This document shows positions 1-64,000 of a DNA stretch of 64,000 nt, piece after piece. This DNA is from Patescibacteria group bacterium (GTDB lineage: Bacteria > Patescibacteriota > Minisyncoccia > Phycocordibacterales > UBA9973): assembly GCA_030916965.1 (NCBI GenBank), contig JAUPVQ010000012.1:776-64775 (forward strand), written 5' to 3'. The position numbers were made by a program, and so were the translations under genes. Each line of letters starts with the position of its first letter. Within the stretch, counting starts at the first letter, position 1. Under the pieces are notes generated by a model. It was not told the origin of the DNA, searched no databases, and was given only the letters and a program-made list of their open reading frames with translations.

Positions 1-1155
1 ATTTTCTATCTCGCCTACCACACCATCGCCAAATACTTCTTTGAAATTCTCTACCTTATATATAAATGCATTATTTTCTTTTGAATATTTTACAAATGAC
101 CGCGCAAGAATGTGCGACGAGCCAAGATCAAGCGAGCTTGCAATACCCATTACATCCGATCCATCTTTAAATATATTTATTTTATGAACTGCCGGCACAC
201 CCATTGTGATAGTACCGGTCTTGTCGAAAAGCATCCCTTTCACTCTAGACAATTTCTCGAGTGCTCCACCATCCTTTATAATCACGCCACGCTTAGCAGA
301 ACGACTCATGCCAGAGATAATGGCAATTGGGGTTGCAAGTATCAGCGGGCAAGGTGTCGCAACCACAAGCACTGCTAGCACTCGAGTCCAATCACGAAAA
401 ATGAACCATGTTATAGCTCCTATAACAAATGTAACAACTGTAAAAAATACTGCGTACTTGTCTGCAAGGCGCACAATTGGCGCTCTGGATTCCGAAGCAC
501 TTTTTACAAGTGATACAATCTTGGCATAATGACTATCACTTGCCTTTTTGAGTGCTTTTATTGTCAGCATCCCACTTGTATTCTCCGTACCTGAAGACAC
601 ATGCATGCCAACAGTCTTGTCTTGAGGTATTGATTCCCCTGTTAGACTCGATTCATCTACGAGAGATGTGCCAGTTATAATTACCCCATCAACTGGAATA
701 ATAGTCCCTGATTTGATTAGAATTTCATCACCAATATTTACATCCTCTATACGCACATCGTGATGCACACCATCTACTATTTTTATAGCATGTGTTGGTG
801 CCCGAGCGAGCAATCTAGTCAATTCATATTTAGCCTTGCTCATGGCATAAGTTTCCAATGTCTGACCACCAGACAGCATAAGCACTACCACAAGTCCTGC
901 CAGATTTTCACCAAGTAAAAATGCTCCCACTATGGCAACTCCCGCTATCAAGTCCACTCCGAAGTGCCCTCGAACAATACTTTTGATAATTCCATACAAA
1001 ATTGGCAAGCTCAAGACTGCAAGTGATATATTGAAAAATATTTTCAGAGTATCAATAAAACCAAATAAATAAAAAAATCCTCCAAGTGCGAGCACAAGCA
1101 GGGTTAAAATTGCGACCCAAGTTTCGAAACTAAATTTTTTAAGAGAGTTAATCAT
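1..1155 (-). CDS. Heavy-metal/cation P-type ATPase (P1B family), N-terminal ~385 aa. The gene runs off the left edge of the window (partial).
   Basis: Minus-strand ORF starting at ATG 1155 and open to position 1. Translation shows N-terminal TM helices, the TGES actuator motif, the TM6 motif ATPCPLILATP (PCP variant of the CPx motif) and the phosphorylation site DKTGTIT. It is absent from the ORF track only because no stop codon lies in the window. Confidence 0.85.
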   Translation of the reverse strand, partial: MINSLKKFSFETWVAILTLLVLALGGFFYLFGFIDTLKIFFNISLAVLSLPILYGIIKSIVRGHFGVDLIAGVAIVGAFLLGENLAGLVVVLMLSGGQTLETYAMSKAKYELTRLLARAPTHAIKIVDGVHHDVRIEDVNIGDEILIKSGTIIPVDGVIITGTSLVDESSLTGESIPQDKTVGMHVSSGTENTSGMLTIKALKKASDSHYAKIVSLVKSASESRAPIVRLADKYAVFFTVVTFVIGAITWFIFRDWTRVLAVLVVATPCPLILATPIAIISGMSRSAKRGVIIKDGGALEKLSRVKGMLFDKTGTITMGVPAVHKINIFKDGSDVMGIASSLDLGSSHILARSFVKYSKENNAFIYKVENFKEVFGDGVVGEIEN

Positions 1156-1184
1156 ATATACATTATACTACAAAAAAGAAAAAA

Positions 1185-1214
1185 GGAACGTTGCTACAAC
1201 GTTCCTTTTTTTAA
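1185..1214. terminator. Bidirectional intrinsic terminator-like hairpin
   Basis: aaaaaGGAACGTTGctaCAACGTTCCtttttt: perfect 10-bp stem flanked by an A-run and a T-run, lying between two minus-strand genes. Confidence 0.5.
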
Positions 1215-1240
1215 TTAAATGCTTATAAATTTCAAAAATC

Positions 1241-1732
1241 TTATATCCCGATACTTGTACAAGCATCATATGGTTTATTTTTTGAGAAACTTATGTTCCA
1301 CAAATTGCTATAGGCTTGTTCAAATTCCGCCTCTGAGGAATTAAAAAGTATCACTCTCAGCAATTTATTTTCAAATTTAAACCAATGAATTGAAACCTGT
1401 ACAGGATCCCCTAGGTCGGCCCATGCCTGTTCAGATTTAATCGGTTTAATTTTACTAGCGCATAGTGTTTGTAAAAAGTTAAGAAAATCTTTTTTAAAGG
1501 AAATTCTGCTTTCACCAGTAAGAACCATAATAGTCGATCGAATCTGTCCTTCAGATTGTAATTCTTTTGGTACATATTCATCAGGGATATGTCTGGTTTC
1601 GTGATGAACATAAGCTGAATTTTCAAGAAAATTTTCTACACCTTTTAAAAAGATGTCGTGGTTATCTAATTTGATAACCATGGGTTTAACTTTTTTAAAA
1701 GCCCGGTCAGGTTCAGTGGTTTCTTGTGCCAT
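1241..1732 (-). CDS. Hypothetical protein (163 aa), no recognisable motifs
   Basis: Clean ORF with coding-like composition between the ATPase and the histidine kinase. No signal peptide or TM segment. Confidence 0.45.
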   Translation of the reverse strand: MAQETTEPDRAFKKVKPMVIKLDNHDIFLKGVENFLENSAYVHHETRHIPDEYVPKELQSEGQIRSTIMVLTGESRISFKKDFLNFLQTLCASKIKPIKSEQAWADLGDPVQVSIHWFKFENKLLRVILFNSSEAEFEQAYSNLWNISFSKNKPYDACTSIGI

Positions 1733-1833
1733 GTGGTTTTTGATTTAAGGGTTAATTTTTTTTATATTATAAATGAATTCAAATATAAGTCAATCTTGAT
1801 TAAGTGTGTACAAATAAATAATATGCTATAATT

Positions 1834-2589
1834 TTGTCTATAAATATGGATGATATAGAGGGTTTAAAAAAGGAAATAGAAATACTAAAGAATTCCAATG
1901 CAGTCAAATCTGATTTGATCTCTATTTCTGCGCACCAGCTCCGTACATCGCTCTCTGCTCTCAAATGGATATTGAAAATGTTCCTAGATAAAGACCTCGG
2001 TGCAATGTCGCCTGAACAAGAAGGCTTTATCAAAAAGGCCTCAGATAGCAATGACCGTATGATTGCACTCGTAAATGATATGCTAACACTCAGCCATGCC
2101 GAGGATACAGCATTATCTTTTAAATTTTCACCGACTGATATTATCAAATTAGCAGAGCAGACATTATTTGAATTCTCTGGCGAATCCCACAAGAAGCAAA
2201 TTGAAATCATCTTTCTCAAGCCCGACCACCAAGTACCTACCATAGATTGCGATCCCGAGATGATCCGTGTTGTATTCCAGAATCTGACCGAGAATGCCAT
2301 CAAGTACAGCGATGCTGGAGACAAAGTTGTCCTATCAATCAAGGAGGCCGAAGGCTCACTGGAAATATCGGTACACGATAATGGTATTGGTATAGACAAA
2401 AAGGAGCAAGACCAAATCTTTGGCAAATTCTTCCGTGCCGAAAATGCCAAAACAAAAGATGCTATCGGGTCAGGACTTGGTCTATTTACTATCAAAAAGA
2501 TAATCGAACACCACAAAGGCAAAATCTGGTTTGAAAGCACACGCGAAACTGGGACAACATTCTTTGTCTCATTGCCTACAAACAAATAA
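1834..2589 (+). CDS. Sensor histidine kinase, cytoplasmic (no TM region), HisKA + HATPase_c
   Basis: H-box SAHQLRTSLSALKW. N-box NLTENAIKYS. G1 HDNGIGID. F/G2 FGKFFRA...GSGLGLFTIKKIIEHHKGKIWFES. Confidence 0.85.
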   Translation: MSINMDDIEGLKKEIEILKNSNAVKSDLISISAHQLRTSLSALKWILKMFLDKDLGAMSPEQEGFIKKASDSNDRMIALVNDMLTLSHAEDTALSFKFSPTDIIKLAEQTLFEFSGESHKKQIEIIFLKPDHQVPTIDCDPEMIRVVFQNLTENAIKYSDAGDKVVLSIKEAEGSLEISVHDNGIGIDKKEQDQIFGKFFRAENAKTKDAIGSGLGLFTIKKIIEHHKGKIWFESTRETGTTFFVSLPTNK

Positions 2590-2607
2590 ATGCTATAATA
2601 CAAACAT

Positions 2608-2973
2608 ATGAGTAAAATACTAATAATCGAAGATGATCCATTCCTTCAGGGCCTCGAGGCAAGCAAGCTTACAAAAGACGGCTACGACATACTTGTAGCT
2701 TCAAGTGGAGACGAAGCAATGAGCAAGATCAATGAGCCAGATATTAATTTAATACTTCTCGACCTTGTTCTACCCAATTTCGATGGCTTCCAAGTTCTAG
2801 AGAAGATTCGTGCAACAGACGCGACAAAAACATTACCTGTTATTGTATTCTCCAATTTATCAGAAGCAAAAGATACAAAAAAGGCCCAAGAATTGGGTGC
2901 AACAGACTTCATGGTTAAGTCCAACTTCACGCTCGACGAACTCGTAGATCGTATCAAAATGATACTAAAATAA
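2608..2973 (+). CDS. Stand-alone response regulator receiver (CheY-like, 121 aa)
   Basis: LIIEDDPFL...LILLDLVLPNFDGF (phospho-acceptor Asp)...VIVFSNL...K. No output domain. Confidence 0.85.
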   Translation: MSKILIIEDDPFLQGLEASKLTKDGYDILVASSGDEAMSKINEPDINLILLDLVLPNFDGFQVLEKIRATDATKTLPVIVFSNLSEAKDTKKAQELGATDFMVKSNFTLDELVDRIKMILK

Positions 2974-2985
2974 ATACTTAATAAA

Positions 2986-5157
2986 ATGAAGCTAAATGAT
3001 AAATTAGAAATTCATTTTCGTATAAATGAGAGTCAAAAAAAGGCCCTAATTAAACTGGGGCTTTTTAATATCAAGGATATCCTCTATTTCTTCCCTACTC
3101 GATATACTGACATCTCAGATATTCGTCATATCAACACTTTGCAAGACGGAGAGAATGTAACAATTCTTGGAGAAATTTCTAACCTCAAAACTAAAAAAAG
3201 TTTCAAGTCCAAGATCCCTATGGGCGAGGCTACGATTACCGATATAACAGGCAAAATTCATATCATCTGGTTTCATCAACCATACTTGGCTAGAATGCTT
3301 ACAGAAGGAGCATTGGTGAAAGTTACAGGCAAAGTTACAAATAATGCGACTTATGGATTAACACTTACAAACCCAGAAATTTCAAAAGAAGATATTTTAC
3401 CAATTGATTTATCGGATTCACTTTTTACAAATAATAAAAATGCCGAGCAATATGGCTACCCTGTTTACCCAGAATCAAAAGGTGTCACGAGTAAATGGAT
3501 ATATCACACAATTTGCAAAATTTTGAAAGATGTTTGCGTACAAGAAATTATTGATTATTTGCCCAGCGATATTCTAAAGAAATATCATTTACCCGAGTTA
3601 AGAACTGCGCTCATCTGGATCCATATGCCACAGAAGAAGGATCATGCAGATAGCGCTCGCAAAAGATTTGCATTTGAAGAAGTCTTTTTTATCCAACTCG
3701 CACGGTTGCAGGAGCGCAAGGCTTATGAGGAACTCTTCTCTTACAAACTTCAAATTCCACATAAAGATATTGATGATTTTATTTCTAGGTTCCCTTTCAC
3801 CCCAACAGCAAGCCAAAATAATGCAATCAATTCTATACTTTCCGACTTCCAGAAAAATGTGGCTATGTCGCGATTAGTCGAGGGTGATGTAGGTAGTGGC
3901 AAGACATTTGTCGCGGCTACAGTTGCATATGCAGTGATAAAAAATAGGCCTGTGGGGCAAACTTTCGGTAACATTCAGGTGGCATATATGGCACCGACGG
4001 AAGTATTGGCAACTCAGCTGTTCGAAAATTTCATTTCATATTTCCGCCATACAGGTATAAACATTGCACTCATAACAGGATCAGGTTGTCGTAAATTTCC
4101 AAGCAAAGTCGCAAGTGCGAGAGATGACTGGACCAATATTTCCAAGAATCAATTACTCAAATGGATAAAGAATGGTGAGATTCCTATTGTCATCGGTACA
4201 CATGCACTTATCTCCAAAAGCGTAGAATTCGAAGACTTGGGTTTGGTAATTATCGACGAGCAACACCGCTTCGGTACTAATCAGAGAATGAAATTAGCAA
4301 AGAAAGAAGGTCACGCACCGCACTATCTATCTATGACTGCAACCCCTATTCCCCGTACACTCGCGCTCACAATATATGGAGATTTGGATTTATCTATCAT
4401 CAATGAAATGCCAGCCGGTAGGAAAAAAGTGATCACAGAAATTGTGCCACCCAACAAGCGCGATGAGGCTTACGAAAAAATTCGTAAAGAATTAGCGGAA
4501 GGTCGCCAAGCGTATGTAATTTGTCCGCGGATAAATGAGCCCGATCCAGATCAAGAGCGAGCTCTACAAATGAAGAATGTGACAAGCGAGGCCAAGCGTT
4601 TACAAAAGGATATCTTTCCTGAATATAAAATTGGCATCATGCATAGCAAGATGACCAAACAGAAAAAGGAGGAAGTCATGGAAGAATTTGCCAATCATGA
4701 AATTGATATCTTGGTTTCTACATCTGTCATCGAAGTTGGCGTGAATGTACCAAATGCAACATCGATAATCATCGAAGGTGCAGAAAGGTTCGGCCTCGCC
4801 CAGCTCCACCAGCTCCGAGGACGAGTCATACGAAGTAATCATCAATCATATTGTTACTTATTCGCTGAAGCAAAAACCGAGAAAACAATGGATCGCCTCC
4901 AAGCCCTCACAAAAGCTGCCAATGGATTCGAACTTGCCGAACTCGACCTCACTCTCCGCGGCGCAGGCCAGATGTCTGGTGACAAACAATGGGGTATAAG
5001 TGACTTAGGGATGGAAGCAATAAAAAATATAAAATTAGTCGAGGCAGCACGTAATACAGCAAAAGAAATTATAGAGGACGATCCTCATCTAAATGCCCTC
5101 CCACACCTTGCCCAAGCCCTAAAAGAAAAAAATCTAAAAGACCTACATTTTGAATAA
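2986..5157 (+). CDS. recG: ATP-dependent DNA helicase RecG
   Basis: 723 aa. N-terminal wedge/OB region, Walker A GDVGSGKT, DEQHRFG (motif II), TATPIPRTL and C-terminal helicase motifs. Confidence 0.9.
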   Translation: MKLNDKLEIHFRINESQKKALIKLGLFNIKDILYFFPTRYTDISDIRHINTLQDGENVTILGEISNLKTKKSFKSKIPMGEATITDITGKIHIIWFHQPYLARMLTEGALVKVTGKVTNNATYGLTLTNPEISKEDILPIDLSDSLFTNNKNAEQYGYPVYPESKGVTSKWIYHTICKILKDVCVQEIIDYLPSDILKKYHLPELRTALIWIHMPQKKDHADSARKRFAFEEVFFIQLARLQERKAYEELFSYKLQIPHKDIDDFISRFPFTPTASQNNAINSILSDFQKNVAMSRLVEGDVGSGKTFVAATVAYAVIKNRPVGQTFGNIQVAYMAPTEVLATQLFENFISYFRHTGINIALITGSGCRKFPSKVASARDDWTNISKNQLLKWIKNGEIPIVIGTHALISKSVEFEDLGLVIIDEQHRFGTNQRMKLAKKEGHAPHYLSMTATPIPRTLALTIYGDLDLSIINEMPAGRKKVITEIVPPNKRDEAYEKIRKELAEGRQAYVICPRINEPDPDQERALQMKNVTSEAKRLQKDIFPEYKIGIMHSKMTKQKKEEVMEEFANHEIDILVSTSVIEVGVNVPNATSIIIEGAERFGLAQLHQLRGRVIRSNHQSYCYLFAEAKTEKTMDRLQALTKAANGFELAELDLTLRGAGQMSGDKQWGISDLGMEAIKNIKLVEAARNTAKEIIEDDPHLNALPHLAQALKEKNLKDLHFE

Positions 5158-5158
5158 A

Positions 5159-5191
5159 AAAACTCCCATATTGGGAGTTTTTTTGTGGTCG
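5159..5191 (+). terminator. Intrinsic terminator after recG
   Basis: ACTCCCAtattGGGAGT hairpin followed by TTTTTTT. Confidence 0.55.
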
Positions 5192-5225
5192 AATTATTAT
5201 TTATTATGATTTATTTAAGATATTA

Positions 5226-5684
5226 CTAGAAACCAAAGCCCATTCCCATACCATGACCCATTCCTCCTTTGCCCTTACCTTTTTTGTCTTTCATTTTATC
5301 TGCCATTTTTTGCATTGTGGCAAGACGTGCATCGGCTTGAGCCTGAGTGATCACACCTTTATCTACAAGAGTTTGTAGGTGCGTTTTCATCTCTGCTTGG
5401 TGCGCTGCTTTCATTTTAGCTTTCAAAACTTCCTCAGTAATTCCCTTCTGCTTTGCGAGCTCTTTGAAGCTTGTACCGTTTGCCCACGCAGTTTTGACTT
5501 CATCAACGGTTGCACCTATCAGGGTTGCTTGCTGTTGGAACATCTGTGTGTGCATTGTTGCTACCTGCTCAGGTGTGACATTTTTGTTCATGCCACCACC
5601 AAATGCCTCGGCTGAGCCTGCTCCTATTAGGAGTGCTAATGCTAGTGCTGGTAAGCTATATTTAAGTAATTTGTTTTTATTCAT
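5226..5684 (-). CDS. Secreted periplasmic Spy/CpxP/ZraP-like protein with a Gly/Met/His-rich C-terminal tail
   Basis: Signal peptide MNKNKLLKYSLPALALALLIGAGSAEA. Helical body with LTxxQ-like motifs (VTPEQ, ITEE). C-terminus KKGKGKGGMGHGMGMGFGF resembles the metal-binding tail of ZraP. Confidence 0.5.
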   Translation of the reverse strand: MNKNKLLKYSLPALALALLIGAGSAEAFGGGMNKNVTPEQVATMHTQMFQQQATLIGATVDEVKTAWANGTSFKELAKQKGITEEVLKAKMKAAHQAEMKTHLQTLVDKGVITQAQADARLATMQKMADKMKDKKGKGKGGMGHGMGMGFGF

Positions 5685-5772
5685 ATTTATTATTTTACTT
5701 TCTTAAGTTAATAATGTTGCAAGGATATCGCTTGCATATACTACTACATTTCAAATAATAAAATATTTCAAA

Positions 5773-6330
5773 TTAATCTCTTTCTATATGCTCTGGTCCC
5801 CTCACTTTGTTTTCGAATCTTTCAAAACGCTCTCTTTCCATCATCTCTCCACGATAATACTTGTGCATAGGCCCAAGGATTGGGGTACGAGGACCTTCTC
5901 CAAAGCGAGCAAATCTGAAATTCATGTCAAAAATATGGACAATAATACCAGTAAACAAAACAAAGAATATTAATCCAAAAAAGCTATACACAAGTGGCTT
6001 CCTATAAACAAAAGAATATTGTTTAACTAATATATAAAATGTCATTAATAGAAACATTGAAAGTAGAACAATAACCCAAGGTATTGCTACCATAAATGCA
6101 CGCATTCCCCGAGGACTAAGATCAAGTATATTGAAATCTTTTTCGTGAGTTACCAACCCGATGAAGTTCAGCAAGTACACAATTACAAAAAACAAAATAA
6201 TAATCGATAGAACTCGCAATATTGTCTTTAATACAAAATGCCATTTGGGCTTCATTATAATCTTCCCTGACTTAATAGAACTAGTGACAAATTCTTCTAT
6301 TGAATTGTTGTGATTATTTTTCATATACAA
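5773..6330 (-). CDS. 3-TM membrane protein overlapping the end of the ECF sigma gene. Possible anti-sigma factor (inference).
   Basis: Three hydrophobic helices, charged cytoplasmic tail, 17-nt overlap with the upstream sigma factor gene. Confidence 0.4.
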   Translation of the reverse strand: MYMKNNHNNSIEEFVTSSIKSGKIIMKPKWHFVLKTILRVLSIIILFFVIVYLLNFIGLVTHEKDFNILDLSPRGMRAFMVAIPWVIVLLSMFLLMTFYILVKQYSFVYRKPLVYSFFGLIFFVLFTGIIVHIFDMNFRFARFGEGPRTPILGPMHKYYRGEMMERERFERFENKVRGPEHIERD

Positions 6331-6886
6331 AATTGTTTTTTTCTAATATTTCTTTTAATTTCTCCTTGCCCCTTTTAATACGCACACCCACAGTCGACGC
6401 TGGTATGCCCAATATTTGTGATATTTCCTTGTAATCCATGTCTTCATAAAAATACAATATAAGTGGCTCACGATATTTCTCACCTATCATATCCATATGT
6501 TTGTCGAGCATCTCTTTTGTAAACATTTTCTCGCTATCAGCATCTGCTGTCTCAGTAGCCTTCGGATGTGGGAGGAATGTGTCAAAATCAATCGAGAATA
6601 CTTTGTCAGTCAACTTTTTCTTCAAAGCATTTACATATGTATTGTGAGCGATACGATATATCCATGGCGAGAACTTACGATCATCGTCGAAGCTTTGCAA
6701 ATTAACATAAGCTTTGATAAAAACATCTTGGACCAAGTCGTCGGTATCGTTGCGTCCAAAAAGGAATTTATGAGCATAGCGTTGCATCTTGGTCTCATAC
6801 CTTTTAACAAGCGCGCCATATAGCTCAAGATTCCCTTTCTTGATCAAAAGAACTATTTCCTCGTCAGTTTTATTAGTATAATCCAT
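6314..6886 (-). CDS. ECF-type sigma-70 family RNA polymerase sigma factor
   Basis: Region 2 (DLVQDVFIKAYVNL...SPWIYRIAHNTYVN) and region 4 (DYKEISQILGIPASTVGVRIKRGKEKL). The track ORF extends to 6994. MDYTNK at about 6886 is the more likely start. Confidence 0.75.
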   Translation of the reverse strand: MDYTNKTDEEIVLLIKKGNLELYGALVKRYETKMQRYAHKFLFGRNDTDDLVQDVFIKAYVNLQSFDDDRKFSPWIYRIAHNTYVNALKKKLTDKVFSIDFDTFLPHPKATETADADSEKMFTKEMLDKHMDMIGEKYREPLILYFYEDMDYKEISQILGIPASTVGVRIKRGKEKLKEILEKNNFVYEK

Positions 6887-6945
6887 CCTATACACTATAA
6901 TACACCATAGACAGATTTTTATTTCAAAATATAAATTATTAAGTC

Positions 6946-7668
6946 TTGTGCTATAATCAAAAAATGACGATTTTATACCTTGCAGGAATTTCAATTATAC
7001 CAATCTTAGTAGCCCTTTTATTCCCTAAGAATAAAGACTTTTTCCAGCGTCATGCTGTAAAAGGCTTTGGGTTGGGGGTTTACTTAATGCTTGTGGTACT
7101 ACTTTTGCGTGAAGCTATAGAGCATAGTGGGTTTGTAAATGGAAGCTTGCTATTCGCCTGTGGTCTTGTAATCAGTTTATTGATTGGGGTTGTATTCAAA
7201 GAATTCCACCATCACCACAATGACGAGGAAAAGGCTCATAGTCATAACAAGAGTAGTATCTGGAGAGTTCTCATTTCAGACTTTTTCCATAATATCGTAG
7301 ATGGTATTGCTATCATTGCCGGATTCGCAGTAAATATTGGAGCAGGTATTACATCCTTCCTTGGAATCCTAGGACATCAAACAATCCAACAAGCTGGTCA
7401 GCAAGTGCTGTTGGTAGAAAACAAAATAAAACCACAAAAAGCAATTTTTATTTCATTTATGGTTTCCCTTTCCATATTTTTAAGTTTCCTATTTAAAGAT
7501 AACGAGACTCTTGAAATAATCTTCACTGCACTATCAGCTGGCATAGTCGCATGGAAAGTAGCGGTAGATATGATGCACGCGAAATGGAACAAGAAAATGA
7601 TTGTAGGGTTTATGATAGGAGCAATAATACTAGCACTTATACTAGTCCTTATCCCGCATGAGCATTAG
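6946..7668 (+). CDS. ZIP-family (ZupT-like) divalent metal transporter
   Basis: Polytopic membrane protein with a His-rich loop EFHHHHNDEEKAHSH and the TM4-like motif FFHNIVDGIAI (HNxxDG). Alternative start at MTILYL (6964). Confidence 0.65.
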   Translation: MCYNQKMTILYLAGISIIPILVALLFPKNKDFFQRHAVKGFGLGVYLMLVVLLLREAIEHSGFVNGSLLFACGLVISLLIGVVFKEFHHHHNDEEKAHSHNKSSIWRVLISDFFHNIVDGIAIIAGFAVNIGAGITSFLGILGHQTIQQAGQQVLLVENKIKPQKAIFISFMVSLSIFLSFLFKDNETLEIIFTALSAGIVAWKVAVDMMHAKWNKKMIVGFMIGAIILALILVLIPHEH

Positions 7669-7880
7669 AAGTATTTAGAAAATTCTGGATTTGTGGTCAG
7701 AGATAATTTATTCGTCGTCACTCATAAATTTCCCCGACCCTGACTCACCCGTTTTGCTTACTAGCAAAACATGACTCCGTCTCGCACAATGTGGTCACAA
7801 ATATTTTTCTGTTGAAAAATTTCGCGACCCCGGCTCGGCACCGACGTGCCTGCGCCTCGCACAAAATCTCCCAGATTTTG

Positions 7881-7954
7881 TGCGCCCTCATGGATTCGAA
7901 CCATGGACCCCAGAGGTATAAGCTCTGTGCTCTAACCAACTGAGCTAAGGGCGC
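7881..7954 (-). tRNA. tRNA-Ile with anticodon UAU (reads AUA)
   Basis: Hand-folded cloverleaf: acceptor GCGCCCT/AGGGCGC, D-arm GCTC-AGTTGGTTA-GAGC, anticodon stem CAGAG/CTCTG with loop CTTATAC (U33, A37), T-arm CATGG-TTCGAAT-CCATG, discriminator A. No encoded CCA. Confidence 0.8.
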
Positions 7955-8001
7955 ATAAATACTCTCCTATATTAGCAGAATTTGGACAATTAGTAAAACA
8001 C

Positions 8002-8030
8002 AAAAAACTCATAGAATTTCTATGAGTTTT
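8002..8030 (-). terminator. Intrinsic terminator overlapping the ftsH stop codon
   Basis: AACTCATAGAaatttCTATGAGTT stem followed by a T-run on the minus strand. Confidence 0.5.
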
Positions 8031-9930
8031 TTGTTTCTTCTCTTAATTTTGGAGTTATACCAAATGATTTTATTACTTCATTGTATTCATCCTGTTCGAG
8101 AGTTTCTACCTCTATCAACTTCTTGGCAATTGCATCCAGTACTTCCCTTTTCTCAGTCAGTACTGTTCTTGCAACTTCAAATGCGTTGTTCATGATCTTA
8201 CTTACTTCTTCATCTATCAATCCACTAACTCTCTCGCTGTATTCATTGTCATTTACTCCACGACCAAACATTGTCTTGCCACCATCACTCTCGAGTGCTA
8301 TTGGGCCAATGCTTGTACTCATACCCCATCGTGTCACCATCGCTCGGGCAAGATTTGTAGCCACCTGTAGATCGTTCGATGGACCTGTTGTAATATCTCC
8401 AAAAATCATCTCCTCTGCAACATAGCCACCGAGTGACATTGCAATGTCATCTAGGAATTCTTTCTTGCTATGTAATCTTTTATCTTCAAGTGGTAGCTTG
8501 AGTGTGTAACCGCCAGCATTGCCACGCGAAACTATAGAGACTTTGTGTACTGGGTCAGCATACTCAAGACATGATGCCACGAGTGCGTGGCCGCCTTCGT
8601 GATACGCTGTAATTTCTTTTTCTTTTTTTGAAAGTATGTGACTCTTGCGCTCTGGGCCCATCATAACTTTCTCAATAGAACGAACGAGATCAAACTGCGA
8701 AACCATTTTGTGATTTTCACGTGCAGCCAATATTGCAGCTTCGTTCATAAGTGAGGAAAGGTCTGCTCCTGAGAATCCAGGTGTACGCTCCGCAATAACT
8801 TTAATATTTACATCTTTCTCTAATGGCTTCTTTATGCAATGAATTGCTAGTATTGCTTCCCGGTCGGCTCTGTCTGGTAGATCGAGCACTACACGCCTAT
8901 CAAAGCGCCCTGGGCGCAATAATGCAGGGTCTAGGACATCCGAGCGGTTGGTTGCTGCCATTACTATCACTTTCTCATTTGGCTCAAATCCGTCCATTTC
9001 AACAAGTATCTGGTTGAGTGTCTGCTCGCGCTCGTCATTACCACCACCAACTCCAGTGCCACGCACACGGCCCACAGCATCGATCTCGTCGATAAATACA
9101 ATTGCTGGTGATGCCTTCTTGGCCATCTTGAAAAGATCTCGCACGCGACTTGCACCCACACCCACAAACATTTCTACGAATTCACTTCCTGATAGGTGGA
9201 AGAATGGCACACCCGCCTCGCCTGCTACTGCTCGTGCAAGCAATGTCTTACCTGTACCTGGTGCACCTGTGAGTAATACTCCTTTTGGAATCTTGGCACC
9301 AATATCGAGGAACTTTTTAGGATTCTTTAGGAAGTCTACAATTTCTTCAAGTTCTATTTTTGCTTCTTTTGCACCGGCGACATCTTTGAATGTCACACGA
9401 TTGTTTATGTCATTTGGATCAGTGATACGAGCTTTGGATTGGCCGAAGTTGAATGCTTGCATTCCAGCACCCTTTACTTGGCGAGTCAGCATCCAGATGA
9501 AAAATACTACGAGTATTACTGGCAAGGCAAATGGCAAAATATTCAATAGCCAGTAACCAAATCCACTTTCATTTTTGATTTCAATCGGGGTAGTATTTAA
9601 TTGTGCTGGTGTAACTCCGTATCTTACGAGTGTATCAGAGAGTGCACTCTCGGGCTCTTTTTTTGCCTCAGCTTTTGTTCCATCTTTCAAATCAATATTT
9701 ACCTTCTCGCCTTCCACTACAATCTTATCTATTTTATTTTCTGTAATATTCTTTGCTACGTCAGACAATGTAAATTGAGCAATTTTCTCATCTGGCTTTG
9801 AAATAGCAGAATACAAAACTACAATCACCATAAAAATAAGGATTGCAGACATTATTTGAGTACCCGGCCGGCTTGGTTTCTGTGTTGGTTTTTTGTCTTT
9901 ATGTTCTTTCATACGAGTCATTATACACAA
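8020..9930 (-). CDS. ftsH: ATP-dependent zinc metalloprotease FtsH
   Basis: TM anchor, AAA+ Walker [24 protein letters not shown], Walker [15 protein letters not shown], Zn-binding HEGGHALV. The N-terminus may start at an internal Met (MSAIL). Confidence 0.9.
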
Positions 9931-9994
9931 AATTTGGATAAATTAAAATTAAAAAATCGTTGAGAATATTGGCTATTACTGGTAGTATATATCT

Positions 9995-10438
9995 ATGACA
10001 GTTTTTACAGACAATCGAAAAGCCTTTTTCAACTACGAAATGCTCGACAAATTCGAAGCAGGTATTGAATTGGCGGGGTACGAGGTCAAATCCATCCGTG
10101 CAGGACAATGCAACTTGAAAGGTGCATATTGTATAGTACGTGGGGGTGAAGTGTATCTTATTGGTATGCATGTGTCTCCTTATCAGATCAAGAACATGCC
10201 AACAACTTACGAGCCAGATCAGAATCGCAAGCTTCTTTTGAATAAAAAAGAAATCGCCATGTTGCTGACAGCCGAGAAGTCTAAAGGATTGACTCTGATA
10301 CCACTATCATTGTATAGTAAGGGTCGCAGAGTAAAGGTTGAAATAGCAATTGCCAAAGGAAAGAAGATCCACGACAAACGTGACTCAATCAAAAAGCGCG
10401 ACACGGATCGCGAAATGCGTAGAACTTTGAAAGAATAA
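9995..10438 (+). CDS. smpB: SsrA-binding protein SmpB
   Basis: 147 aa. NRKAFFNYEMLDKFEAGIELAGYEVKS...GMHVSPYQ...KLLLNKKEI and a basic C-terminal tail. Confidence 0.9.
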   Translation: MTVFTDNRKAFFNYEMLDKFEAGIELAGYEVKSIRAGQCNLKGAYCIVRGGEVYLIGMHVSPYQIKNMPTTYEPDQNRKLLLNKKEIAMLLTAEKSKGLTLIPLSLYSKGRRVKVEIAIAKGKKIHDKRDSIKKRDTDREMRRTLKE

Positions 10439-10443
10439 TAAAT

Positions 10444-10833
10444 GGGGATGACGGGCTTTCGACAGGAAGTGCCATTATGTATATGCGTGTCGAGTACTCA
10501 GGAACCTCGCAAAACTTCTTGAAAAAGACTAAGTGCAAACAAAGTCGCTTCAGTAAAATCTCCTTACGCTTTTGCGTCTGGAAATTTTGCTCTATCCTTC
10601 GCCTAATAGGTCAAGGTAGTGTCCACTCTATCGACATCCGATAAATAGTTTGGGCATAATCAATCGGATTACGAATTCTATACCGCTTGAATAGAATTTC
10701 GACAATCAAAAGCTCGGTATTGTAGTGTTTTGAATGTTCTCTAGCTACATTATTTAAAACCAATGAACACTCTACACACGTAGAATTATATATAATCATT
10801 TTTTGCACGGCGGTTCAACTCCGCCCATCTCCA
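10444..10833 (+). ncRNA. ssrA: tmRNA (ssrA)
   Basis: 5' end GGGGATGACGGGCTTTCGACAGG and 3' end GGCGGTTCAACTCCGCCCATCTCCA form a tRNA-Ala-like acceptor with G3:U70 and a T-arm. An internal tag ORF, gca aac aaa gtc ... tcc ttc gcc taa tag, gives ANKVASVKSPYAFASGNFALSFA with a tandem stop. Lies immediately downstream of smpB. Confidence 0.85.
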
Positions 10834-10842
10834 CAGACAATA

Positions 10843-10877
10843 AAAATACTTCCATACTAGTATGGAAGTATTTTTAT
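10843..10877. terminator. Bidirectional terminator between ssrA and the converging purB
   Basis: AAAATACTTCCATACtagtaTGGAAGTATTTTT: perfect 13-bp stem flanked by A and T runs. Confidence 0.6.
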
Positions 10878-10886
10878 ATTTACAAT

Positions 10887-12245
10887 TTATTTCACCAACT
10901 TACTTGCTATACCTGTATATGTTAATGGTGTAAACTTTTTTAATTCAGCTTTTACTTTTTCTGAGACTTTTAGTGTGTCGATAAATGTTGCGAAGTCCGA
11001 CATTCCTACATTCTTGCCACGAGTTAATTCTTTCAAGGCTTCGTACGGCACAGGTAAGCCTTCCCTGCGCATTACTGTCTGGATCGCTTCGGCTACGACT
11101 TCTGGGTGTGATAGCAAATCTTCTTTAATTTTATTTTCATTTACTGCAATTTTACTCAAACCTTTTTCAAGCATTACATATGCCAAATATGAGTGCCCAA
11201 ACGCTGTTCCAAATGCGCGCTCAACAGTCGAATCGGAAAGATCGCGTTGTAGTCGTGATACCGGCAATTTGCGAGCAAAGAATTCAAACAAAGCATTGGC
11301 AATACCTATATTACCCTCACTGTTCTCGAAATCGATTGGGTTAACCTTGTGTGGCATTGTAGATGAGCCTACCTCCCCTTCTTTGGTCTTTTGAGTAACC
11401 CAAGAATCAGAAATGTATCTCCACATATCTTGATTGAAATCAAGCAATATTGTATTGATCCTGCGTACTGTATCGAATACTGCTACATAGCTATCGTGGC
11501 ATTCGATTTGTGTAGTAATCAAATTCGCTTCCAATTTTTGAGTACGTCCTTTGTTGAAACCTTCGATAAAATCCTGACTAAATTTTGGCCAGTTTACCGT
11601 AGGGTACGCAGCCATGTGTGCATTCCAATTGCCTGTCGCACCATTTAATTTGGCTTGGATTTTGATACCTTCGAGACCTTTCAATCTCTTCTCTATTCGT
11701 GCTACAAATACAAACATTTCTTTGCCGAAAGTTGTCGGGCTTGCAGATTGGCCATGAGTCCGCGCAAGCATTGGGAGATTTTTGTATTTAGTTGAAAGTG
11801 CTCGCAACTCTTTTACAATACTTTTAATTTTTGGAATCATTACATGCTCTAGTGAATCCGCAATCATTAATGCATAAGCGATATTGTTTGTATCTTCACT
11901 TGTTGTAGCAAAGTGTACCCACTCTGTCGCATTCTTGAGACTTGTCTTTGCTAGCTTTTCTTTTATGAAATATTCTACTGCTTTTACATCATGATTGGTC
12001 ACACTCTCGATCTTCTTTATAGCTTCGTATGAAGCATCATCAAATTTCTCATAAAGCGATTTAAGAGTTTTGATTTCATTTACTGTAAATTTCCGCAGGC
12101 CTGTCTTGCCCGATGCGGATATTGCGAGCAAATATTCGCACTCCATCATCGTGCGGTATTTCATCAAGGCCTGCTCAGAGAAATAAGGCGCCAAATCACG
12201 AGTTCGTTCATAATATCGCCCATCGAGTGGATTTATAGCTTGCAT
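10887..12245 (-). CDS. purB: Adenylosuccinate lyase
   Basis: 452 aa, fumarate-lyase fold. Signature region GSSTMPHKVNP-like (TMPHKVNPIDFEN). Confidence 0.9.
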   Translation of the reverse strand: MQAINPLDGRYYERTRDLAPYFSEQALMKYRTMMECEYLLAISASGKTGLRKFTVNEIKTLKSLYEKFDDASYEAIKKIESVTNHDVKAVEYFIKEKLAKTSLKNATEWVHFATTSEDTNNIAYALMIADSLEHVMIPKIKSIVKELRALSTKYKNLPMLARTHGQSASPTTFGKEMFVFVARIEKRLKGLEGIKIQAKLNGATGNWNAHMAAYPTVNWPKFSQDFIEGFNKGRTQKLEANLITTQIECHDSYVAVFDTVRRINTILLDFNQDMWRYISDSWVTQKTKEGEVGSSTMPHKVNPIDFENSEGNIGIANALFEFFARKLPVSRLQRDLSDSTVERAFGTAFGHSYLAYVMLEKGLSKIAVNENKIKEDLLSHPEVVAEAIQTVMRREGLPVPYEALKELTRGKNVGMSDFATFIDTLKVSEKVKAELKKFTPLTYTGIASKLVK

Positions 12246-13204
12246 TATATTTGTTTCAAATTATTAGTAATTCTTTCCATTATAGGAGTATTGAAATCAT
12301 GGTTGAAGGGCTCGCCTGTGATTGTCTCATAGATTTCGATATATCTGCGTGAGAGCTCGGCTACCATATCAGCTGGAGCATCAGGCAGGACAGTATCGTT
12401 GTATGGATCACAATTATCTTTGAACCAAAGGCGGAGGAATTCTTTGTCGAAATATTCTGGTTCTAATCCGGCATCTATACGCTCTTGGTAAGTCGCAGCT
12501 TTCCAGTAGCGAGATGAATCTGGTGTATGCACTTCATCGATTAGTGTTAATTTTCCATTCTCATCCATACCAAATTCATATTTAGTATCAACAAGGATCA
12601 AACCTTTTGAAAGTGCGATCTCCTGCCCTCTTTTGAAAACGGCTTTTGCTACACGTTCCAATTCATCTGTCATTTCTTTTGTTAGAATTCCTTCACTTAC
12701 AATCTCGGCTGGGGTAATTGGCCTGTCATGTTCATCGGACTTTGTTGTTGGGGTAAAAACTGGCTCATCCATTTTTTGATTCTTTTTCAAACCTTCTGGT
12801 AGTACAAAGTTTCCAAAATCTCTTTGGCCTTCCTTGTACAATGTCCACATAGATGTATTTGTAGAACCAGTAATATATCCTCGCACAATACACTCAATGG
12901 GGATCACTGTGCACTTCTTGGCAACAAGAACATTTGGGTCTGGAATACTTACCACGTGGTTCTGGATTATATCTTTTGTATTTTCAAACCAAAAAGCACT
13001 AATCTGGTTGAGCACAGCACCCTTGAATGGAATATGCGCAATAATGCGATCAAAAGATGAATGCCTGTCTGTAGAAACCAATGTAATTTTATCCGGAGCA
13101 ATATAAATATCGCGAACCTTACCAATCTTGCGTTCCCCAATACCTTGCAAATTTGTCTCTTTAATTACATCATTGATGTGCTCTTTTATTGTATCTATAT
13201 TCAT
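12245..13204 (-). CDS. purC: SAICAR synthetase (long form)
   Basis: 319 aa. GKVRDIY...LVSTDRHSSFD motif. Confidence 0.88.
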   Translation of the reverse strand: MNIDTIKEHINDVIKETNLQGIGERKIGKVRDIYIAPDKITLVSTDRHSSFDRIIAHIPFKGAVLNQISAFWFENTKDIIQNHVVSIPDPNVLVAKKCTVIPIECIVRGYITGSTNTSMWTLYKEGQRDFGNFVLPEGLKKNQKMDEPVFTPTTKSDEHDRPITPAEIVSEGILTKEMTDELERVAKAVFKRGQEIALSKGLILVDTKYEFGMDENGKLTLIDEVHTPDSSRYWKAATYQERIDAGLEPEYFDKEFLRLWFKDNCDPYNDTVLPDAPADMVAELSRRYIEIYETITGEPFNHDFNTPIMERITNNLKQI

Positions 13205-13205
13205 A

Positions 13206-14246
13206 TTATTTCAATACTACTTTTTTATTACCACTAATAATTTGACCAATTTCGTACATTATAAAATCAGGATATTTATTCAAAATTTCAGCAATTTTTT
13301 CTTTCTCTGTTTGTGGCACAATCAGGATCAAACCAATTCCCATATTAAATGCTCGGTACATTTGATCCTCGGGAACATTTGCTACCTTTTGCATATAAGA
13401 AAATATTGGGAGAACTGGCCAAGAATTCAGATTAATTTGTGCATCTAGATTTGCAGGTAACACACGAGGAATATTCTCGAGGAATCCTCCGCCTGTAATA
13501 TGCGCAATTCCACGAACATCAATCCCTTTATCGAGCATCTCGAGTACTGGTACAGAATAGTTTACGTGCACTTTCAATAATGCATCACCTACGCTCTCCC
13601 CGATTTCATCTACAACAGTATTTACATCTAGACCAGCCATATCAAAAAGTATTTTGCGAGCAAGCGAATAGCCATTGGTATGTAGCCCACTTGATGGTAG
13701 TCCTAGCAGAATATCTCCATCAATAATTTTCTCACCTGTAATTATTTTGTCCTTCTCTACCACTCCTGTAATCGAGCCTGCAATATCGTGCTCTCCTGTC
13801 ATATAAGTTCCTGGCATTTCAGCAGTCTCGCCACCAATTAGTGACACGCCATTTTCGCGGCAGGCCTTGGCCATACCACCCACCATCGCAGCCATTACAT
13901 TTGGATCCAATTTGTCGTGCGCTACATAGTCGAGGAATGTAAGAGATCGTGCACCCATAGCCAATAGGTCATCACAGCAATGATTCACAATATCTTCACC
14001 GACTGTATCGTATTTGTTCATCATCCGTGCAACAGAAAGCTTGGTCCCCACGCCATCTATAGATTGTACCAAAACGGGATTTTTGTAATTCTTTATTATT
14101 TCGCTCAAGTCATATAGCCCTCCGAAGCTACCGATACCAGTAAGCACAGCACTCGTATGAGTACTCGCAACATCAGCCTTGATACGGCGTACCGTCTCGT
14201 TCCCTGCTTCGATATCTACTCCTGCTTGTGTGTATAGATCAGCCAT
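13206..14246 (-). CDS. purM: AIR synthetase (phosphoribosylformylglycinamidine cyclo-ligase)
   Basis: 346 aa. N-terminus MADLYTQAGVDIEAGN. PurM N and C domains. Confidence 0.9.
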   Translation of the reverse strand: MADLYTQAGVDIEAGNETVRRIKADVASTHTSAVLTGIGSFGGLYDLSEIIKNYKNPVLVQSIDGVGTKLSVARMMNKYDTVGEDIVNHCCDDLLAMGARSLTFLDYVAHDKLDPNVMAAMVGGMAKACRENGVSLIGGETAEMPGTYMTGEHDIAGSITGVVEKDKIITGEKIIDGDILLGLPSSGLHTNGYSLARKILFDMAGLDVNTVVDEIGESVGDALLKVHVNYSVPVLEMLDKGIDVRGIAHITGGGFLENIPRVLPANLDAQINLNSWPVLPIFSYMQKVANVPEDQMYRAFNMGIGLILIVPQTEKEKIAEILNKYPDFIMYEIGQIISGNKKVVLK

Positions 14247-14767
14247 TATTTTTGTAAATAATTTTTATAACCAATTTCTGACATCTTTTTTGCTTTTGTT
14301 TTTACACCTGATTCTAGTTTCTTTTTGAATTCATTCAACTTTTTTTGTAGAGTCTTGTCACTAGTTGCTAAAATTTGGACTGCCAATATTCCAGCATTGT
14401 GTGCAGAATTGATACCAACAGTTGCAACAGGAATACCAGGTGGCATCTGTACTGTAGAGAGGAGTGAGTCTAGTCCATCGAGAGTCTTGGCCTTGATAGG
14501 CACACCTATCACAGGAAGTGTAGTCAACGATGCTGCTACCCCTGCTAGATGCGCTGCCCCACCAGCTGCGGCAATTATCACCTTCAACCCACGAGTAATT
14601 GCACTTGTTGCATAAGCATGAGCAATGTTTGGAGAACGGTGCGCAGATGCTACAGTAATCTCGTATGGCACACCAAAGTCTTCTAATAGTGTACAAGCCT
14701 CACTCATAACACCCAAATCAGAATCAGAACCCATAATAATACCTACTATTGATTTTGCCTTTTTCAT
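14246..14767 (-). CDS. purE: N5-CAIR mutase / AIR carboxylase catalytic subunit
   Basis: 173 aa. IVGIIMGSDSDLGVM...ITVASAHRSP...AAGGAAHLAGV. Confidence 0.9.
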   Translation of the reverse strand: MKKAKSIVGIIMGSDSDLGVMSEACTLLEDFGVPYEITVASAHRSPNIAHAYATSAITRGLKVIIAAAGGAAHLAGVAASLTTLPVIGVPIKAKTLDGLDSLLSTVQMPPGIPVATVGINSAHNAGILAVQILATSDKTLQKKLNEFKKKLESGVKTKAKKMSEIGYKNYLQK

Positions 14768-14842
14768 ATACCAAATATAGCATATTTCCCTATCCTCACA
14801 AATATATAATTAAAAACGAGGCCCCTATAAAGTAAGCCTCAT

Positions 14843-15679
14843 TTAATAAAATAGTTTTCCATCTTTAAGAGCGTTAGTAAGTTGCCCATAATTTGAAAAT
14901 ATTCTTTGGTTGTTATTTAGAAAGATATTCGTATCTTGGCTAAATAGCCAAAATGGAATTCCAGCATTTTCTGCCATTTTCCCATCAAGTTCAATATCAT
15001 CACCTATAAGTATGACATTCTGCCGCGCGTAATCCATATCGATTTGGGGATTACATTGTAGCCATTGATCAATAGCTAAAGCAATCAAATAAACACTAGG
15101 TTTATTCTTACTTTTCCAATCCAAATCAAATTGTCCAAAACTGTCATCAGGCGTGATGCAAAGTAATGGTTTTTTTAGGTTGTGAAAATTAAAAACTTCA
15201 TAAATAAATTTTTCATAACCTGATGATACAATACCGAGATCTGTATTATAGAGCTCGAGGGTATTCCGAAATTCACGGAAACCTGTATATATTTCAGGCC
15301 AAACATTTCCATTTAAACAAATTGTTCCTATGCTATGTTTTAAATAATAAATATTTGTTTTTATAAATGATGAATAAATTTCAGGAGTAGAGTCAAGATT
15401 TGAATCCAAACTTAAATCTATATCATAATTTTCACAATAGACTTTAAAGTTTGGTAACAATTCTTTTATGGATGCTAGATGCATTACCACTTGTATTAAG
15501 GATCTACCATTATTACCGCCTTCATTTAGAAATCTTGCTAAGCCTTCATATCCAAACATTAAATTAATAGTGTTGTGATATGCTTGCTCATACAAATTAT
15601 CTTCATCGGTTTTGGCAATAGTTTTAGAAAAACTAGCCAATACTAACCTTTTTGGGTATTCTATTATCGAGTTTTTCAT
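14843..15679 (-). CDS. Hypothetical protein embedded in the pur operon, with a HAD-like C-terminal motif
   Basis: 278 aa. C-terminal VILIGDDIELDGKMAENAGIPF matches HAD motif IV (GDxxxD...A..AG). No canonical DxDGT motif I was seen. Confidence 0.45.
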   Translation of the reverse strand: MKNSIIEYPKRLVLASFSKTIAKTDEDNLYEQAYHNTINLMFGYEGLARFLNEGGNNGRSLIQVVMHLASIKELLPNFKVYCENYDIDLSLDSNLDSTPEIYSSFIKTNIYYLKHSIGTICLNGNVWPEIYTGFREFRNTLELYNTDLGIVSSGYEKFIYEVFNFHNLKKPLLCITPDDSFGQFDLDWKSKNKPSVYLIALAIDQWLQCNPQIDMDYARQNVILIGDDIELDGKMAENAGIPFWLFSQDTNIFLNNNQRIFSNYGQLTNALKDGKLFY

Positions 15680-15732
15680 GACTTTACCTTTTATTAAAGT
15701 CTACATTAAAACCCAGATTTGTCAAAAAATAA

Positions 15733-17028
15733 TTACAATTTTGTATGTAGAGCTCTCTTGCCTATATCATCCCTATAATAGATGCCTTGGTAGTAGATTT
15801 TTTGTATTGCTTTGTAAGCCTTGTCTAGAGCCTCTTGTAGTGTCACACCTGTAGCCGACACCCCAAGCACTCGCCCTCCATTTGTAACAACATTGCCGTC
15901 AGCGATTGCAGTACCTGCATGAAATATTACAATATCGGGGTCATTCTGTGCTTCATTGATACCTGTAATTACTTTCCCTTTTTCATAAGCATTTGGATAA
16001 CCTCCGGATGCCAAAACAATATTACAAGCAAATAAACTTTTCCATTTAATTTCGAATTTGAATAATTCCTTTTCTATACAGGCATCAAATAACTCAAAAA
16101 TATCAACATCGAGTAACCGCATATATGTTTGAACTTCTGGATCTCCGAAGCGAGAGTTGAACTCTATTATCTTTGGTCCTTCTGTTGTGATTATTAATCC
16201 CGGGTATAGTATCCCCTCAAATGGTAGACCGTCATGCTCCATATTTACCAATGTGGGAAGAATAATGTTGTTTTTGATTCCTGTCATCAAATCTTCTGTA
16301 ACAAATGGAACAGGAGCAATCGTCCCCATACCCCCAGTGTTTAATCCTGTATCTCCTATGCCAATCTTTTTGTGATCCTGAGAAGATGGAAATACTTTTG
16401 AAGAAACTCCATCTGAGATAGCGTGAGTGGAAATCTCTGGCCCTACAAGAAATTCTTCAATAACAATTTGTTTTCCACCATCACCAAAAATCTTTTTTAT
16501 TAAAATATTTTCTACGGCAATCTTTGCCTCTTCTCTTGTAAGACAAATAAGCACACCCTTTCCAAGAGCAAGTCCAGATGCCTTGACGACTACTGGTGTT
16601 GTATGAGTATCTATATAATTAAGTGCGTCATTGTATTGCTCATCTGTAAAAGTTTGGAATTTAGATGTTGGTAAATTGTGACGATGCATGAAATCTTTTG
16701 CAAATGCCTTGGACCATTCGAGCTTGCTTGCTTCTTTTGTTGGACCCCAAATACGCAGATTATTTTTACGAAATAGATCTACAATTCCAAGTGCTAATGG
16801 ATCGTCTGGTAGTGCTAGGGTCATGTAGATATTTTCTTTTTTAGCAAATTCCAACAAGGCTTCTATATCAATAGCTCTTATATCTATATTTGTACCCAAT
16901 TCTGCTGTACCAGCATTCCCAGGTGCAAAAAAAAGTATTGGCCTATGTTGTGATTGATCCAATTTCCATCCTATAGCATGTTCCCTGCCCCCACTACCAA
17001 TTATTAATACTTTTTTATTCTGCAACAT
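15733..17028 (-). CDS. purD: GAR synthetase (phosphoribosylamine-glycine ligase)
   Basis: 431 aa. KVLIIGSGGREHAIGWKL N-terminus, ATP-grasp core. Confidence 0.9.
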   Translation of the reverse strand: MLQNKKVLIIGSGGREHAIGWKLDQSQHRPILFFAPGNAGTAELGTNIDIRAIDIEALLEFAKKENIYMTLALPDDPLALGIVDLFRKNNLRIWGPTKEASKLEWSKAFAKDFMHRHNLPTSKFQTFTDEQYNDALNYIDTHTTPVVVKASGLALGKGVLICLTREEAKIAVENILIKKIFGDGGKQIVIEEFLVGPEISTHAISDGVSSKVFPSSQDHKKIGIGDTGLNTGGMGTIAPVPFVTEDLMTGIKNNIILPTLVNMEHDGLPFEGILYPGLIITTEGPKIIEFNSRFGDPEVQTYMRLLDVDIFELFDACIEKELFKFEIKWKSLFACNIVLASGGYPNAYEKGKVITGINEAQNDPDIVIFHAGTAIADGNVVTNGGRVLGVSATGVTLQEALDKAYKAIQKIYYQGIYYRDDIGKRALHTKL

Positions 17029-17080
17029 AATTTAAATTTACCATATTTCTACCCGTTTGGGTATTTTAGTATTGTACTCT

Positions 17081-17701
17081 TTAACTGTGAGTGATCTTTC
17101 CCAAAACTTCTACATAAAGCTCATTTTCTTTCTTTTTCAATCTAGCATATAGAGATTCTACTGTGTCGTTGTTCTCTACTTTTTCAAATGTTCTACCGAG
17201 TACAGGCCCGAAGTCAAAATCAAGTGTCAGAAAATGGACTGATGACCCAGCAAAAGTACTTTTGTTATTCAAAAAATTAGCAACTGCTTTATCGGCAAGC
17301 ATTCCTTTGTTCCACAAGGCGAGGGTTCCATCTGGATTTTGAACAGTTCCCTCAACTGTATCTGGGATCAAACCAGGGTGCAAATTTAAAATCTTGTTTG
17401 GGTAAGCTGTGATAACTTCATCAAGTATTATCTTTTTCCAACCTGCTAAACATATAAAATCGGGATTCAATTTCTGTAATAGCGCCAACAAATCTTCTTT
17501 GATCGGGCAAATTTCTATGGGGATATTATGTGCTTTCGCATGTTCGAGCCCCATTGCATCATCTCTATCTGAAATAACAGCACAAATACTTGCATTGATA
17601 GAATCTCTTTCAACGCCATCAATAATTGCCTTTAAATTACTCCCAGTTCCAGTATTGGAGATAAGAACAACTATTTGTAATTTACTCTTTTGGGACATCA
17701 T
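17081..17701 (-). CDS. purN: GAR formyltransferase-like
   Basis: 206 aa. N-terminal KLQIVVLISNTGTGSNLKAI and the formyl-transferase HPGL/ICLAGW region. Confidence 0.8.
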   Translation of the reverse strand: MMSQKSKLQIVVLISNTGTGSNLKAIIDGVERDSINASICAVISDRDDAMGLEHAKAHNIPIEICPIKEDLLALLQKLNPDFICLAGWKKIILDEVITAYPNKILNLHPGLIPDTVEGTVQNPDGTLALWNKGMLADKAVANFLNNKSTFAGSSVHFLTLDFDFGPVLGRTFEKVENNDTVESLYARLKKKENELYVEVLGKITHS

Positions 17702-19079
17702 AGCTTACCTCACTTTTACGCTCTAATATATCTATTGGATATTCACCTGTGAAAAATGATGTACAGAGATTCTCTTTTGGAAGACCTATAGATTTAATAA
17801 GCCCGTCAAGTGACAAGAAGTGCAGACTTGTAGCTCCTAGGAATTCACGGATTTCCTCTACTGTTTTGTGTGATGCAATAAGGTCACCCTGCTTCGGTGT
17901 ATCAATACCATAGAAATCCGGAAATCGAACCGGTGGAGATGAAATCAGGAAGTGTACTTCCTTGGCACCAGATTTAAATAAATTCTCTACTAATTTACGG
18001 CTAGTTGTACCACGCACTATTGAATCATCTATTACAATTACTCTTTTGCCTGAAAGAACCTCTGGCATTGGGATTAATTTGAGCGCTACAGAGTGCTCGC
18101 GGGATTCTTGGTCAGGCTCTATAAATGTACGATGTACGTAGCGATTCTTGATCAAGCCTAATTCAAGAGGAATTCCAGATTTCTGAGAGAAACCAATCGC
18201 CACAGGCATAGCAGTATCTGGAACAGGCACTACTATATCTGCTTTTAGTATAAACTCTTCTGCGAGCGTCATACCAGATTGCTTACGAACTTCGTATACA
18301 GATTTGCCACAGAGTACACTATCCGGTCTTGCAAAATAAACAAATTCAAAAATATCATGATGTGGAGTCGGCTCTGCGAGCTTCACACTCTTTAACCCAT
18401 CTTTATTTATGATGAGCATTTCTCCAGGCTCTACTTCACGCAAGAATTCTGCCCCTATAGTTTTGAGTGCACAAGTTTCCGACGCTACCACAAAACCATT
18501 TTTTATTTTACCTAAAGCAAGTGGTCGCATACCATAGGAATCTCGGATTACTATAAGTGTATCTTTTGTCATCATAGTGATAGAAAATGATCCCGTCATT
18601 AGTGGAAAAACATTTTTAACACTTTCTTCTATATTCAGACCCTCTGCCAGATACACTTTGATTGCATCTGCAATCAATTCAGAATCAGAACGGTTATCTT
18701 TGAGAGCATTTTTTGAAGAGAGAAATTCTTGTAGAGCTTTGACGCTTGGCAAATTACCATTGTGAGCAAGAGCAAAATCATTCTCATTATTTACTACTGG
18801 CTGTGCATGATCAAGCGCACCACCTCCAGATGTGGAATATCGATTATGGCCAATAGCAATATGGCCTACCAATGGCTTGATTGTATCTTCGGTATATACA
18901 CCCGATACAAGCCCTGCCCCTTTGTGAGTATATAAATTAGCTCCATCACTTGTCGTGATTCCACTTGCCTCTTGTCCGCGGTGCTGAAGAGCAAACAATC
19001 CAAAAAAAGCATGCCGAGCGACATTAATGCCCTCTGCATAAATCCCAAAAACAGCACATTTTTCATTTAAATTTTCCAT
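17682..19079 (-). CDS. purF: Amidophosphoribosyltransferase
   Basis: 465 aa. Short propeptide then the Ntn Cys (MENLNEKCAVFGIY), PRTase motif VIVIDDSIVRGTTS. Confidence 0.9.
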   Translation of the reverse strand: MENLNEKCAVFGIYAEGINVARHAFFGLFALQHRGQEASGITTSDGANLYTHKGAGLVSGVYTEDTIKPLVGHIAIGHNRYSTSGGGALDHAQPVVNNENDFALAHNGNLPSVKALQEFLSSKNALKDNRSDSELIADAIKVYLAEGLNIEESVKNVFPLMTGSFSITMMTKDTLIVIRDSYGMRPLALGKIKNGFVVASETCALKTIGAEFLREVEPGEMLIINKDGLKSVKLAEPTPHHDIFEFVYFARPDSVLCGKSVYEVRKQSGMTLAEEFILKADIVVPVPDTAMPVAIGFSQKSGIPLELGLIKNRYVHRTFIEPDQESREHSVALKLIPMPEVLSGKRVIVIDDSIVRGTTSRKLVENLFKSGAKEVHFLISSPPVRFPDFYGIDTPKQGDLIASHKTVEEIREFLGATSLHFLSLDGLIKSIGLPKENLCTSFFTGEYPIDILERKSEVSYDVPKE

Positions 19080-19098
19080 TTAGGTCTCTAGTATAACA

Positions 19099-19878
19099 TT
19101 ATTTCTTAAAATAATTTACTGCATTTTTGAAGATTATTAAGCCGGGGCCTTCAGTTGGAAGTTTTGATTTCTTTCTCTTTGCAATTTCTTTTTTCAACTG
19201 CGCGTCGGGTCTTTGCTGGTAGAACATTCCTCTTTCAGGATGTGGCATCATACCGAGGATTTTTCCATTTTCAGAAAGCACACCTCCTACATCGTGCATA
19301 GCACCATTTGGATTGGCTGGAAGATTTTGGAATTCACAGATCTCACCTTTTGTATATTGAAATGCGATTTGACCATTCTTCATCATTTTTTTGTATTCAT
19401 CTTCATTAATTATGTATCGGCCTTCGCCATGAGCAATAGGCAAAGAGATTTCTTTCACCCCTTTTAACCATGGGCTACTGCCAACACACTTCATATCTAC
19501 CCAGCGATCAATATACATACCGCTTGCATTATGAGCGAGTGCACCTGGTACTAATTCCAAATTTGTAATAATCTGGAATCCATTACAAATACCGATCACC
19601 AATGTATCGCGTGCGATAAATTCATCAAGCTCTTTTTGTAAATGATTATGGAATTTGTTGGCATAAGCCTTACCAGAGCCTGTGTCATCTCCATAAGAGA
19701 ATCCTCCAGGGAAAGCAAGGATATCATAATTTGAAAGCAATGCAGGATTAGCAATCAAATCATTGATATGAACAATGTCAGCCTGTCCCCCCGCCCATTC
19801 AAAAGCATACTTGGTCTCCTCTTCGCAATTGAGCCCATACCCCGACATCACTATAATTTTTGGCTGTTTATTTTTCAT
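19099..19878 (-). CDS. purQ: FGAM synthase glutaminase subunit
   Basis: 259 aa. KIIVMSGYGLNCEEE...LAFPGGFSYGDD...GICNGFQII...HPE. Confidence 0.88.
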   Translation of the reverse strand: MKNKQPKIIVMSGYGLNCEEETKYAFEWAGGQADIVHINDLIANPALLSNYDILAFPGGFSYGDDTGSGKAYANKFHNHLQKELDEFIARDTLVIGICNGFQIITNLELVPGALAHNASGMYIDRWVDMKCVGSSPWLKGVKEISLPIAHGEGRYIINEDEYKKMMKNGQIAFQYTKGEICEFQNLPANPNGAMHDVGGVLSENGKILGMMPHPERGMFYQQRPDAQLKKEIAKRKKSKLPTEGPGLIIFKNAVNYFKK

Positions 19879-19879
19879 A

Positions 19880-22843
19880 TTATTTAAAGCTATTTGAAAA
19901 TGAATTATGGAATTTGGAAATTGTATCGACTTTTGTATCTACAATTTTTTGAGTGCCATTTTTTATTAAAAATTCTTTTCCAGATTTAACTTGTCCAATT
20001 TTTGTATATGGAATATTCTTTATCAAACTTTCAAATGCTTTCACATTACCCTTTGCCACACTTACTACAATTCTACCCTGACTTTCAGAGAACAATTTCG
20101 CATCTATACTACTTGCAGTTCCAGCAAGCTTCTTAAGATCAACATTGATACCAAGCATTCCACCAACACTTGCTTTTGCCAGTGCTTGTGCAAGACCTCC
20201 AGAATTTACAGATATTGCACTCGCAACTATACCTTTGGCAATTACTTTTTCGAGAGCTTTGTAAATTTTTGTATTTTTCTTTGTATCTACTTTTGGTACA
20301 CTATTCCCAATTGCAATATTCTTGCCAATTTGTTTGTAGTATTCACTTGCACCAAGTTCATCGTGTGTTTCCCCCAATATATATATAGTATCACCTGCAA
20401 TTTTGAATTCTGGGGTTACAGCCTTGTTGAAATCTTTCATCACACCAATTGCTGAAATTAGTAGTGTAGGTGGGATAGAAATCGCTACAGAGTTACCATC
20501 CTTATCGTAACCTTTGAAATCATTGAACATACTATCCTTACCAGAAATAAATGGAGTACCATAATCAACCGCTGTGTCATAACAAGCACGGATCGCGTCT
20601 ACCAATTCCCCTAAACGAACCTCATCATAAGATGAGCACCAGCAAGTATTGTCGAGGATTGCCAAGTGGTCAAGTGTACCACCAGCACAGATTGCATTTC
20701 GCACTGCTGTATCAATAGCACAAGATGTCATGTCGTATGTATTGATATCACCATAAGATGGATACACACTTGATGTCACAACAACGGCACGATCGGATTT
20801 AAATACTGGTTTAATAACTTGGGCATCTGTGTTTATTAATCCGGCCCCTGATAAAGGTTTAACAACCGAAGAGGATTGCACTTCGTGATCGTATTGCTCA
20901 CTTATCCATCTATTACTTCCCAAGTTTGCAGAACCAACGAGAGTTAAAAATTCTTTTGTTCGATTGTAGCCATTGGGTAACTTTGGTTCATTAAAAATCT
21001 TCACATCTCTTTTTGAATGAAGTTGTCTTGCAGGGAGACCGTTATGCAAGAATTCCATCGGCATATCCATTATCACTTTTCCGTTATGTCGAACTACGCA
21101 ATTTTTATTTTTAGAGAATTCTCCAATCACAGAGGCCTGCACTCCGCGACTTTCCATTAATTTTTGGAATTCATCCCATTTATTTTTTGGCACGGCAAGT
21201 GTCATTCGCTCTTGTGATTCAGAGATCCAAATCTGCCACGGAGAAAGTCCGGGATATTTAAGCGGAACATTCTCTATATCTACAACTGCTCCTCCACACT
21301 CTTTGGCCATTTCTGCCACAGAGCACGATATTCCTCCTGCACCATTGTCTGTAATACTATTATACAAATTTCTGTCACGCGCTTCTTTTACAATTGCATC
21401 ACTTAATTTCTTTTGAGTTATTGGATCTCCAATCTGTACAGCTGTTGCTGGGCTTGAAGAATCAAGTACTACAGATGAAAATGTCGCTCCGTGCACACCA
21501 TCAAGCCCTACCTTGCCACCAACTACTACGATATAGTCACCAGCACGAGCCCTCTTCTCTGTAGCATTCTTGCCATTTACAATACGTGGGGAAAGTCCAA
21601 TAGTCCCCGCAAAGACTAGAGGTTTGCCACGGTAGCGATCATCAAATTTTGTAAATCCATTAATTGTTGGAATTCCGGAGCAGTTTCCTCCAGCGTTTAT
21701 ACCTTTTATCACCCCGTCAACAATACGAGCAGGTGGGAGCATTTTTTGTTTTAATTTTTTATCTTTGTATAGTTCCCTTTTATCATCTGGATATCCAAAA
21801 CAAAATCCATACACATTGGCAATCGGTTTAGCTCCCATACCAAACCCGATGGTATCGCGGTTCACTCCCACAATCCCAGTGATTGCTCCACCAAATGGAT
21901 CAAGTGCTGATGGACTGTTGTGCGTCTCCACTTTGTGACTTACCATATATGTATCATCAAAAACAATTCCTCCGGCATTGTCGGAGAAAACTGAAAGACA
22001 GAAATCATTTTTACCTTTAGCTTTCCTTATATCGTTTGTAGCCTTCTTTATATAACTTTTATACAAGCCATCTTTGATATCATCAATAGAGTTTGCAAAA
22101 ATTGTATGCTTGCAGTGCTCACTCCATGTTTGTGCAAGCGATTCCAATTCTATATCTGTCGGATTTCTTTTTATATTTTTAAAAAAGTTTTGAATTACTT
22201 TCATACTCTCGAGGTCCAGTGCAAGTGGTCCCCGACGATCACCGTCTGGATCTAGTATTCCCTCTTTCCCTGTCTTTATAAGCTCATCTGTGTTTGCATT
22301 TGATAGTGGTACTACTATGCAATCTTTCTTTTTTGGCAAGACTACAACAGGCACATATAGTGGCAACCCTTTATTTTTTAATTCATTTGAGACTGGGAAA
22401 ATTGTAGCTCTTTCTATCAATGGATTGTGTAATGAGAATGCAATTTTGTTTACATCCTCTTTTGAGATTGTACCTCCAATTAGAAAAACTTTGGAAGTAT
22501 ATACAGCTTCAACATCAGCAAAAGGCCTTTTTAATAAATCACTCACACTCTCCATTACTGTATGTGCCACATTGTCTGTCACTCCAGGAGCAAAACCAAT
22601 TTCAAGTATATATGAAAAATTTGCCAGATTTGGCAATGAGTTTATGGAGTAGTTTTCAAGTTTTTTATTTATGAGAGATTGACCTGTCAAATTTAATTGC
22701 TCTGGTGTTAAGCTAGCATTAACGAGGTATGAGTCAATTACAGAAACATTTGCCACCTTGCCATATAGCCCTAAATTGTTAAAAGGCAATATCTTGCCTT
22801 TTCCATTTTGTTCATTAGGAACTACATAAATCCTTGAAATCAT
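19880..22843 (-). CDS. purL: FGAM synthase subunit PurL. At 987 aa it is larger than small PurL, with an N-terminal PurS-like extension.
   Basis: AIR-synthase-related N and C domains repeated (DxGGG-type motifs NGAGGIS / SGKDS), translationally coupled to purQ. Confidence 0.88.
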   Translation of the reverse strand: MISRIYVVPNEQNGKGKILPFNNLGLYGKVANVSVIDSYLVNASLTPEQLNLTGQSLINKKLENYSINSLPNLANFSYILEIGFAPGVTDNVAHTVMESVSDLLKRPFADVEAVYTSKVFLIGGTISKEDVNKIAFSLHNPLIERATIFPVSNELKNKGLPLYVPVVVLPKKKDCIVVPLSNANTDELIKTGKEGILDPDGDRRGPLALDLESMKVIQNFFKNIKRNPTDIELESLAQTWSEHCKHTIFANSIDDIKDGLYKSYIKKATNDIRKAKGKNDFCLSVFSDNAGGIVFDDTYMVSHKVETHNSPSALDPFGGAITGIVGVNRDTIGFGMGAKPIANVYGFCFGYPDDKRELYKDKKLKQKMLPPARIVDGVIKGINAGGNCSGIPTINGFTKFDDRYRGKPLVFAGTIGLSPRIVNGKNATEKRARAGDYIVVVGGKVGLDGVHGATFSSVVLDSSSPATAVQIGDPITQKKLSDAIVKEARDRNLYNSITDNGAGGISCSVAEMAKECGGAVVDIENVPLKYPGLSPWQIWISESQERMTLAVPKNKWDEFQKLMESRGVQASVIGEFSKNKNCVVRHNGKVIMDMPMEFLHNGLPARQLHSKRDVKIFNEPKLPNGYNRTKEFLTLVGSANLGSNRWISEQYDHEVQSSSVVKPLSGAGLINTDAQVIKPVFKSDRAVVVTSSVYPSYGDINTYDMTSCAIDTAVRNAICAGGTLDHLAILDNTCWCSSYDEVRLGELVDAIRACYDTAVDYGTPFISGKDSMFNDFKGYDKDGNSVAISIPPTLLISAIGVMKDFNKAVTPEFKIAGDTIYILGETHDELGASEYYKQIGKNIAIGNSVPKVDTKKNTKIYKALEKVIAKGIVASAISVNSGGLAQALAKASVGGMLGINVDLKKLAGTASSIDAKLFSESQGRIVVSVAKGNVKAFESLIKNIPYTKIGQVKSGKEFLIKNGTQKIVDTKVDTISKFHNSFSNSFK

Positions 22844-23304
22844 ACACCTATATTAGACTATTTTTGTCCTTATTACAAATATGTTATTATAGGCAAATGG
22901 CACAGCCAACACTACAAGTTACTGGATACCGTGGAATATGGGGAGACACTTTAACAAGTGAAATTGCAAAGAAATATGCAGGTGCATATGCTCAATTTGT
23001 AAAGAGTGAATTTCCCGACAAAGAAAATCCTACTATATTAATAGGCCGAGATGGCCGTGAAAGTGGTAAAGAGATTGCACTTGCTATTATTCCCATAATG
23101 CAATCATTTGGTATGAATGTAATAGATGGCGACATACTCCCTACTCCAACTTTGATGTTTGGAGTTAATAAATACAATTATGATGGCGCAGTAATAATTA
23201 CAGCGAGTCACAACCCTATAGAATACAATGGAATCAAGTTTGTTGTAAAAGGCGGTAGACTAACAAACGAGTCGGAAGTAGAAAAAATTAAAACATTTTT
23301 ATAA
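22834..23304 (+). CDS. Phosphohexomutase (PGM/PMM/GlmM family) domain I fragment. Probable start at MAQPTLQV, about 22897.
   Basis: Active-site loop TASHNP. Ends with a TAA 2 nt before the next ORF, which carries domains II-IV. Confidence 0.7.
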   Translation: MKSYTYIRLFLSLLQICYYRQMAQPTLQVTGYRGIWGDTLTSEIAKKYAGAYAQFVKSEFPDKENPTILIGRDGRESGKEIALAIIPIMQSFGMNVIDGDILPTPTLMFGVNKYNYDGAVIITASHNPIEYNGIKFVVKGGRLTNESEVEKIKTFL

Positions 23305-23305
23305 T

Positions 23306-24208
23306 ATGCCAAATTTTCCAAAAGAACATGCAGATCACATACTAGCCTATATCAACGTCGAGGCAATTCGCGCACGTAAATTCAAAGTGGCAGTAGACAT
23401 GATCAACGCATCCGCATGTGTTGTTGATCCGTATCTATTTGAACAACTTGGTGTGGAATTAGTTCCAATAAACAATATTCCAAATGGCAAATTCGCCCAC
23501 AAACCCGAGCCCACAGTAGAGAATCTTGTTGGGACTGGTCTTATTGTAAAAGAATCTGCTGTTGATATTGGTTTTGTCCATGACCCAGATGCAGACAGAA
23601 TGGTAATCATAAACAATGAGGGAACAGTTCTTTCCGAAGATTACACTCTAGCTTTCGGTGTAGAAAATATTTTGTCTAAAAATCCTGGAAGGAATGTTGT
23701 AATAAATATGTCTACATCACAAATGATCGATGACATAGCAGAGAGGCACGGTAGTAAATGTATCCGTACAAAGGTTGGAGAATCAAATGTGATGGGAGGC
23801 ATGTTGGAATATGATGCAATTGTCGGAGGAGAAGGCACAAGTGGTGTTATATTCCCTACTCTCAATAACTGTCGTGATAGTTTTGTCAGCTTAAGTCTTG
23901 CTCTAGAATTACTCGCAGAACGCAATCAAACCATAAATGAATGCGTAAGTTCGTTGCCAAAATATTTTATGAAAAGAGACAAGTGGCCAGTAGGTGGCGA
24001 GCTGTCAGGAATGTATTCAAAATTAAAAGAGCATTTTAAGGATGGTGTAATGAATGAGCTTGATGGTCTGCGCATAGTTCTCCCAGATAAATCTTGGATT
24101 CACTTGCGACCCTCAAACACAGAGCCAATAATCAGACTCTTTGGCGAAGCCAAGACCCAAGAAAGAGTCGAAGAACTCTTTGCCGAAGCTCAAAAAGTAA
24201 TTTCTTAA
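23306..24208 (+). CDS. Phosphohexomutase domains II-IV fragment (continuation of the preceding ORF in another frame)
   Basis: DPDADR metal-binding loop and GGEGTSG sugar-binding loop. Shifted frame relative to 22834..23304. Removing one A from the A6 run at 23282-23287 fuses the two ORFs. Confidence 0.7.
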   Translation: MPNFPKEHADHILAYINVEAIRARKFKVAVDMINASACVVDPYLFEQLGVELVPINNIPNGKFAHKPEPTVENLVGTGLIVKESAVDIGFVHDPDADRMVIINNEGTVLSEDYTLAFGVENILSKNPGRNVVINMSTSQMIDDIAERHGSKCIRTKVGESNVMGGMLEYDAIVGGEGTSGVIFPTLNNCRDSFVSLSLALELLAERNQTINECVSSLPKYFMKRDKWPVGGELSGMYSKLKEHFKDGVMNELDGLRIVLPDKSWIHLRPSNTEPIIRLFGEAKTQERVEELFAEAQKVIS

Positions 24209-25020
24209 ATACTATAATCTCCTATTTTTGTGCGCTTGATGTGCATTGCTAGTGCTTGAGTTCCTACACTCTCCCCTAATTCATGTGCTACAACTCTGAC
24301 ATATGTACCAGAGCTACAGGCGATTTTTAATTTTATACAAACAAATTCTTCCTCAGTAGAATTTTGGAGGACTTCGTTCCACTTTTCTAAAATTTCTTCT
24401 TGGCGGAAATCTCCTTTAATTTTTCCAATATTTTCTTTTATATATTTTGCGAGCTTTGTTTTTGTAATCTTACTCTCTTCTATCAACTCTATATTCGAAA
24501 TATACACTTCGTGTGATGGGATTGTAATTTCATCAAGCCGTCCCTCACGTGCCCACTGGAAAAGTGGCTTGCCATTCACGGTCCGCGAAGAATATGGCGG
24601 ATACTTCTGATCTATCTTGCCTGTAAAATTTTTTATTATCTTAGAAAACTCGCTCGTCATATTATTCCCGTCAGCACACATAAAATCCTGCTGGATTTTT
24701 GCTCTGCTCGGCTCGACAGCCTGCGCAAGTCTTCCTGGAACAACATGACTTCTCTCATCTTCTACCAACCCTAATAAATCATAAGTATCTGTAGCAAAGC
24801 CAAAAAGTATTGTTACTTCGTACTCTTTAGATAAATTTGTGTATTCGTCCTTTTTCATACAATCATCGCCTGTAAGTACAAGCATTAGACCCTCGGCCAT
24901 AGGATCAAGGCGCCCGGCATAGGTCATAGGGACATACTGGTATTCCGGATTCTCATTTTTTAGCCTTTTTAGGACATCAAGCGGGGTCTCCCCCCTTTCT
25001 TTATAAGCTTGGATTAACAT
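24205..25020 (-). CDS. truB: tRNA pseudouridine(55) synthase TruB-like
   Basis: 271 aa. Catalytic-Asp motif YAGRLDPMAEGLM. C-terminal GTYVRVVAHELG region. Confidence 0.75.
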   Translation of the reverse strand: MLIQAYKERGETPLDVLKRLKNENPEYQYVPMTYAGRLDPMAEGLMLVLTGDDCMKKDEYTNLSKEYEVTILFGFATDTYDLLGLVEDERSHVVPGRLAQAVEPSRAKIQQDFMCADGNNMTSEFSKIIKNFTGKIDQKYPPYSSRTVNGKPLFQWAREGRLDEITIPSHEVYISNIELIEESKITKTKLAKYIKENIGKIKGDFRQEEILEKWNEVLQNSTEEEFVCIKLKIACSSGTYVRVVAHELGESVGTQALAMHIKRTKIGDYSI

Positions 25021-25108
25021 ATTGCTATAATAACACGAATATGCTATTATCCTCTCAGGTACATCTTTGGCAATTTAGCCCTAGAGAGATCTATTAAACA
25101 CTTTAAAA

Positions 25109-25630
25109 TTGAGAGAACGTATTAACAACCAAATACGAGCCAATGAGCTCCGAGTTATATCAAGCACGGGCGAGAACCTTGGTGTTTTAAGTTTTAAAGA
25201 AGCATTTGCTATGGCACAGGCCGAAGGGTTGGATTTGATAGAAATATCACCCAATGCGAAGCCCCCTATAGTAAAGATAATGGATCATGGTAAATACCAG
25301 TACGAGCAGAACAAAAAGCAAAAGAAAGCAAAAGCCGGATCAAAAGCTACAGAGACCAAATCGGTGCAAATCAAGATTGGTACTGGAGACAATGATCTAA
25401 ACATGAAAGCCAAGAAAGCAAGTGAATGGCTAAAGGAAGGTCATAGGATAAAGATAGAACTCTTCCTCTCTGGCCGTTCCAAATATATGGCAGATGCATT
25501 TTTAAAAGAAAGACTTGATAGAATCCTACATCTAATAACAGAAAATTATAAGATAGCGGAGGAATACAAGAAGGGTCCAAAAGGTCCAATGATTACAATA
25601 GAAAAAGATGGCAAAGCAATGCCAAAATAA
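25109..25630 (+). CDS. infC: Translation initiation factor IF-3 (TTG start)
   Basis: 173 aa. INNQIRANELRVISSTGENLGVLSFKEAFAMAQAEGLDLIEISPNAKPPIVKIMDHGKYQYEQ. Confidence 0.9.
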   Translation: MRERINNQIRANELRVISSTGENLGVLSFKEAFAMAQAEGLDLIEISPNAKPPIVKIMDHGKYQYEQNKKQKKAKAGSKATETKSVQIKIGTGDNDLNMKAKKASEWLKEGHRIKIELFLSGRSKYMADAFLKERLDRILHLITENYKIAEEYKKGPKGPMITIEKDGKAMPK

Positions 25631-25635
25631 ATTAT

Positions 25636-25821
25636 ATGAAAACAAACAAATCACTTACAAAAAGATTAAAGGTTACACGAAAAGGCAAAATCCTTGCTCG
25701 TAAGCCTGGGTTCAACCACTTCAATGCCAAGCAATCCCGCGTAAAGCAATTGGGCGGTCGCCGTGGTAAAGAACTTAATCTTTCAAACAAAGTTATCAAC
25801 ACGCACTTACAAAACGCGTAA
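25636..25821 (+). CDS. rpmI: Ribosomal protein bL35
   Basis: 61 aa basic protein. MKTNKSLTKRLKVTRKGKILARKPG. Canonical infC-rpmI-rplT order. Confidence 0.9.
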   Translation: MKTNKSLTKRLKVTRKGKILARKPGFNHFNAKQSRVKQLGGRRGKELNLSNKVINTHLQNA

Positions 25822-25847
25822 TTATCAAAATTTAATTTTTTAATACA

Positions 25848-26189
25848 ATGACAAGAGTAAAAAGAGGAGTAATGAAAAATAAGCGTCGCAAGAATATCCT
25901 AAGTCAAACAAAAGGATTTCGTTTTGGACGCAGTACAAAGGAAGCTCAAGCAAAAGAGGCAATCATGCATGCTGGTGCCTACGCTTTTGCCCACCGCCGA
26001 GACAAAAAGGGTGTTGCACGCCGACTATGGCAAGTGCGCATCAATGCTGCTATCCGTCCCCTTGGAATGTCCTACAGCAAATTCATCGATGCATTGAAAA
26101 AGAAAGGTATTGCAATCGACCGCAAAATCCTATCAACTCTAGCAAAAGATAACCCAGCTACATTTGAAAGAATCGTAAAAAGCCTATAA
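25848..26189 (+). CDS. rplT: Ribosomal protein bL20
   Basis: 113 aa. MTRVKRGVMKNKRRKNIL... Confidence 0.9.
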   Translation: MTRVKRGVMKNKRRKNILSQTKGFRFGRSTKEAQAKEAIMHAGAYAFAHRRDKKGVARRLWQVRINAAIRPLGMSYSKFIDALKKKGIAIDRKILSTLAKDNPATFERIVKSL

Positions 26190-26192
26190 TAA

Positions 26193-26226
26193 AAATACCA
26201 CCCATTGGGTGGTATTTTTATATTAA
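26193..26226. terminator. Intrinsic terminator after rplT
   Basis: AAAAATACCACCCAttGGGTGGTATTTTTAT. Confidence 0.6.
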
Positions 26227-26520
26227 TTAATCAAATTTTCCATCTAATTCAGTTATTTGGAAAGGTTTGTCCCATAAATCCTTATCAATATTTACAAAAC
26301 TTTCAAACATCTCTTTTGCTTCATCAAAATTTTTAGCATAAATTTCCATTCCCATACCATTTGGACCATTCTGTTCAGTAGCATCGAGATTATATAATTT
26401 AATTTCTTTACTACCTTTTCCAAATTCTTCTTTGTATAAAGCTATTTTAGCACTATTAGCTTTAGCTTTATTTTCTGCTTCGACTCCCCATTTTTTTTGT
26501 TCATTATTTAATCCTTCCAT
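26227..26520 (-). CDS. Hypothetical small cytoplasmic protein (97 aa)
   Basis: Clean ORF with no signal peptide or TM segment. Expressed from the poly-G spacer promoter at 26552-26581. Confidence 0.45.
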   Translation of the reverse strand: MEGLNNEQKKWGVEAENKAKANSAKIALYKEEFGKGSKEIKLYNLDATEQNGPNGMGMEIYAKNFDEAKEMFESFVNIDKDLWDKPFQITELDGKFD

Positions 26521-26551
26521 AAATTTTATTGGGTTATTTACTAATAGCCTA

Positions 26552-26581
26552 ATAATACCCCCCCCTGTGGCATCAAGTCAA
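26552..26581 (-). promoter_or_regulatory. Sigma70-like promoter with a G8 homopolymer inside the -35/-10 spacer
   Basis: Minus strand reads cccTTGACTtgatgccacaGGGGGGGGTATTATtagg: -35 TTGACT, 18-nt spacer ending in G8 (plus-strand C8 at 26558-26565), -10 TATTAT, about 30 nt upstream of the start of 26227..26520. Confidence 0.55.
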
Positions 26582-26680
26582 GGGTTTAATTTTACTTGCA
26601 TAATATGGATGTATATAGTATATTATCTACATAAACAAGAAAAAGACCCCTGATATGTCTCGGCATATCTGGGGGCTTTT

Positions 26681-27163
26681 TCATTTTATCTTTAGTTTTT
26701 CAACAAATTGATCAAGGATTACAATTGGAACATTTGTACGTTTTAATAAGAGCGATAGATACTTGCGATTCGGCGATACAATTTCAATGTGAATATTTTT
26801 CTCTTTCAAAAACTCAACAATACAGTGGTAATCACCATCTCCAGAAACAAGGACTACGCTTTCTAGCTTATTTTCATAAAAATCTTTTGCAATAGTTAGT
26901 ATCAATTCTCCGTCTACATTTCCTTTAGTTTTGCCCTCTTTGCTAGTAATTGTAGGCTTGAAAGAAATATCATACCCAATATTCTGTAAGTAATTATAAT
27001 ATTCGAAGTTATCGGGTAAAAGTCCCATAAAAAGTATGGCTCGATTTACGCCAAATTTATCACGGAGCCACGACCGAAAAGATTTATAATCAAGCTCCCA
27101 GCCACTTTGCTTGACGCCGAATTTTAAATTTGAAGAGTCTATGTATGCAGTAGAATTTTTCAT
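26681..27163 (-). CDS. NYN-domain (LabA-like) predicted ribonuclease
   Basis: 160 aa. AILFMGL...VVLVSGDGDY...IEIVS acidic-residue pattern of NYN/PIN-like nucleases. Confidence 0.7.
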   Translation of the reverse strand: MKNSTAYIDSSNLKFGVKQSGWELDYKSFRSWLRDKFGVNRAILFMGLLPDNFEYYNYLQNIGYDISFKPTITSKEGKTKGNVDGELILTIAKDFYENKLESVVLVSGDGDYHCIVEFLKEKNIHIEIVSPNRKYLSLLLKRTNVPIVILDQFVEKLKIK

Positions 27164-27184
27164 TGCATTTTAAAAAACTAATAA

Positions 27185-28561
27185 TTAGGAACAATCTATA
27201 ATGATTGTATCCCCTGCCATTGGGCTCTCTGTTTCTATTCCTAAATTATCTTTGAGTTTTTGTGCGAGATACAGTGCTGCCTTTGGCTCGCCCATTACAG
27301 TGAAAACTTTCTTCACTGTCTTTGCAGTGTCTGCGACGAATTCCACCAAGTGATCGGAATCTTTATGGCCAGAATATCCGCTAATCATTTCTACATGAGC
27401 ATGAATAGGTATCTCCTCATTCATAATATGAACTTTCTTTACTCCCTCTTGAATTAATCTACCCAATGTTCCCACTGATTGGTATCCAATTAGTAGTATT
27501 GTATCATTTGGGTTTGGAAGATAATTCTTCTCGTGGTGGAGGATTCTGCCACCGTTACTCATACCACTACCTGCCATAATTATCTTTGGACTTGGGACAG
27601 AAAGTATGGCTTTGGATTCTTGTGTTTCTTCTGTCATTTTGAGCCCTGGAAAGTTGAAGATATCATCTCCACTTGCTATGATATCACGAGCATTTTGGTT
27701 GAAATATTTGCTATTAGTTTTGTAAATTCGTGTTAATTTAATAGCCAATGGTGAATCGAGAAATATCGGCATAAAAGGAATTGTTTTGGCCTCTACCATT
27801 TCATTGATTTCAAAAATCAATTCTTGAGTACGCTCAAGGGAAAATACCGGTATCATAAGTGTCCCTGCTCTTTTGTAATTCTCATTGATTACCTTTGCCA
27901 ATTTTTCCTTTCTCTCATTGCGATCCTCGTGATTGCGGTCTCCGTACACGGATTCCATTATCATATAATCTGCATCTGTTACCTTGTCAGTGTCTGGTAG
28001 TATTGGTGATGGAGAATTACCAAGATCTCCTGTAAAAACTATTTTCTTGCCATTATAGACTATCTCTACCATCCCAGAGCCCAATATATGTCCAGTGTCT
28101 TTGAAAGAGAATTGAAATCCATGATCGACGTTGATTACTTGATGATACTCTACTCCCTCCCAGAGTTCCATAGCTCTCTTTATATTTTCGGCAGAATAAA
28201 TATCTTTTAAATGATGCTCGTTGTCGCGCGATAATATATGAGCAGTATCCTCGAGCATAATTTGAACAATATCACGAGTTGGAATTGTAGAAATTATTCT
28301 ACCTTTGAATCCGTCTTGTATTATTTTGGGTATACGACCAATATGGTCTATGTGCCCGTGTGTTATAAAAAGAATATCAATTGTACTAGGGTCATAAGTA
28401 AACGGGGCCCAATTGAGCTCATCTGCAATCCTCTCTCCTTGGACAAGTCCACAATCAATGAGGAATTTCTTGCCATTCCCTTCGAGTAAAAAATTAGCAC
28501 CGGTCACAGTACCGGCACCATTTGCAAAAGTAATCTTTAGTTCTGTATCTTTAATTTCCAT
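27185..28561 (-). CDS. MBL-fold metallo-hydrolase of the beta-CASP RNA-metabolising family
   Basis: 458 aa. HxHxDH motif ILFITHGHIDHIGRIP. C-terminal beta-CASP / RMMBL-like region. Confidence 0.75.
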   Translation of the reverse strand: MEIKDTELKITFANGAGTVTGANFLLEGNGKKFLIDCGLVQGERIADELNWAPFTYDPSTIDILFITHGHIDHIGRIPKIIQDGFKGRIISTIPTRDIVQIMLEDTAHILSRDNEHHLKDIYSAENIKRAMELWEGVEYHQVINVDHGFQFSFKDTGHILGSGMVEIVYNGKKIVFTGDLGNSPSPILPDTDKVTDADYMIMESVYGDRNHEDRNERKEKLAKVINENYKRAGTLMIPVFSLERTQELIFEINEMVEAKTIPFMPIFLDSPLAIKLTRIYKTNSKYFNQNARDIIASGDDIFNFPGLKMTEETQESKAILSVPSPKIIMAGSGMSNGGRILHHEKNYLPNPNDTILLIGYQSVGTLGRLIQEGVKKVHIMNEEIPIHAHVEMISGYSGHKDSDHLVEFVADTAKTVKKVFTVMGEPKAALYLAQKLKDNLGIETESPMAGDTIIIDCS

Positions 28562-28573
28562 ATTTATATTATA

Positions 28574-28951
28574 CTATTTTCTAGATATATATAATAGCCC
28601 CAATATACCTCCTGCCATATCGAAAAATAAATCTGAAATTGAGTCTAGGTATATTTGTGGGTTATGGGATATCAACATAGATATCAATTGTTCATACAAT
28701 TCCCATCCAAAACCAATAACAAAAACAGATAATATTAAAATTCCGATTGGTAAATTTGATCTCGAAGAAATTCTGCTATAAAAAAGGTAAACGATTAAAA
28801 AAAGTACTGTCATCCCCCCAATAAAATGCATCAGCATATCGAAATACCAAAATAGATAGTACCACAATCCTTTTATAGCAATAAAATTGACTATGCAGAG
28901 GAATATAATAGATGAGGCAAGAAGAGAAAGAATATTTTTACGTGATTTCAT
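28574..28951 (-). CDS. VanZ-like membrane protein
   Basis: 125 aa, 4 TM. Motif DSISDLFFDMAGGILG. Confidence 0.55.
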   Translation of the reverse strand: MKSRKNILSLLASSIIFLCIVNFIAIKGLWYYLFWYFDMLMHFIGGMTVLFLIVYLFYSRISSRSNLPIGILILSVFVIGFGWELYEQLISMLISHNPQIYLDSISDLFFDMAGGILGLLYISRK

Positions 28952-29238
28952 ATAAATATAGTAGCAAATACAAAGACTTTTGCCTATGAAAAAGAAAAAT
29001 CCTCAATCATAAAGATGGAGAATTCGTCTTTTAGGGCTATCTCGGAAATATTACCATAGCGTTACGCTAAGTGGGTGTATTGCAACTCTCACCACAGTGA
29101 AAATTGACCGATACTCCCTTAAAATATATGTTCTAGGTAACACGCCGCCAATAACCCTACATAAATTATACCTGAATGTAAAACCAAAGCAAGCGTTTTA
29201 ATGATTAACCACACCTTTGACAGCTTTACAAGTCTAAT

Positions 29239-29820
29239 TTAAAGAAAAAAATTTTTAACCTGATCTACAGAAGAATATATTTCAGCATTTATTCCAAATT
29301 CTTTTGCACTTTCTACGTTCTTGTGATCATCGTCCAGGAAAAGTATTTCCTCTTTCCTAATATTTTCTAATTCGTCATATATTTTTTGGAAAAATTCCAA
29401 ATCTGGCTTCTTTGACCCCAGATGCGCAGATGAATAAGTCTTGTCGAAGCTCTTTGCGAAACCCATTTTGTCTAGCATGTATGCAAATCTATATTTCTCA
29501 TTATTTGTAGCAACGAAACATTGAACACCTTTTCCTCTTAATTCCTGTATGTAATTAATCAATTCTTCATTTATTGTATGCTCGGCATTAAACCAATAAT
29601 CAAGAAATGTATCTACATCACCCTTCCACCCCCATAGAGACAAATGCGGTGCAACTGTTTCTTTAAGATCTGCATCGCCTACTAGGCAATTTTGAAATTC
29701 GCCATTAAAAAATGGTAATGTTTTGTTTATAGATATCCCATGCTCGCGCTCGAGCACTAGACTAAAACGCTCACCGTTTACGAGTACCCCATCAGCGTCA
29801 AAAAGTATTACTTTGATCAT
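29239..29820 (-). CDS. HAD-superfamily hydrolase (beta-PGM-like subfamily)
   Basis: Motif I VILFDADGVLV at the proposed start MIKVILFDADG (29820). The track ORF extends further and overlaps ndk. Motif IV LFLDDDHKNVESAKEFG. Confidence 0.75.
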   Translation of the reverse strand: MIKVILFDADGVLVNGERFSLVLEREHGISINKTLPFFNGEFQNCLVGDADLKETVAPHLSLWGWKGDVDTFLDYWFNAEHTINEELINYIQELRGKGVQCFVATNNEKYRFAYMLDKMGFAKSFDKTYSSAHLGSKKPDLEFFQKIYDELENIRKEEILFLDDDHKNVESAKEFGINAEIYSSVDQVKNFFL

Positions 29821-29866
29821 AAAATTTATTTTAACACAAAAAGCACCCGAAGGTGCTTTTTGTAAA

Positions 29867-30334
29867 CTACTTTTTGTGTTCTGCGTAAATAAAATCAGTA
29901 TCAATTTTTTGATACTCAAAAATTTCGTTAGATTCAAAAAATCTTTTAACCTCTATTTCACCATTCTCTATTGAATCTGAGGCGTGCACAATATTTGATT
30001 GTGTAGAAAGTGAGAAGTCTCCACGGATAGTACCCGCATTTGCCTCCCAAGCTTTAGTAGGTCCAACAAGCAATCTTAGAGCTGAGATTGTGTTTATACC
30101 ATCAACTGCCATTACAACCACAGGACTTGCTTTCATAAAATCACGAATACCTGGGAAAAATGGCTTGTCTTTTATGTGTGCATAGTGCTCTTCTAATACA
30201 GCATCTTGTATGCTGATCATTTTCATTCCAACTATTTTTAATCCTTTTTTTTCTATACGTGAAATAATTTCACCGATTAAATTTCGTTGCACTGCGTCCG
30301 GCTTGATAATAATCAAAGATTTTTCGTAAGTCAT
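29867..30334 (-). CDS. ndk: Nucleoside diphosphate kinase
   Basis: 155 aa. LIIIKPDAVQRNLIGEIISRIEKKGLKIVGMKM...NIVHASDS (active-site His). Confidence 0.9.
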   Translation of the reverse strand: MTYEKSLIIIKPDAVQRNLIGEIISRIEKKGLKIVGMKMISIQDAVLEEHYAHIKDKPFFPGIRDFMKASPVVVMAVDGINTISALRLLVGPTKAWEANAGTIRGDFSLSTQSNIVHASDSIENGEIEVKRFFESNEIFEYQKIDTDFIYAEHKK

Positions 30335-30406
30335 ATCTATTCTATATATATTAAATTAATAAGTACAAGCATAATAACAGAAATTATGCCTTTTTGCAAT
30401 TTAAAA

Positions 30407-33130
30407 TTATTGCCTATATTTATCCATTATTTCGTTCTCCACCTCTTCACGATCACGGCCATACTTGAGATATGACAATTCCTTAAGAGCTTGGACCATT
30501 TCCATATTACCTTTTGGTGGAGCAAATGTTGCTATATTGAATGGCTTGGTTGGTTGGCCATTGATGAGCATACTTACATAAGCATTGCGGTTGTCTATCT
30601 TCATAATATCTTTGGCTGTAAAGACTGGTTTGAATTTACTCTCGAGGAATTCAGCATCTTCAGCACCTACGCGAAATACTGCGAGCGAGCCAACGTTACC
30701 AAACACAGCGTTCTTAATATTATCTTCTAATTGGGAAATATATTGGTGTGCAACAGTAAGTGATAGTCGGTACTTACGAGCTTCGGAAAGAATTGATTCA
30801 ATCGAGTCAGTCGTAACATTCTGGAACTCATCGATATACAGGAAGAAGTCTTCCATCTTTTGCCCATACATATCTACACGAGAAAGTGCGGCCATCTGAA
30901 TTTTCCCTACTAGCAACATACCAATCAGATTAGCATTGATCTCACCAAGACGGCCTTTTGATAAATTCACTAAAAGAATTTTCTTATTATCCATAATCTC
31001 ACGGAAGTCAAAAACGGATTTCTCTTGCAAGACTACCGGGCGCATAATGTCATTGGAAATAAAATTGTCGAATTTGGAAGTTAGATACGGCACGAAGTTG
31101 GCAAGAGACTGATCCCCTGTTGTTTGTTCAGCGTTCATCCAGAATTGTTTAATAATTGGGTTTTTACATTTGGATAATTTCATATCGCGAAATGCTTTGT
31201 CGGAAAGGACACGAGAGATCTCCAATAGAGTACATCCACTCTCTGGGTCCTCCATTATCAGGAAAGCTGAGTTCTTGAAATACTGCTCAAACATAGGACC
31301 ACCACTTGTCTTCATATCAAAAAGCTTATTGAATATTCCCATCAATTCATTTACCACAAAAGTCTTTTGCTCAGGGTATTTAGGGTCAAACTGTAGCATA
31401 TTGAGTCCCATAGGGCGCGCAGTATATGCTGGGTCAAAGTAGATAACATCATCTATGCGCTCCTTTGGCACATAGGAAAGAATATCTTGGATGTCGGTAC
31501 CATGTGGGTCGATATAGCATACACCGTGGCCTGCCGCTATGTCCTGAGCAATCATGTTCTTCATGATTGTTGTCTTACCTGTACCTGTCTGACCTATAAC
31601 ATAGAAATGGCGCATTCGATCCTCTGGAGCAAAATGGATCTGTGTATCCTTGCCGCGATAATCATTGTGCCCAATCACAATACCCTCTCCACCCATTTCA
31701 ATAGGAGCAGGTGCAATCCCAGCTTTTGCTTGTTTGAGTTGAGGTGAATCAGAAATACCATATGGGAAGTGAAATATAGTTGCAAGTTCTTTTAAATTCA
31801 GTGGCATTTTCATTTCGTCGTCAAAAGTACGATAAGAGAAATTGTGAACCAAATGTGCAAGCTCTGCCCCAACTGGTCTCTCAAACAATAATCCATTTCG
31901 ATCTGCTTCTGTGAACTGGTTGAATGATGACTCTAAGTCTGAGAGAATTTGGCGTGCTCTATCTGCTGTACCTGCCGATGTGACTATACGGATATTTGTC
32001 GCCATAATTGTACTCTTCAATTTCTCTGTGATTGCCTCGACTGCGCGGTCGTTTGTCTTTTTATCTTCTTTATGTTTGCTTGCTCCAAAAAGTATTTCTT
32101 TTGCAAGTTTGCCAAACTCTTTGCCGACTTGGCGTACCATAGAGCTCGCTGTGCGCACAGACATACCACTCTTTACATCCTCTAGGATTATCCTGTATTT
32201 AGCAATTATGTCGTCATCCTCTGGGCAGATACTAAATTGAATACTTGCACCTTCGCCCTCCTTTTGCATCTTTGTAAAAACATTGAGGATAATATTGAGT
32301 GGGTCATGCTCTATGTTGTCGTAGAGTTTGATTGGGTACACATCGTACTTTGTTAATTTTGCCATAGATGCTGCTATCGCACCATTTTCTGTAAAAATAT
32401 TATAGTCATCAGGTAGTTCTACAATCTTTGCATGTGCGTGCACACCTAAAATTTGTTTCTCAAAAAGATCAGCTTTGTTGCTTGGGACCGCTGTATAAAA
32501 AATAAACTGGTCACTATTATTTGAAAGTGCGATTTCTAATGTGAAATGATTGCGTTCATAGTTGTGACGCCCTTCACCTACTGAATGCATACCTGCATAG
32601 AATTGCTCCATTGCAGAAAGCAATTCTTTCAAGCCCTTTTTATTGTCTTCGGTAGGTTCTGGGAGTGAGATCTCGAACAATTTCATATCCAAAGATTTAA
32701 ATAATGGTGTACCCTCTTTAAGACCAGGAACTCTTTTTGCACTATGTAAATACTGCACAAGAAACCGGTGGAAGTCATCGTCTAGGTGTGGGTTATTCAT
32801 TTTGGCTACCAATGCGAGAGTATTGCTTATACCCTTCTCAAGTAATATTCCTAGCAATTCTTCCATTTTGTGATCGTGGTTTTCTGGCTTTAGTCGCAAT
32901 ACTAGTGCCTCGGCTTCGTGATCTTTCAGCACAGCACTCTGATGCATAACCTCGGTAGGATCTATCTTGCGATATTCATGGATTGCATCATGAGCCAATT
33001 GTTCTCGCGTAATATCAGAACCACTCTCAATAATTTTTTGCTCACGCTCTTTTAACTGCGCGCGCAAATACGATAGCTCTTCTTGAGCATCTTTGAATTT
33101 CGGAGCATTATTAAAATTGAAACTTTCCAT
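30407..33130 (-). CDS. Large soluble FtsK/HerA-superfamily ATPase, VirD4/TraG (T4 coupling protein)-like, with a ~500-aa N-terminal region of unknown function
   Basis: 907 aa, no TM helices. Walker A YVIGQTGTGKTT...CYIDPHGTD. C-terminal TraG-D_C-like IDEFQN...ARKYRLSLTVAHQYISQL. Confidence 0.65.
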   Translation of the reverse strand: MESFNFNNAPKFKDAQEELSYLRAQLKEREQKIIESGSDITREQLAHDAIHEYRKIDPTEVMHQSAVLKDHEAEALVLRLKPENHDHKMEELLGILLEKGISNTLALVAKMNNPHLDDDFHRFLVQYLHSAKRVPGLKEGTPLFKSLDMKLFEISLPEPTEDNKKGLKELLSAMEQFYAGMHSVGEGRHNYERNHFTLEIALSNNSDQFIFYTAVPSNKADLFEKQILGVHAHAKIVELPDDYNIFTENGAIAASMAKLTKYDVYPIKLYDNIEHDPLNIILNVFTKMQKEGEGASIQFSICPEDDDIIAKYRIILEDVKSGMSVRTASSMVRQVGKEFGKLAKEILFGASKHKEDKKTNDRAVEAITEKLKSTIMATNIRIVTSAGTADRARQILSDLESSFNQFTEADRNGLLFERPVGAELAHLVHNFSYRTFDDEMKMPLNLKELATIFHFPYGISDSPQLKQAKAGIAPAPIEMGGEGIVIGHNDYRGKDTQIHFAPEDRMRHFYVIGQTGTGKTTIMKNMIAQDIAAGHGVCYIDPHGTDIQDILSYVPKERIDDVIYFDPAYTARPMGLNMLQFDPKYPEQKTFVVNELMGIFNKLFDMKTSGGPMFEQYFKNSAFLIMEDPESGCTLLEISRVLSDKAFRDMKLSKCKNPIIKQFWMNAEQTTGDQSLANFVPYLTSKFDNFISNDIMRPVVLQEKSVFDFREIMDNKKILLVNLSKGRLGEINANLIGMLLVGKIQMAALSRVDMYGQKMEDFFLYIDEFQNVTTDSIESILSEARKYRLSLTVAHQYISQLEDNIKNAVFGNVGSLAVFRVGAEDAEFLESKFKPVFTAKDIMKIDNRNAYVSMLINGQPTKPFNIATFAPPKGNMEMVQALKELSYLKYGRDREEVENEIMDKYRQ

Positions 33131-33137
33131 GTTTTTA

Positions 33138-33905
33138 TTATAACATAGTTAAAATTTCTGGCTCGTCTTTTGTGATTAGAATTGTGTGTTCGAAGTGTGC
33201 AGCCTTGGATCCATCAGCTGTGATTATTGTATAGCCGTCATTTAGTACTTCGATATTTGCTTTGCCATTTGTCAGCATTGGCTCAATTGCAATTATCATT
33301 CCTGGAATTAATTTCACGCCTTTACCCGCCTTCCCAAAATTGGGAATATAGGGATCTTCATGAATTTCTATCCCCACGCCATGGCCTGAAAGCTCGCGAA
33401 CGATACCATACTTTTTATTTACAAATGATTCAATAGCGTAACCAATATCCCCTGTTGTGTTACCATTCTTTGCTGCCCAGATTCCCACCATCATCGCCTC
33501 TTTTGTATCATCGATAAGTTTTTGATCCTTCTGTGAAATTTTCCCAACAGGTACAGTAATAGCGTGATCTGTAAAGTAACCCTTATGTTTGATACCAAGA
33601 TCTATACAAATAATATCCCCTTCTTTTAAAACTCTCCTTTTGCTAGGTATACCGTGAACAACTTCACTATTTGTAGATGTACACAAAGAGGCTGGGAATG
33701 CCTTGTGATGACCCTCTGGCTTGTAATTAAGGAATGCTGGGGTATCTCCACCCTCTTTGATCAGTTTATAGGCATATTCATCGAGCTCTGCTGTTGTGAC
33801 CCCTGGAGCCACCATTTTACCCACTTTGGCCAATATAGTAGCCAACCGCTTGCCTCCTTCCCGGATAATCTCAATCTCCTCTTTAGTTTTAATATAAATA
33901 GCCAT
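33138..33905 (-). CDS. map: Methionine aminopeptidase type I
   Basis: 255 aa, pita-bread fold. Metal ligands in DIICIDLG / GHGVGIEIHE / IEPM. Confidence 0.9.
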   Translation of the reverse strand: MAIYIKTKEEIEIIREGGKRLATILAKVGKMVAPGVTTAELDEYAYKLIKEGGDTPAFLNYKPEGHHKAFPASLCTSTNSEVVHGIPSKRRVLKEGDIICIDLGIKHKGYFTDHAITVPVGKISQKDQKLIDDTKEAMMVGIWAAKNGNTTGDIGYAIESFVNKKYGIVRELSGHGVGIEIHEDPYIPNFGKAGKGVKLIPGMIIAIEPMLTNGKANIEVLNDGYTIITADGSKAAHFEHTILITKDEPEILTML

Positions 33906-33949
33906 GTCAATTCATACTAGCTAATCCGAGCTAGTATTGCAAATAATTA

Positions 33950-34636
33950 TTATTTAATTACAGTCCCTATAAACGCTTGGCCATCGAGATAGTTTTTGAG
34001 GTTCTCTAAGTTTTTGCCATTCATTATGGCTACTTCTATTCCCTTCTCTTCAGCTTTTATGGCTGCTATTGGGTCGAATGGTGCGTTGAGACCTGGGTTC
34101 CACTCTGTAGGTAATATCTTACGAAAGTCTGCCCAATTTGAGTGCTCTATCTTTACTGCGTCAGGAAAAGATTTCGGGTCTTTGTCGTAAGCATAATCTA
34201 TATTTGAAAGATTGATGACCTTCTTTGCACCAAGAGTGATTGCAGTGTGTATAGCAGCCAAATCGCTACTGTTTCCCGGCTTCCATCCACCACCAAGCAT
34301 AACTTGCCTATCTGTAGTTGGTATCATATCAGGATCAAGAATTATTTTGTCATAAGCAAGCTCACCAAAAGCAACTCGTAATAGTTCAGCATTCAAACGA
34401 GTGCTTGCAATACCTATCCAATCGAGATCTGTATTTGATGGAGTAGTAATTATTTTTATTGCATCGAGATAATTTCGAGCAACTTTTCCACCACCAGTTA
34501 TGATTCCAAATTTATATCCTTTTGCAACATATTCTTTTATTAGCGAAACAAAATCAGGAATGAAATTTGTATCTATTTCATTAGGTGCAATCAAAGACCC
34601 ACCCAAAGAGATGATGATGTGTTTGTTGTCTTCCAT
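33950..34636 (-). CDS. pyrH: UMP kinase, archaeal-type (amino-acid kinase family)
   Basis: 228 aa. IIISLGGSLI...FGIITGGGKVARNYL...GIASTRLNAELL...MLGGGWKPGNSSD...IDYAYDKDP...FDPIAAIKAEEKGIEVAIMN parallels archaeal UMPK block for block. Confidence 0.8.
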   Translation of the reverse strand: MEDNKHIIISLGGSLIAPNEIDTNFIPDFVSLIKEYVAKGYKFGIITGGGKVARNYLDAIKIITTPSNTDLDWIGIASTRLNAELLRVAFGELAYDKIILDPDMIPTTDRQVMLGGGWKPGNSSDLAAIHTAITLGAKKVINLSNIDYAYDKDPKSFPDAVKIEHSNWADFRKILPTEWNPGLNAPFDPIAAIKAEEKGIEVAIMNGKNLENLKNYLDGQAFIGTVIK

Positions 34637-34637
34637 A

Positions 34638-35234
34638 TTAAATTCCTAGAGATTTAATAATTTCTGCATGCACTCCCTCTATCGATTGCTCACCATTTAC
34701 AATATGCATATTGTAACCTGGAATATCTTTGAAGTAATTCATAGATGGTACAACATTGTTTACATATTCATCGAAGCGCTTCTCTATACCCTCGTCACTG
34801 TCATCTGAGCGCCCACGCAACTTCATGCGTTTGATTGCTTCTTCTCTTCCAACTTTTATATAAATTACATGTACTGTATCACGGCTATAGAACTTCATTG
34901 CATTTTCAAATGATTCAGCTTGTGATGTTGTTCTAGGATAACCGTCTGCAATAAAAGAGGTATTTTCTTTCATACCTGCAATCAAGATATTTGCAAACAA
35001 AGTTGTTGTGAGGAAATCTGGCTGGAGGAAGCCTTTCTCTAAAGTTGTTTTGACCAAGTTGCCTGTATAACTCTCACTATTTATCAATTTTCTGTACTCA
35101 TTACCTGTTGAAGTAAATAGTACGTCGTCAGTCAATTTCTTATCTAGAAGGTACTTTTGCAAAAGTTCAACTTGAGTTCCCTTGCCAGAACCCACAATTC
35201 CAAAGAAAACAAATGTAAATGGTTTATTATTCAT
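34638..35234 (-). CDS. adk: Adenylate kinase
   Basis: 198 aa. P-loop FGIVGSGKGTQ. LID-less short form. Confidence 0.88.
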   Translation of the reverse strand: MNNKPFTFVFFGIVGSGKGTQVELLQKYLLDKKLTDDVLFTSTGNEYRKLINSESYTGNLVKTTLEKGFLQPDFLTTTLFANILIAGMKENTSFIADGYPRTTSQAESFENAMKFYSRDTVHVIYIKVGREEAIKRMKLRGRSDDSDEGIEKRFDEYVNNVVPSMNYFKDIPGYNMHIVNGEQSIEGVHAEIIKSLGI

Positions 35235-35286
35235 ATTTTTATTATACTATAAAATTAACATTAAAAAAGCCCCATTTAGGGACTTT

Positions 35287-36558
35287 TTAGTATTCTCTCA
35301 TTGAGAGTTGTGCTTCAACTTTCTTTATCAAATCAAGGACCACAGATACCACAATCAATAAGGCTGTACCTCCAAGAGCAAATGATGTAATCCCTGTAAT
35401 ACCCTTCATCACGAGCGGTAACACTGCGATAATACCTAGGAACAATGCACCTACAAGTGTAATACGAGTTAGTATGTTTGAAATGTATTCAATAGTTGCA
35501 GCACCTGGACGAATTCCTGGAATAAACGCACCACCCTTTTGCAAATTATCTGCAAGTTGCTTTGGATCAAATGTGATTGCTGTATAGAAATATGTAAATA
35601 GAAATACAAGAATAAAGTATGTTATAGCATAAGCATATGAATTGTTCACAAACCAAAGCATACCTTTTGAAATAGATAGTAATATACTACTTGTAGAGCT
35701 AGCTAGTAAGTTACCTAAAATCTGTGGGAACATAAGTATAGATAGACCGAAGATAATAGGGATAACTCCAGCTTGGTTAACTCGCAATGGTAAATATGTT
35801 TGTACTCCACCAGCATTGCCATAACCACGGACTTGCTTGGCATATGTAACAGGTATTGGGCGCTCAGCCTCAGATATCAATACTACACCTGCGATAATCA
35901 ATAATCCGACAACTAAGAAAATTATGTACATTGGTAACTTTGCAACTTCAAATGTATAAATAAATTGACTAATATTTTGTGGGATTGTTGCGATAATACC
36001 AGCAAAGATTATAAGTGATACACCATTACCAATACCAAATTCAGAAATCAACTCACCAATCCACATTAGTAACATTGATCCACCTACAACAATAGTTATA
36101 TTGGCAATCATTTGAAATGTTGTAAGGTCACCCAATACGCCTTGTTTTGAAAGTAAAAGTATCAAAGAAAATCCTTGAATTATAGCAAGTGGTACAGTCA
36201 AAATACGGCCATATTGAGTGAATTTCTTTTTACCTAGCTCGCCTTCCTCTTGATACATAGACTTGAGTCTTGGCACCATGATAGTGAGCAATTGCATTAT
36301 GATTGATCCTGTAATATAAGGTCCTACTCCAAGCATGATTATAGACAAATGTGAAAGCCCTCCTCCAGATAGAATGTTGAACGCTCCAAGTAATTGGTTG
36401 TTATTGATAACACGCTCAAGTGCTGTTATATCAACTCCAGGAATTGGAATATTTGCTAGAAGTCGGAATGCAACAAGAGCAAGAAGGACAAAAACAACGC
36501 GCTTGCGAAGTATCTTGTCCATAAAAATCATTCTTATTTTATTCCAAACATTTTCCAT
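35287..36558 (-). CDS. secY: Preprotein translocase subunit SecY
   Basis: 423 aa, 10 TM, conserved plug/TM2 region. Position downstream of rplO. Confidence 0.9.
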   Translation of the reverse strand: MENVWNKIRMIFMDKILRKRVVFVLLALVAFRLLANIPIPGVDITALERVINNNQLLGAFNILSGGGLSHLSIIMLGVGPYITGSIIMQLLTIMVPRLKSMYQEEGELGKKKFTQYGRILTVPLAIIQGFSLILLLSKQGVLGDLTTFQMIANITIVVGGSMLLMWIGELISEFGIGNGVSLIIFAGIIATIPQNISQFIYTFEVAKLPMYIIFLVVGLLIIAGVVLISEAERPIPVTYAKQVRGYGNAGGVQTYLPLRVNQAGVIPIIFGLSILMFPQILGNLLASSTSSILLSISKGMLWFVNNSYAYAITYFILVFLFTYFYTAITFDPKQLADNLQKGGAFIPGIRPGAATIEYISNILTRITLVGALFLGIIAVLPLVMKGITGITSFALGGTALLIVVSVVLDLIKKVEAQLSMREY

Positions 36559-36570
36559 TTGTATTTTGTT

Positions 36571-36999
36571 TTAAAGGATAGTTCCACCAGCCTTCTCGAT
36601 TTTTGTTCGAGCTGACGCTGACACAACACAACCTTCGATAGTTAGCTTCTTTGTGATCTCACCTGTACCCAATATCTTTACCATAGGTAGTTTACCACTT
36701 ACTTTACGTATAAGTCTTGCCTTAAATAAATCCCCTGGCTTAAGTATAGCACCTACTTCGAAAATATTTAGTGCTCCTACGTTTACTGGAGCTGGCTTTT
36801 GTTCTGTAGATTTGAAACGGTATCCACGAAGCTTTGGAAGCTTCTTGATCATATCACGGATTTCTGGGCGCTTCTTGTGACCAGCACGAGCATTTTGACC
36901 TTTTGTACCACGGCCCGAAGTCTTACCACGTGCACCACCACGGCCAACTACTCTCTTTGCTTTATTTTTTGTTTTTCTTTTTAGTGTGTGTAATTGCAT
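36571..36999 (-). CDS. rplO: Ribosomal protein uL15
   Basis: 142 aa. Gly/Arg-rich N-terminus GRGGARGKTSGRGTKGQ. Confidence 0.9.
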   Translation of the reverse strand: MQLHTLKRKTKNKAKRVVGRGGARGKTSGRGTKGQNARAGHKKRPEIRDMIKKLPKLRGYRFKSTEQKPAPVNVGALNIFEVGAILKPGDLFKARLIRKVSGKLPMVKILGTGEITKKLTIEGCVVSASARTKIEKAGGTIL

Positions 37000-37003
37000 A
37001 AAA

Positions 37004-37630
37004 TTATTCTTTTGTTACCTCTTCTGCTAATACTGGCTTAGCCTTGATACTACCTTTTGTACGAATTTGGTACAAAGCATAATATGTTGCACGAGCATTG
37101 TTAAGCTTGTTCTTACTACCTGAATTTATTTTTGCAGTTACATTTTTGATACCAGCAAGTGTAAGCATTTCACGAACAGTACTTCCTGCTACCAATCCTT
37201 TGCCACGGTTAGGCATGATTGCAACTGTAGAACTTGCGAATTTTGCAAATACATCTACTGGGATAGACATTTCTTTTGTTGTCTTGATACGGAACATGTT
37301 TTTCTTTGCAACACGGAGTGCCTTTGCGATTGCAAGAGCTGTGTCGTTACCCTTTCCTGTTCCGAGTCCTAGTGATCCCTTTTTGTCGCCAATAGCAAGT
37401 GCTACAGCGAAGCTCATACGGCGTCCTCCAGACACAACACGAGTCACACGACGGATAGATACCATCTTTTGGTCAAACTCTGGCTTTGGACGCTCGAAAG
37501 ATGCTCTTGGTTTGCGATGTTCCCCACCTGAGCGTGATGCTCCACCACTGTATGTACTACCTCGTCCTTTTGATGGAGAGTAAGCAGGCTTTGCTGTTGT
37601 TGTATTTGTTTTTGGTGTTTGTGTATCCAT
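37004..37630 (-). CDS. rpsE: Ribosomal protein uS5 (with an N-terminal low-complexity extension)
   Basis: S5 dsRBD plus C-domain (GGRRMSFAVALAIGDKKG...). Only 4 nt separate it from rplO, so there is no rpmD between them. Confidence 0.9.
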   Translation of the reverse strand: MDTQTPKTNTTTAKPAYSPSKGRGSTYSGGASRSGGEHRKPRASFERPKPEFDQKMVSIRRVTRVVSGGRRMSFAVALAIGDKKGSLGLGTGKGNDTALAIAKALRVAKKNMFRIKTTKEMSIPVDVFAKFASSTVAIMPNRGKGLVAGSTVREMLTLAGIKNVTAKINSGSKNKLNNARATYYALYQIRTKGSIKAKPVLAEEVTKE

Positions 37631-37639
37631 ATATTTATA

Positions 37640-37981
37640 TTAAAAAATTAGACCGCCTTCGCGTGCACTATCTGCAAGTGCTTTTACACGACCAGTGTAT
37701 TTAAATCCATTTCTATCGAAAACGACAGTCTTGATACCCTTGGCGATTGCTAATTTTGCAATTTCTTTACCGATATCTAGAGATCGTTCAGTTTTTTTAC
37801 CCTTTACTACTTTCATGTCATTTGCTGAAACAATCGTCTTGCCTGTTGTATCATCAATCACTTGAGCATAGATAAATTTGTTTGATCGGAATACTGACAA
37901 GCGTGGGCGCTCCATAGTACCAGTTACTTTTGTTCTGATCTTTTTCTTTAGTCTTATTCTTTTGTCTAGTTTTTTGTTCAT
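37640..37981 (-). CDS. rplR: Ribosomal protein uL18
   Basis: 113 aa. [20 protein letters not shown]. Confidence 0.9.
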
Positions 37982-38016
37982 GGTTTTTCTTATACTTATA
38001 CTAAATCCTTATGCTA

Positions 38017-38592
38017 TTACGCAGCCTTTTTACCTTGCTTACGACGAACAACTTCATCGTCATAATGGAATCCTTTACCTTTGTATGGTTCTGGTTTCTT
38101 AAGGGCTCTTACACTTGCTGCGAATTGACCAACCATTTCTTTGTCGATACCTGATACTGTGATGTTGTTCTTTTCAGCTTTTACTTCAAGTCCAGTTGGG
38201 ATTTCAACATTTACAGGGTGAGAGAATCCTAATGCGAGCTTCAGTACTGTACCTGCAACTTCTGATTTGAATCCAACTCCTTCTAGTATCAATTTCTTTG
38301 AATATCCTGTTGAAACACCGTTTACCATGTTCTTTACATGAGATGCGTATGTTCCCCACAATGCACGGTTCTTTTTGTCATCAGCATTCTTTGGCACAAA
38401 TGTGATCTCATTGCCTGTTATAGCAATTGTAACATTACCTGGAAACTCGCGTGTTAGAGTACCCTTTGGGCCTTTCACAGTAAAAGTCTTGTCTGAAAGC
38501 TTTGCCTCCACTCCTGCTGTTATTAAAATTGTTTGTTTTCCTATACGTGACATAAAATTATTCTTACCACATTGTAAAGAGGACTTCGCCAC
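38017..38592 (-). CDS. rplF: Ribosomal protein uL6
   Basis: Two-domain L6. The likely true start is MSRIGKQ (about 38553). Confidence 0.9.
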   Translation of the reverse strand: MAKSSLQCGKNNFMSRIGKQTILITAGVEAKLSDKTFTVKGPKGTLTREFPGNVTIAITGNEITFVPKNADDKKNRALWGTYASHVKNMVNGVSTGYSKKLILEGVGFKSEVAGTVLKLALGFSHPVNVEIPTGLEVKAEKNNITVSGIDKEMVGQFAASVRALKKPEPYKGKGFHYDDEVVRRKQGKKAA

Positions 38593-38950
38593 CGACGAGC
38601 TCCTTGCGTGCTTCGCTATCTGTTAAAATTCCTTTTGGTGTTGTAAGAACCATAATACCTTGACCATGCTTCACTCTTCGGATCCCCTTTACTCCTGTAT
38701 ACATACGTCGAGAAGATTTTGAAACACGCTTAACATCCTGAACCTTTGGGCCATTTGCTGTGTAGATAAGACCGATTTCCAATACTGGGAAATTCTTTTT
38801 CATTTTCTTTGTAACGCTTGAGATGAATTTGTGGCGAAGTAGACATTCAGCAATAGCCATCTTGATCTTTGAAAATGGAACAACAACAACCTCGTGTTCA
38901 CGAGAGTTTGCATTCTTTATCATTTGTATCATGTTTGCGATTTGGTCCAT
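38564..38950 (-). CDS. rpsH: Ribosomal protein uS8
   Basis: 128 aa. MDQIANMIQMIKNA... Confidence 0.9.
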   Translation of the reverse strand: MDQIANMIQMIKNANSREHEVVVVPFSKIKMAIAECLLRHKFISSVTKKMKKNFPVLEIGLIYTANGPKVQDVKRVSKSSRRMYTGVKGIRRVKHGQGIMVLTTPKGILTDSEARKELVGGEVLFTMW

Positions 38951-38967
38951 ATGTTTTGTTTAAATTA

Positions 38968-39153
38968 TTACCAGCTTGATTTACGAACTCCAGGAAGCAT
39001 ACCATCATTGGCAAGCTCTCGGAAGCAAATACGGCAAATACCGAAATCTCGCATAAATCCACGTCCTCGGCCACACTTAAAACAACGATTTGTTTCTCGA
39101 GTGCTAAATTTGGACTTCTTTAGATGTCTTGCGATTACTGATGTTTTTGCCAT
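38968..39153 (-). CDS. rpsN: Ribosomal protein uS14, Zn-ribbon type Z
   Basis: 61 aa. [23 protein letters not shown] (CxxC...CxxC). Confidence 0.9.
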
Positions 39154-39363
39154 ATATAAAAATATATCCCCTAATCTGGTGATGTCTCGCTTGTTTTCTT
39201 AAAAAGTCATAAACCTCTTAAGGAGAAAAGCGGATCAGCCAAATTAAAGAACTTCCCCTATACTATCAGATAGCCTCATATATGTCAAACCCTTTCACTA
39301 TCGAATACAAGGCTAAATAAAAAGGCTCCTTTCGAAGCCTTTTTTAATAAAAATAATTTTAGT

Positions 39364-39732
39364 TTAGTGAGTCATTAAGACGAATTTGCCGTCTTTGATT
39401 TCATAATTTTTCTCCACAAAGATTCTCTCCCCTTCATCAACGATAATATGAATTCTATCGTTTATTAGTTTTCGCCGTAAATTCATATTGGGGTTTTCGA
39501 CTTTCCCTATCACAATATTATTCACTTTGTCGAAAATTTTGGTATGTATAATCAAATTCTCATCCAACTCTTTAGGTAAAAAATGAAATGGATTCGAAAG
39601 TAGTTGTTTTTTTCTTTGGTTTTCCTTGTAAAATAAATAGGCAAAAATCAAAGCAATGATAGAAACACCGAAGAAAAAATAATTAGGGATGTCCAAGTTG
39701 GACAATTCGTGGATTAAATTTTTTAGATTCAT
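39364..39732 (-). CDS. Hypothetical membrane-anchored protein (122 aa) inserted between rpsN and rplE
   Basis: One N-terminal TM helix, then a soluble domain. Flanked on both sides by terminator-like hairpins. Confidence 0.45.
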   Translation of the reverse strand: MNLKNLIHELSNLDIPNYFFFGVSIIALIFAYLFYKENQRKKQLLSNPFHFLPKELDENLIIHTKIFDKVNNIVIGKVENPNMNLRRKLINDRIHIIVDEGERIFVEKNYEIKDGKFVLMTH

Positions 39733-39788
39733 AATTATAAGGAGTTAAATTTTCTCTCATCATACCCCTTACACTAAAAATGTCAACG

Positions 39789-39816
39789 AAAAAATCCCCT
39801 TTCGGGGACTTCTTAG
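39789..39816 (-). terminator. Intrinsic terminator after rplE
   Basis: Minus strand: GTCCCCgaaaGGGGAT followed by TTTTTTCG. Confidence 0.5.
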
Positions 39817-39821
39817 AAATA

Positions 39822-40361
39822 TTACTTTTTGAATGGAATACCTATGAGTTTGAAGAATTCTAATGCTTCCTTTTTTGTCTTTGCGCTTGTTACTATTGTA
39901 ACTGCCATACCGAATACATCTTTTAGTTCTTCATCTCCTGCTTCTGGGAAGATTGTGTGCTCTTTGATACTCATTGTTAGATTTCCGATATTGTCTACAA
40001 TTTTTGTCTCTATACCACGGAAGTCTTTTGTACGAGGGATTGCAACGTTGATTAGCTTATCTAGGAATGAGTACATACGCGCACCACGTAGTGTAACCAT
40101 TACCCCTACTGGATCCCCTTCACGGATTTTGAAGCTCGCGATAGATTTCTTTGCACTTCGTAGAGCTGGCTTCTGACCTGTGATCTTTGCAAGGCGTCCT
40201 ACAACAAAGTCGTTGCGATTCTTGTCGCGCTTTACAGCACTACCTGTGCCTGTAGCTACAACTACCTTTACCAAATGAGGTGCAGACATCAAATTCTTGT
40301 ATTTGAAGTCGCCTTTCATTGTTGTGTATGCTTTTTTCTCTTTTTGTTTTGTTGTTTCCAT
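39822..40361 (-). CDS. rplE: Ribosomal protein uL5
   Basis: 179 aa. L5 family throughout. Confidence 0.9.
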   Translation of the reverse strand: METTKQKEKKAYTTMKGDFKYKNLMSAPHLVKVVVATGTGSAVKRDKNRNDFVVGRLAKITGQKPALRSAKKSIASFKIREGDPVGVMVTLRGARMYSFLDKLINVAIPRTKDFRGIETKIVDNIGNLTMSIKEHTIFPEAGDEELKDVFGMAVTIVTSAKTKKEALEFFKLIGIPFKK

Positions 40362-40380
40362 ATATTAATTACAAATTAAA

Positions 40381-40599
40381 TTAAGCAACCTTTTTTGCAT
40401 TACTTGCGTCTATTGGCATTGCCATTTCTATTACTTGCCCTGCGCCAGTCTTCTTGCTTGCTTTCTTGCTTCGCTTCTTCATGTTGATACCCTCAACAAC
40501 TATTTTGTTGAGTGTAGGCATAGCTTTCATTACTTTACCTTTTTTACCTTTGTCGCTTCCGGCAAGAATTATTACATTGTCTCCTTTTTTGATTTTCAT
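40381..40599 (-). CDS. rplX: Ribosomal protein uL24 (short, KOW)
   Basis: 72 aa. KIKKGDNVIILAGSDKGKKGKV. Confidence 0.85.
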   Translation of the reverse strand: MKIKKGDNVIILAGSDKGKKGKVMKAMPTLNKIVVEGINMKKRSKKASKKTGAGQVIEMAMPIDASNAKKVA

Positions 40600-40603
40600 A
40601 TAA

Positions 40604-40975
40604 TTATATAACCTCTGGTGCTAATGAAATAATCTTTTGGTAGCCACGCTCTGCTAGCTCTCGTGGAATTGGTCCGAATACACGACCTGCTTTTGGGTCT
40701 TGCTTGTCCTTTTCTAGTATTACTACTGCATTATCATCAAAACGAATATATGATCCATCCTTTCGGCGAAACGCATTTGTAGTACGCACAACTACAGCCT
40801 GACAGACATCCTTCTTCTTTATACCCTTGCGAGGTTCTGCAACCTTTACAGAAAGGATTACTTTGTCGCCAATATAAGCATAACGTCGGCGTGATGAGCC
40901 AAGTACTTTGAAGACCTTGCCAACCTTTCCGCCAGCATTGTCTGTTATTTTTACTACTGTTCCGTCTTGTATCAT
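40604..40975 (-). CDS. rplN: Ribosomal protein uL14
   Basis: 123 aa. MIQDGTVVKITDNAGGK... Confidence 0.9.
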   Translation of the reverse strand: MIQDGTVVKITDNAGGKVGKVFKVLGSSRRRYAYIGDKVILSVKVAEPRKGIKKKDVCQAVVVRTTNAFRRKDGSYIRFDDNAVVILEKDKQDPKAGRVFGPIPRELAERGYQKIISLAPEVI

Positions 40976-40979
40976 ATAA

Positions 40980-41228
40980 TTAAGCTATTACTTTAAATTT
41001 CTTATCTTTAGAGATTGGACGAGTCTCTACGATTTCTACCTTATCCCCTGTTTTCTTGGAATTTGTTTCGTCATGGGCCTTGTACTTCTTGCTGATTTTC
41101 AATCTTTTACCGTATTTTTTGTGCTCTACAAAGCGAGTAACAGATACTACAATAGTCTTGTCCATTTTATCTGAAACAACAACTCCTTTCAATACTTTAT
41201 TCTTTTTTACTTCTGTTTTTTCTTTCAT
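40980..41228 (-). CDS. rpsQ: Ribosomal protein uS17
   Basis: 82 aa. [18 protein letters not shown]... Confidence 0.9.
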
Positions 41229-41234
41229 AAAAAT

Positions 41235-41654
41235 TTATTGACGAGCTACGATGCGTGTCTTTAATGGTAATTTTGTACCAGCCTTGCGCAAAGCCTCACG
41301 AGCAAGAGCTTCTGGAATTCCATCTACTTCGAAAATGATGCGTCCTGGATTTACTTCCATACAGTAACCTTGTGGATCACCTTTACCCTTTCCCATACCT
41401 ACTTCTGCGGGCTTTGCTGTAAATGGTCGGTCTGGAAAAATACGAATCCAAATACGTCCAGCTTTTGTGATAGTACGAGTTGCAACCTTACGAGCAGATT
41501 CGATTTGGTTAGACTTTACGCGAGCGCTTGATGTAGCCTTCAATCCGAATGATCCAAAAGCAAGTGTAATACCCCGAGTATCTGGAGTACGACGCTCCAC
41601 ATTTCTGCGTGCTGTTTGCCATTTTCTAAATTTTACTTTCTTTGGGATTAACAT
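41235..41654 (-). CDS. rplP: Ribosomal protein uL16
   Basis: 139 aa. MLIPKKVKFRKWQ... Only 6 nt separate it from rpsQ, so no rpmC is encoded between them. Confidence 0.9.
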   Translation of the reverse strand: MLIPKKVKFRKWQTARRNVERRTPDTRGITLAFGSFGLKATSSARVKSNQIESARKVATRTITKAGRIWIRIFPDRPFTAKPAEVGMGKGKGDPQGYCMEVNPGRIIFEVDGIPEALAREALRKAGTKLPLKTRIVARQ

Positions 41655-41659
41655 AAAAA

Positions 41660-42322
41660 TTATTTTTTATCTTCATTAAAAATTTCACCACGGTATATCC
41701 ATACTTTGATACCAATATCACCGTATGTCATATGTGCTTTCTCACGAGCAAAGTCTACGTCCGCACGGAATGTCTGCAAAGGAATACTTCCTTTCTTGAT
41801 CTGTTCTGTACGAGCGATTTCAGCTCCACCAAGACGGCCTCCGATGAATATACGTGCCCCTTTTACTCCACGAGCAGCCATAACCTTCTCTATCATTTGC
41901 TTCAATACACGGCGGTATGGTAGGCGCTTCTCCAAGCCCTCAGCAATACCATAAGCAACGATAGCAGCATCTGCATCTGGGTTTGTAACTTCGATAATAT
42001 CGAACTTTACTTCTTCTGGAAGATTGATTTTGCTCTTTGAAAGTGACTTCAACAACTCAGCTTTAAGCTTCGCAGCACCCTCACCACTGCGGCCAATGAT
42101 CATACCTGGGCGTGATGTGTGTACTAGGATCTTCAAACTTTTGTTATTGCGCTCTATGTCAACAGTCGATATGTACATACCACGCAATTTCTTGTCCAAG
42201 AAACGACGGATAAGAACATCACCTGCTAAATTTGAAGCGTAATTTTTGTCAGCAAACCAACGGCTTTTCCAACCGCGTAGTATGACTAATCTATGAGCAT
42301 ATGGGTGTACAACTTTTGACAT
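41660..42322 (-). CDS. rpsC: Ribosomal protein uS3
   Basis: 220 aa. KH domain plus S3-C. Confidence 0.9.
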   Translation of the reverse strand: MSKVVHPYAHRLVILRGWKSRWFADKNYASNLAGDVLIRRFLDKKLRGMYISTVDIERNNKSLKILVHTSRPGMIIGRSGEGAAKLKAELLKSLSKSKINLPEEVKFDIIEVTNPDADAAIVAYGIAEGLEKRLPYRRVLKQMIEKVMAARGVKGARIFIGGRLGGAEIARTEQIKKGSIPLQTFRADVDFAREKAHMTYGDIGIKVWIYRGEIFNEDKK

Positions 42323-42326
42323 ATAA

Positions 42327-42743
42327 TTATTTATCTTCTTTCTTAGCTTTTAAAACCTTGGCTTTTGGGGCCTTTTTAACAGCAACTTTCTTTGCTACTT
42401 TTTTAGCTCCATCCTTTGATCCTACTTCTTTCAATGTAAGCAAAACGTGACTTGTACGCTTGTTGATACGTGATGCACTACCACGAGCTCTTGGCATAGA
42501 GCGCTTCATAACAAGACCCTTGTTTACTGTAACATTTGCAATCACTAGGTTATTGATATCCATTCCTTGCAACTTTGCATTTGCAACTGCTGAATCGAGC
42601 AATTTCATCATTGGTAGACTTGCTCGCTTGATCAAATTGCGAAGCTCTGTTTGAGCTACAACAACACTTTTACCCTTCAACAAATCTCCGACTAAGCGGA
42701 CTTTGCGAGGAGACTGTCTGTAATTTTTGAGTGATGCTTTCAT
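42327..42743 (-). CDS. rplV: Ribosomal protein uL22
   Basis: 138 aa, basic C-terminal tail. Confidence 0.9.
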   Translation of the reverse strand: MKASLKNYRQSPRKVRLVGDLLKGKSVVVAQTELRNLIKRASLPMMKLLDSAVANAKLQGMDINNLVIANVTVNKGLVMKRSMPRARGSASRINKRTSHVLLTLKEVGSKDGAKKVAKKVAVKKAPKAKVLKAKKEDK

Positions 42744-42752
42744 ATATTAAAA

Positions 42753-43097
42753 TTATTTCTTCTTTGTATCTGTTGCACCCTTTGCAGCCTTGGCAGCAGT
42801 AATCTCGGCCTCTTTCTTCTTTTGCTCTAATTCTTTTTGCATTTTACCTCCATGGCGTACGAACTTACGAGTTAGAGAAAATTCTCCTAAACGGTGTCCT
42901 ACCATGTCTTCTGTAACCAATACTTCAACGTGCACCTTACCATTATGTACTCCGAACATGAATCCTACCATTTCTGGAGAAATTTGACATGCACGAGACC
43001 AGGTCTTTATCATACCTGTTTCGATTGGTTTCTTGCCAGCGATTTTTTTCAAAAGTCGCTCGTCTACGTATGGTCCTTTTTTAAGTGATCTTGTCAT
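42753..43097 (-). CDS. rpsS: Ribosomal protein uS19 (with a lysine-rich C-terminal extension)
   Basis: [19 protein letters not shown]... Confidence 0.9.
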
Positions 43098-43190
43098 ATA
43101 TAAAATAAAGCTCTACAGAGCTCGTAAGGTGTATATTATACCAAAGCGTTACAATAGTCAAGTTAATATATTATTGCTATAATAAAATCT

Positions 43191-43826
43191 ATGAATATAA
43201 TCAAATCCAAAGAATTGGCCAAAAAACTCTTGGAAATTAAGGCCGTAAAATTAAATGTTGAAAATCCGTTTACTTGGACATCTGGTACGATATCCCCTAT
43301 TTATTGTGATAATCGTATGGTACTTTCTTATCCAGAAATTCGAACTTTTGTAAAAAATGCTCTGGCTGAAATTATTCAAGACAAATTTCCAAACACAGAA
43401 GTCGTAGCCGGAGTAGCAACTGCAGGAATTGCACATGCAGCACTAGTATCGGATGTATTAAATTTACCGAATTGTTATGTACGTCCCGAGCCAAAAAAAC
43501 ATGGGATGAAAAATCAGATCGAAGGCAATCTACCAAAAGGTAGCAAGGTTGTACTAGTAGAAGATTTGATTGCAACTGGTAAAAGTAGCTTCCAATCAAT
43601 CCAGGCCGTTCGCGAAGCAGGCTCCGAGGTGATTGGGCTTGTGGCATTATTTACGTATGGATTTCCAGATGCAAAAGAATCATTTGATAAAGAAAATATT
43701 CCAACATATACTATTTCAAATTTCGAAACTTTGTGCACAGTTGCAGTAGAAGAAAATTTGCTCGATAAAAATAATCTAGAGAAAGTTATAGAATTCGCCA
43801 AAAACCGCGACGGGTGGAGAAAATAA
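43191..43826 (+). CDS. pyrE: Orotate phosphoribosyltransferase
   Basis: 211 aa. PRPP-binding loop VVLVEDLIATGKS. Confidence 0.85.
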   Translation: MNIIKSKELAKKLLEIKAVKLNVENPFTWTSGTISPIYCDNRMVLSYPEIRTFVKNALAEIIQDKFPNTEVVAGVATAGIAHAALVSDVLNLPNCYVRPEPKKHGMKNQIEGNLPKGSKVVLVEDLIATGKSSFQSIQAVREAGSEVIGLVALFTYGFPDAKESFDKENIPTYTISNFETLCTVAVEENLLDKNNLEKVIEFAKNRDGWRK

Positions 43827-43829
43827 ATA

Positions 43830-44558
43830 CTACTTGGCTATAAGCATTGCATCTATTATTTGTTGCAACACAAGTTGAGCTGCTTCAGCCCTATCTTTTT
43901 GTTGTGTGATACCTCGCCCTACAACAATAGCAGTAGCTCCATTTAAAATTGCATCTTTTGGTGTCATTGTGCGATTTTGATCATTGGTTACTGTCCAATC
44001 AGGTTGGATCCCTGGAGTTATTTTTATCAAATCGTTAAATTGTGGGTCCATGCATAGCATCAATAATTCATTTGGGGAACACACAATACCATCCATTTTT
44101 GAATTGAGTGCATCCTCTGCAAATTGATAAACTTTTTCATTGACTGGTGATCCAAATATATGCAAGCAATCTTCTTCAGTATGAGAAGTCAGTACGGTAA
44201 CACCCAAAATACAAGTATCCCCTTTGTTTTCAACGGCTCTTTCCAATGCTCTTGCTCCAGCTGAGCAATGCACTGTCATCATATCTACATTTTTTTGAAC
44301 CAATTTGGCCGTTGCATGACCTACTGTATTAGGGATATCGTGGAATTTACCATCAAAAAAAACTTTTGCTTTATATTTTTTAACAAGATTTATCATTGTG
44401 TCTATCCCATAAGCAGTACTTACTTCGAGCCCTATTTTATACCATCCACAGAATAAATATGTTTCTTTAATTAAATCTTCGATTTCGCCTAGACTAGCAA
44501 CATTATCGATAGCAATAATTAATTTATCTTTTGGTGTTTTAAATAGATTGTCTTTCAT
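43830..44558 (-). CDS. pyrF: Orotidine-5'-phosphate decarboxylase
   Basis: 242 aa. DGKFHDIPNTV (Lys-Asp-Lys-Asp array) and IVVGRGI. Confidence 0.85.
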   Translation of the reverse strand: MKDNLFKTPKDKLIIAIDNVASLGEIEDLIKETYLFCGWYKIGLEVSTAYGIDTMINLVKKYKAKVFFDGKFHDIPNTVGHATAKLVQKNVDMMTVHCSAGARALERAVENKGDTCILGVTVLTSHTEEDCLHIFGSPVNEKVYQFAEDALNSKMDGIVCSPNELLMLCMDPQFNDLIKITPGIQPDWTVTNDQNRTMTPKDAILNGATAIVVGRGITQQKDRAEAAQLVLQQIIDAMLIAK

Positions 44559-44559
44559 G

Positions 44560-45000
44560 TTAATTTAATATTATTTTTGGTAAGAATATTATCAAGCCTA
44601 TCACACTTGCCACAACAACAGAAATAAGGACTGCTCCTGCCGCGACATCCTTTGTTGCTTTCGCGTATGGGTGATATTCAGGACTAGTAAGATCTATATC
44701 TATCTCCATAGCAGTATTAAATGCCTCTGAAGCGAGCACGAAGCCCATAGCCAGCACTAGAACTGACCATTCAGCATGTGATATATCAAATTTGAAACCA
44801 AGAACTATAGCAACTATAGCTGCCACCATGTGCACCCAAGCATTGTGCTGTGTACGAAGCATAATCCCAATTCCTCGAAAAGCATGCTTGAAGCTACGCG
44901 CCCGAGCAATAATTGAGAAGTTCTTTTTAGTCAAAAATTTATCCATATACAGCATTATAACAAAAAATACCCATAACGGGTATTTTTTGTTATTCACCAA
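44560..45000 (-). CDS. dgkA: Prokaryotic diacylglycerol / undecaprenol kinase (DgkA family)
   Basis: SFKHAFRGI...EAFNTAMEIDIDL...AKDVAAGAVL parallels E. coli DgkA. The start may be at the internal MDKFL. Confidence 0.75.
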   Translation of the reverse strand: MVNNKKYPLWVFFVIMLYMDKFLTKKNFSIIARARSFKHAFRGIGIMLRTQHNAWVHMVAAIVAIVLGFKFDISHAEWSVLVLAMGFVLASEAFNTAMEIDIDLTSPEYHPYAKATKDVAAGAVLISVVVASVIGLIIFLPKIILN

Positions 45001-45010
45001 ACTTAATAAA

Positions 45011-45661
45011 CTAAAGAGGCCTTTGACTTGTTGTAGGATCTAATAACTTACCCATATTAGGAAGAGGAATATCACCTTCTGCTGAGACACTATTTACACC
45101 CGCTTCGTCGGGATTAATAAATTTTGTTATTAATAAAGCTTTAGTTTCTTTATTTATAGTTCCGCTCGCTGGAAGTTTGTATTTCTTTTGGAATTTAGTA
45201 ATTGCTGATTTCGTCATAGATCCATAATTTCCATCTACAGCACTAATTAATCCTTCATTTTTTAAAACAAGTTGTATTTTTTTAACATTTGTATTATTTT
45301 TATTCCCTAAAACAGGTGTTTTTGCATCAAAAACTTGTGAAGCACCAGTTGTAGGAAGTATAGCCCCTCCTCCATAAATACCATCTTCTTGCGGATTTTT
45401 ATTAGCAGAATATCCACGTGTATCACACCAGATCTTTGTACCATCACCTTTCATTTCTCCCCCAACTGTATATGTACTACCATCTGAATATGTAATAGTT
45501 ACCTGGCAAAGATTCCTACCTGAATCAGGATCATGACCTAAATATTTAGTAGTTCGTCCAACCTCATACTTTACTTCTTTTGCAAAAATGAACCCAGTAA
45601 ATGAAACAAACATAAGTATAAAAACAAAACTCCCTAAACCAATTTTTAAAAATTTCTTCAT
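45011..45661 (-). CDS. Secreted protein with a C-terminal peptidoglycan-binding (PG_binding_1-like) domain
   Basis: Signal peptide/anchor MKKFLKIGLGSFVFILMFVSFTGFIFA. C-terminal VKKIQLVLKNEGLISAVDGNYGSMTKSAITKFQKKYKLPASGTINKETKALL. Confidence 0.6.
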   Translation of the reverse strand: MKKFLKIGLGSFVFILMFVSFTGFIFAKEVKYEVGRTTKYLGHDPDSGRNLCQVTITYSDGSTYTVGGEMKGDGTKIWCDTRGYSANKNPQEDGIYGGGAILPTTGASQVFDAKTPVLGNKNNTNVKKIQLVLKNEGLISAVDGNYGSMTKSAITKFQKKYKLPASGTINKETKALLITKFINPDEAGVNSVSAEGDIPLPNMGKLLDPTTSQRPL

Positions 45662-45724
45662 AATATGAATAGAATTAAATTGTGTGTTGTTATAATAAAA
45701 TTACACACAACTTAAACTAATAAC

Positions 45725-45755
45725 ATTGTACCCCCCCCCCTCGGCCTCCTGTCAA
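45725..45755 (-). promoter_or_regulatory. Sigma70-like promoter with a G10 homopolymer inside the -35/-10 spacer
   Basis: Minus strand reads atatTTGACAggaggccgaGGGGGGGGGGTACAATgt: -35 TTGACA, 19-nt spacer ending in G10 (plus-strand C10 at 45731-45740), -10 TACAAT. Lies upstream of 45011..45661. Confidence 0.55.
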
Positions 45756-45794
45756 TATATTGTGGGGATAAATAATTTACTAAATACCCTATAT

Positions 45795-45826
45795 ATAAAT
45801 AATACACATTTAAGCATATGCATAAA
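45795..45826. repeat. Palindromic repeat element, copy A
   Basis: ACACATTTaaGCATATGCatAAATGTGT. About 27/32 identical to copy B. Terminator-like hairpin just 3' of gene 45849..46457. Confidence 0.6.
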
Positions 45827-45848
45827 TGTGTTTCATTTTATTTTTTTA

Positions 45849-46457
45849 CTACTTTTTTCTAATTCTTAGATACAACAATGATACTGCTACTGCGCCTAGG
45901 ACGTCTAGGAGCATATCCTTTTGTGCGTCCCAGATGTCGCCTTGAGAGCCTAGGAAGGCTGCTCCACTCTCCCCTCCATACAATTCTGCATACCACCATT
46001 CTGTCCATTCGTAGAACACAGCCACAAATGCTATAAAAAATATAGAATGAGTTATCGCGAGAAACCTTTTGGCCACCAACTTCCTTTCCACCATGTATTC
46101 AATAATCGGTAATGCATAGAATCCTACTGTAAAGTGCCCAATACGATCATACATATTACGCTCAAATCCGAAAAAGTTATTAAAGAAATCAAATGGTACA
46201 CGCTCAAATGTATAGTGCCCTCCAATAGTATGCCAAAATGGCAATATGAACATTAGTATATATGAAGTATTAGAGAATCGTACACCTCGGTAATATAGGA
46301 TTACTATAAACAAAACGAGCAACATAATAGGAATATTCTCGGCATACCAAACGCTCCGTGAATAAGGATTAATCCCTGCAACAATTGCCTCTATTACATA
46401 AAGGCCCAATAAAATATGTGGTAAATATTTTTTCATATTATAAATTACTAAATACAA
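45849..46457 (-). CDS. Polytopic membrane protein (202 aa), possibly YjdF/DUF2238-like
   Basis: 5-6 TM helices. Motifs HTIGGHYTFERVPF and ERNMYDRIGHF. The family assignment is from memory only. Confidence 0.45.
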   Translation of the reverse strand: MYLVIYNMKKYLPHILLGLYVIEAIVAGINPYSRSVWYAENIPIMLLVLFIVILYYRGVRFSNTSYILMFILPFWHTIGGHYTFERVPFDFFNNFFGFERNMYDRIGHFTVGFYALPIIEYMVERKLVAKRFLAITHSIFFIAFVAVFYEWTEWWYAELYGGESGAAFLGSQGDIWDAQKDMLLDVLGAVAVSLLYLRIRKK

Positions 46458-46776
46458 ATAATAAAATAATCATAGGCACAATAGTTAGAACTAATTCAAC
46501 AATAAAAAATATCCGGGCTATTCTATATGCTGAAGGACTTTTGGTGAAAATAATTACAAGTGCCGGAACAATGAATAATAAGATCGCAAAACTACCAGAA
46601 CTCCTGTTAAAAATAATTGGCAAGAGGAACAAAAAAGCATATATAACAAGCTGTATATAAGCAATAACTAAGATTACTTTAGATTTATGAAATTCTTTTA
46701 CAACAGCACTAACTGGTATTGGAACTGGTGGTGGAGTTATGATAGGTGGTATTTCCATAGATATTTTATTCCCCAA
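46438..46776 (-). CDS. Small 2-3 TM membrane protein (112 aa), paralogue of 47969..48289
   Basis: Pro-rich N-terminus. Shared block VVKEFHKSKVILVIAYIQLVIY versus VVAKEFKKNINAIILACVQIIVII. Confidence 0.5.
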   Translation of the reverse strand: MGNKISMEIPPIITPPPVPIPVSAVVKEFHKSKVILVIAYIQLVIYAFLFLLPIIFNRSSGSFAILLFIVPALVIIFTKSPSAYRIARIFFIVELVLTIVPMIILLFVFSNL

Positions 46777-47218
46777 CTACTTTGTGGCGACTTTGAGTGA
46801 GGTATATACCATATGTACATACGGCAATAAGGGCGAGCATTACTATGTAGAACTGGATTGTAGTGTGATGATTGATGAAATATACACTAACTTGAAGCAG
46901 TAGTTGCATAGCCAAGATTATACTGACCACGAAATATGGTACAAGTGCTACTGCATAACGCTCTTGTCTGTGAGAAAGTGATAGATTCAATACTAATGCA
47001 ATAACTAGGAAGAATATTATTACAACAGCATGCACAATGATCACACCTAAGTTGTCGAAATAGTCGAGCGGTGGCAATGCAATCAAACGGCCTGTATCGT
47101 AGAGTACCCTCTCGGCTAAGGCTAGAAGTGATAGGCCAAGGAGGGTCACAATAAATCCTCCAGTATTTGTAAACTTTGTTTTGAAAACATTTTCATTTTG
47201 TGTTGTTACAAGTGCCAT
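46766..47218 (-). CDS. 4-TM membrane protein (150 aa), same architecture as 48292..48768
   Basis: Overlapping or coupled genes. Hydrophobic profile. Confidence 0.5.
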   Translation of the reverse strand: MALVTTQNENVFKTKFTNTGGFIVTLLGLSLLALAERVLYDTGRLIALPPLDYFDNLGVIIVHAVVIIFFLVIALVLNLSLSHRQERYAVALVPYFVVSIILAMQLLLQVSVYFINHHTTIQFYIVMLALIAVCTYGIYLTQSRHKVVGE

Positions 47219-47222
47219 ATAA

Positions 47223-47867
47223 TTATGATTTCATATATTTTTGAATAAAAAGAATCGATCCTGTAAGTACAATAATTATAAGTATCAATACAACATACAC
47301 ACCATAAGCTGCATTAGCATTCAAAATATAGTTGCTAGTATCCCAAAGTAGTCGTACGAGCAAAAATCCGCTAACCAGGAAGTATGGCTGGGACATAATA
47401 AGGAACTTTTTCTTATGATCTCGGAAAGATTCATGCAAGATAAAAGCCACTACTATAAACGGGACAATCAGCATCACATCAAAAATCAATTTAGCATTTA
47501 TACTATTTGTAAATATAGCACTGTCATCTATTACCTTATTGAGGAGTATAAATATAGCAGCACAAAGCACTGTCGCAAGACCAATACTATATGGTGAATT
47601 GTACTCAACTGAGTGATTCTGGTTAATAGTATGACTACTTGCCACTGTAGACTTAGCAACATTTATAGATACTGTTTGTTGTGGAATATTTATTTGAGCT
47701 GTACCTGCTGGCACCGGCATCCCCTTCAAGAGCTTCATATGTGAATATGCTTCCTCTACTTCATTACTCTGCCATCCAGCCTTGGCCAATACATCCCGAA
47801 CAGCAGACTCGGTAAAACCCTGAGCCTCGACTGTCTTTATATAGTTCACCAACTGCTCATTTATCAT
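47223..47867 (-). CDS. Membrane protein (214 aa) with an N-terminal soluble helical domain
   Basis: N-terminal ~60 aa soluble (LVNYIKTVEAQGFTESAVRDVLAKAGWQSNEVEEAY), then 4 TM helices. Confidence 0.5.
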   Translation of the reverse strand: MINEQLVNYIKTVEAQGFTESAVRDVLAKAGWQSNEVEEAYSHMKLLKGMPVPAGTAQINIPQQTVSINVAKSTVASSHTINQNHSVEYNSPYSIGLATVLCAAIFILLNKVIDDSAIFTNSINAKLIFDVMLIVPFIVVAFILHESFRDHKKKFLIMSQPYFLVSGFLLVRLLWDTSNYILNANAAYGVYVVLILIIIVLTGSILFIQKYMKS

Positions 47868-47935
47868 GTATTTAAATTATACTACTTCTCAAAATTTACA
47901 CAATCAAAAACCAATTTTCCCCTTAATAAAAATGA

Positions 47936-47965
47936 TACACATTCTAGCATATGCTGAAATGTGTA
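47936..47965. repeat. Palindromic repeat element, copy B
   Basis: ACACATTCTAGCATATGCTGAAATGTGT. Near-perfect palindrome followed by a U-run on the minus strand. Confidence 0.6.
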
Positions 47966-47968
47966 TCA

Positions 47969-48289
47969 CTAATTTAATTTAGATAAAACAATACTCAAAA
48001 AATAGAAGAAAAAAAATATATACTCAACAGTCATTAAACTTTTTCCTATCTTATAGATAGATTCATCTTTCTTATTTGAAAACAAAATTAGAAGCGCGGG
48101 AATAATTGCAATTATCCACCAAAATGGGACATAGTAGAGTAAGGATTCTGGGTGAACTCGCACACGAAAAATATTAAATATAATAACAATAATTTGAACA
48201 CAGGCAAGAATAATAGCGTTTATATTCTTTTTGAATTCTTTCGCAACTACCGGCACATTTGATTTATTGTTAATTGTTTGTTGTTCCAT
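47969..48289 (-). CDS. Small membrane protein (106 aa), paralogue of 46438..46776
   Basis: Shared KEF-containing block. 2-3 TM helices. Confidence 0.5.
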   Translation of the reverse strand: MEQQTINNKSNVPVVAKEFKKNINAIILACVQIIVIIFNIFRVRVHPESLLYYVPFWWIIAIIPALLILFSNKKDESIYKIGKSLMTVEYIFFFFYFLSIVLSKLN

Positions 48290-48291
48290 AC

Positions 48292-48768
48292 TTAAGACAT
48301 TGTTTGTTGATCTTGTAAAAAGCTTATCTCGCCTTCATATTTTGTTCTACCTTGCAATCGCTTTGTTACCGATACAAAACTCCCAATTACTACAATATGA
48401 AAGAGAGGGACAATTATAGTTCCACCATATTGCCAGCATAAAAATCCTAGTCCGGCTTCAGTTGCAACACCAGGCACGAACCAACCAACAAAAACTGAAA
48501 GAAACAATACTATTGATACTACCGTATACAAAATATATTTTTTAAAATTTAAAAACATTCCCAAAAATACAATCAAAATAGAGTTTGCAAAAAAATAAAT
48601 ATCCATAGGGCTATTTCTTAAATTATAAAACTCAGAAAAATCCAAATACATTGGGAAATTACCTATCCTTAATGTAAGATGTACAATTGTTAACCAAACA
48701 GACAATATTCCAACAATTATACAAAATATTGCCCATCGATTTCGTTTTTTATCTAAAATAATTTGCAT
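48292..48768 (-). CDS. 4-TM membrane protein (158 aa)
   Basis: Hydrophobic profile. 3 nt from the next gene. Confidence 0.5.
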   Translation of the reverse strand: MQIILDKKRNRWAIFCIIVGILSVWLTIVHLTLRIGNFPMYLDFSEFYNLRNSPMDIYFFANSILIVFLGMFLNFKKYILYTVVSIVLFLSVFVGWFVPGVATEAGLGFLCWQYGGTIIVPLFHIVVIGSFVSVTKRLQGRTKYEGEISFLQDQQTMS

Positions 48769-48813
48769 ACATGTATTGTATCATCTATAAAACAAACTAC
48801 AATCAAAATTTAT

Positions 48814-49548
48814 TTATTTCATGCCTCTTACTAGCTCGATTTCTGATTTTAGCTTTGTTTCGACATCCTTTGAGCTTTTTATAAAGTCTACAACGGTAAA
48901 GCCGTGGTTGGATGTTAGTTCGTCGCTATGATCAGGGGTTGAATTAAATAATGCCGATTTATTACCTGCTGAAAAATTATCCTCTTTTATTAAATCCGGA
49001 TTATTATAATTGCTAATTCCAAAAATATTCTCATTGACAACAAAAAGCTTTCCGTTCGCGCAAATACTCTTACTCTCAGCTTTAAACATAGTCTCGCTAG
49101 TTGGGGGTAGAGTATTAGTTTTGTTTTTTGTTTTTTGATACATTATGATTGCATTTTTGTCACCAAAAGATGCTAGCCTTGATTTATAGTAAATATGCTC
49201 CGAGGAATCTACCTCCCACTTATTTTGAGGTGCTTCTTTGTAAGATTGAAGCAAGTTATGTTTCTTGGCTTCAGCAAATAGGACATCCGAAAGACTATCA
49301 CAGGCCTCTTTGTGCTTATTTATTTCAATTGTTTGCTCTTGTGTAAGCTTTATATTTTGGGTTGCACATTCTACCTTTTTTTGTTGTGCCTCTGAATAAC
49401 CAAAAGATGCTAGAAATAATGCCGATGCCACACCGAACCTCTTAAGTGAAGTGCGTAAAGATTCAAAAGTAGTCGGATCAGTATTTTCCTTGACCTCATT
49501 TTTGTTATTTAGAACATTGTCTTGTGATGCAAAATTAAATTTTTCCAT
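48814..49548 (-). CDS. Hypothetical secreted or membrane-anchored protein (244 aa)
   Basis: Hydrophobic signal-anchor LKRFGVASALFLASFGYSEA after a 35-aa N-terminal stretch. Cys-containing soluble domain. Confidence 0.45.
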   Translation of the reverse strand: MEKFNFASQDNVLNNKNEVKENTDPTTFESLRTSLKRFGVASALFLASFGYSEAQQKKVECATQNIKLTQEQTIEINKHKEACDSLSDVLFAEAKKHNLLQSYKEAPQNKWEVDSSEHIYYKSRLASFGDKNAIIMYQKTKNKTNTLPPTSETMFKAESKSICANGKLFVVNENIFGISNYNNPDLIKEDNFSAGNKSALFNSTPDHSDELTSNHGFTVVDFIKSSKDVETKLKSEIELVRGMK

Positions 49549-49587
49549 GGGTTAATTATAACATGGCCTACATGCAATACAATAAAA

Positions 49588-49622
49588 AATACCCTTGATT
49601 GTTCAGGGGTATTTTTTTAAAA
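49588..49622 (-). terminator. Strong intrinsic terminator directly after rplB
   Basis: AAAAATACCCCTGAACAATCAAGGGTATTTTTT (minus-strand sense). Confidence 0.6.
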
Positions 49623-50474
49623 CTATTTTGATTTTCTTGATTTTCCAACTTTTCTTCGAGATACAACAAACATGTTTGAGTATTTCTTTGGTGTTCGAGT
49701 CTTTTGGCCTTTACCTGTTGGCTTACCATACACACTCTTGGCACGGCGTAGTCCTCGTCCTTGTGCACCTTCACCTCCTCCGTATGGGTGATCCACTGGG
49801 TTCATGGCACTACCTCGAACTGTTGGACGGATACCCTTCCATCGGCTCTTGCCGGCTTTACCAAAGTTTTGAAGAATGTATTCTGAATTTCCAACTTCAC
49901 CGATTGTTGCCCAACATTTCTCGCTAACTTTGCGAACTTCTGTTGAAGGCATTTTCAAGTTTGTATATCCATTGTCATTTGCCACAACTTGCGCAAATGT
50001 ACCAGCACTGCGAACCATCTTTGCACCATTACCTGGCTTGACCTCTACGTTGTATACAAATGTACCAACTGGGATCACTGATAGTGGCAAACGGTTAAGT
50101 GTAGTAAGTGGAGCCTTTTCGGATACCATAAACTTGTCTCCTACTTTGATAGATTTTGGTAGTACTGTGTAGCGCTTCTCACCATCGGCATATACTGCCA
50201 ATCCTATGAATGCATTACGGTTCGGATCATATTCAACAGTTGTGATCTTTGCAGGGATATCATGCTTGTTGTACATGAAGTCTACATCTCGGTATAGGCG
50301 CTTGTTACCACCACCTTTGTGGCGAGTAGTAATACGGCCTTGGTTGTTGCGTCCTACAGAGCGCTTGAATCCATGTGTCAGAGACTTCTCTGGAGTACTT
50401 GTAGTCAAGACACCTCGGTATGTAACTGTAGTCTCGTGACGCTTTGATGGAGTTGTTGGTCTATATGTTTTCAT
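49623..50474 (-). CDS. rplB: Ribosomal protein uL2
   Basis: 283 aa. GRNNQGRITTRHKGGG...PVDHPYGGGEG. Confidence 0.92.
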   Translation of the reverse strand: MKTYRPTTPSKRHETTVTYRGVLTTSTPEKSLTHGFKRSVGRNNQGRITTRHKGGGNKRLYRDVDFMYNKHDIPAKITTVEYDPNRNAFIGLAVYADGEKRYTVLPKSIKVGDKFMVSEKAPLTTLNRLPLSVIPVGTFVYNVEVKPGNGAKMVRSAGTFAQVVANDNGYTNLKMPSTEVRKVSEKCWATIGEVGNSEYILQNFGKAGKSRWKGIRPTVRGSAMNPVDHPYGGGEGAQGRGLRRAKSVYGKPTGKGQKTRTPKKYSNMFVVSRRKVGKSRKSK

Positions 50475-50480
50475 ATTATT

Positions 50481-50801
50481 TTATGCAAATGCAATTTTAT
50501 CACCCTTTTTTAAATACACGACCGCCTTTTTACCACCAGATTTTGTACCAAGTCTACCACCACGGAATGTTGTCTTTTCTTTTCGGATAGTTATAGAAAT
50601 TTTTACAGGTGTAACCTTGTACATTGCCTTGATAGCTTTTGCTACTTCACTCTTGTTTGTAGTTGTCGCTACATTGAAAGTGTATCGTCCCTTCTCAGAG
50701 CCGAGAGCACTCTTTTCTGTAATACGGCTACCGAGGATAACAGAATTGTTTTTTACTTCCTTTACTTTTACTTCTTTAATTTTTTTTGTTGTTGTAGCCA
50801 T
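50481..50801 (-). CDS. rplW: Ribosomal protein uL23
   Basis: 106 aa. Confidence 0.88.
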   Translation of the reverse strand: MATTTKKIKEVKVKEVKNNSVILGSRITEKSALGSEKGRYTFNVATTTNKSEVAKAIKAMYKVTPVKISITIRKEKTTFRGGRLGTKSGGKKAVVYLKKGDKIAFA

Positions 50802-50804
50802 ATA

Positions 50805-51488
50805 TTATTTCTTATTTATCTTACCACCCAAGAAAGCAAAGCTCTCTACTGGCTGTGATATAACTATAAATTTATATGTTAATAGATCAACCGGATTAAT
50901 ATTACGAATCTCGTCTACAACTACAGTTGGCAAGTTAGCAAAACTCTTCTTTACATTTTCGCCTTTTGCTGGAAGTGTAATATAAGTATTTGGCTTCTTG
51001 CTACCAACCATTCTTTCGTATCCTTTTATTTTAGCTAAATCATGTAATACAGATTGAGCGTCTTTTGTTTTGATTTTTGAGAAGTTTAGTTCCTCTACAA
51101 AAAGAACTTGCCCTTTGCGAACTTTCTCTGAAAGTACAGTATAAAGTGCTTTGACTTTCATCTTTTTGTTTACTTTTTGTGTATAAACTCTGTCATTACG
51201 AGGACCATGAGTAATACCTCCACCAATCCAGATTGGTGATCGTGTAGATCCATGACGAGCTCGTCCTGTACCCTTTTGCTTCCATGGCTTCTTGCCTCCA
51301 CCACGCACTTCTCCACGAGTCTTTGTGTGTGCAACTGGTGTACGAGCATTTGCTTGCATTGCCATTACTGTTTGATGTACTAAGTCGGCATTCCAAGGAA
51401 GACCAAATATAGATTCTGGCAACTTCATTGTACCCACTTCTTTTCCTTTTTGATTGTATATTTGTGTTTCCATATAATTAACCGACAA
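50805..51488 (-). CDS. rplD: Ribosomal protein uL4
   Basis: 227 aa. RGGGKKPWKQKGTGRARHGS. Confidence 0.9.
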   Translation of the reverse strand: MSVNYMETQIYNQKGKEVGTMKLPESIFGLPWNADLVHQTVMAMQANARTPVAHTKTRGEVRGGGKKPWKQKGTGRARHGSTRSPIWIGGGITHGPRNDRVYTQKVNKKMKVKALYTVLSEKVRKGQVLFVEELNFSKIKTKDAQSVLHDLAKIKGYERMVGSKKPNTYITLPAKGENVKKSFANLPTVVVDEIRNINPVDLLTYKFIVISQPVESFAFLGGKINKK

Positions 51489-52080
51489 TTTCTACGAGCG
51501 TACCACGTCGTCCTGGAATTGCACCTTTAATTAATAATTGATTATTATCGGCATCAACTCCAACAATTTTTAAGTTCTTGATTGTGATACGGTCTCCACC
51601 TGTGCGTCCTGCCATGCGCATACCTTTTGGTACACGATTTCGCAATCCTCCACCGATAGATCCTGGTTCGCGTTCTGAGTGCTTCTGACCGTGTGATCGT
51701 GGTCCTCCATGGAATCCATGACGCTTGATAACACTTTGGAATCCTTTACCTTTTGAGATACCAGATACAACCACAACATCACCTTTGGCAAAGCTTGAAA
51801 CATCTACTTTGTCCCCTATATTGAGGTCTACACCAACATCACGAAATTCGTGCAAGTGTTTAAATGCGCCAGTTTTTACATGACCAAGGTGTGCTTTGTT
51901 TGCACGCTTTTCTTTTTGAGCTTCAAAACCAAATTGGAATGCTGAATATCCATCTGTTTCTTTGTTTTTGATTTGAGTCACTACGATTGGGCCCGCATTT
52001 ACCAATGTTGCTGGAATCACAGTTCCGTCAACATCAAAATACTGCACCATATGCTGTTTTTTTCCTAGAATAAATTTCAT
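51478..52080 (-). CDS. rplC: Ribosomal protein uL3
   Basis: 200 aa. FKGDVVVVSGISKGKGFQSVIKRHGF. Confidence 0.9.
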   Translation of the reverse strand: MKFILGKKQHMVQYFDVDGTVIPATLVNAGPIVVTQIKNKETDGYSAFQFGFEAQKEKRANKAHLGHVKTGAFKHLHEFRDVGVDLNIGDKVDVSSFAKGDVVVVSGISKGKGFQSVIKRHGFHGGPRSHGQKHSEREPGSIGGGLRNRVPKGMRMAGRTGGDRITIKNLKIVGVDADNNQLLIKGAIPGRRGTLVEIVG

Positions 52081-52085
52081 AAAAT

Positions 52086-52439
52086 TTACATCATCTTCAC
52101 ATCAATATCAACGCCTGACGGGAGAGACATGTTAGTTAGAGCTTCGATTGTCTTTGGATTTGGGTTCAAGATATCGATGACACGCTTGTGTGTACGAATT
52201 TCAAACTGCTCGCGAGCATTTTTAAACACAAAGGATGCACGGTTTACTGTATACTTTTTGATTTCAGTTGGAAGAGGTATTGGTCCTACAATAGTTGCAT
52301 CATAGCGTAGAGCTGTATCAATAATTTGCTTGACTGAAGTGTCAAGAATCTTGTTCTCGTATGCTCTTACACGGATGCGTAGTCGAACTACACCTTCTTC
52401 TTTCTTAATTTTTTCTTTTTTTACGGTCTTTGTTGCCAT
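52086..52439 (-). CDS. rpsJ: Ribosomal protein uS10
   Basis: RLRIRVRAYENKILD...GPIPLPT. Confidence 0.9.
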   Translation of the reverse strand: MATKTVKKEKIKKEEGVVRLRIRVRAYENKILDTSVKQIIDTALRYDATIVGPIPLPTEIKKYTVNRASFVFKNAREQFEIRTHKRVIDILNPNPKTIEALTNMSLPSGVDIDVKMM

Positions 52440-52476
52440 ACATTTGTGAATTTTTTAAATCCAAATTTTAAAGAGC

Positions 52477-53676
52477 TTAAGCAGTAATCTTTGTTACAAC
52501 ACCAGCTCCGACAGTCTTGCCACCTTCACGGATTGCGAAACGTTGCTGATCTTCTAGCGCTACTGGAGTTACCAATTTAACAGATAGTTTAACTGTATCA
52601 CCTGGCATAACCATTTCTACTCCTGCTGGTAATGCAGCCTCCCCTGTTACATCAGTAGTACGGATGTAGAATTGTGGCTTGTATCCAGTAAAGAATGGAG
52701 TGTGGCGACCACCTTCCTCCTTTTTCAAGATATAAACTTCACATTCAAATGCTGAGTGAGGAGTCACAGTACCTGCTTTTGCAAGAACTTGTCCGCGTGT
52801 TAGGTCTTCTTTCTTTACACCGCGAAGTAGGATTCCAGCGTTGTCGCCAGCCATACCCTCTTTCAAGTTTTTGTTGAACATTTCGATACCAGTAACAGTA
52901 GTCTTTGCTGTGTCTTTGATACCAACGATTTCGATTTCTTCACCTACCTTAACAATTCCGCGCTCGATTTTACCTGTAACAACTGTTCCACGGCCTTCGA
53001 TAGAGAATATATCTTCGATTGGCATAAGGAATGGCTTTGTAACATCACGCTCTGGAACTGGGATATATGTATCAAGAGCATTTACAAGCTCCAATACTTT
53101 CTTTGCCCATTCATCGTTGTTGTCAGCTGACTCAAGAGCTTTCAAGCCTGATCCACGGATAACTGGAGCATTTGCGCCATCAAAACCTTGTTTTGTAAGC
53201 AATTCACGGATTTCTTCTTCTACCATGTCTATCATGTCTTTGTCATCAACCATGTCGCATTTGTTTAAGAATACGATGATCTTTGGAACACCAACTTGTT
53301 TTGCAAGCAATACGTGCTCACGAGTTTGTGGCATAGCTCCGTCTGTTGCGGCAACTACCAATACAGCACCGTCCATTTGGGCAGCACCTGTGATCATGTT
53401 CTTGATATAGTCAGCGTGACCTGGCGCATCGATGTGCGCGTAGTGACGAGTAGGAGTTTCGTATTCGTTGTGAGAAAGCGCGATAGTAATACCACGAGCC
53501 TTTTCTTCTGGAGCGGAGTCAATTGCATCAACGCCTTTTAATTTAGCTGAGAAGCCATCCCCTGCACGAGCAAGGATACTTAGAATAGCTGCTGTTAATG
53601 TTGTTTTCCCGTGGTCAACGTGGCCAATAGTACCTACGTTTACATGGGGCTTTGAACGGTTAAATTCTTCTGCCAT
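52477..53676 (-). CDS. tuf: Elongation factor Tu
   Basis: 399 aa. [25 protein letters not shown]. Confidence 0.95.
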
Positions 53677-53813
53677 ATATGTTTATTGGTTGATAATCAA
53701 AATACAGGTTACGAGACACTATATTAAAATTACCAACATAAATTAAATAATAAAAAGCGCAAAATGTGCGATTACCCTATACTAGCAAATTGTGGGATTT
53801 TGTCAAATTTTGT

Positions 53814-55280
53814 TTATTCAAAAATATCTTGCTTGTTTTCATCCACTTCTGGCTTAATCTCAAGCTTTGTTTCTGGCATTTGCACTATTGGTGTTTGCAC
53901 TACTGGCACAGCCAACTCTGGGGTTGTGTTGGTTTTTACCTCAGGGACCGCTTTTATTTCTTCTGTTTTTTCATCTTTTGCATCCATTACTTCCTCTACC
54001 TCTTTTACAACCTCGGCTACACTTTCACCCTTTTTGCCTTGAAGCAAATGTGATATTACTTGTAATTTGCGCAATACTTTGTGACCCCATAGATAATGAG
54101 TAAGGTAGAGCAATACCAGTAGTAGAAGTAACAACAACAACATAATACTTGAATTATTTGTAAACCATCGCGCAAGGGCTGTAGGTGGGCGAACAGAAGT
54201 TTGTATATCTGTACTGTTACCTGCCATATCATATGCACGGATAATTACACGAGAATTTGCTACAGCAGAAACGGGCACTTGGTACGGACTCTCGGAACGC
54301 ACAAAAATTGGAGAAGAAGTCTCCCCTTGAGTTTTGTCGATTACACCAATCTCATAATGATCTATACCCGATAGACTGTCTGTGCTGAAGAATGAAACTA
54401 ATGCTTTATCAATATTGTCAGTTTTTATATAATCAACTTTTGGCTTAAATTTAGCAGGGGCTGTTGTATCTATTCGAAATAGATAATGTGTAGTTGTGCC
54501 CCATGCTCCACCCTCATTGAGTGATTTGATATGGAAATACCACAAGCCATCGGTTAGATCTTGGTACGACTTAGAAGTTTCGTTTAGTATATTTTTATTA
54601 TCTGGAATAGTATTTGGCTTGTTGTCTAGGATATAACTAAAGCCGACAATTTTGGGATCTTTGTTCCAGGCTACAGTTGGACTATTGTTGTTATACCAAT
54701 GATCTTGGAATTGATGGGTGTCGGAATATATTGTTAATCCCCCAGGAGATTTTGGCAGTATTGTATACAACCCACGACTACTTGTGAGGATTGCTTGTGA
54801 TCCAAGCCCATCATTTGCCAACACGTTTGAACTATCCAATACTCGAATCTCTGTTGTCCCTGTATTCTTTGCTTGAAACGTTATCGTAATGATCAATGCT
54901 GAATCAGAGACAATCCCCCCTGGAACTGTTCCCACAAAGCTTGCTGTACCGTTTGTGTTGTCATACTTTGGTGGCTGAACCCAGATACCGATAATTGATT
55001 TACCAGTAGAGGGTTTGATAATACTCAACTTATTGGGGTCAAATTTTAAATTTAACTCTATGGCATTCATGCTCTGCCCTTTTGTATTTAAAAGTATTGG
55101 TACTTCAAAAATTGACCCTTCTATAAAAGTAGCAGAACTTGGATTAACCGATATCTCAGCTCGAGCTATCAGCGTCGATGCATCTACATTTACCACCTGT
55201 TCTGCATATATAAAAGATGCATTACCAAGTAATAATATTAAACCTAATATTAATGAATGTACTTTTTTATATTTATACAT
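53814..55280 (-). CDS. Membrane-anchored surface protein with an N-terminal cohesin-like domain (paralogue 1 of 3)
   Basis: Signal peptide. ~140-aa domain NAIELNLKFDPNKLSIIK...ASFVGTVPGGI...ITITFQAKNTGTTEIRV with cohesin-like beta-sandwich periodicity. Ig-like middle domain. Poly-Leu TM helix and an acidic cytoplasmic tail. Confidence 0.55.
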   Translation of the reverse strand: MYKYKKVHSLILGLILLLGNASFIYAEQVVNVDASTLIARAEISVNPSSATFIEGSIFEVPILLNTKGQSMNAIELNLKFDPNKLSIIKPSTGKSIIGIWVQPPKYDNTNGTASFVGTVPGGIVSDSALIITITFQAKNTGTTEIRVLDSSNVLANDGLGSQAILTSSRGLYTILPKSPGGLTIYSDTHQFQDHWYNNNSPTVAWNKDPKIVGFSYILDNKPNTIPDNKNILNETSKSYQDLTDGLWYFHIKSLNEGGAWGTTTHYLFRIDTTAPAKFKPKVDYIKTDNIDKALVSFFSTDSLSGIDHYEIGVIDKTQGETSSPIFVRSESPYQVPVSAVANSRVIIRAYDMAGNSTDIQTSVRPPTALARWFTNNSSIMLLLLLLLLVLLYLTHYLWGHKVLRKLQVISHLLQGKKGESVAEVVKEVEEVMDAKDEKTEEIKAVPEVKTNTTPELAVPVVQTPIVQMPETKLEIKPEVDENKQDIFE

Positions 55281-55285
55281 ATTAA

Positions 55286-56338
55286 TTATTTTTCCTTATT
55301 ATAAATGCAGGGGCCAAATAATTTACATTTAGGATGATTACGGCAATACATTACTCTGTACCAGCCATACAATATTATTATCATTACAAAGAGTAGAATG
55401 ATTGGTATCATAAATAGGAATATATTTGTAGTTTTTGTTATTACCAATTTAGGCTCCTCTTGTACAGAAATTTGAAGCGGGATTGTTTCTATACTCTCAA
55501 CTCCTTTGGCATTACGAGCTCGGGCTACTATTGTATACATTCCTTTTCTTGCTCTGCTTTCTGAGACATATGTATAGTTTCCTCTTTCATCTGCTTTGAT
55601 AGTTGAAGTTTCATGTAAAAAATTACTACTATCCAACAATTGTGCATCTAGATTGAAGATAACATCATGCAATGGTAATGATGTACCTTTTATCACAATA
55701 AAATCATTCTCACGTACATTGTTCGAATAATCTGTAAAGATAGGTACCGGCACTATATCTATTTCTATCTCTACTTTTTCTATTGGTATAGTTGGTGTTG
55801 GTGTTGGTGTTATTTCTGGAGTTTTGATCTTTACTGATTCCGAGATATTGAAGTTGGAACCTCTTGTATTATTTAGTATTGGTGTACCTGCCCCGTCATG
55901 AGCTAGGACTGAAGCATTCTCAAATTTGATACTTGCCTTACCATTTGATTTGGCTTTAAAAAACAAAGTTAGTATGATTCCATTACTTCCTTGATACCCC
56001 GACAGTATTACTCCGTCTAGATTAAGTATTCCATTTGCGTTCGAATACGATGGCTCGACTGGCCAAACATTTACAATTGAGTCGGATTTTGAAATAGAAC
56101 TCAGAGTAAGCAAATCTTTCGAAAAAGTTACAGTACCTGATATTGCATTGGCAATCTTGTCGCTACTAGATAAAATTATCCGTGCTTTTATTGTGTCCCC
56201 TACTTGTACGCTACTAGATGCTGGAGAAATACTTAGATCTGCAGCATGAACAGTATAACTTGAGAAAATAAATAAAATTACAACCAAAAAGCAAAATACA
56301 GAATACTTAGAAAAATTTTGTTCTCTTACTATGTGCAT
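55286..56338 (-). CDS. Membrane-anchored surface protein with an N-terminal cohesin-like domain (paralogue 2)
   Basis: Signal peptide. TVTFSKDLLTLSSI...GILNLDGVILSG...ILTLFFKAKSNGKASIKF. Thr/Pro linker TPEITPTPTPT. C-terminal TM helix. Confidence 0.55.
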   Translation of the reverse strand: MHIVREQNFSKYSVFCFLVVILFIFSSYTVHAADLSISPASSSVQVGDTIKARIILSSSDKIANAISGTVTFSKDLLTLSSISKSDSIVNVWPVEPSYSNANGILNLDGVILSGYQGSNGIILTLFFKAKSNGKASIKFENASVLAHDGAGTPILNNTRGSNFNISESVKIKTPEITPTPTPTIPIEKVEIEIDIVPVPIFTDYSNNVRENDFIVIKGTSLPLHDVIFNLDAQLLDSSNFLHETSTIKADERGNYTYVSESRARKGMYTIVARARNAKGVESIETIPLQISVQEEPKLVITKTTNIFLFMIPIILLFVMIIILYGWYRVMYCRNHPKCKLFGPCIYNKEK

Positions 56339-56346
56339 ACTTAATA

Positions 56347-57201
56347 TTATACCCTATATTTACGCAAATATCGACGGTATATGTACAAAACACAAAACAT
56401 AAGCCCCACAATTAATAGAACAATTACTAATATCAGCCACTTTGATAAGAGGATTGATTCTCTTGCGTTCCCATCTGCATCAACAGCACGAACAATTACT
56501 CTGTAAAATGGGGTTTGGTATTTTAATAAATGAGGTGATTCGGATTTTATGCAATTTTGTCTACTGAATTCACATACTTCATAATAATCAATGCCTGTCC
56601 CTTTGTCCTGCGCACTATACACCAAATACCATTTATTATCATATATGTATATGTTCCTTGTCCTTTCTGTTGTGAATTTTTCTGGTTTTGTTTTATCATT
56701 TGCAATAATCTGTTCCTCAACTTGTGTTGTATTTTGAGTAATATTTAAACTACTATTATTTACGGTAACAGTATCTTTTGTGCCTTCCCCATCATTCAAG
56801 AATAGATTTATATTTTCAAGAGTTATGCCAGTCTTTCCTTCATTAACACCTCTGAAAATTACAGAAAATACATCCCCCTGAGCTATCGTTATGCCTCCAG
56901 GCACAATCCCAGAGAAATGAATCCTACCTTCATTTACAAAATTTGGCTTCTCAACCCAGAAGCTTATAAAAGAATTCCCAATGTTAATTTTCTCAACTTT
57001 TAGGAAATTTTTGTCATATACTAAATCCCCCTCAACTGTATTGATTGAATTTAATTTCGTATCTAATTGTACATTTATAGTAGAAAGTTCTCCGGTCTTT
57101 ATGTTACTCTTTTCTACTGTTAAATTGACAGACGAAGCACTCGCAACATCGCTTACAAATAGTATACATAATATTATAATTGTTAATTTAATTTTTTTCA
57201 T
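56347..57201 (-). CDS. Membrane-anchored surface protein with an N-terminal cohesin-like domain (paralogue 3)
   Basis: Signal peptide MKKIKLTIIILCILFVSDVASA. DLVYDKNFLKVEKI...RIHFSGIVPGGI...VFSVIFRGVNEGKTGITL. C-terminal TM helix. Confidence 0.55.
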   Translation of the reverse strand: MKKIKLTIIILCILFVSDVASASSVNLTVEKSNIKTGELSTINVQLDTKLNSINTVEGDLVYDKNFLKVEKINIGNSFISFWVEKPNFVNEGRIHFSGIVPGGITIAQGDVFSVIFRGVNEGKTGITLENINLFLNDGEGTKDTVTVNNSSLNITQNTTQVEEQIIANDKTKPEKFTTERTRNIYIYDNKWYLVYSAQDKGTGIDYYEVCEFSRQNCIKSESPHLLKYQTPFYRVIVRAVDADGNARESILLSKWLILVIVLLIVGLMFCVLYIYRRYLRKYRV

Positions 57202-57470
57202 ATATTTATTTTCTGACCATAAAAATACTCTTTTAGCATTCGCTTTAATAAACGACTTCCTTGGCTTGTTTTAAGATATTTTTCTCTTCTCTTTGCATCT
57301 TGTTCATTTAAATATGCTTCATAATGAATAATACTCCATGGTCGTTTGCTTTTAGTAGAAAGATTTAGACCTTTATTATGCGCTTGTAATCGTGTTTTTA
57401 AGTCAGCTGTATAGCCTTTATATAACTCGCCATTTACTTTGCTTTGTAATATATATGTGTAATAAAACAT
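57198..57470 (-). CDS. Small GIY-YIG nuclease-family protein (90 aa)
   Basis: FYYTYILQSKVNGELYKGYTADLKTRLQAHNKG...RPW. Confidence 0.8.
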   Translation of the reverse strand: MFYYTYILQSKVNGELYKGYTADLKTRLQAHNKGLNLSTKSKRPWSIIHYEAYLNEQDAKRREKYLKTSQGSRLLKRMLKEYFYGQKINI

Positions 57471-57483
57471 AAATTTTTATTTA

Positions 57484-57572
57484 TCCTGTCCACAGGGTAG
57501 TGAAAGTTGGCATAGCGCTTTGCGCGCTCCGATTAGTATCGGAGCAATGCCAACTTCTACTACCCTGTCCAA
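57484..57572. repeat. ~90-bp compound palindromic structured element
   Basis: Arms CCACAGGGTAGTGAAAGTTGGCAT / ATGCCAACTTCTACTACCCTGTCC (about 21/24 bp complementary) enclose two short hairpins (AGCGCtttGCGCGCT and CCGATtagtATCGG). Confidence 0.55.
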
Positions 57573-58921
57573 TAATACGCCATTATACTAAAGTCGACTA
57601 AGTTAATTTTGCTATCACCATTTAGCTTAAGCTTCTCTAAAGCAAGTGTTTGAGTATTCAACACTTTCTTATACCAAAATGCAGCGATAGAAAAGTCTAC
57701 TAAATTCACTTTGCAATCATTATTTAAGTCACCTTTTTGTGGACACTTTTTATCAACTGGGGCTATGTTTTCAGATCCAACAGAAAAATTATACCCATTA
57801 CTATACCCACTAATTTCTCCTCCAGATGCAACTTTTGATTTTGCATTATGTCCCCCAACCTCCAGCACTGACGTATCCATTGTATGAAGATATACTCCAT
57901 TTTTATCAGAATTTACTTTTCTAAATATTTCTTCGTTTGAGTGAACAGCAATTGTCACTTCACTTTCGGGAACTGCCTGTCCAAAAAATGTAATATTATC
58001 GCCCTTTTTGACTGTGCTTTTATCACCGGTTAGTGTCGGTGACAGGAATATTCCTCCTACATTTATTGTTACACCTTCAGTGATTGTTATGGGAAAAGAT
58101 TGAAGGACTGATTTGATGCCATTTTTATCTGAAGAGTATACGCTGAAAACATATACCCCAGCGCTTGCACCATTGATTTGAATATTAAAATTTGCATCAG
58201 ATCCCGAGACTGTACTTGCGACGGTCTGACCATCCTTCAAAAGTGTTACAGGGCTCAGTGGGTATGCCTTACCGAAAATAATTACCTTTGTGTTCGGTGT
58301 TCCTCCGCCACCCCCTCCTCCACCGCCGCCTCCTCCGCCTCCACCACCACCGCCTCCTCCTCCAGATGCTGCGGGTGTTGAACTAACAATCGCAGATTCA
58401 TTCAATAGAAATCCTGCGGCATATGAGCGAATTTTGAAATAGTATGTTGTGCCATTTGTAAGACTTGTTTGTATAGAGGTTAATACATTACCAACATTAC
58501 TGTAAGTATATGTGCCTCCAGATGATGTGCTAATACCCACTTCATAACTTGTAACATTTGCAAATATACCAGTTGATGCTGTCCAATTGAGAGTCACTTG
58601 AGTATCACCAGCCGTTGCAGATACAACAGGCGAACTTGCTGTAGGGAAATAAAGGAAACCAGCATTTTGAGCGAAGTTGGAACTAGTACTTTGGCCTTGT
58701 GTGATCTGACTTGTACTTGATAAATACTGAAAGCTCGATGAAGATGCCTGTCCTCCTGATATAACTGCAGTTGATGGATTCTCGAGATTAAAGCTTGTAC
58801 TTGAAAATGCAGATGCAAAAGAAAAAAACACCAATCCAAAAAATAGAATCAGGGAAGTTTTAAAAACAAAAATTCCGTTAATCTTATTTTTTTTCTGGTG
58901 TTTTTTCTTGAACGTTTTCAT
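57560..58921 (-). CDS. Secreted multidomain protein with an Fn3-like domain, a Gly22 linker, Ig-like domains and a C-terminal dockerin-like domain
   Basis: Signal peptide. Fn3-like QVTLNWTAS...TSYEVGIS...TTYYFKIRSYA. 22 consecutive Gly. C-terminal duplicated Ca-loop segments GDLNNDCKVNLVDFSIAAFW and LNGDSKINLVDFSIMAYYW. Confidence 0.65.
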   Translation of the reverse strand: MKTFKKKHQKKNKINGIFVFKTSLILFFGLVFFSFASAFSSTSFNLENPSTAVISGGQASSSSFQYLSSTSQITQGQSTSSNFAQNAGFLYFPTASSPVVSATAGDTQVTLNWTASTGIFANVTSYEVGISTSSGGTYTYSNVGNVLTSIQTSLTNGTTYYFKIRSYAAGFLLNESAIVSSTPAASGGGGGGGGGGGGGGGGGGGGGTPNTKVIIFGKAYPLSPVTLLKDGQTVASTVSGSDANFNIQINGASAGVYVFSVYSSDKNGIKSVLQSFPITITEGVTINVGGIFLSPTLTGDKSTVKKGDNITFFGQAVPESEVTIAVHSNEEIFRKVNSDKNGVYLHTMDTSVLEVGGHNAKSKVASGGEISGYSNGYNFSVGSENIAPVDKKCPQKGDLNNDCKVNLVDFSIAAFWYKKVLNTQTLALEKLKLNGDSKINLVDFSIMAYYWTG

Positions 58922-59005
58922 CTATATCTAAATTATACCCCGTAGTGAGATTTCTCACAAATTCTACTACCGGGTATATAGATGAGTACCCGCTCTCCAA
59001 TGTAA

Positions 59006-59443
59006 TTACTGAGCCTTCGCAGGAGTTGTTGTTGTTTTTGCTGCTGGTGCTGCTGCTGGTGGAGTAACTGATTTTGCATCACCAATATTTAGTGGTGCAA
59101 CATCTAGAATCTTGTTCATTCCTACACTGTATAGTATTGCTTTTTTTGCTTGTGCGTAGATTAGAACTTTGTCACCCTTTACAGCATTTGCGAAGAAGAC
59201 TTGATCCTTCAATGCCTCAGGATCTGACACTGTTGCTACAGTTGGTGTCTCCTCTGTTGGTAGTACTACCAATTTACCAACCTTCACTACAAGCGCTTCT
59301 ACTTCTTGTTGCGCTGCTATATTTGGATCCTTTTTAAGATCGCGCACTTGCTTATAAAAATAACCTGCAGCCAAGATTGCAATTATCGCAATTAATGGCA
59401 CTACAACTTGAACAAACTTCTTTTTTACAATATCATTTTCCAT
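59006..59443 (-). CDS. Hypothetical N-terminally membrane-anchored protein (145 aa) with an Ala/Pro/Thr-rich C-terminal tail
   Basis: TM helix VVPLIAIIAILAAGYFY, then a small domain. C-terminus PPAAAPAAKTTTTPAKAQ. Confidence 0.45.
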   Translation of the reverse strand: MENDIVKKKFVQVVVPLIAIIAILAAGYFYKQVRDLKKDPNIAAQQEVEALVVKVGKLVVLPTEETPTVATVSDPEALKDQVFFANAVKGDKVLIYAQAKKAILYSVGMNKILDVAPLNIGDAKSVTPPAAAPAAKTTTTPAKAQ

Positions 59444-59555
59444 ATATAAAAATATAATAAACTAATAATAAATAGACACTATTAAACACACATCTATACG
59501 TACTATTGTATAACAAACATATTTACTATGCAAGAGAATGAGGAAAATATATTTT

Positions 59556-62500
59556 TTAAAAAAATCTAAATAAATTCCCAAATAAATTCCTAAATGATTG
59601 TCTGAAATTTATAGAACCCGCAGATGCAAGCATTGATCGTGTATAAGAGAACCCTAGGTCTCCTCCTCCACCTCCTCCTTGGCCTCCATTACCTGCACAT
59701 CTACCCCCAGAGTCTACTCCAGTCTCATCACCATTTTGTATACTATCTGCACAAGTACCTACATCTCCACTACCTTCACCACCTGCTCCTCCACTGCCAC
59801 CATCCACTCCTCCTCCAGTAACTCCGCCTTGTGGTGTTGCAGATGATTCGACAGATCCACCAGACCCGCCGCCACGTGATCCAACAAAGAATACCCATCC
59901 ACAGTTATGGTTAACATCAATACTTGTTCCATCACTTGCAATCCAACTTGCACCTCCAGAAGCACAGCTATCCTCAATAGAGATATACGAAACTGTGTTT
60001 GTGCCACTACTATCTACCAAATACCAATATAAACTCGGGATAGAGCTCTTTAAGCTAATGCGTGAACTAGCATTTGTATCTAGCGTCAGAGAACTTATTG
60101 TAGTAGTAGTACCTTCTGTGAAATTAATATCATGTGCACCAGTTCCATCATCTTTGAAATCATTAAATGTATTACTTCCTGTTATAGTATAGCTTCCTGT
60201 CCCCGTACTTGGTGCAAGCCAAATATTATTGTATGTACCACCGCCGAGAGCTAATGTTTTGGCATTTGAAGATGAATCTGTAAATTTAATTGTTGAGGTA
60301 TTTGCTGTATATGTACCTGAATTTGTAAATACATTTCCAATACCAGACAATGTTAAAGTGTAACTACTTCCATCTAGTGTGCTTGAGGCACCTATTGTTA
60401 GATTGCTTGCTGTTGTGTCACCGCCAAGTGTTTTTGTTCCAGCACCTGATGTGTTCAAATTTGCATATGTTATCGCTTCATCAACAGTCTGAGTACCTGC
60501 TAATGCATAGTCTACTGTGGAACCAGAGTCCATAGTACGAGTTTCAAAGCTTGGATAAGTTCCTGCAAAAGTAGAATGCTGAACTTTAATCGTTGCGCCG
60601 CTGCTTACAGTTAATGTATTGGTTCCACTACCTGTTGCTGTAAAGCTCGTTGTTGGGTCAAAAGTTCCAGCCGATATTGTCAGGCCATTTGTTACTGTCA
60701 AATTCTCACCTAGAGATTTCGTGCCAGTACCACTCGATGTCAGATTGTAGAAGCTTGGATTTCCAGATGCTACAGTTGCACTACCATTACCTATCATATC
60801 AACATTTGAAGTCCCTGCAGTAAATGTACCACTTGATTTTGTAAACAATATTCCAGATGCTCCTGTCAAACTAACAATCGAAGCCTGTGGGGTAAACGTT
60901 CCTCCGTTTATAGTTATTGTTCCTGCCCAAACTGTATAATTATTTGCAGCTGTAGTATCAAATGTTCCAGCAGATATAGTTAGTGCTCCTGTTACAATCA
61001 GAGCTGCGTCCAAAGATTTTGTTCCAGCTGAATATGAGGTCAAATTATTAAATTCAGGTGATCCACTTGCTACTGTCACATTTTGGGTAGACGATGATGG
61101 TGCATAAGTATATACATACCCTGTATATGCTCCTCCTATAAATTTCACTCCATCAGCTGATGATGCCACGCTCTTCCAGTTGCGAGCACCCGCACTCGTT
61201 TGTTCTGTCCAATTAACTCCAGAATCAACAGACGTCATTACATAGTCTCCACTTGCTCCCGCAATCAATTTATTTCCATTATCAGACATTGCAATTGTTT
61301 CCCAATCATGAACTCCAGAATTTGTTTGTTGTGTCCAACTTGATCCTGAGTTTGCTGATGTATATATGTAGCCTGCATTGTTTACTGCAGCCAATTTTGT
61401 ACCATCACTCGATATTGCAACATCATACCAAAGACGTGAACCAGAAGCGCTACTTTGTGTACCCCAGCTTGCTCCAGAATCGGTTGATGTGTAGATATAC
61501 CCACTGTAAACTGTAGCAGCCAATTTTGTACCGTCAGCCGATGAAGCAACACTTGTCCAACCTGCAGTTCCCGAAGCATTACTTTGTGTGCCCCATGTCA
61601 CCCCACTGTCTGTTGATGTGTATATATAGTCACTATCTGCTGTTGCTACAAGCTTAGTGCCATCACTTGATGATGCAATTCCAGTCCAAGAGTGCTGTCC
61701 TGAAGAATTGCTGTTTGTTGTCCATGTTACCCCTCCATCACTTGATGTATATATATATCCATTATTTCCATCAGTGGCAGCAAGTTTTATTCCGTCTGTT
61801 GATGAGGTAATACTATTCCAAAAATGCGAACCAGAAGAATTGCTATTGGTACTCCATGTTGCACCATTATCTACTGATGTATAGATATATCCATTATAAA
61901 CTACAGCAGCCAATTTAGATCCATCAGCAGAAGATGCTACACTACGCCAATTGCGTGTACCAGACCCTGTCTGCTGTGTCCAAGAGCTTGCCCCACTTGC
62001 AAGATACACATTGGAAGTACCAGCATTAAATACCCCGTATCTACCTTTTGTAAATAATGTACCTGTTGTCTCGTTTAGGGTAATCGTTGAACCGTTTGCA
62101 GTCAATCCTGCAGTAGCAGTATTCGCAATATTTATTTTGCCAAAAATAATATCGTAGTTGTTTGCTGATGTTGTATCGAGTGTACCATCTGTGATTGTGA
62201 GAGTCCCTGCAGAATTACCAGTGATCGCTCCACCCAGAACATACGTCTCAGCGCTGTTGTTAATAGTCAGATGATAATAATTTGTACCTGCTACTGTGGT
62301 ATTGCCACCACTATTGTTACCAGTATAAGTAACTGTACCAAGATTTGGGGTAAATGTACCCGTAACGACAAATGGTGTCCCAGTTGTTCCTGAAAGTGTG
62401 GTATTAAATGTACTTGCATCAAGAGTACCTGCTGTAATCGTAAGTACTCCACTCACTGTTGTGTCTCCTCCTAGTGTTTTTGTGCCACTACCTGATGTAT

Positions 62501-64000
62501 TTAAATTTGAATATGAAAGAGTATTATCTATAGTTTGAGTTCCAGTAAGTGCATAATCTACAGTAGAGCCAGTACTGAGTGTGACTGTCTCAAAGCTTAT
62601 ATATGTCCCTGCAAAAGTTGAGTGTTGAGCTTTGACTGTACCGCTTGCGCCTACTGATAAGATATTTGTTCCACTACCTGTAAGAGTATATGAAGATGTT
62701 GGATCCAGAGTTCCTGCTGTAACCGTAGCATTACCATTGACTGTTGTACTTGCTCCAAGAGTCGCAGTTCCTGATCCATTTACGATCAGATGGTGATATG
62801 TTGTACCTTTTACGGTTTGAGCACTACCAGTATATTGGACAGTATTCGGGTTTGCAGTAGCAACAAGTGTGGTTATAGTAGGCACTGTTCCTGAAAATGT
62901 CAGGACTGCATCTGTACCTTGAGCAAGAGCTGTGACAGTTGTATTCGAACCAGAAAATGTTAAACCGTCCCCTGTAGTAATAGTATTTAACAGGGATGAA
63001 ATTGTAATACTTTGAGTCCCATCAATTGTCTGAGGATTTGTACTAAATGTATACACACTATAACCCGAAGTAAATGTACTTGTACTATTTACAGTCAAAC
63101 CTCCACGAAATTCATATGGGGCATTCCCCACTCCACCACTCCATGTTCCGCCATTATTCACAGTCACAGCACCAATAAATAGATTTGTTGCTGTAGGACT
63201 AGTATCTTGGAGTGTACCAGTGATTGAAGTAGTCCCTGTTACAGTCAGGTCATACATACTTGGATTAAATGTCCCTGCAGATATAATCAAATCACCACCA
63301 ACAACAATCGCCTCTCCAGAAGTTTTAGTTCCCGTACCGCTTGAAGTTAGACTATTAAAAGTAATTGCCCCAGAATTGACAGTCGCACTTCCATTCCCCG
63401 AAAGAACTACCGTCGAAGTGCCTGGTGTAAATGTTCCAGTTGCATGCTTAGTAAACAGTGTTCCACTTGTTCCCGATAGCGTAATTGTTGATCCATTGGC
63501 AGTCAATGTACCTGTTGAAGAAATGTCTAATGTTGTTCCAGAAAGTGCATAGTTTGTCCCGCTTGTTGTAAGTGTCCCATTTATAGTAATAGCCCCAAGC
63601 ACATTTGATGCTATATCCATGGTAATCACATCTCCAGCGCGGATAGTTGTTGTTGCTCCAGCCGTAGGCACTGACCCACAACTCCAAGTCCCTGCTGTAT
63701 TCCAGTTACCAGTTGTGACTTGAGAGGTACAAGTAATAGAAAATACCCATCCGCTACCAGCAGATGATGTTGACTGGTTATCTGTACTATTCACACCTCC
63801 ATTCCATGTTGCCCCTCCTGTCGCTACTGAGTGTTGAATATTTAAATAGTCAGAATTTACAATTCCTGATGCTTTTGAAAGTGTGTGTGTAGCTGTTGAA
63901 GTCGCTCCTGCTCCATTACCAGAATTGATTGTAATCAATGCTCCTGGGTTCCCAGATACTGTAAAGGTTGTGATAGTCTGCGTCGTACCTGCTGTAAATA
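59556..64000 (-). CDS. Giant surface protein (>1480 aa), partial: the N-terminus lies beyond the right edge of the window. Beta-helix-like Thr/Gly/Ser-rich repeats plus a BNR/Asp-box beta-propeller region.
   Basis: The reading frame is open to position 64000 (the track start at 63938 is an internal TTG). At least six Asp-box-like motifs (SVDNGATWS, SSDGGVTWT, STDSGVTWG, STDSGASWG, SANSGSSWT, SVDSGVNWT). ~100-aa internal repeats (TGSGTN.L.V..GA..K.QHSTFAGTY) also visible at the DNA level. Gly-rich C-terminus. Confidence 0.7.
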   Translation of the reverse strand, partial: FTAGTTQTITTFTVSGNPGALITINSGNGAGATSTATHTLSKASGIVNSDYLNIQHSVATGGATWNGGVNSTDNQSTSSAGSGWVFSITCTSQVTTGNWNTAGTWSCGSVPTAGATTTIRAGDVITMDIASNVLGAITINGTLTTSGTNYALSGTTLDISSTGTLTANGSTITLSGTSGTLFTKHATGTFTPGTSTVVLSGNGSATVNSGAITFNSLTSSGTGTKTSGEAIVVGGDLIISAGTFNPSMYDLTVTGTTSITGTLQDTSPTATNLFIGAVTVNNGGTWSGGVGNAPYEFRGGLTVNSTSTFTSGYSVYTFSTNPQTIDGTQSITISSLLNTITTGDGLTFSGSNTTVTALAQGTDAVLTFSGTVPTITTLVATANPNTVQYTGSAQTVKGTTYHHLIVNGSGTATLGASTTVNGNATVTAGTLDPTSSYTLTGSGTNILSVGASGTVKAQHSTFAGTYISFETVTLSTGSTVDYALTGTQTIDNTLSYSNLNTSGSGTKTLGGDTTVSGVLTITAGTLDASTFNTTLSGTTGTPFVVTGTFTPNLGTVTYTGNNSGGNTTVAGTNYYHLTINNSAETYVLGGAITGNSAGTLTITDGTLDTTSANNYDIIFGKINIANTATAGLTANGSTITLNETTGTLFTKGRYGVFNAGTSNVYLASGASSWTQQTGSGTRNWRSVASSADGSKLAAVVYNGYIYTSVDNGATWSTNSNSSGSHFWNSITSSTDGIKLAATDGNNGYIYTSSDGGVTWTTNSNSSGQHSWTGIASSSDGTKLVATADSDYIYTSTDSGVTWGTQSNASGTAGWTSVASSADGTKLAATVYSGYIYTSTDSGASWGTQSSASGSRLWYDVAISSDGTKLAAVNNAGYIYTSANSGSSWTQQTNSGVHDWETIAMSDNGNKLIAGASGDYVMTSVDSGVNWTEQTSAGARNWKSVASSADGVKFIGGAYTGYVYTYAPSSSTQNVTVASGSPEFNNLTSYSAGTKSLDAALIVTGALTISAGTFDTTAANNYTVWAGTITINGGTFTPQASIVSLTGASGILFTKSSGTFTAGTSNVDMIGNGSATVASGNPSFYNLTSSGTGTKSLGENLTVTNGLTISAGTFDPTTSFTATGSGTNTLTVSSGATIKVQHSTFAGTYPSFETRTMDSGSTVDYALAGTQTVDEAITYANLNTSGAGTKTLGGDTTASNLTIGASSTLDGSSYTLTLSGIGNVFTNSGTYTANTSTIKFTDSSSNAKTLALGGGTYNNIWLAPSTGTGSYTITGSNTFNDFKDDGTGAHDINFTEGTTTTISSLTLDTNASSRISLKSSIPSLYWYLVDSSGTNTVSYISIEDSCASGGASWIASDGTSIDVNHNCGWVFFVGSRGGGSGGSVESSATPQGGVTGGGVDGGSGGAGGEGSGDVGTCADSIQNGDETGVDSGGRCAGNGGQGGGGGGDLGFSYTRSMLASAGSINFRQSFRNLFGNLFRFF

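Follow-up and report, generated by a model that had tools for sequence, protein, structure and literature searches.

What would an ultra-small Patescibacterium do with three cohesin-like genes and a dockerin gene set side by side? The first-pass annotation of the window (the whole 64-kb stretch of DNA analysed here) had proposed three consecutive minus-strand paralogues, and all three ORFs are present (proteins A, B and C; Table 1). The similarity of their N-terminal ~140-aa domains is significant in every pairing (A-B, E=4e-18; A-C, E=4e-17; B-C, E=2e-15), and a C-terminal Ig-like domain is common to A and C (E=1e-9). The architecture described as shared by the three does hold for the signal peptide, cohesin, Ig-like domain and C-terminal TM segment, but A has an additional domain of ~100 aa in the interval between cohesin and Ig. 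The dockerin gene, protein D, had been placed downstream of the cohesin genes; in the order of transcription it lies upstream of C.

Table 1. Features of the cohesin-dockerin locus in the window (nt, nucleotide positions in the window; aa, residues of the protein named)
Feature	Position	Strand	Composition or basis
Protein A, 488 aa	53814..55280	(-)	signal peptide, cohesin, extra beta domain, Ig-like, TM helix, charged cytoplasmic tail of ~90 aa
Protein A cohesin domain	aa ~37-178, nt 54747-55172	(-)	Pfam Cohesin
Protein A TM helix	aa 379-397, nt 54090-54146	(-)	hydropathy
Protein B, 350 aa	55286..56338	(-)	signal peptide, cohesin, Pro/Thr linker, Ig-like domain, TM helix
Protein B cohesin domain	aa ~33-186, nt 55781-56242	(-)	paralogy to A and C, orthologue Pfam matches
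Protein B TM helix	aa 306-324	(-)	hydropathy
Protein C, 284 aa	56347..57201	(-)	signal peptide, cohesin, Ig/Fn3-like domain, TM helix
Protein C cohesin domain	aa 23-155, nt 56737-57135	(-)	AF2 model and Foldseek
Protein C Ig/Fn3-like domain	aa 178-252	(-)	
Protein C TM helix	aa 254-281	(-)	hydropathy segment aa 256-274
GIY-YIG nuclease-family gene, 90 aa	57198..57470	(-)	Pfam GIY-YIG, E=1.7e-15; between D and C
Protein D, 453 aa	57560..58921	(-)	signal peptide, Ser-rich segment, Fn3, poly-Gly linker, two Ig-like domains, dockerin
Protein D Ser-rich low-confidence segment	aa ~39-92	(-)	three SxSF/SxNF repeats
Protein D Fn3	aa 95-182	(-)	
Protein D poly-Gly linker	aa 186-208	(-)	
Protein D Ig-like domains	aa 210-292 and aa 300-382	(-)	
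Protein D dockerin	aa 394-453, nt 57563-57742	(-)	duplicated segment, extreme C-terminus
Protein S, 145 aa	59006..59443	(-)	N-terminal TM anchor and conserved ~90-aa extracytoplasmic domain; directly upstream of D
Giant secreted protein, >1480 aa	59556..64000	(-)	5' end beyond window

The cohesin assignment, originally made without a search, was borne out by both profile and structure. Protein A scores 40.3 bits against Pfam Cohesin (PF00963; cutoff 24.1), and its more than 466 homologues are all from Patescibacteria, many of them named 'cohesin domain-containing protein'. Proteins B and C themselves have no Pfam match. Among their orthologues, however, 12 of 36 for B (best 1.3e-9) and 11 of 37 for C match Pfam Cohesin at E<=0.01 and match no other family, and the family HMMs of B and C cross-match A, B and C at E 1e-31 to 1e-46. 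The fold was compared for one of the three, protein C, whose AF2 model has a pLDDT of 89.4. When this model was searched against the PDB with Foldseek, as the earlier annotation had suggested, all of the top 50 matches were cohesins at probability 1.00 (for example, 2w1n at E=1.9e-11, 6kgc_A at TM 0.79 and 2xdh at TM 0.78), with target-normalised TM of 0.7-0.79 and rmsd of 2.3-3.5 A for single-domain cohesin entries. The superposition on solved cohesins predicts a nine-stranded jelly-roll beta-sandwich for C. Hydropathy shows a single signal-like segment at the N-terminus of A, B and C and a single TM segment near the C-terminus of each. They are single-cohesin proteins, exported via the signal peptide and fixed in the cytoplasmic membrane by the C-terminal helix, with the cohesin farthest out on a stalk of one or more Ig-like domains.

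Protein D, which has more than 1899 homologues and tandem Fn3-like matches, has a hydrophobic segment at the N-terminus only and is a secreted protein that lacks an anchor. Its tail consists of two tandem ~22-residue segments, each with an EF-hand-like Ca loop followed by a helix, the loops being judged by Asp/Asn at positions 1, 3, 5, 9 and 12. Loop 1 (D398-N400-D402-N406-D409) is invariant or nearly so across the family. Loop 2 reads K432-N434-D436-N440-D443, Asp at its first position being confined to the short-linker orthologues; this Lys in the D of the window counts against a pairing model. The description of the tail as a 'textbook' duplicated dockerin fully fits repeat 1 only, because repeat 2 has Lys rather than Asp at that position. 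Likewise, the match to Pfam Dockerin_1 (PF00404) is essentially full length (model positions 1-53 of 57), but at 18.4 bits the D of the window falls under the cutoff of 22.9. The dockerin call itself stood: many D orthologues carry PF00404, some being named 'dockerin type I' by NCBI, the family tail profile retrieves only dockerins from the PDB (E 2.3e-7, for 2y3n_B, to 4e-4), and the AF2 model of D (pLDDT 80) has three confident tail helices at 407-415, 423-432 and 441-452 (pLDDT about 90). At the family level, the sequence evidence therefore points to a type I dockerin. Both repeats share a DFSI(A/M)A(F/Y) helix face, and symmetric helix faces of this kind permit dual-mode cohesin binding in type I dockerins. 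HMM and structural matches to cohesin and dockerin were thus found where their absence had been named beforehand as the outcome that would speak against the proposal.

The cluster is a conserved Patescibacteria operon of giant protein, S, D, C and B, with A in addition in some genomes. Its genes are co-oriented and almost contiguous, and this order, with A variable, recurs in distant Patescibacteria of at least two classes; loci L001 and L003, for example, have identical gene order despite unrelated flanks. Relatives of D are encoded in no fewer than 525 species genomes. Of 56 well-flanked loci, 55 have a cohesin ORF that begins at most 700 nt from the D stop, and at least two cohesin ORFs downstream. 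The first of these classifies as C in most loci and is followed by B in nearly all, B being a longer B+A fusion in other lineages, while A in other genomes is variable in position or absent. Exactly one dockerin ORF was present in each of 82 loci (+/-10 kb); the set of three cohesins is one variant in a range of 2-4 genes per locus. A ratio of 2-4 to one is odd for simple 1:1 pairing.

The neighbouring genes differ in their attachment to this operon. The small anchored protein noted beside the module is protein S, a conserved cluster member: its orthologues precede D in about 60 of 80 loci, their alignment has 15 invariant columns, and no relatives were found in Pfam, NCBIfam or PDB. As for the giant BNR-repeat surface protein, BNR/Asp-box-like repeats are present at aa ~640-900 of the visible part; the ORF runs on to the edge of the window and is hence 5'-truncated, so that the protein is longer than 1480 aa. 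It also has beta-helix-like Thr/Gly repeats, a Cys-rich motif and poly-Gly near the C-terminus, and weak G8 and F510_1955-like matches (38.5 bits for F510_1955, cutoff 175); neither a dockerin nor, in the visible part, an anchor was detected. In 54 of 81 loci, S/D is preceded by an ORF of at least 800 aa, in many cases cut off at the boundary of the fetched region, and between lineages the sequences in this position are mostly unrelated. The giant protein of the window occupies this hypervariable slot of the cluster. The GIY-YIG gene is an insertion outside the conserved system, found at the D-C position in just a small number of relatives (L004, L006, L032, L059) and at different places in other loci. 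The adjacency to tuf, which the earlier annotation had mentioned, is not conserved in other loci and is incidental. The cluster does often lie among core genes, for example tuf, ychF and those for ribosomal proteins, and wide conservation beside housekeeping genes also fits a general envelope role.

No part of D is more conserved than the dockerin tail (67% mean column identity, versus 53% for the whole protein). Of the best 150 among 1148 representative clusters found at E<=1e-10, about 147 have this tail at their very C-terminal end. The cassette of poly-Gly, two Ig domains and dockerin bears different N-terminal heads in other genomes, and these head-swapped variants occupy the same D-C-B slot, which is consistent with modular display. 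All heads inspected on D-type proteins (Fn3, Cys-rich or Ser-rich repeats) are non-catalytic. The topologies of A, B and C on the one hand and D on the other fit, by hydropathy, a membrane socket and a free plug.

The reading towards which we lean, if only slightly, is that the cluster is a non-cellulosomal surface-mounting system in which cohesins and dockerin pair. D would be exported by Sec, and its dockerin would then plug, in a Ca2+-dependent manner, into the cohesin of C and/or B, or less likely A, tethering D to the cell. The poly-Gly linker, two Ig domains, Fn3 and Ser-rich N-terminal segment would point outward. Because the same cassette carries different heads in other genomes, the distal head may be the specificity element; it could contact a host or partner surface directly, or hold and organise the hypervariable giant protein, which we connect to the system purely by conjecture. 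S might serve as an assembly or anchoring accessory.

It is also conceivable, though unlikely, that the domains are real but unpaired, with the cohesins binding some other target (the giant protein, the Ser-rich segment of D, cell-wall polymers or host glycans) and the dockerin serving in Ca2+-dependent folding or oligomerisation or binding a partner encoded elsewhere. Outside cellulosomes, there are cohesin-like and dockerin-like modules for which no partner is known to have been demonstrated. The excess of cohesins over the single dockerin in each locus would fit such an arrangement. So would the mirror-tree result, which gave no cohesin-domain-specific co-evolution with the dockerin, the Ig control domain of C scoring the same as the C cohesin. 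Residues 35-90 of D are conserved, yet modelled at pLDDT <50, as expected if this stretch becomes folded only when bound to a partner. Direct pairing is, however, the simplest account of the strict co-occurrence and adjacency of the one dockerin gene and the cohesin genes across hundreds of species, and the dockerin implies a conserved protein partner because its helix faces are almost invariant.

A housekeeping envelope complex, such as an S-layer or wall-spanning anchor or a factor in cell shape or division, would not be a device for host attachment or display, and would reduce the cohesin-dockerin contact to structural glue; we consider this quite unlikely. The breadth of species with D relatives and the frequent setting among core genes would suit it, as would the 94% aa identity of D between strains whose B proteins differ by 26%. 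On the other hand, a hypervariable giant gene and swapped D heads are what one typically sees where diversifying pressure acts on interaction or adhesion surfaces, not in housekeeping scaffolds, and conservation does not reach into the flanks of the cluster. A minimal complex of the cellulosome type that degrades polysaccharides, with anchors for dockerin-bearing glycoside hydrolases encoded elsewhere, is very improbable: although cohesin-dockerin pairs are best known from cellulosomes and the giant protein has its weak BNR and F510_1955 glycosylhydrolase-like match, the cluster is not a cellulosome, in agreement with the earlier annotation, because no carbohydrate-active enzyme or CBM domain in it passes a curated threshold; nor is there a scaffoldin with several cohesins and a CBM (A, B and C have one cohesin each), a confident catalytic domain, or a second dockerin ORF in the window or within +/-10 kb of the 82 loci, where the sole dockerin sits on a non-catalytic protein.

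The proposed surface-mounting system has partial parallels. In the anchoring proteins OlpA/OlpC of Clostridium thermocellum and ScaE of Ruminococcus flavefaciens, both cellulosome producers, a surface protein likewise carries one cohesin, which here would capture a dockerin, and the C model superposes on Coh-OlpC (4dh2) and Coh-OlpA (3ul4). In contrast to these, the anchor is a C-terminal transmembrane helix instead of SLH repeats or a sortase signal, the putative partner is a non-catalytic Fn3/Ig protein with no scaffoldin, CBM or enzymes, and the host is an ultra-small Patescibacterium. The modules of the C. perfringens GH84/GH33 toxin complexes (2w1n, 2jh2, 2vo8) and the Archaeoglobus fulgidus cohesin (2xdh, TM 0.78 to the C model) are similar in having a role other than the degradation of plant cell walls. 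Structurally, C comes closest to the non-cellulosomal cohesin+FN3 double module of C. perfringens, with which it has the two-domain layout in common. The C. perfringens modules belong to secreted glycoside hydrolases and soluble enzyme complexes, whereas the cohesins described here are membrane-anchored, without enzymes, and share a conserved operon with the gene for a giant surface protein. The best sequence matches of the D tail are the type I dockerins of C. cellulolyticum (2vn5), A. cellulolyticus Cel5 (5nrm) and P. cellulosolvens Cel48 (2y3n), also with two C-terminal ~22-residue repeats of Ca loop and helix and equal faces on both helices. The recognition positions of D are hydrophobic (L-V/I at positions 10-11, A-F/Y at positions 17-18), where C. 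thermocellum dockerins have Ser-Thr and Lys-Arg. Unlike these dockerins, D has a conserved Cys pair bracketing Ca loop 1, and position 1 of loop 2 is often not Asp in the family. Within the Patescibacteria, the Saccharibacterium Southlakia epibionticum has an essential envelope protein, SEML1_0315, described with a dockerin domain and discussed for host interaction (Wang et al., Cell 2023, PMC10633639). It resembles D as a surface protein with Ig/Fn3-type domains and, by its authors' description, a dockerin. It is encoded by a stand-alone gene (927 aa) between an alpha/beta hydrolase gene and tRNA-Glu, with no cohesin neighbours, and is not orthologous to the cluster.

A bolder and unlikely version of the pairing model would make the operon a lineage-wide docking apparatus of Paceibacteria/ABY1-type Patescibacteria, in which a membrane-anchored cohesin platform, through one universal dockerin plug, mounts interchangeable heads and organises the hypervariable giant adhesin. 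A literature search found no paper on the operon, in line with the claim that such a module had not been described in these organisms, but the domains are already in public annotation; since NCBI already lists relatives under the names "cohesin domain-containing" and "dockerin type I", only the system is undescribed. Little is known of how CPR/Patescibacteria outside the Saccharibacteria attach to their hosts and interact with them, and the majority of their envelope proteins lack annotation. The cluster is a concrete, widely conserved candidate for host interaction, in at least 525 species-level genomes, and the proposed mechanism is simple, as small recombinant domains suffice for in vitro assays of cohesin-dockerin binding. 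If pairing fails, the system still shows the cohesin and dockerin families co-occurring for another reason. If it holds, the cohesin-dockerin principle would extend to a form of surface display in ultra-small bacteria that is membrane-anchored and works without enzymes, and the constant dockerin "plug" may help to locate the displayed cargo in any of the lineage's genomes. Were the docking apparatus real, episymbiotic host attachment across a major part of the CPR would have at its core a recruited cohesin-dockerin pair.

An ORF check of the window bore out the genes proposed in the first-pass annotation, all of which lie on the minus strand (see table). The three paralogues A, B and C are separated by gaps of 5 and 8 nt, and hydropathy analysis gave each one N-terminal signal-like segment and one C-terminal TM helix. 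D, the secreted Fn3/Ig protein, has the N-terminal segment only, while S, a small membrane protein, is anchored at its N-terminus. The ORF of the large secreted neighbour, hereafter the giant, is open to the window edge and is therefore 5'-truncated. The start of C is overlapped by 4 nt by a gene of the GIY-YIG nuclease family, which appears to be a small mobile or selfish gene rather than a component of the cluster. Among the loci fetched from other Patescibacteria (designated L), homologues of this gene occupy the position between D and C in L004, L006, L032 and L059, and other positions in L030, L034, L044 and L049. Scanning for promoters and terminators revealed no signal above chance, except for a promoter-like site directly upstream of D.

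Coordinates of the cluster genes, of sites within them and of related features in the fetched loci
Feature	Sequence	Coordinates	Strand	Length or remark
A	window	53814-55280	-	488 aa
B	window	55286-56338	-	350 aa
C	window	56347-57201	-	284 aa
GIY-YIG gene	window	57198-57470	-	90 aa; between D and C
D	window	57560-58921	-	453 aa
Cys pair of D	window	57713-57742	-	aa 394-403
Ser-rich segment of D	window	58646-58807	-	aa 39-92
S, small membrane protein	window	59006-59443	-	145 aa
Giant ORF	window	59556 to window edge	-	>1480 aa
C-terminus of giant	window	59556-59720	-	
Long B	L084	9895-11610		
Long B	L086	9956-11707		
Giant with Peptidase_S74	L010	2502-9449		
Giant with Peptidase_S74	L023	3329-9967		
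Giant with ~500-aa module	L003	3-6122		
Serine-hydrolase-like gene	L056	8374-9372		
Serine-hydrolase-like gene	L078	8461-9468		
Serine-hydrolase-like gene	L080	5930-6931		
Serine-hydrolase-like gene	L081	5071-6048		
Serine-hydrolase-like gene	L065	6267-7289		
Serine-hydrolase-like gene	L038	3996-5006		
Serine-hydrolase-like gene	L039	8468-9478		

The N-terminal domains of A, B and C, each of ~140 aa, are paralogous by BLASTP (A-B, 4e-18; A-C, 4e-17; B-C, 2e-15), and a membrane-proximal Ig-like domain is common to A and C (1e-9). Pfam Cohesin (PF00963) was matched directly by A, with 40.3 bits against a curated cutoff of 24.1, but not by B or C. In orthologue sets drawn from related loci, however, the family was matched by 12 of 36 B orthologues (best 1.3e-9) and 11 of 37 C orthologues (best 1.2e-7), with no second family matched in either set. 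Against the PDB, the C-orthologue profile retrieved a Ruminococcus flavefaciens cohesin (5aoz_A, E=0.0014), whereas the B-family profile gave weak matches only, to 7urp_A (deposited as "Ribonucleases G and E", E=0.012) and to a cohesin (E=0.06). The fold itself could be checked for C, for which AlphaFold2, using 33 homologues, gave a confident model (pLDDT 89.4, pTM 0.73) in which two sandwiches, the beta-sandwich of aa 23-155 and another of aa 178-252, precede a TM helix (aa 254-281). The best 50 Foldseek matches of this model in the PDB were cohesins without exception, in agreement with the original call. C. perfringens GH84C headed the list with its cohesin+FN3 double module (2w1n, E=1.9e-11), followed by CaCohA2 (TM 0.79, rmsd 2.3 Å), the non-cellulosomal A. 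fulgidus cohesin 2xdh (TM 0.78) and classical cohesins of types I and II. When the B- and C-family HMMs were run against all window ORFs, A, B and C were the only matches.

D scores 18.4 bits against Pfam Dockerin_1, short of the cutoff of 22.9, with positions 1-53 of the 57 in the model covered. It has more than 1899 homologues, many of which carry PF00404 and some of which are named "dockerin type I" by NCBI. A profile of 30 tails retrieved only solved dockerins from the PDB at E<=0.011 (2y3n_B, 2.3e-7; 5nrm_B, 2.1e-5; 1daq, 2mte and 4fl4_A, around 1e-4), and a generic EF-hand protein, 8z3f_A, was reached only at E=0.1. The tail had been described as a textbook duplicated dockerin, which is accurate for Ca loop 1 (D398, N400, D402, N406, D409), canonical and (near-)invariant family-wide, but not for Ca loop 2 (K432, N434, D436, N440, D443), which has Lys at position 1, where Asp occurs only in short-linker orthologues. 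A DFSI(A/M)A(F/Y) face is common to both dockerin helices. In the AlphaFold2 model of D (pLDDT 80), the signal helix is followed by a Ser-rich segment of low confidence (aa 35-90) and an Fn3 domain (aa 95-182). A poly-Gly linker then leads to a pair of Ig-like sandwiches (aa 210-292 and 300-382), and three confident helices come last (aa 407-415, 423-432 and 441-452). Tandem FN3 arrays dominate the Foldseek matches of the full-length model, so that the 60-aa dockerin is not resolved structurally and its assignment rests on the sequence profile and secondary structure.

Ca loop 1 is flanked by a conserved Cys pair, seen in alignments A4 and A6 in either of two registers, CPxKGDLNxDC or KCDLNxDxRC. 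A disulfide clasp is possible at this site; a Cys pair around the Ca loop is not known to be a feature of classical dockerins. The Ser-rich segment is also conserved, with three SxSF/SxNF(Y) repeats and a GFLYFP end, and is present in most D-type proteins, including the Fn3-less variants P0283 and P0353. Its pLDDT is below 50 in the AlphaFold2 model, and it may fold only on a partner.

The cluster is not peculiar to the window. L001 and L003, found as A homologues on long contigs, come from distant Patescibacteria with unrelated flanks, and the genes follow one another in the same order in both: the giant, one or two S genes, D, C, B and A. In a scan using one genome per species, a relative of D was encoded in at least 525 genomes. 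Among the matches listed, the record titles include Nomura-, Staskawicz-, Taylor-, Niyogi-, Uhr-, Magasanik- and Buchananbacteria, as well as Paceibacterota and Minisyncoccia, although some labels of bulk-assembled MAGs, such as "Saccharibacteria" or "Gammaproteobacteria", look unreliable. In 55 of the 56 fetched loci with sufficient flank, the D stop is followed within 700 nt by the start of a cohesin ORF, and two or more cohesin ORFs lie downstream. These 56 loci have two (33 loci), three (20) or four (3) cohesin ORFs, and exactly one dockerin ORF is present in each of 82 loci. The variable member is A: its gene follows B in some loci, while in others it precedes S or separates D from C, and it can also be duplicated or form part of a long "B+A" protein. 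Such a protein, of 570-600 aa, stands in for B in other lineages (e.g., L084 and L086); besides the cohesin and the Ig domain of B itself, it has the middle and Ig domains of A, a TM helix and a coiled, charged tail. It accounts for many of the loci with only two cohesin genes.

The closest relatives among the matches listed are annotated as Candidatus Nomurabacteria; A shares 87% identity with protein P0002, and residues 253-453 of D share 95% with L033. The position next to tuf, part of the initial description, is confined to the window and close relatives and is therefore incidental. L046 and L047, both complete and from a single MAG (CAYZGX01), were considered as paralogous clusters, but they are collinear including the flanks, at about 82-84% nucleotide identity, and therefore reflect strain or species mixing. 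Protein identity between them falls from D (94%) through S (88%), the giant (84%) and C (81%) to B (74%).

An exhaustive HMM search with a 61-aa D-tail profile yielded 1148 representative clusters at E<=1e-10, and in about 147 of the best 150 hits the dockerin match is no more than about 5 residues away from the C-terminus. Roughly half of the listed dockerin-tail proteins are 280-380 aa, as against ~440 aa. Inspection of the sequences revealed that one cassette of poly-Gly, two Ig domains and dockerin carries different heads: Cys-rich repeats in P0284, P0297, P0299 and P0310, SxNY repeats alone in P0283, and a ~430-aa head in P0353. Two of the head variants, in L084 and L086, take the place of D in the cluster, upstream of a C orthologue and the long B+A protein. 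No part of D is better conserved than the tail, whose mean column identity is 67% vs. 53% for the whole protein. A suspected likeness of the genes upstream in L084 and L086 to WxL/DUF916 surface-complex genes was without Pfam support and was dropped.

An ORF of at least 800 aa lies upstream of S/D in 54 of 81 loci, many of these ORFs ending at the limit of the fetched sequence. The giants are mostly unrelated in sequence, with a C-terminal module of ~500 aa common to about half of them, and the Peptidase_S74 tail-fibre chaperone domain was found in two of the four scanned against Pfam. This domain and the common module suggest that the giants are trimeric fibre-like adhesins. Peptidase_S74 (endosialidase / tail-fibre intramolecular chaperone) lies near the C-terminus of the two giants in question, those of L010 and L023. 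Giants with the ~500-aa module, such as that of L003, which has no Pfam match, end in Pro/Glu/Thr-rich tails. The window giant ends in a Cys-rich motif (CADSIQNGDETGVDSGGRC) followed by poly-Gly and a hydrophobic or amphipathic tail of ~35 aa, and similar "GD(L/V)G + tail" ends are found in the giants of L007, L048 and L006. The same Cys-rich motif and poly-Gly recur as the N-terminal head in some dockerin proteins of the D type (P0299), which hints at module exchange between giant-protein ends and D heads.

S is conserved lineage-wide, with 15 invariant columns across 36 sequences; no relatives were found in Pfam, NCBIfam or the PDB, and it is an orphan family tied to the operon. Recurrent neighbours of ~330 aa look, from their sequence motifs, like a beta-lactamase-like serine hydrolase and YchF, and are not part of the core. 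The serine-hydrolase-like gene, membrane-anchored and absent from the window, separates the giant from S in several loci and has class A beta-lactamase / PBP-like motifs (SLLK, YSDN, HKFGE).

Besides the domain identities, topology, synteny and head swapping demonstrated here, we infer a mechanism in which D would be exported and its dockerin would plug into a cohesin anchored in the membrane. The likelier sockets are those of C and B, since these two are the obligate neighbours of D. The stalk and head of D would then project from the cell, where the head would touch a partner surface or hold the giant, which is hypervariable, lacks an anchor and is encoded upstream. In mirror-tree analysis, the partial Mantel correlation of the dockerin was 0.217 with the C cohesin, 0.105 with the B cohesin and -0.055 with the A cohesin; the signal is not domain-specific, because the Ig domain of C, used as a control, gave 0.216. 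There is room for the cohesins to bind something other than the D dockerin, given that each locus has 2-4 cohesins to 1 dockerin and that a conserved stretch at the N-terminus of D stays unfolded when modelled on its own. A cellulosome-like role is very unlikely, and the non-cellulosomal reading of the first-pass annotation is supported, since the cluster has no scaffoldin, no CBM and no carbohydrate-active enzyme domain above a curated threshold, and neither the window nor the fetched loci yielded further dockerins.

With dockerin-cohesin anchoring of D as the preferred reading, the cohesins can be likened to OlpA, OlpC and ScaE, the single-cohesin surface anchors of cellulosome producers, and the cluster has further parallels in the cohesin-dockerin pairs known outside cellulosomes from C. 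perfringens and A. fulgidus. It is set apart from these in that the anchor is a transmembrane helix and the cargo a non-catalytic Fn3/Ig protein, that there is linkage to a giant and variable protein, and that synteny extends across a whole lineage of ultra-small bacteria. An essential "dockerin domain" protein of the Saccharibacterium Southlakia, SEML1_0315, has received a one-line mention (Cell 2023, PMC10633639). In our comparison it was ruled out as a D orthologue, being a 927-aa stand-alone gene in a different gene context. Domain-level annotation of cohesin and dockerin relatives is already in public databases. Provisionally, as subscription journals were thinly covered, our search of the literature on cohesin/dockerin in CPR, Patescibacteria, Parcubacteria and Paceibacteria found neither a description of the operon nor a report linking cohesin-dockerin pairing to Patescibacteria. 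The cluster is a concrete and cheaply testable candidate for surface-attachment machinery in a large part of the CPR.
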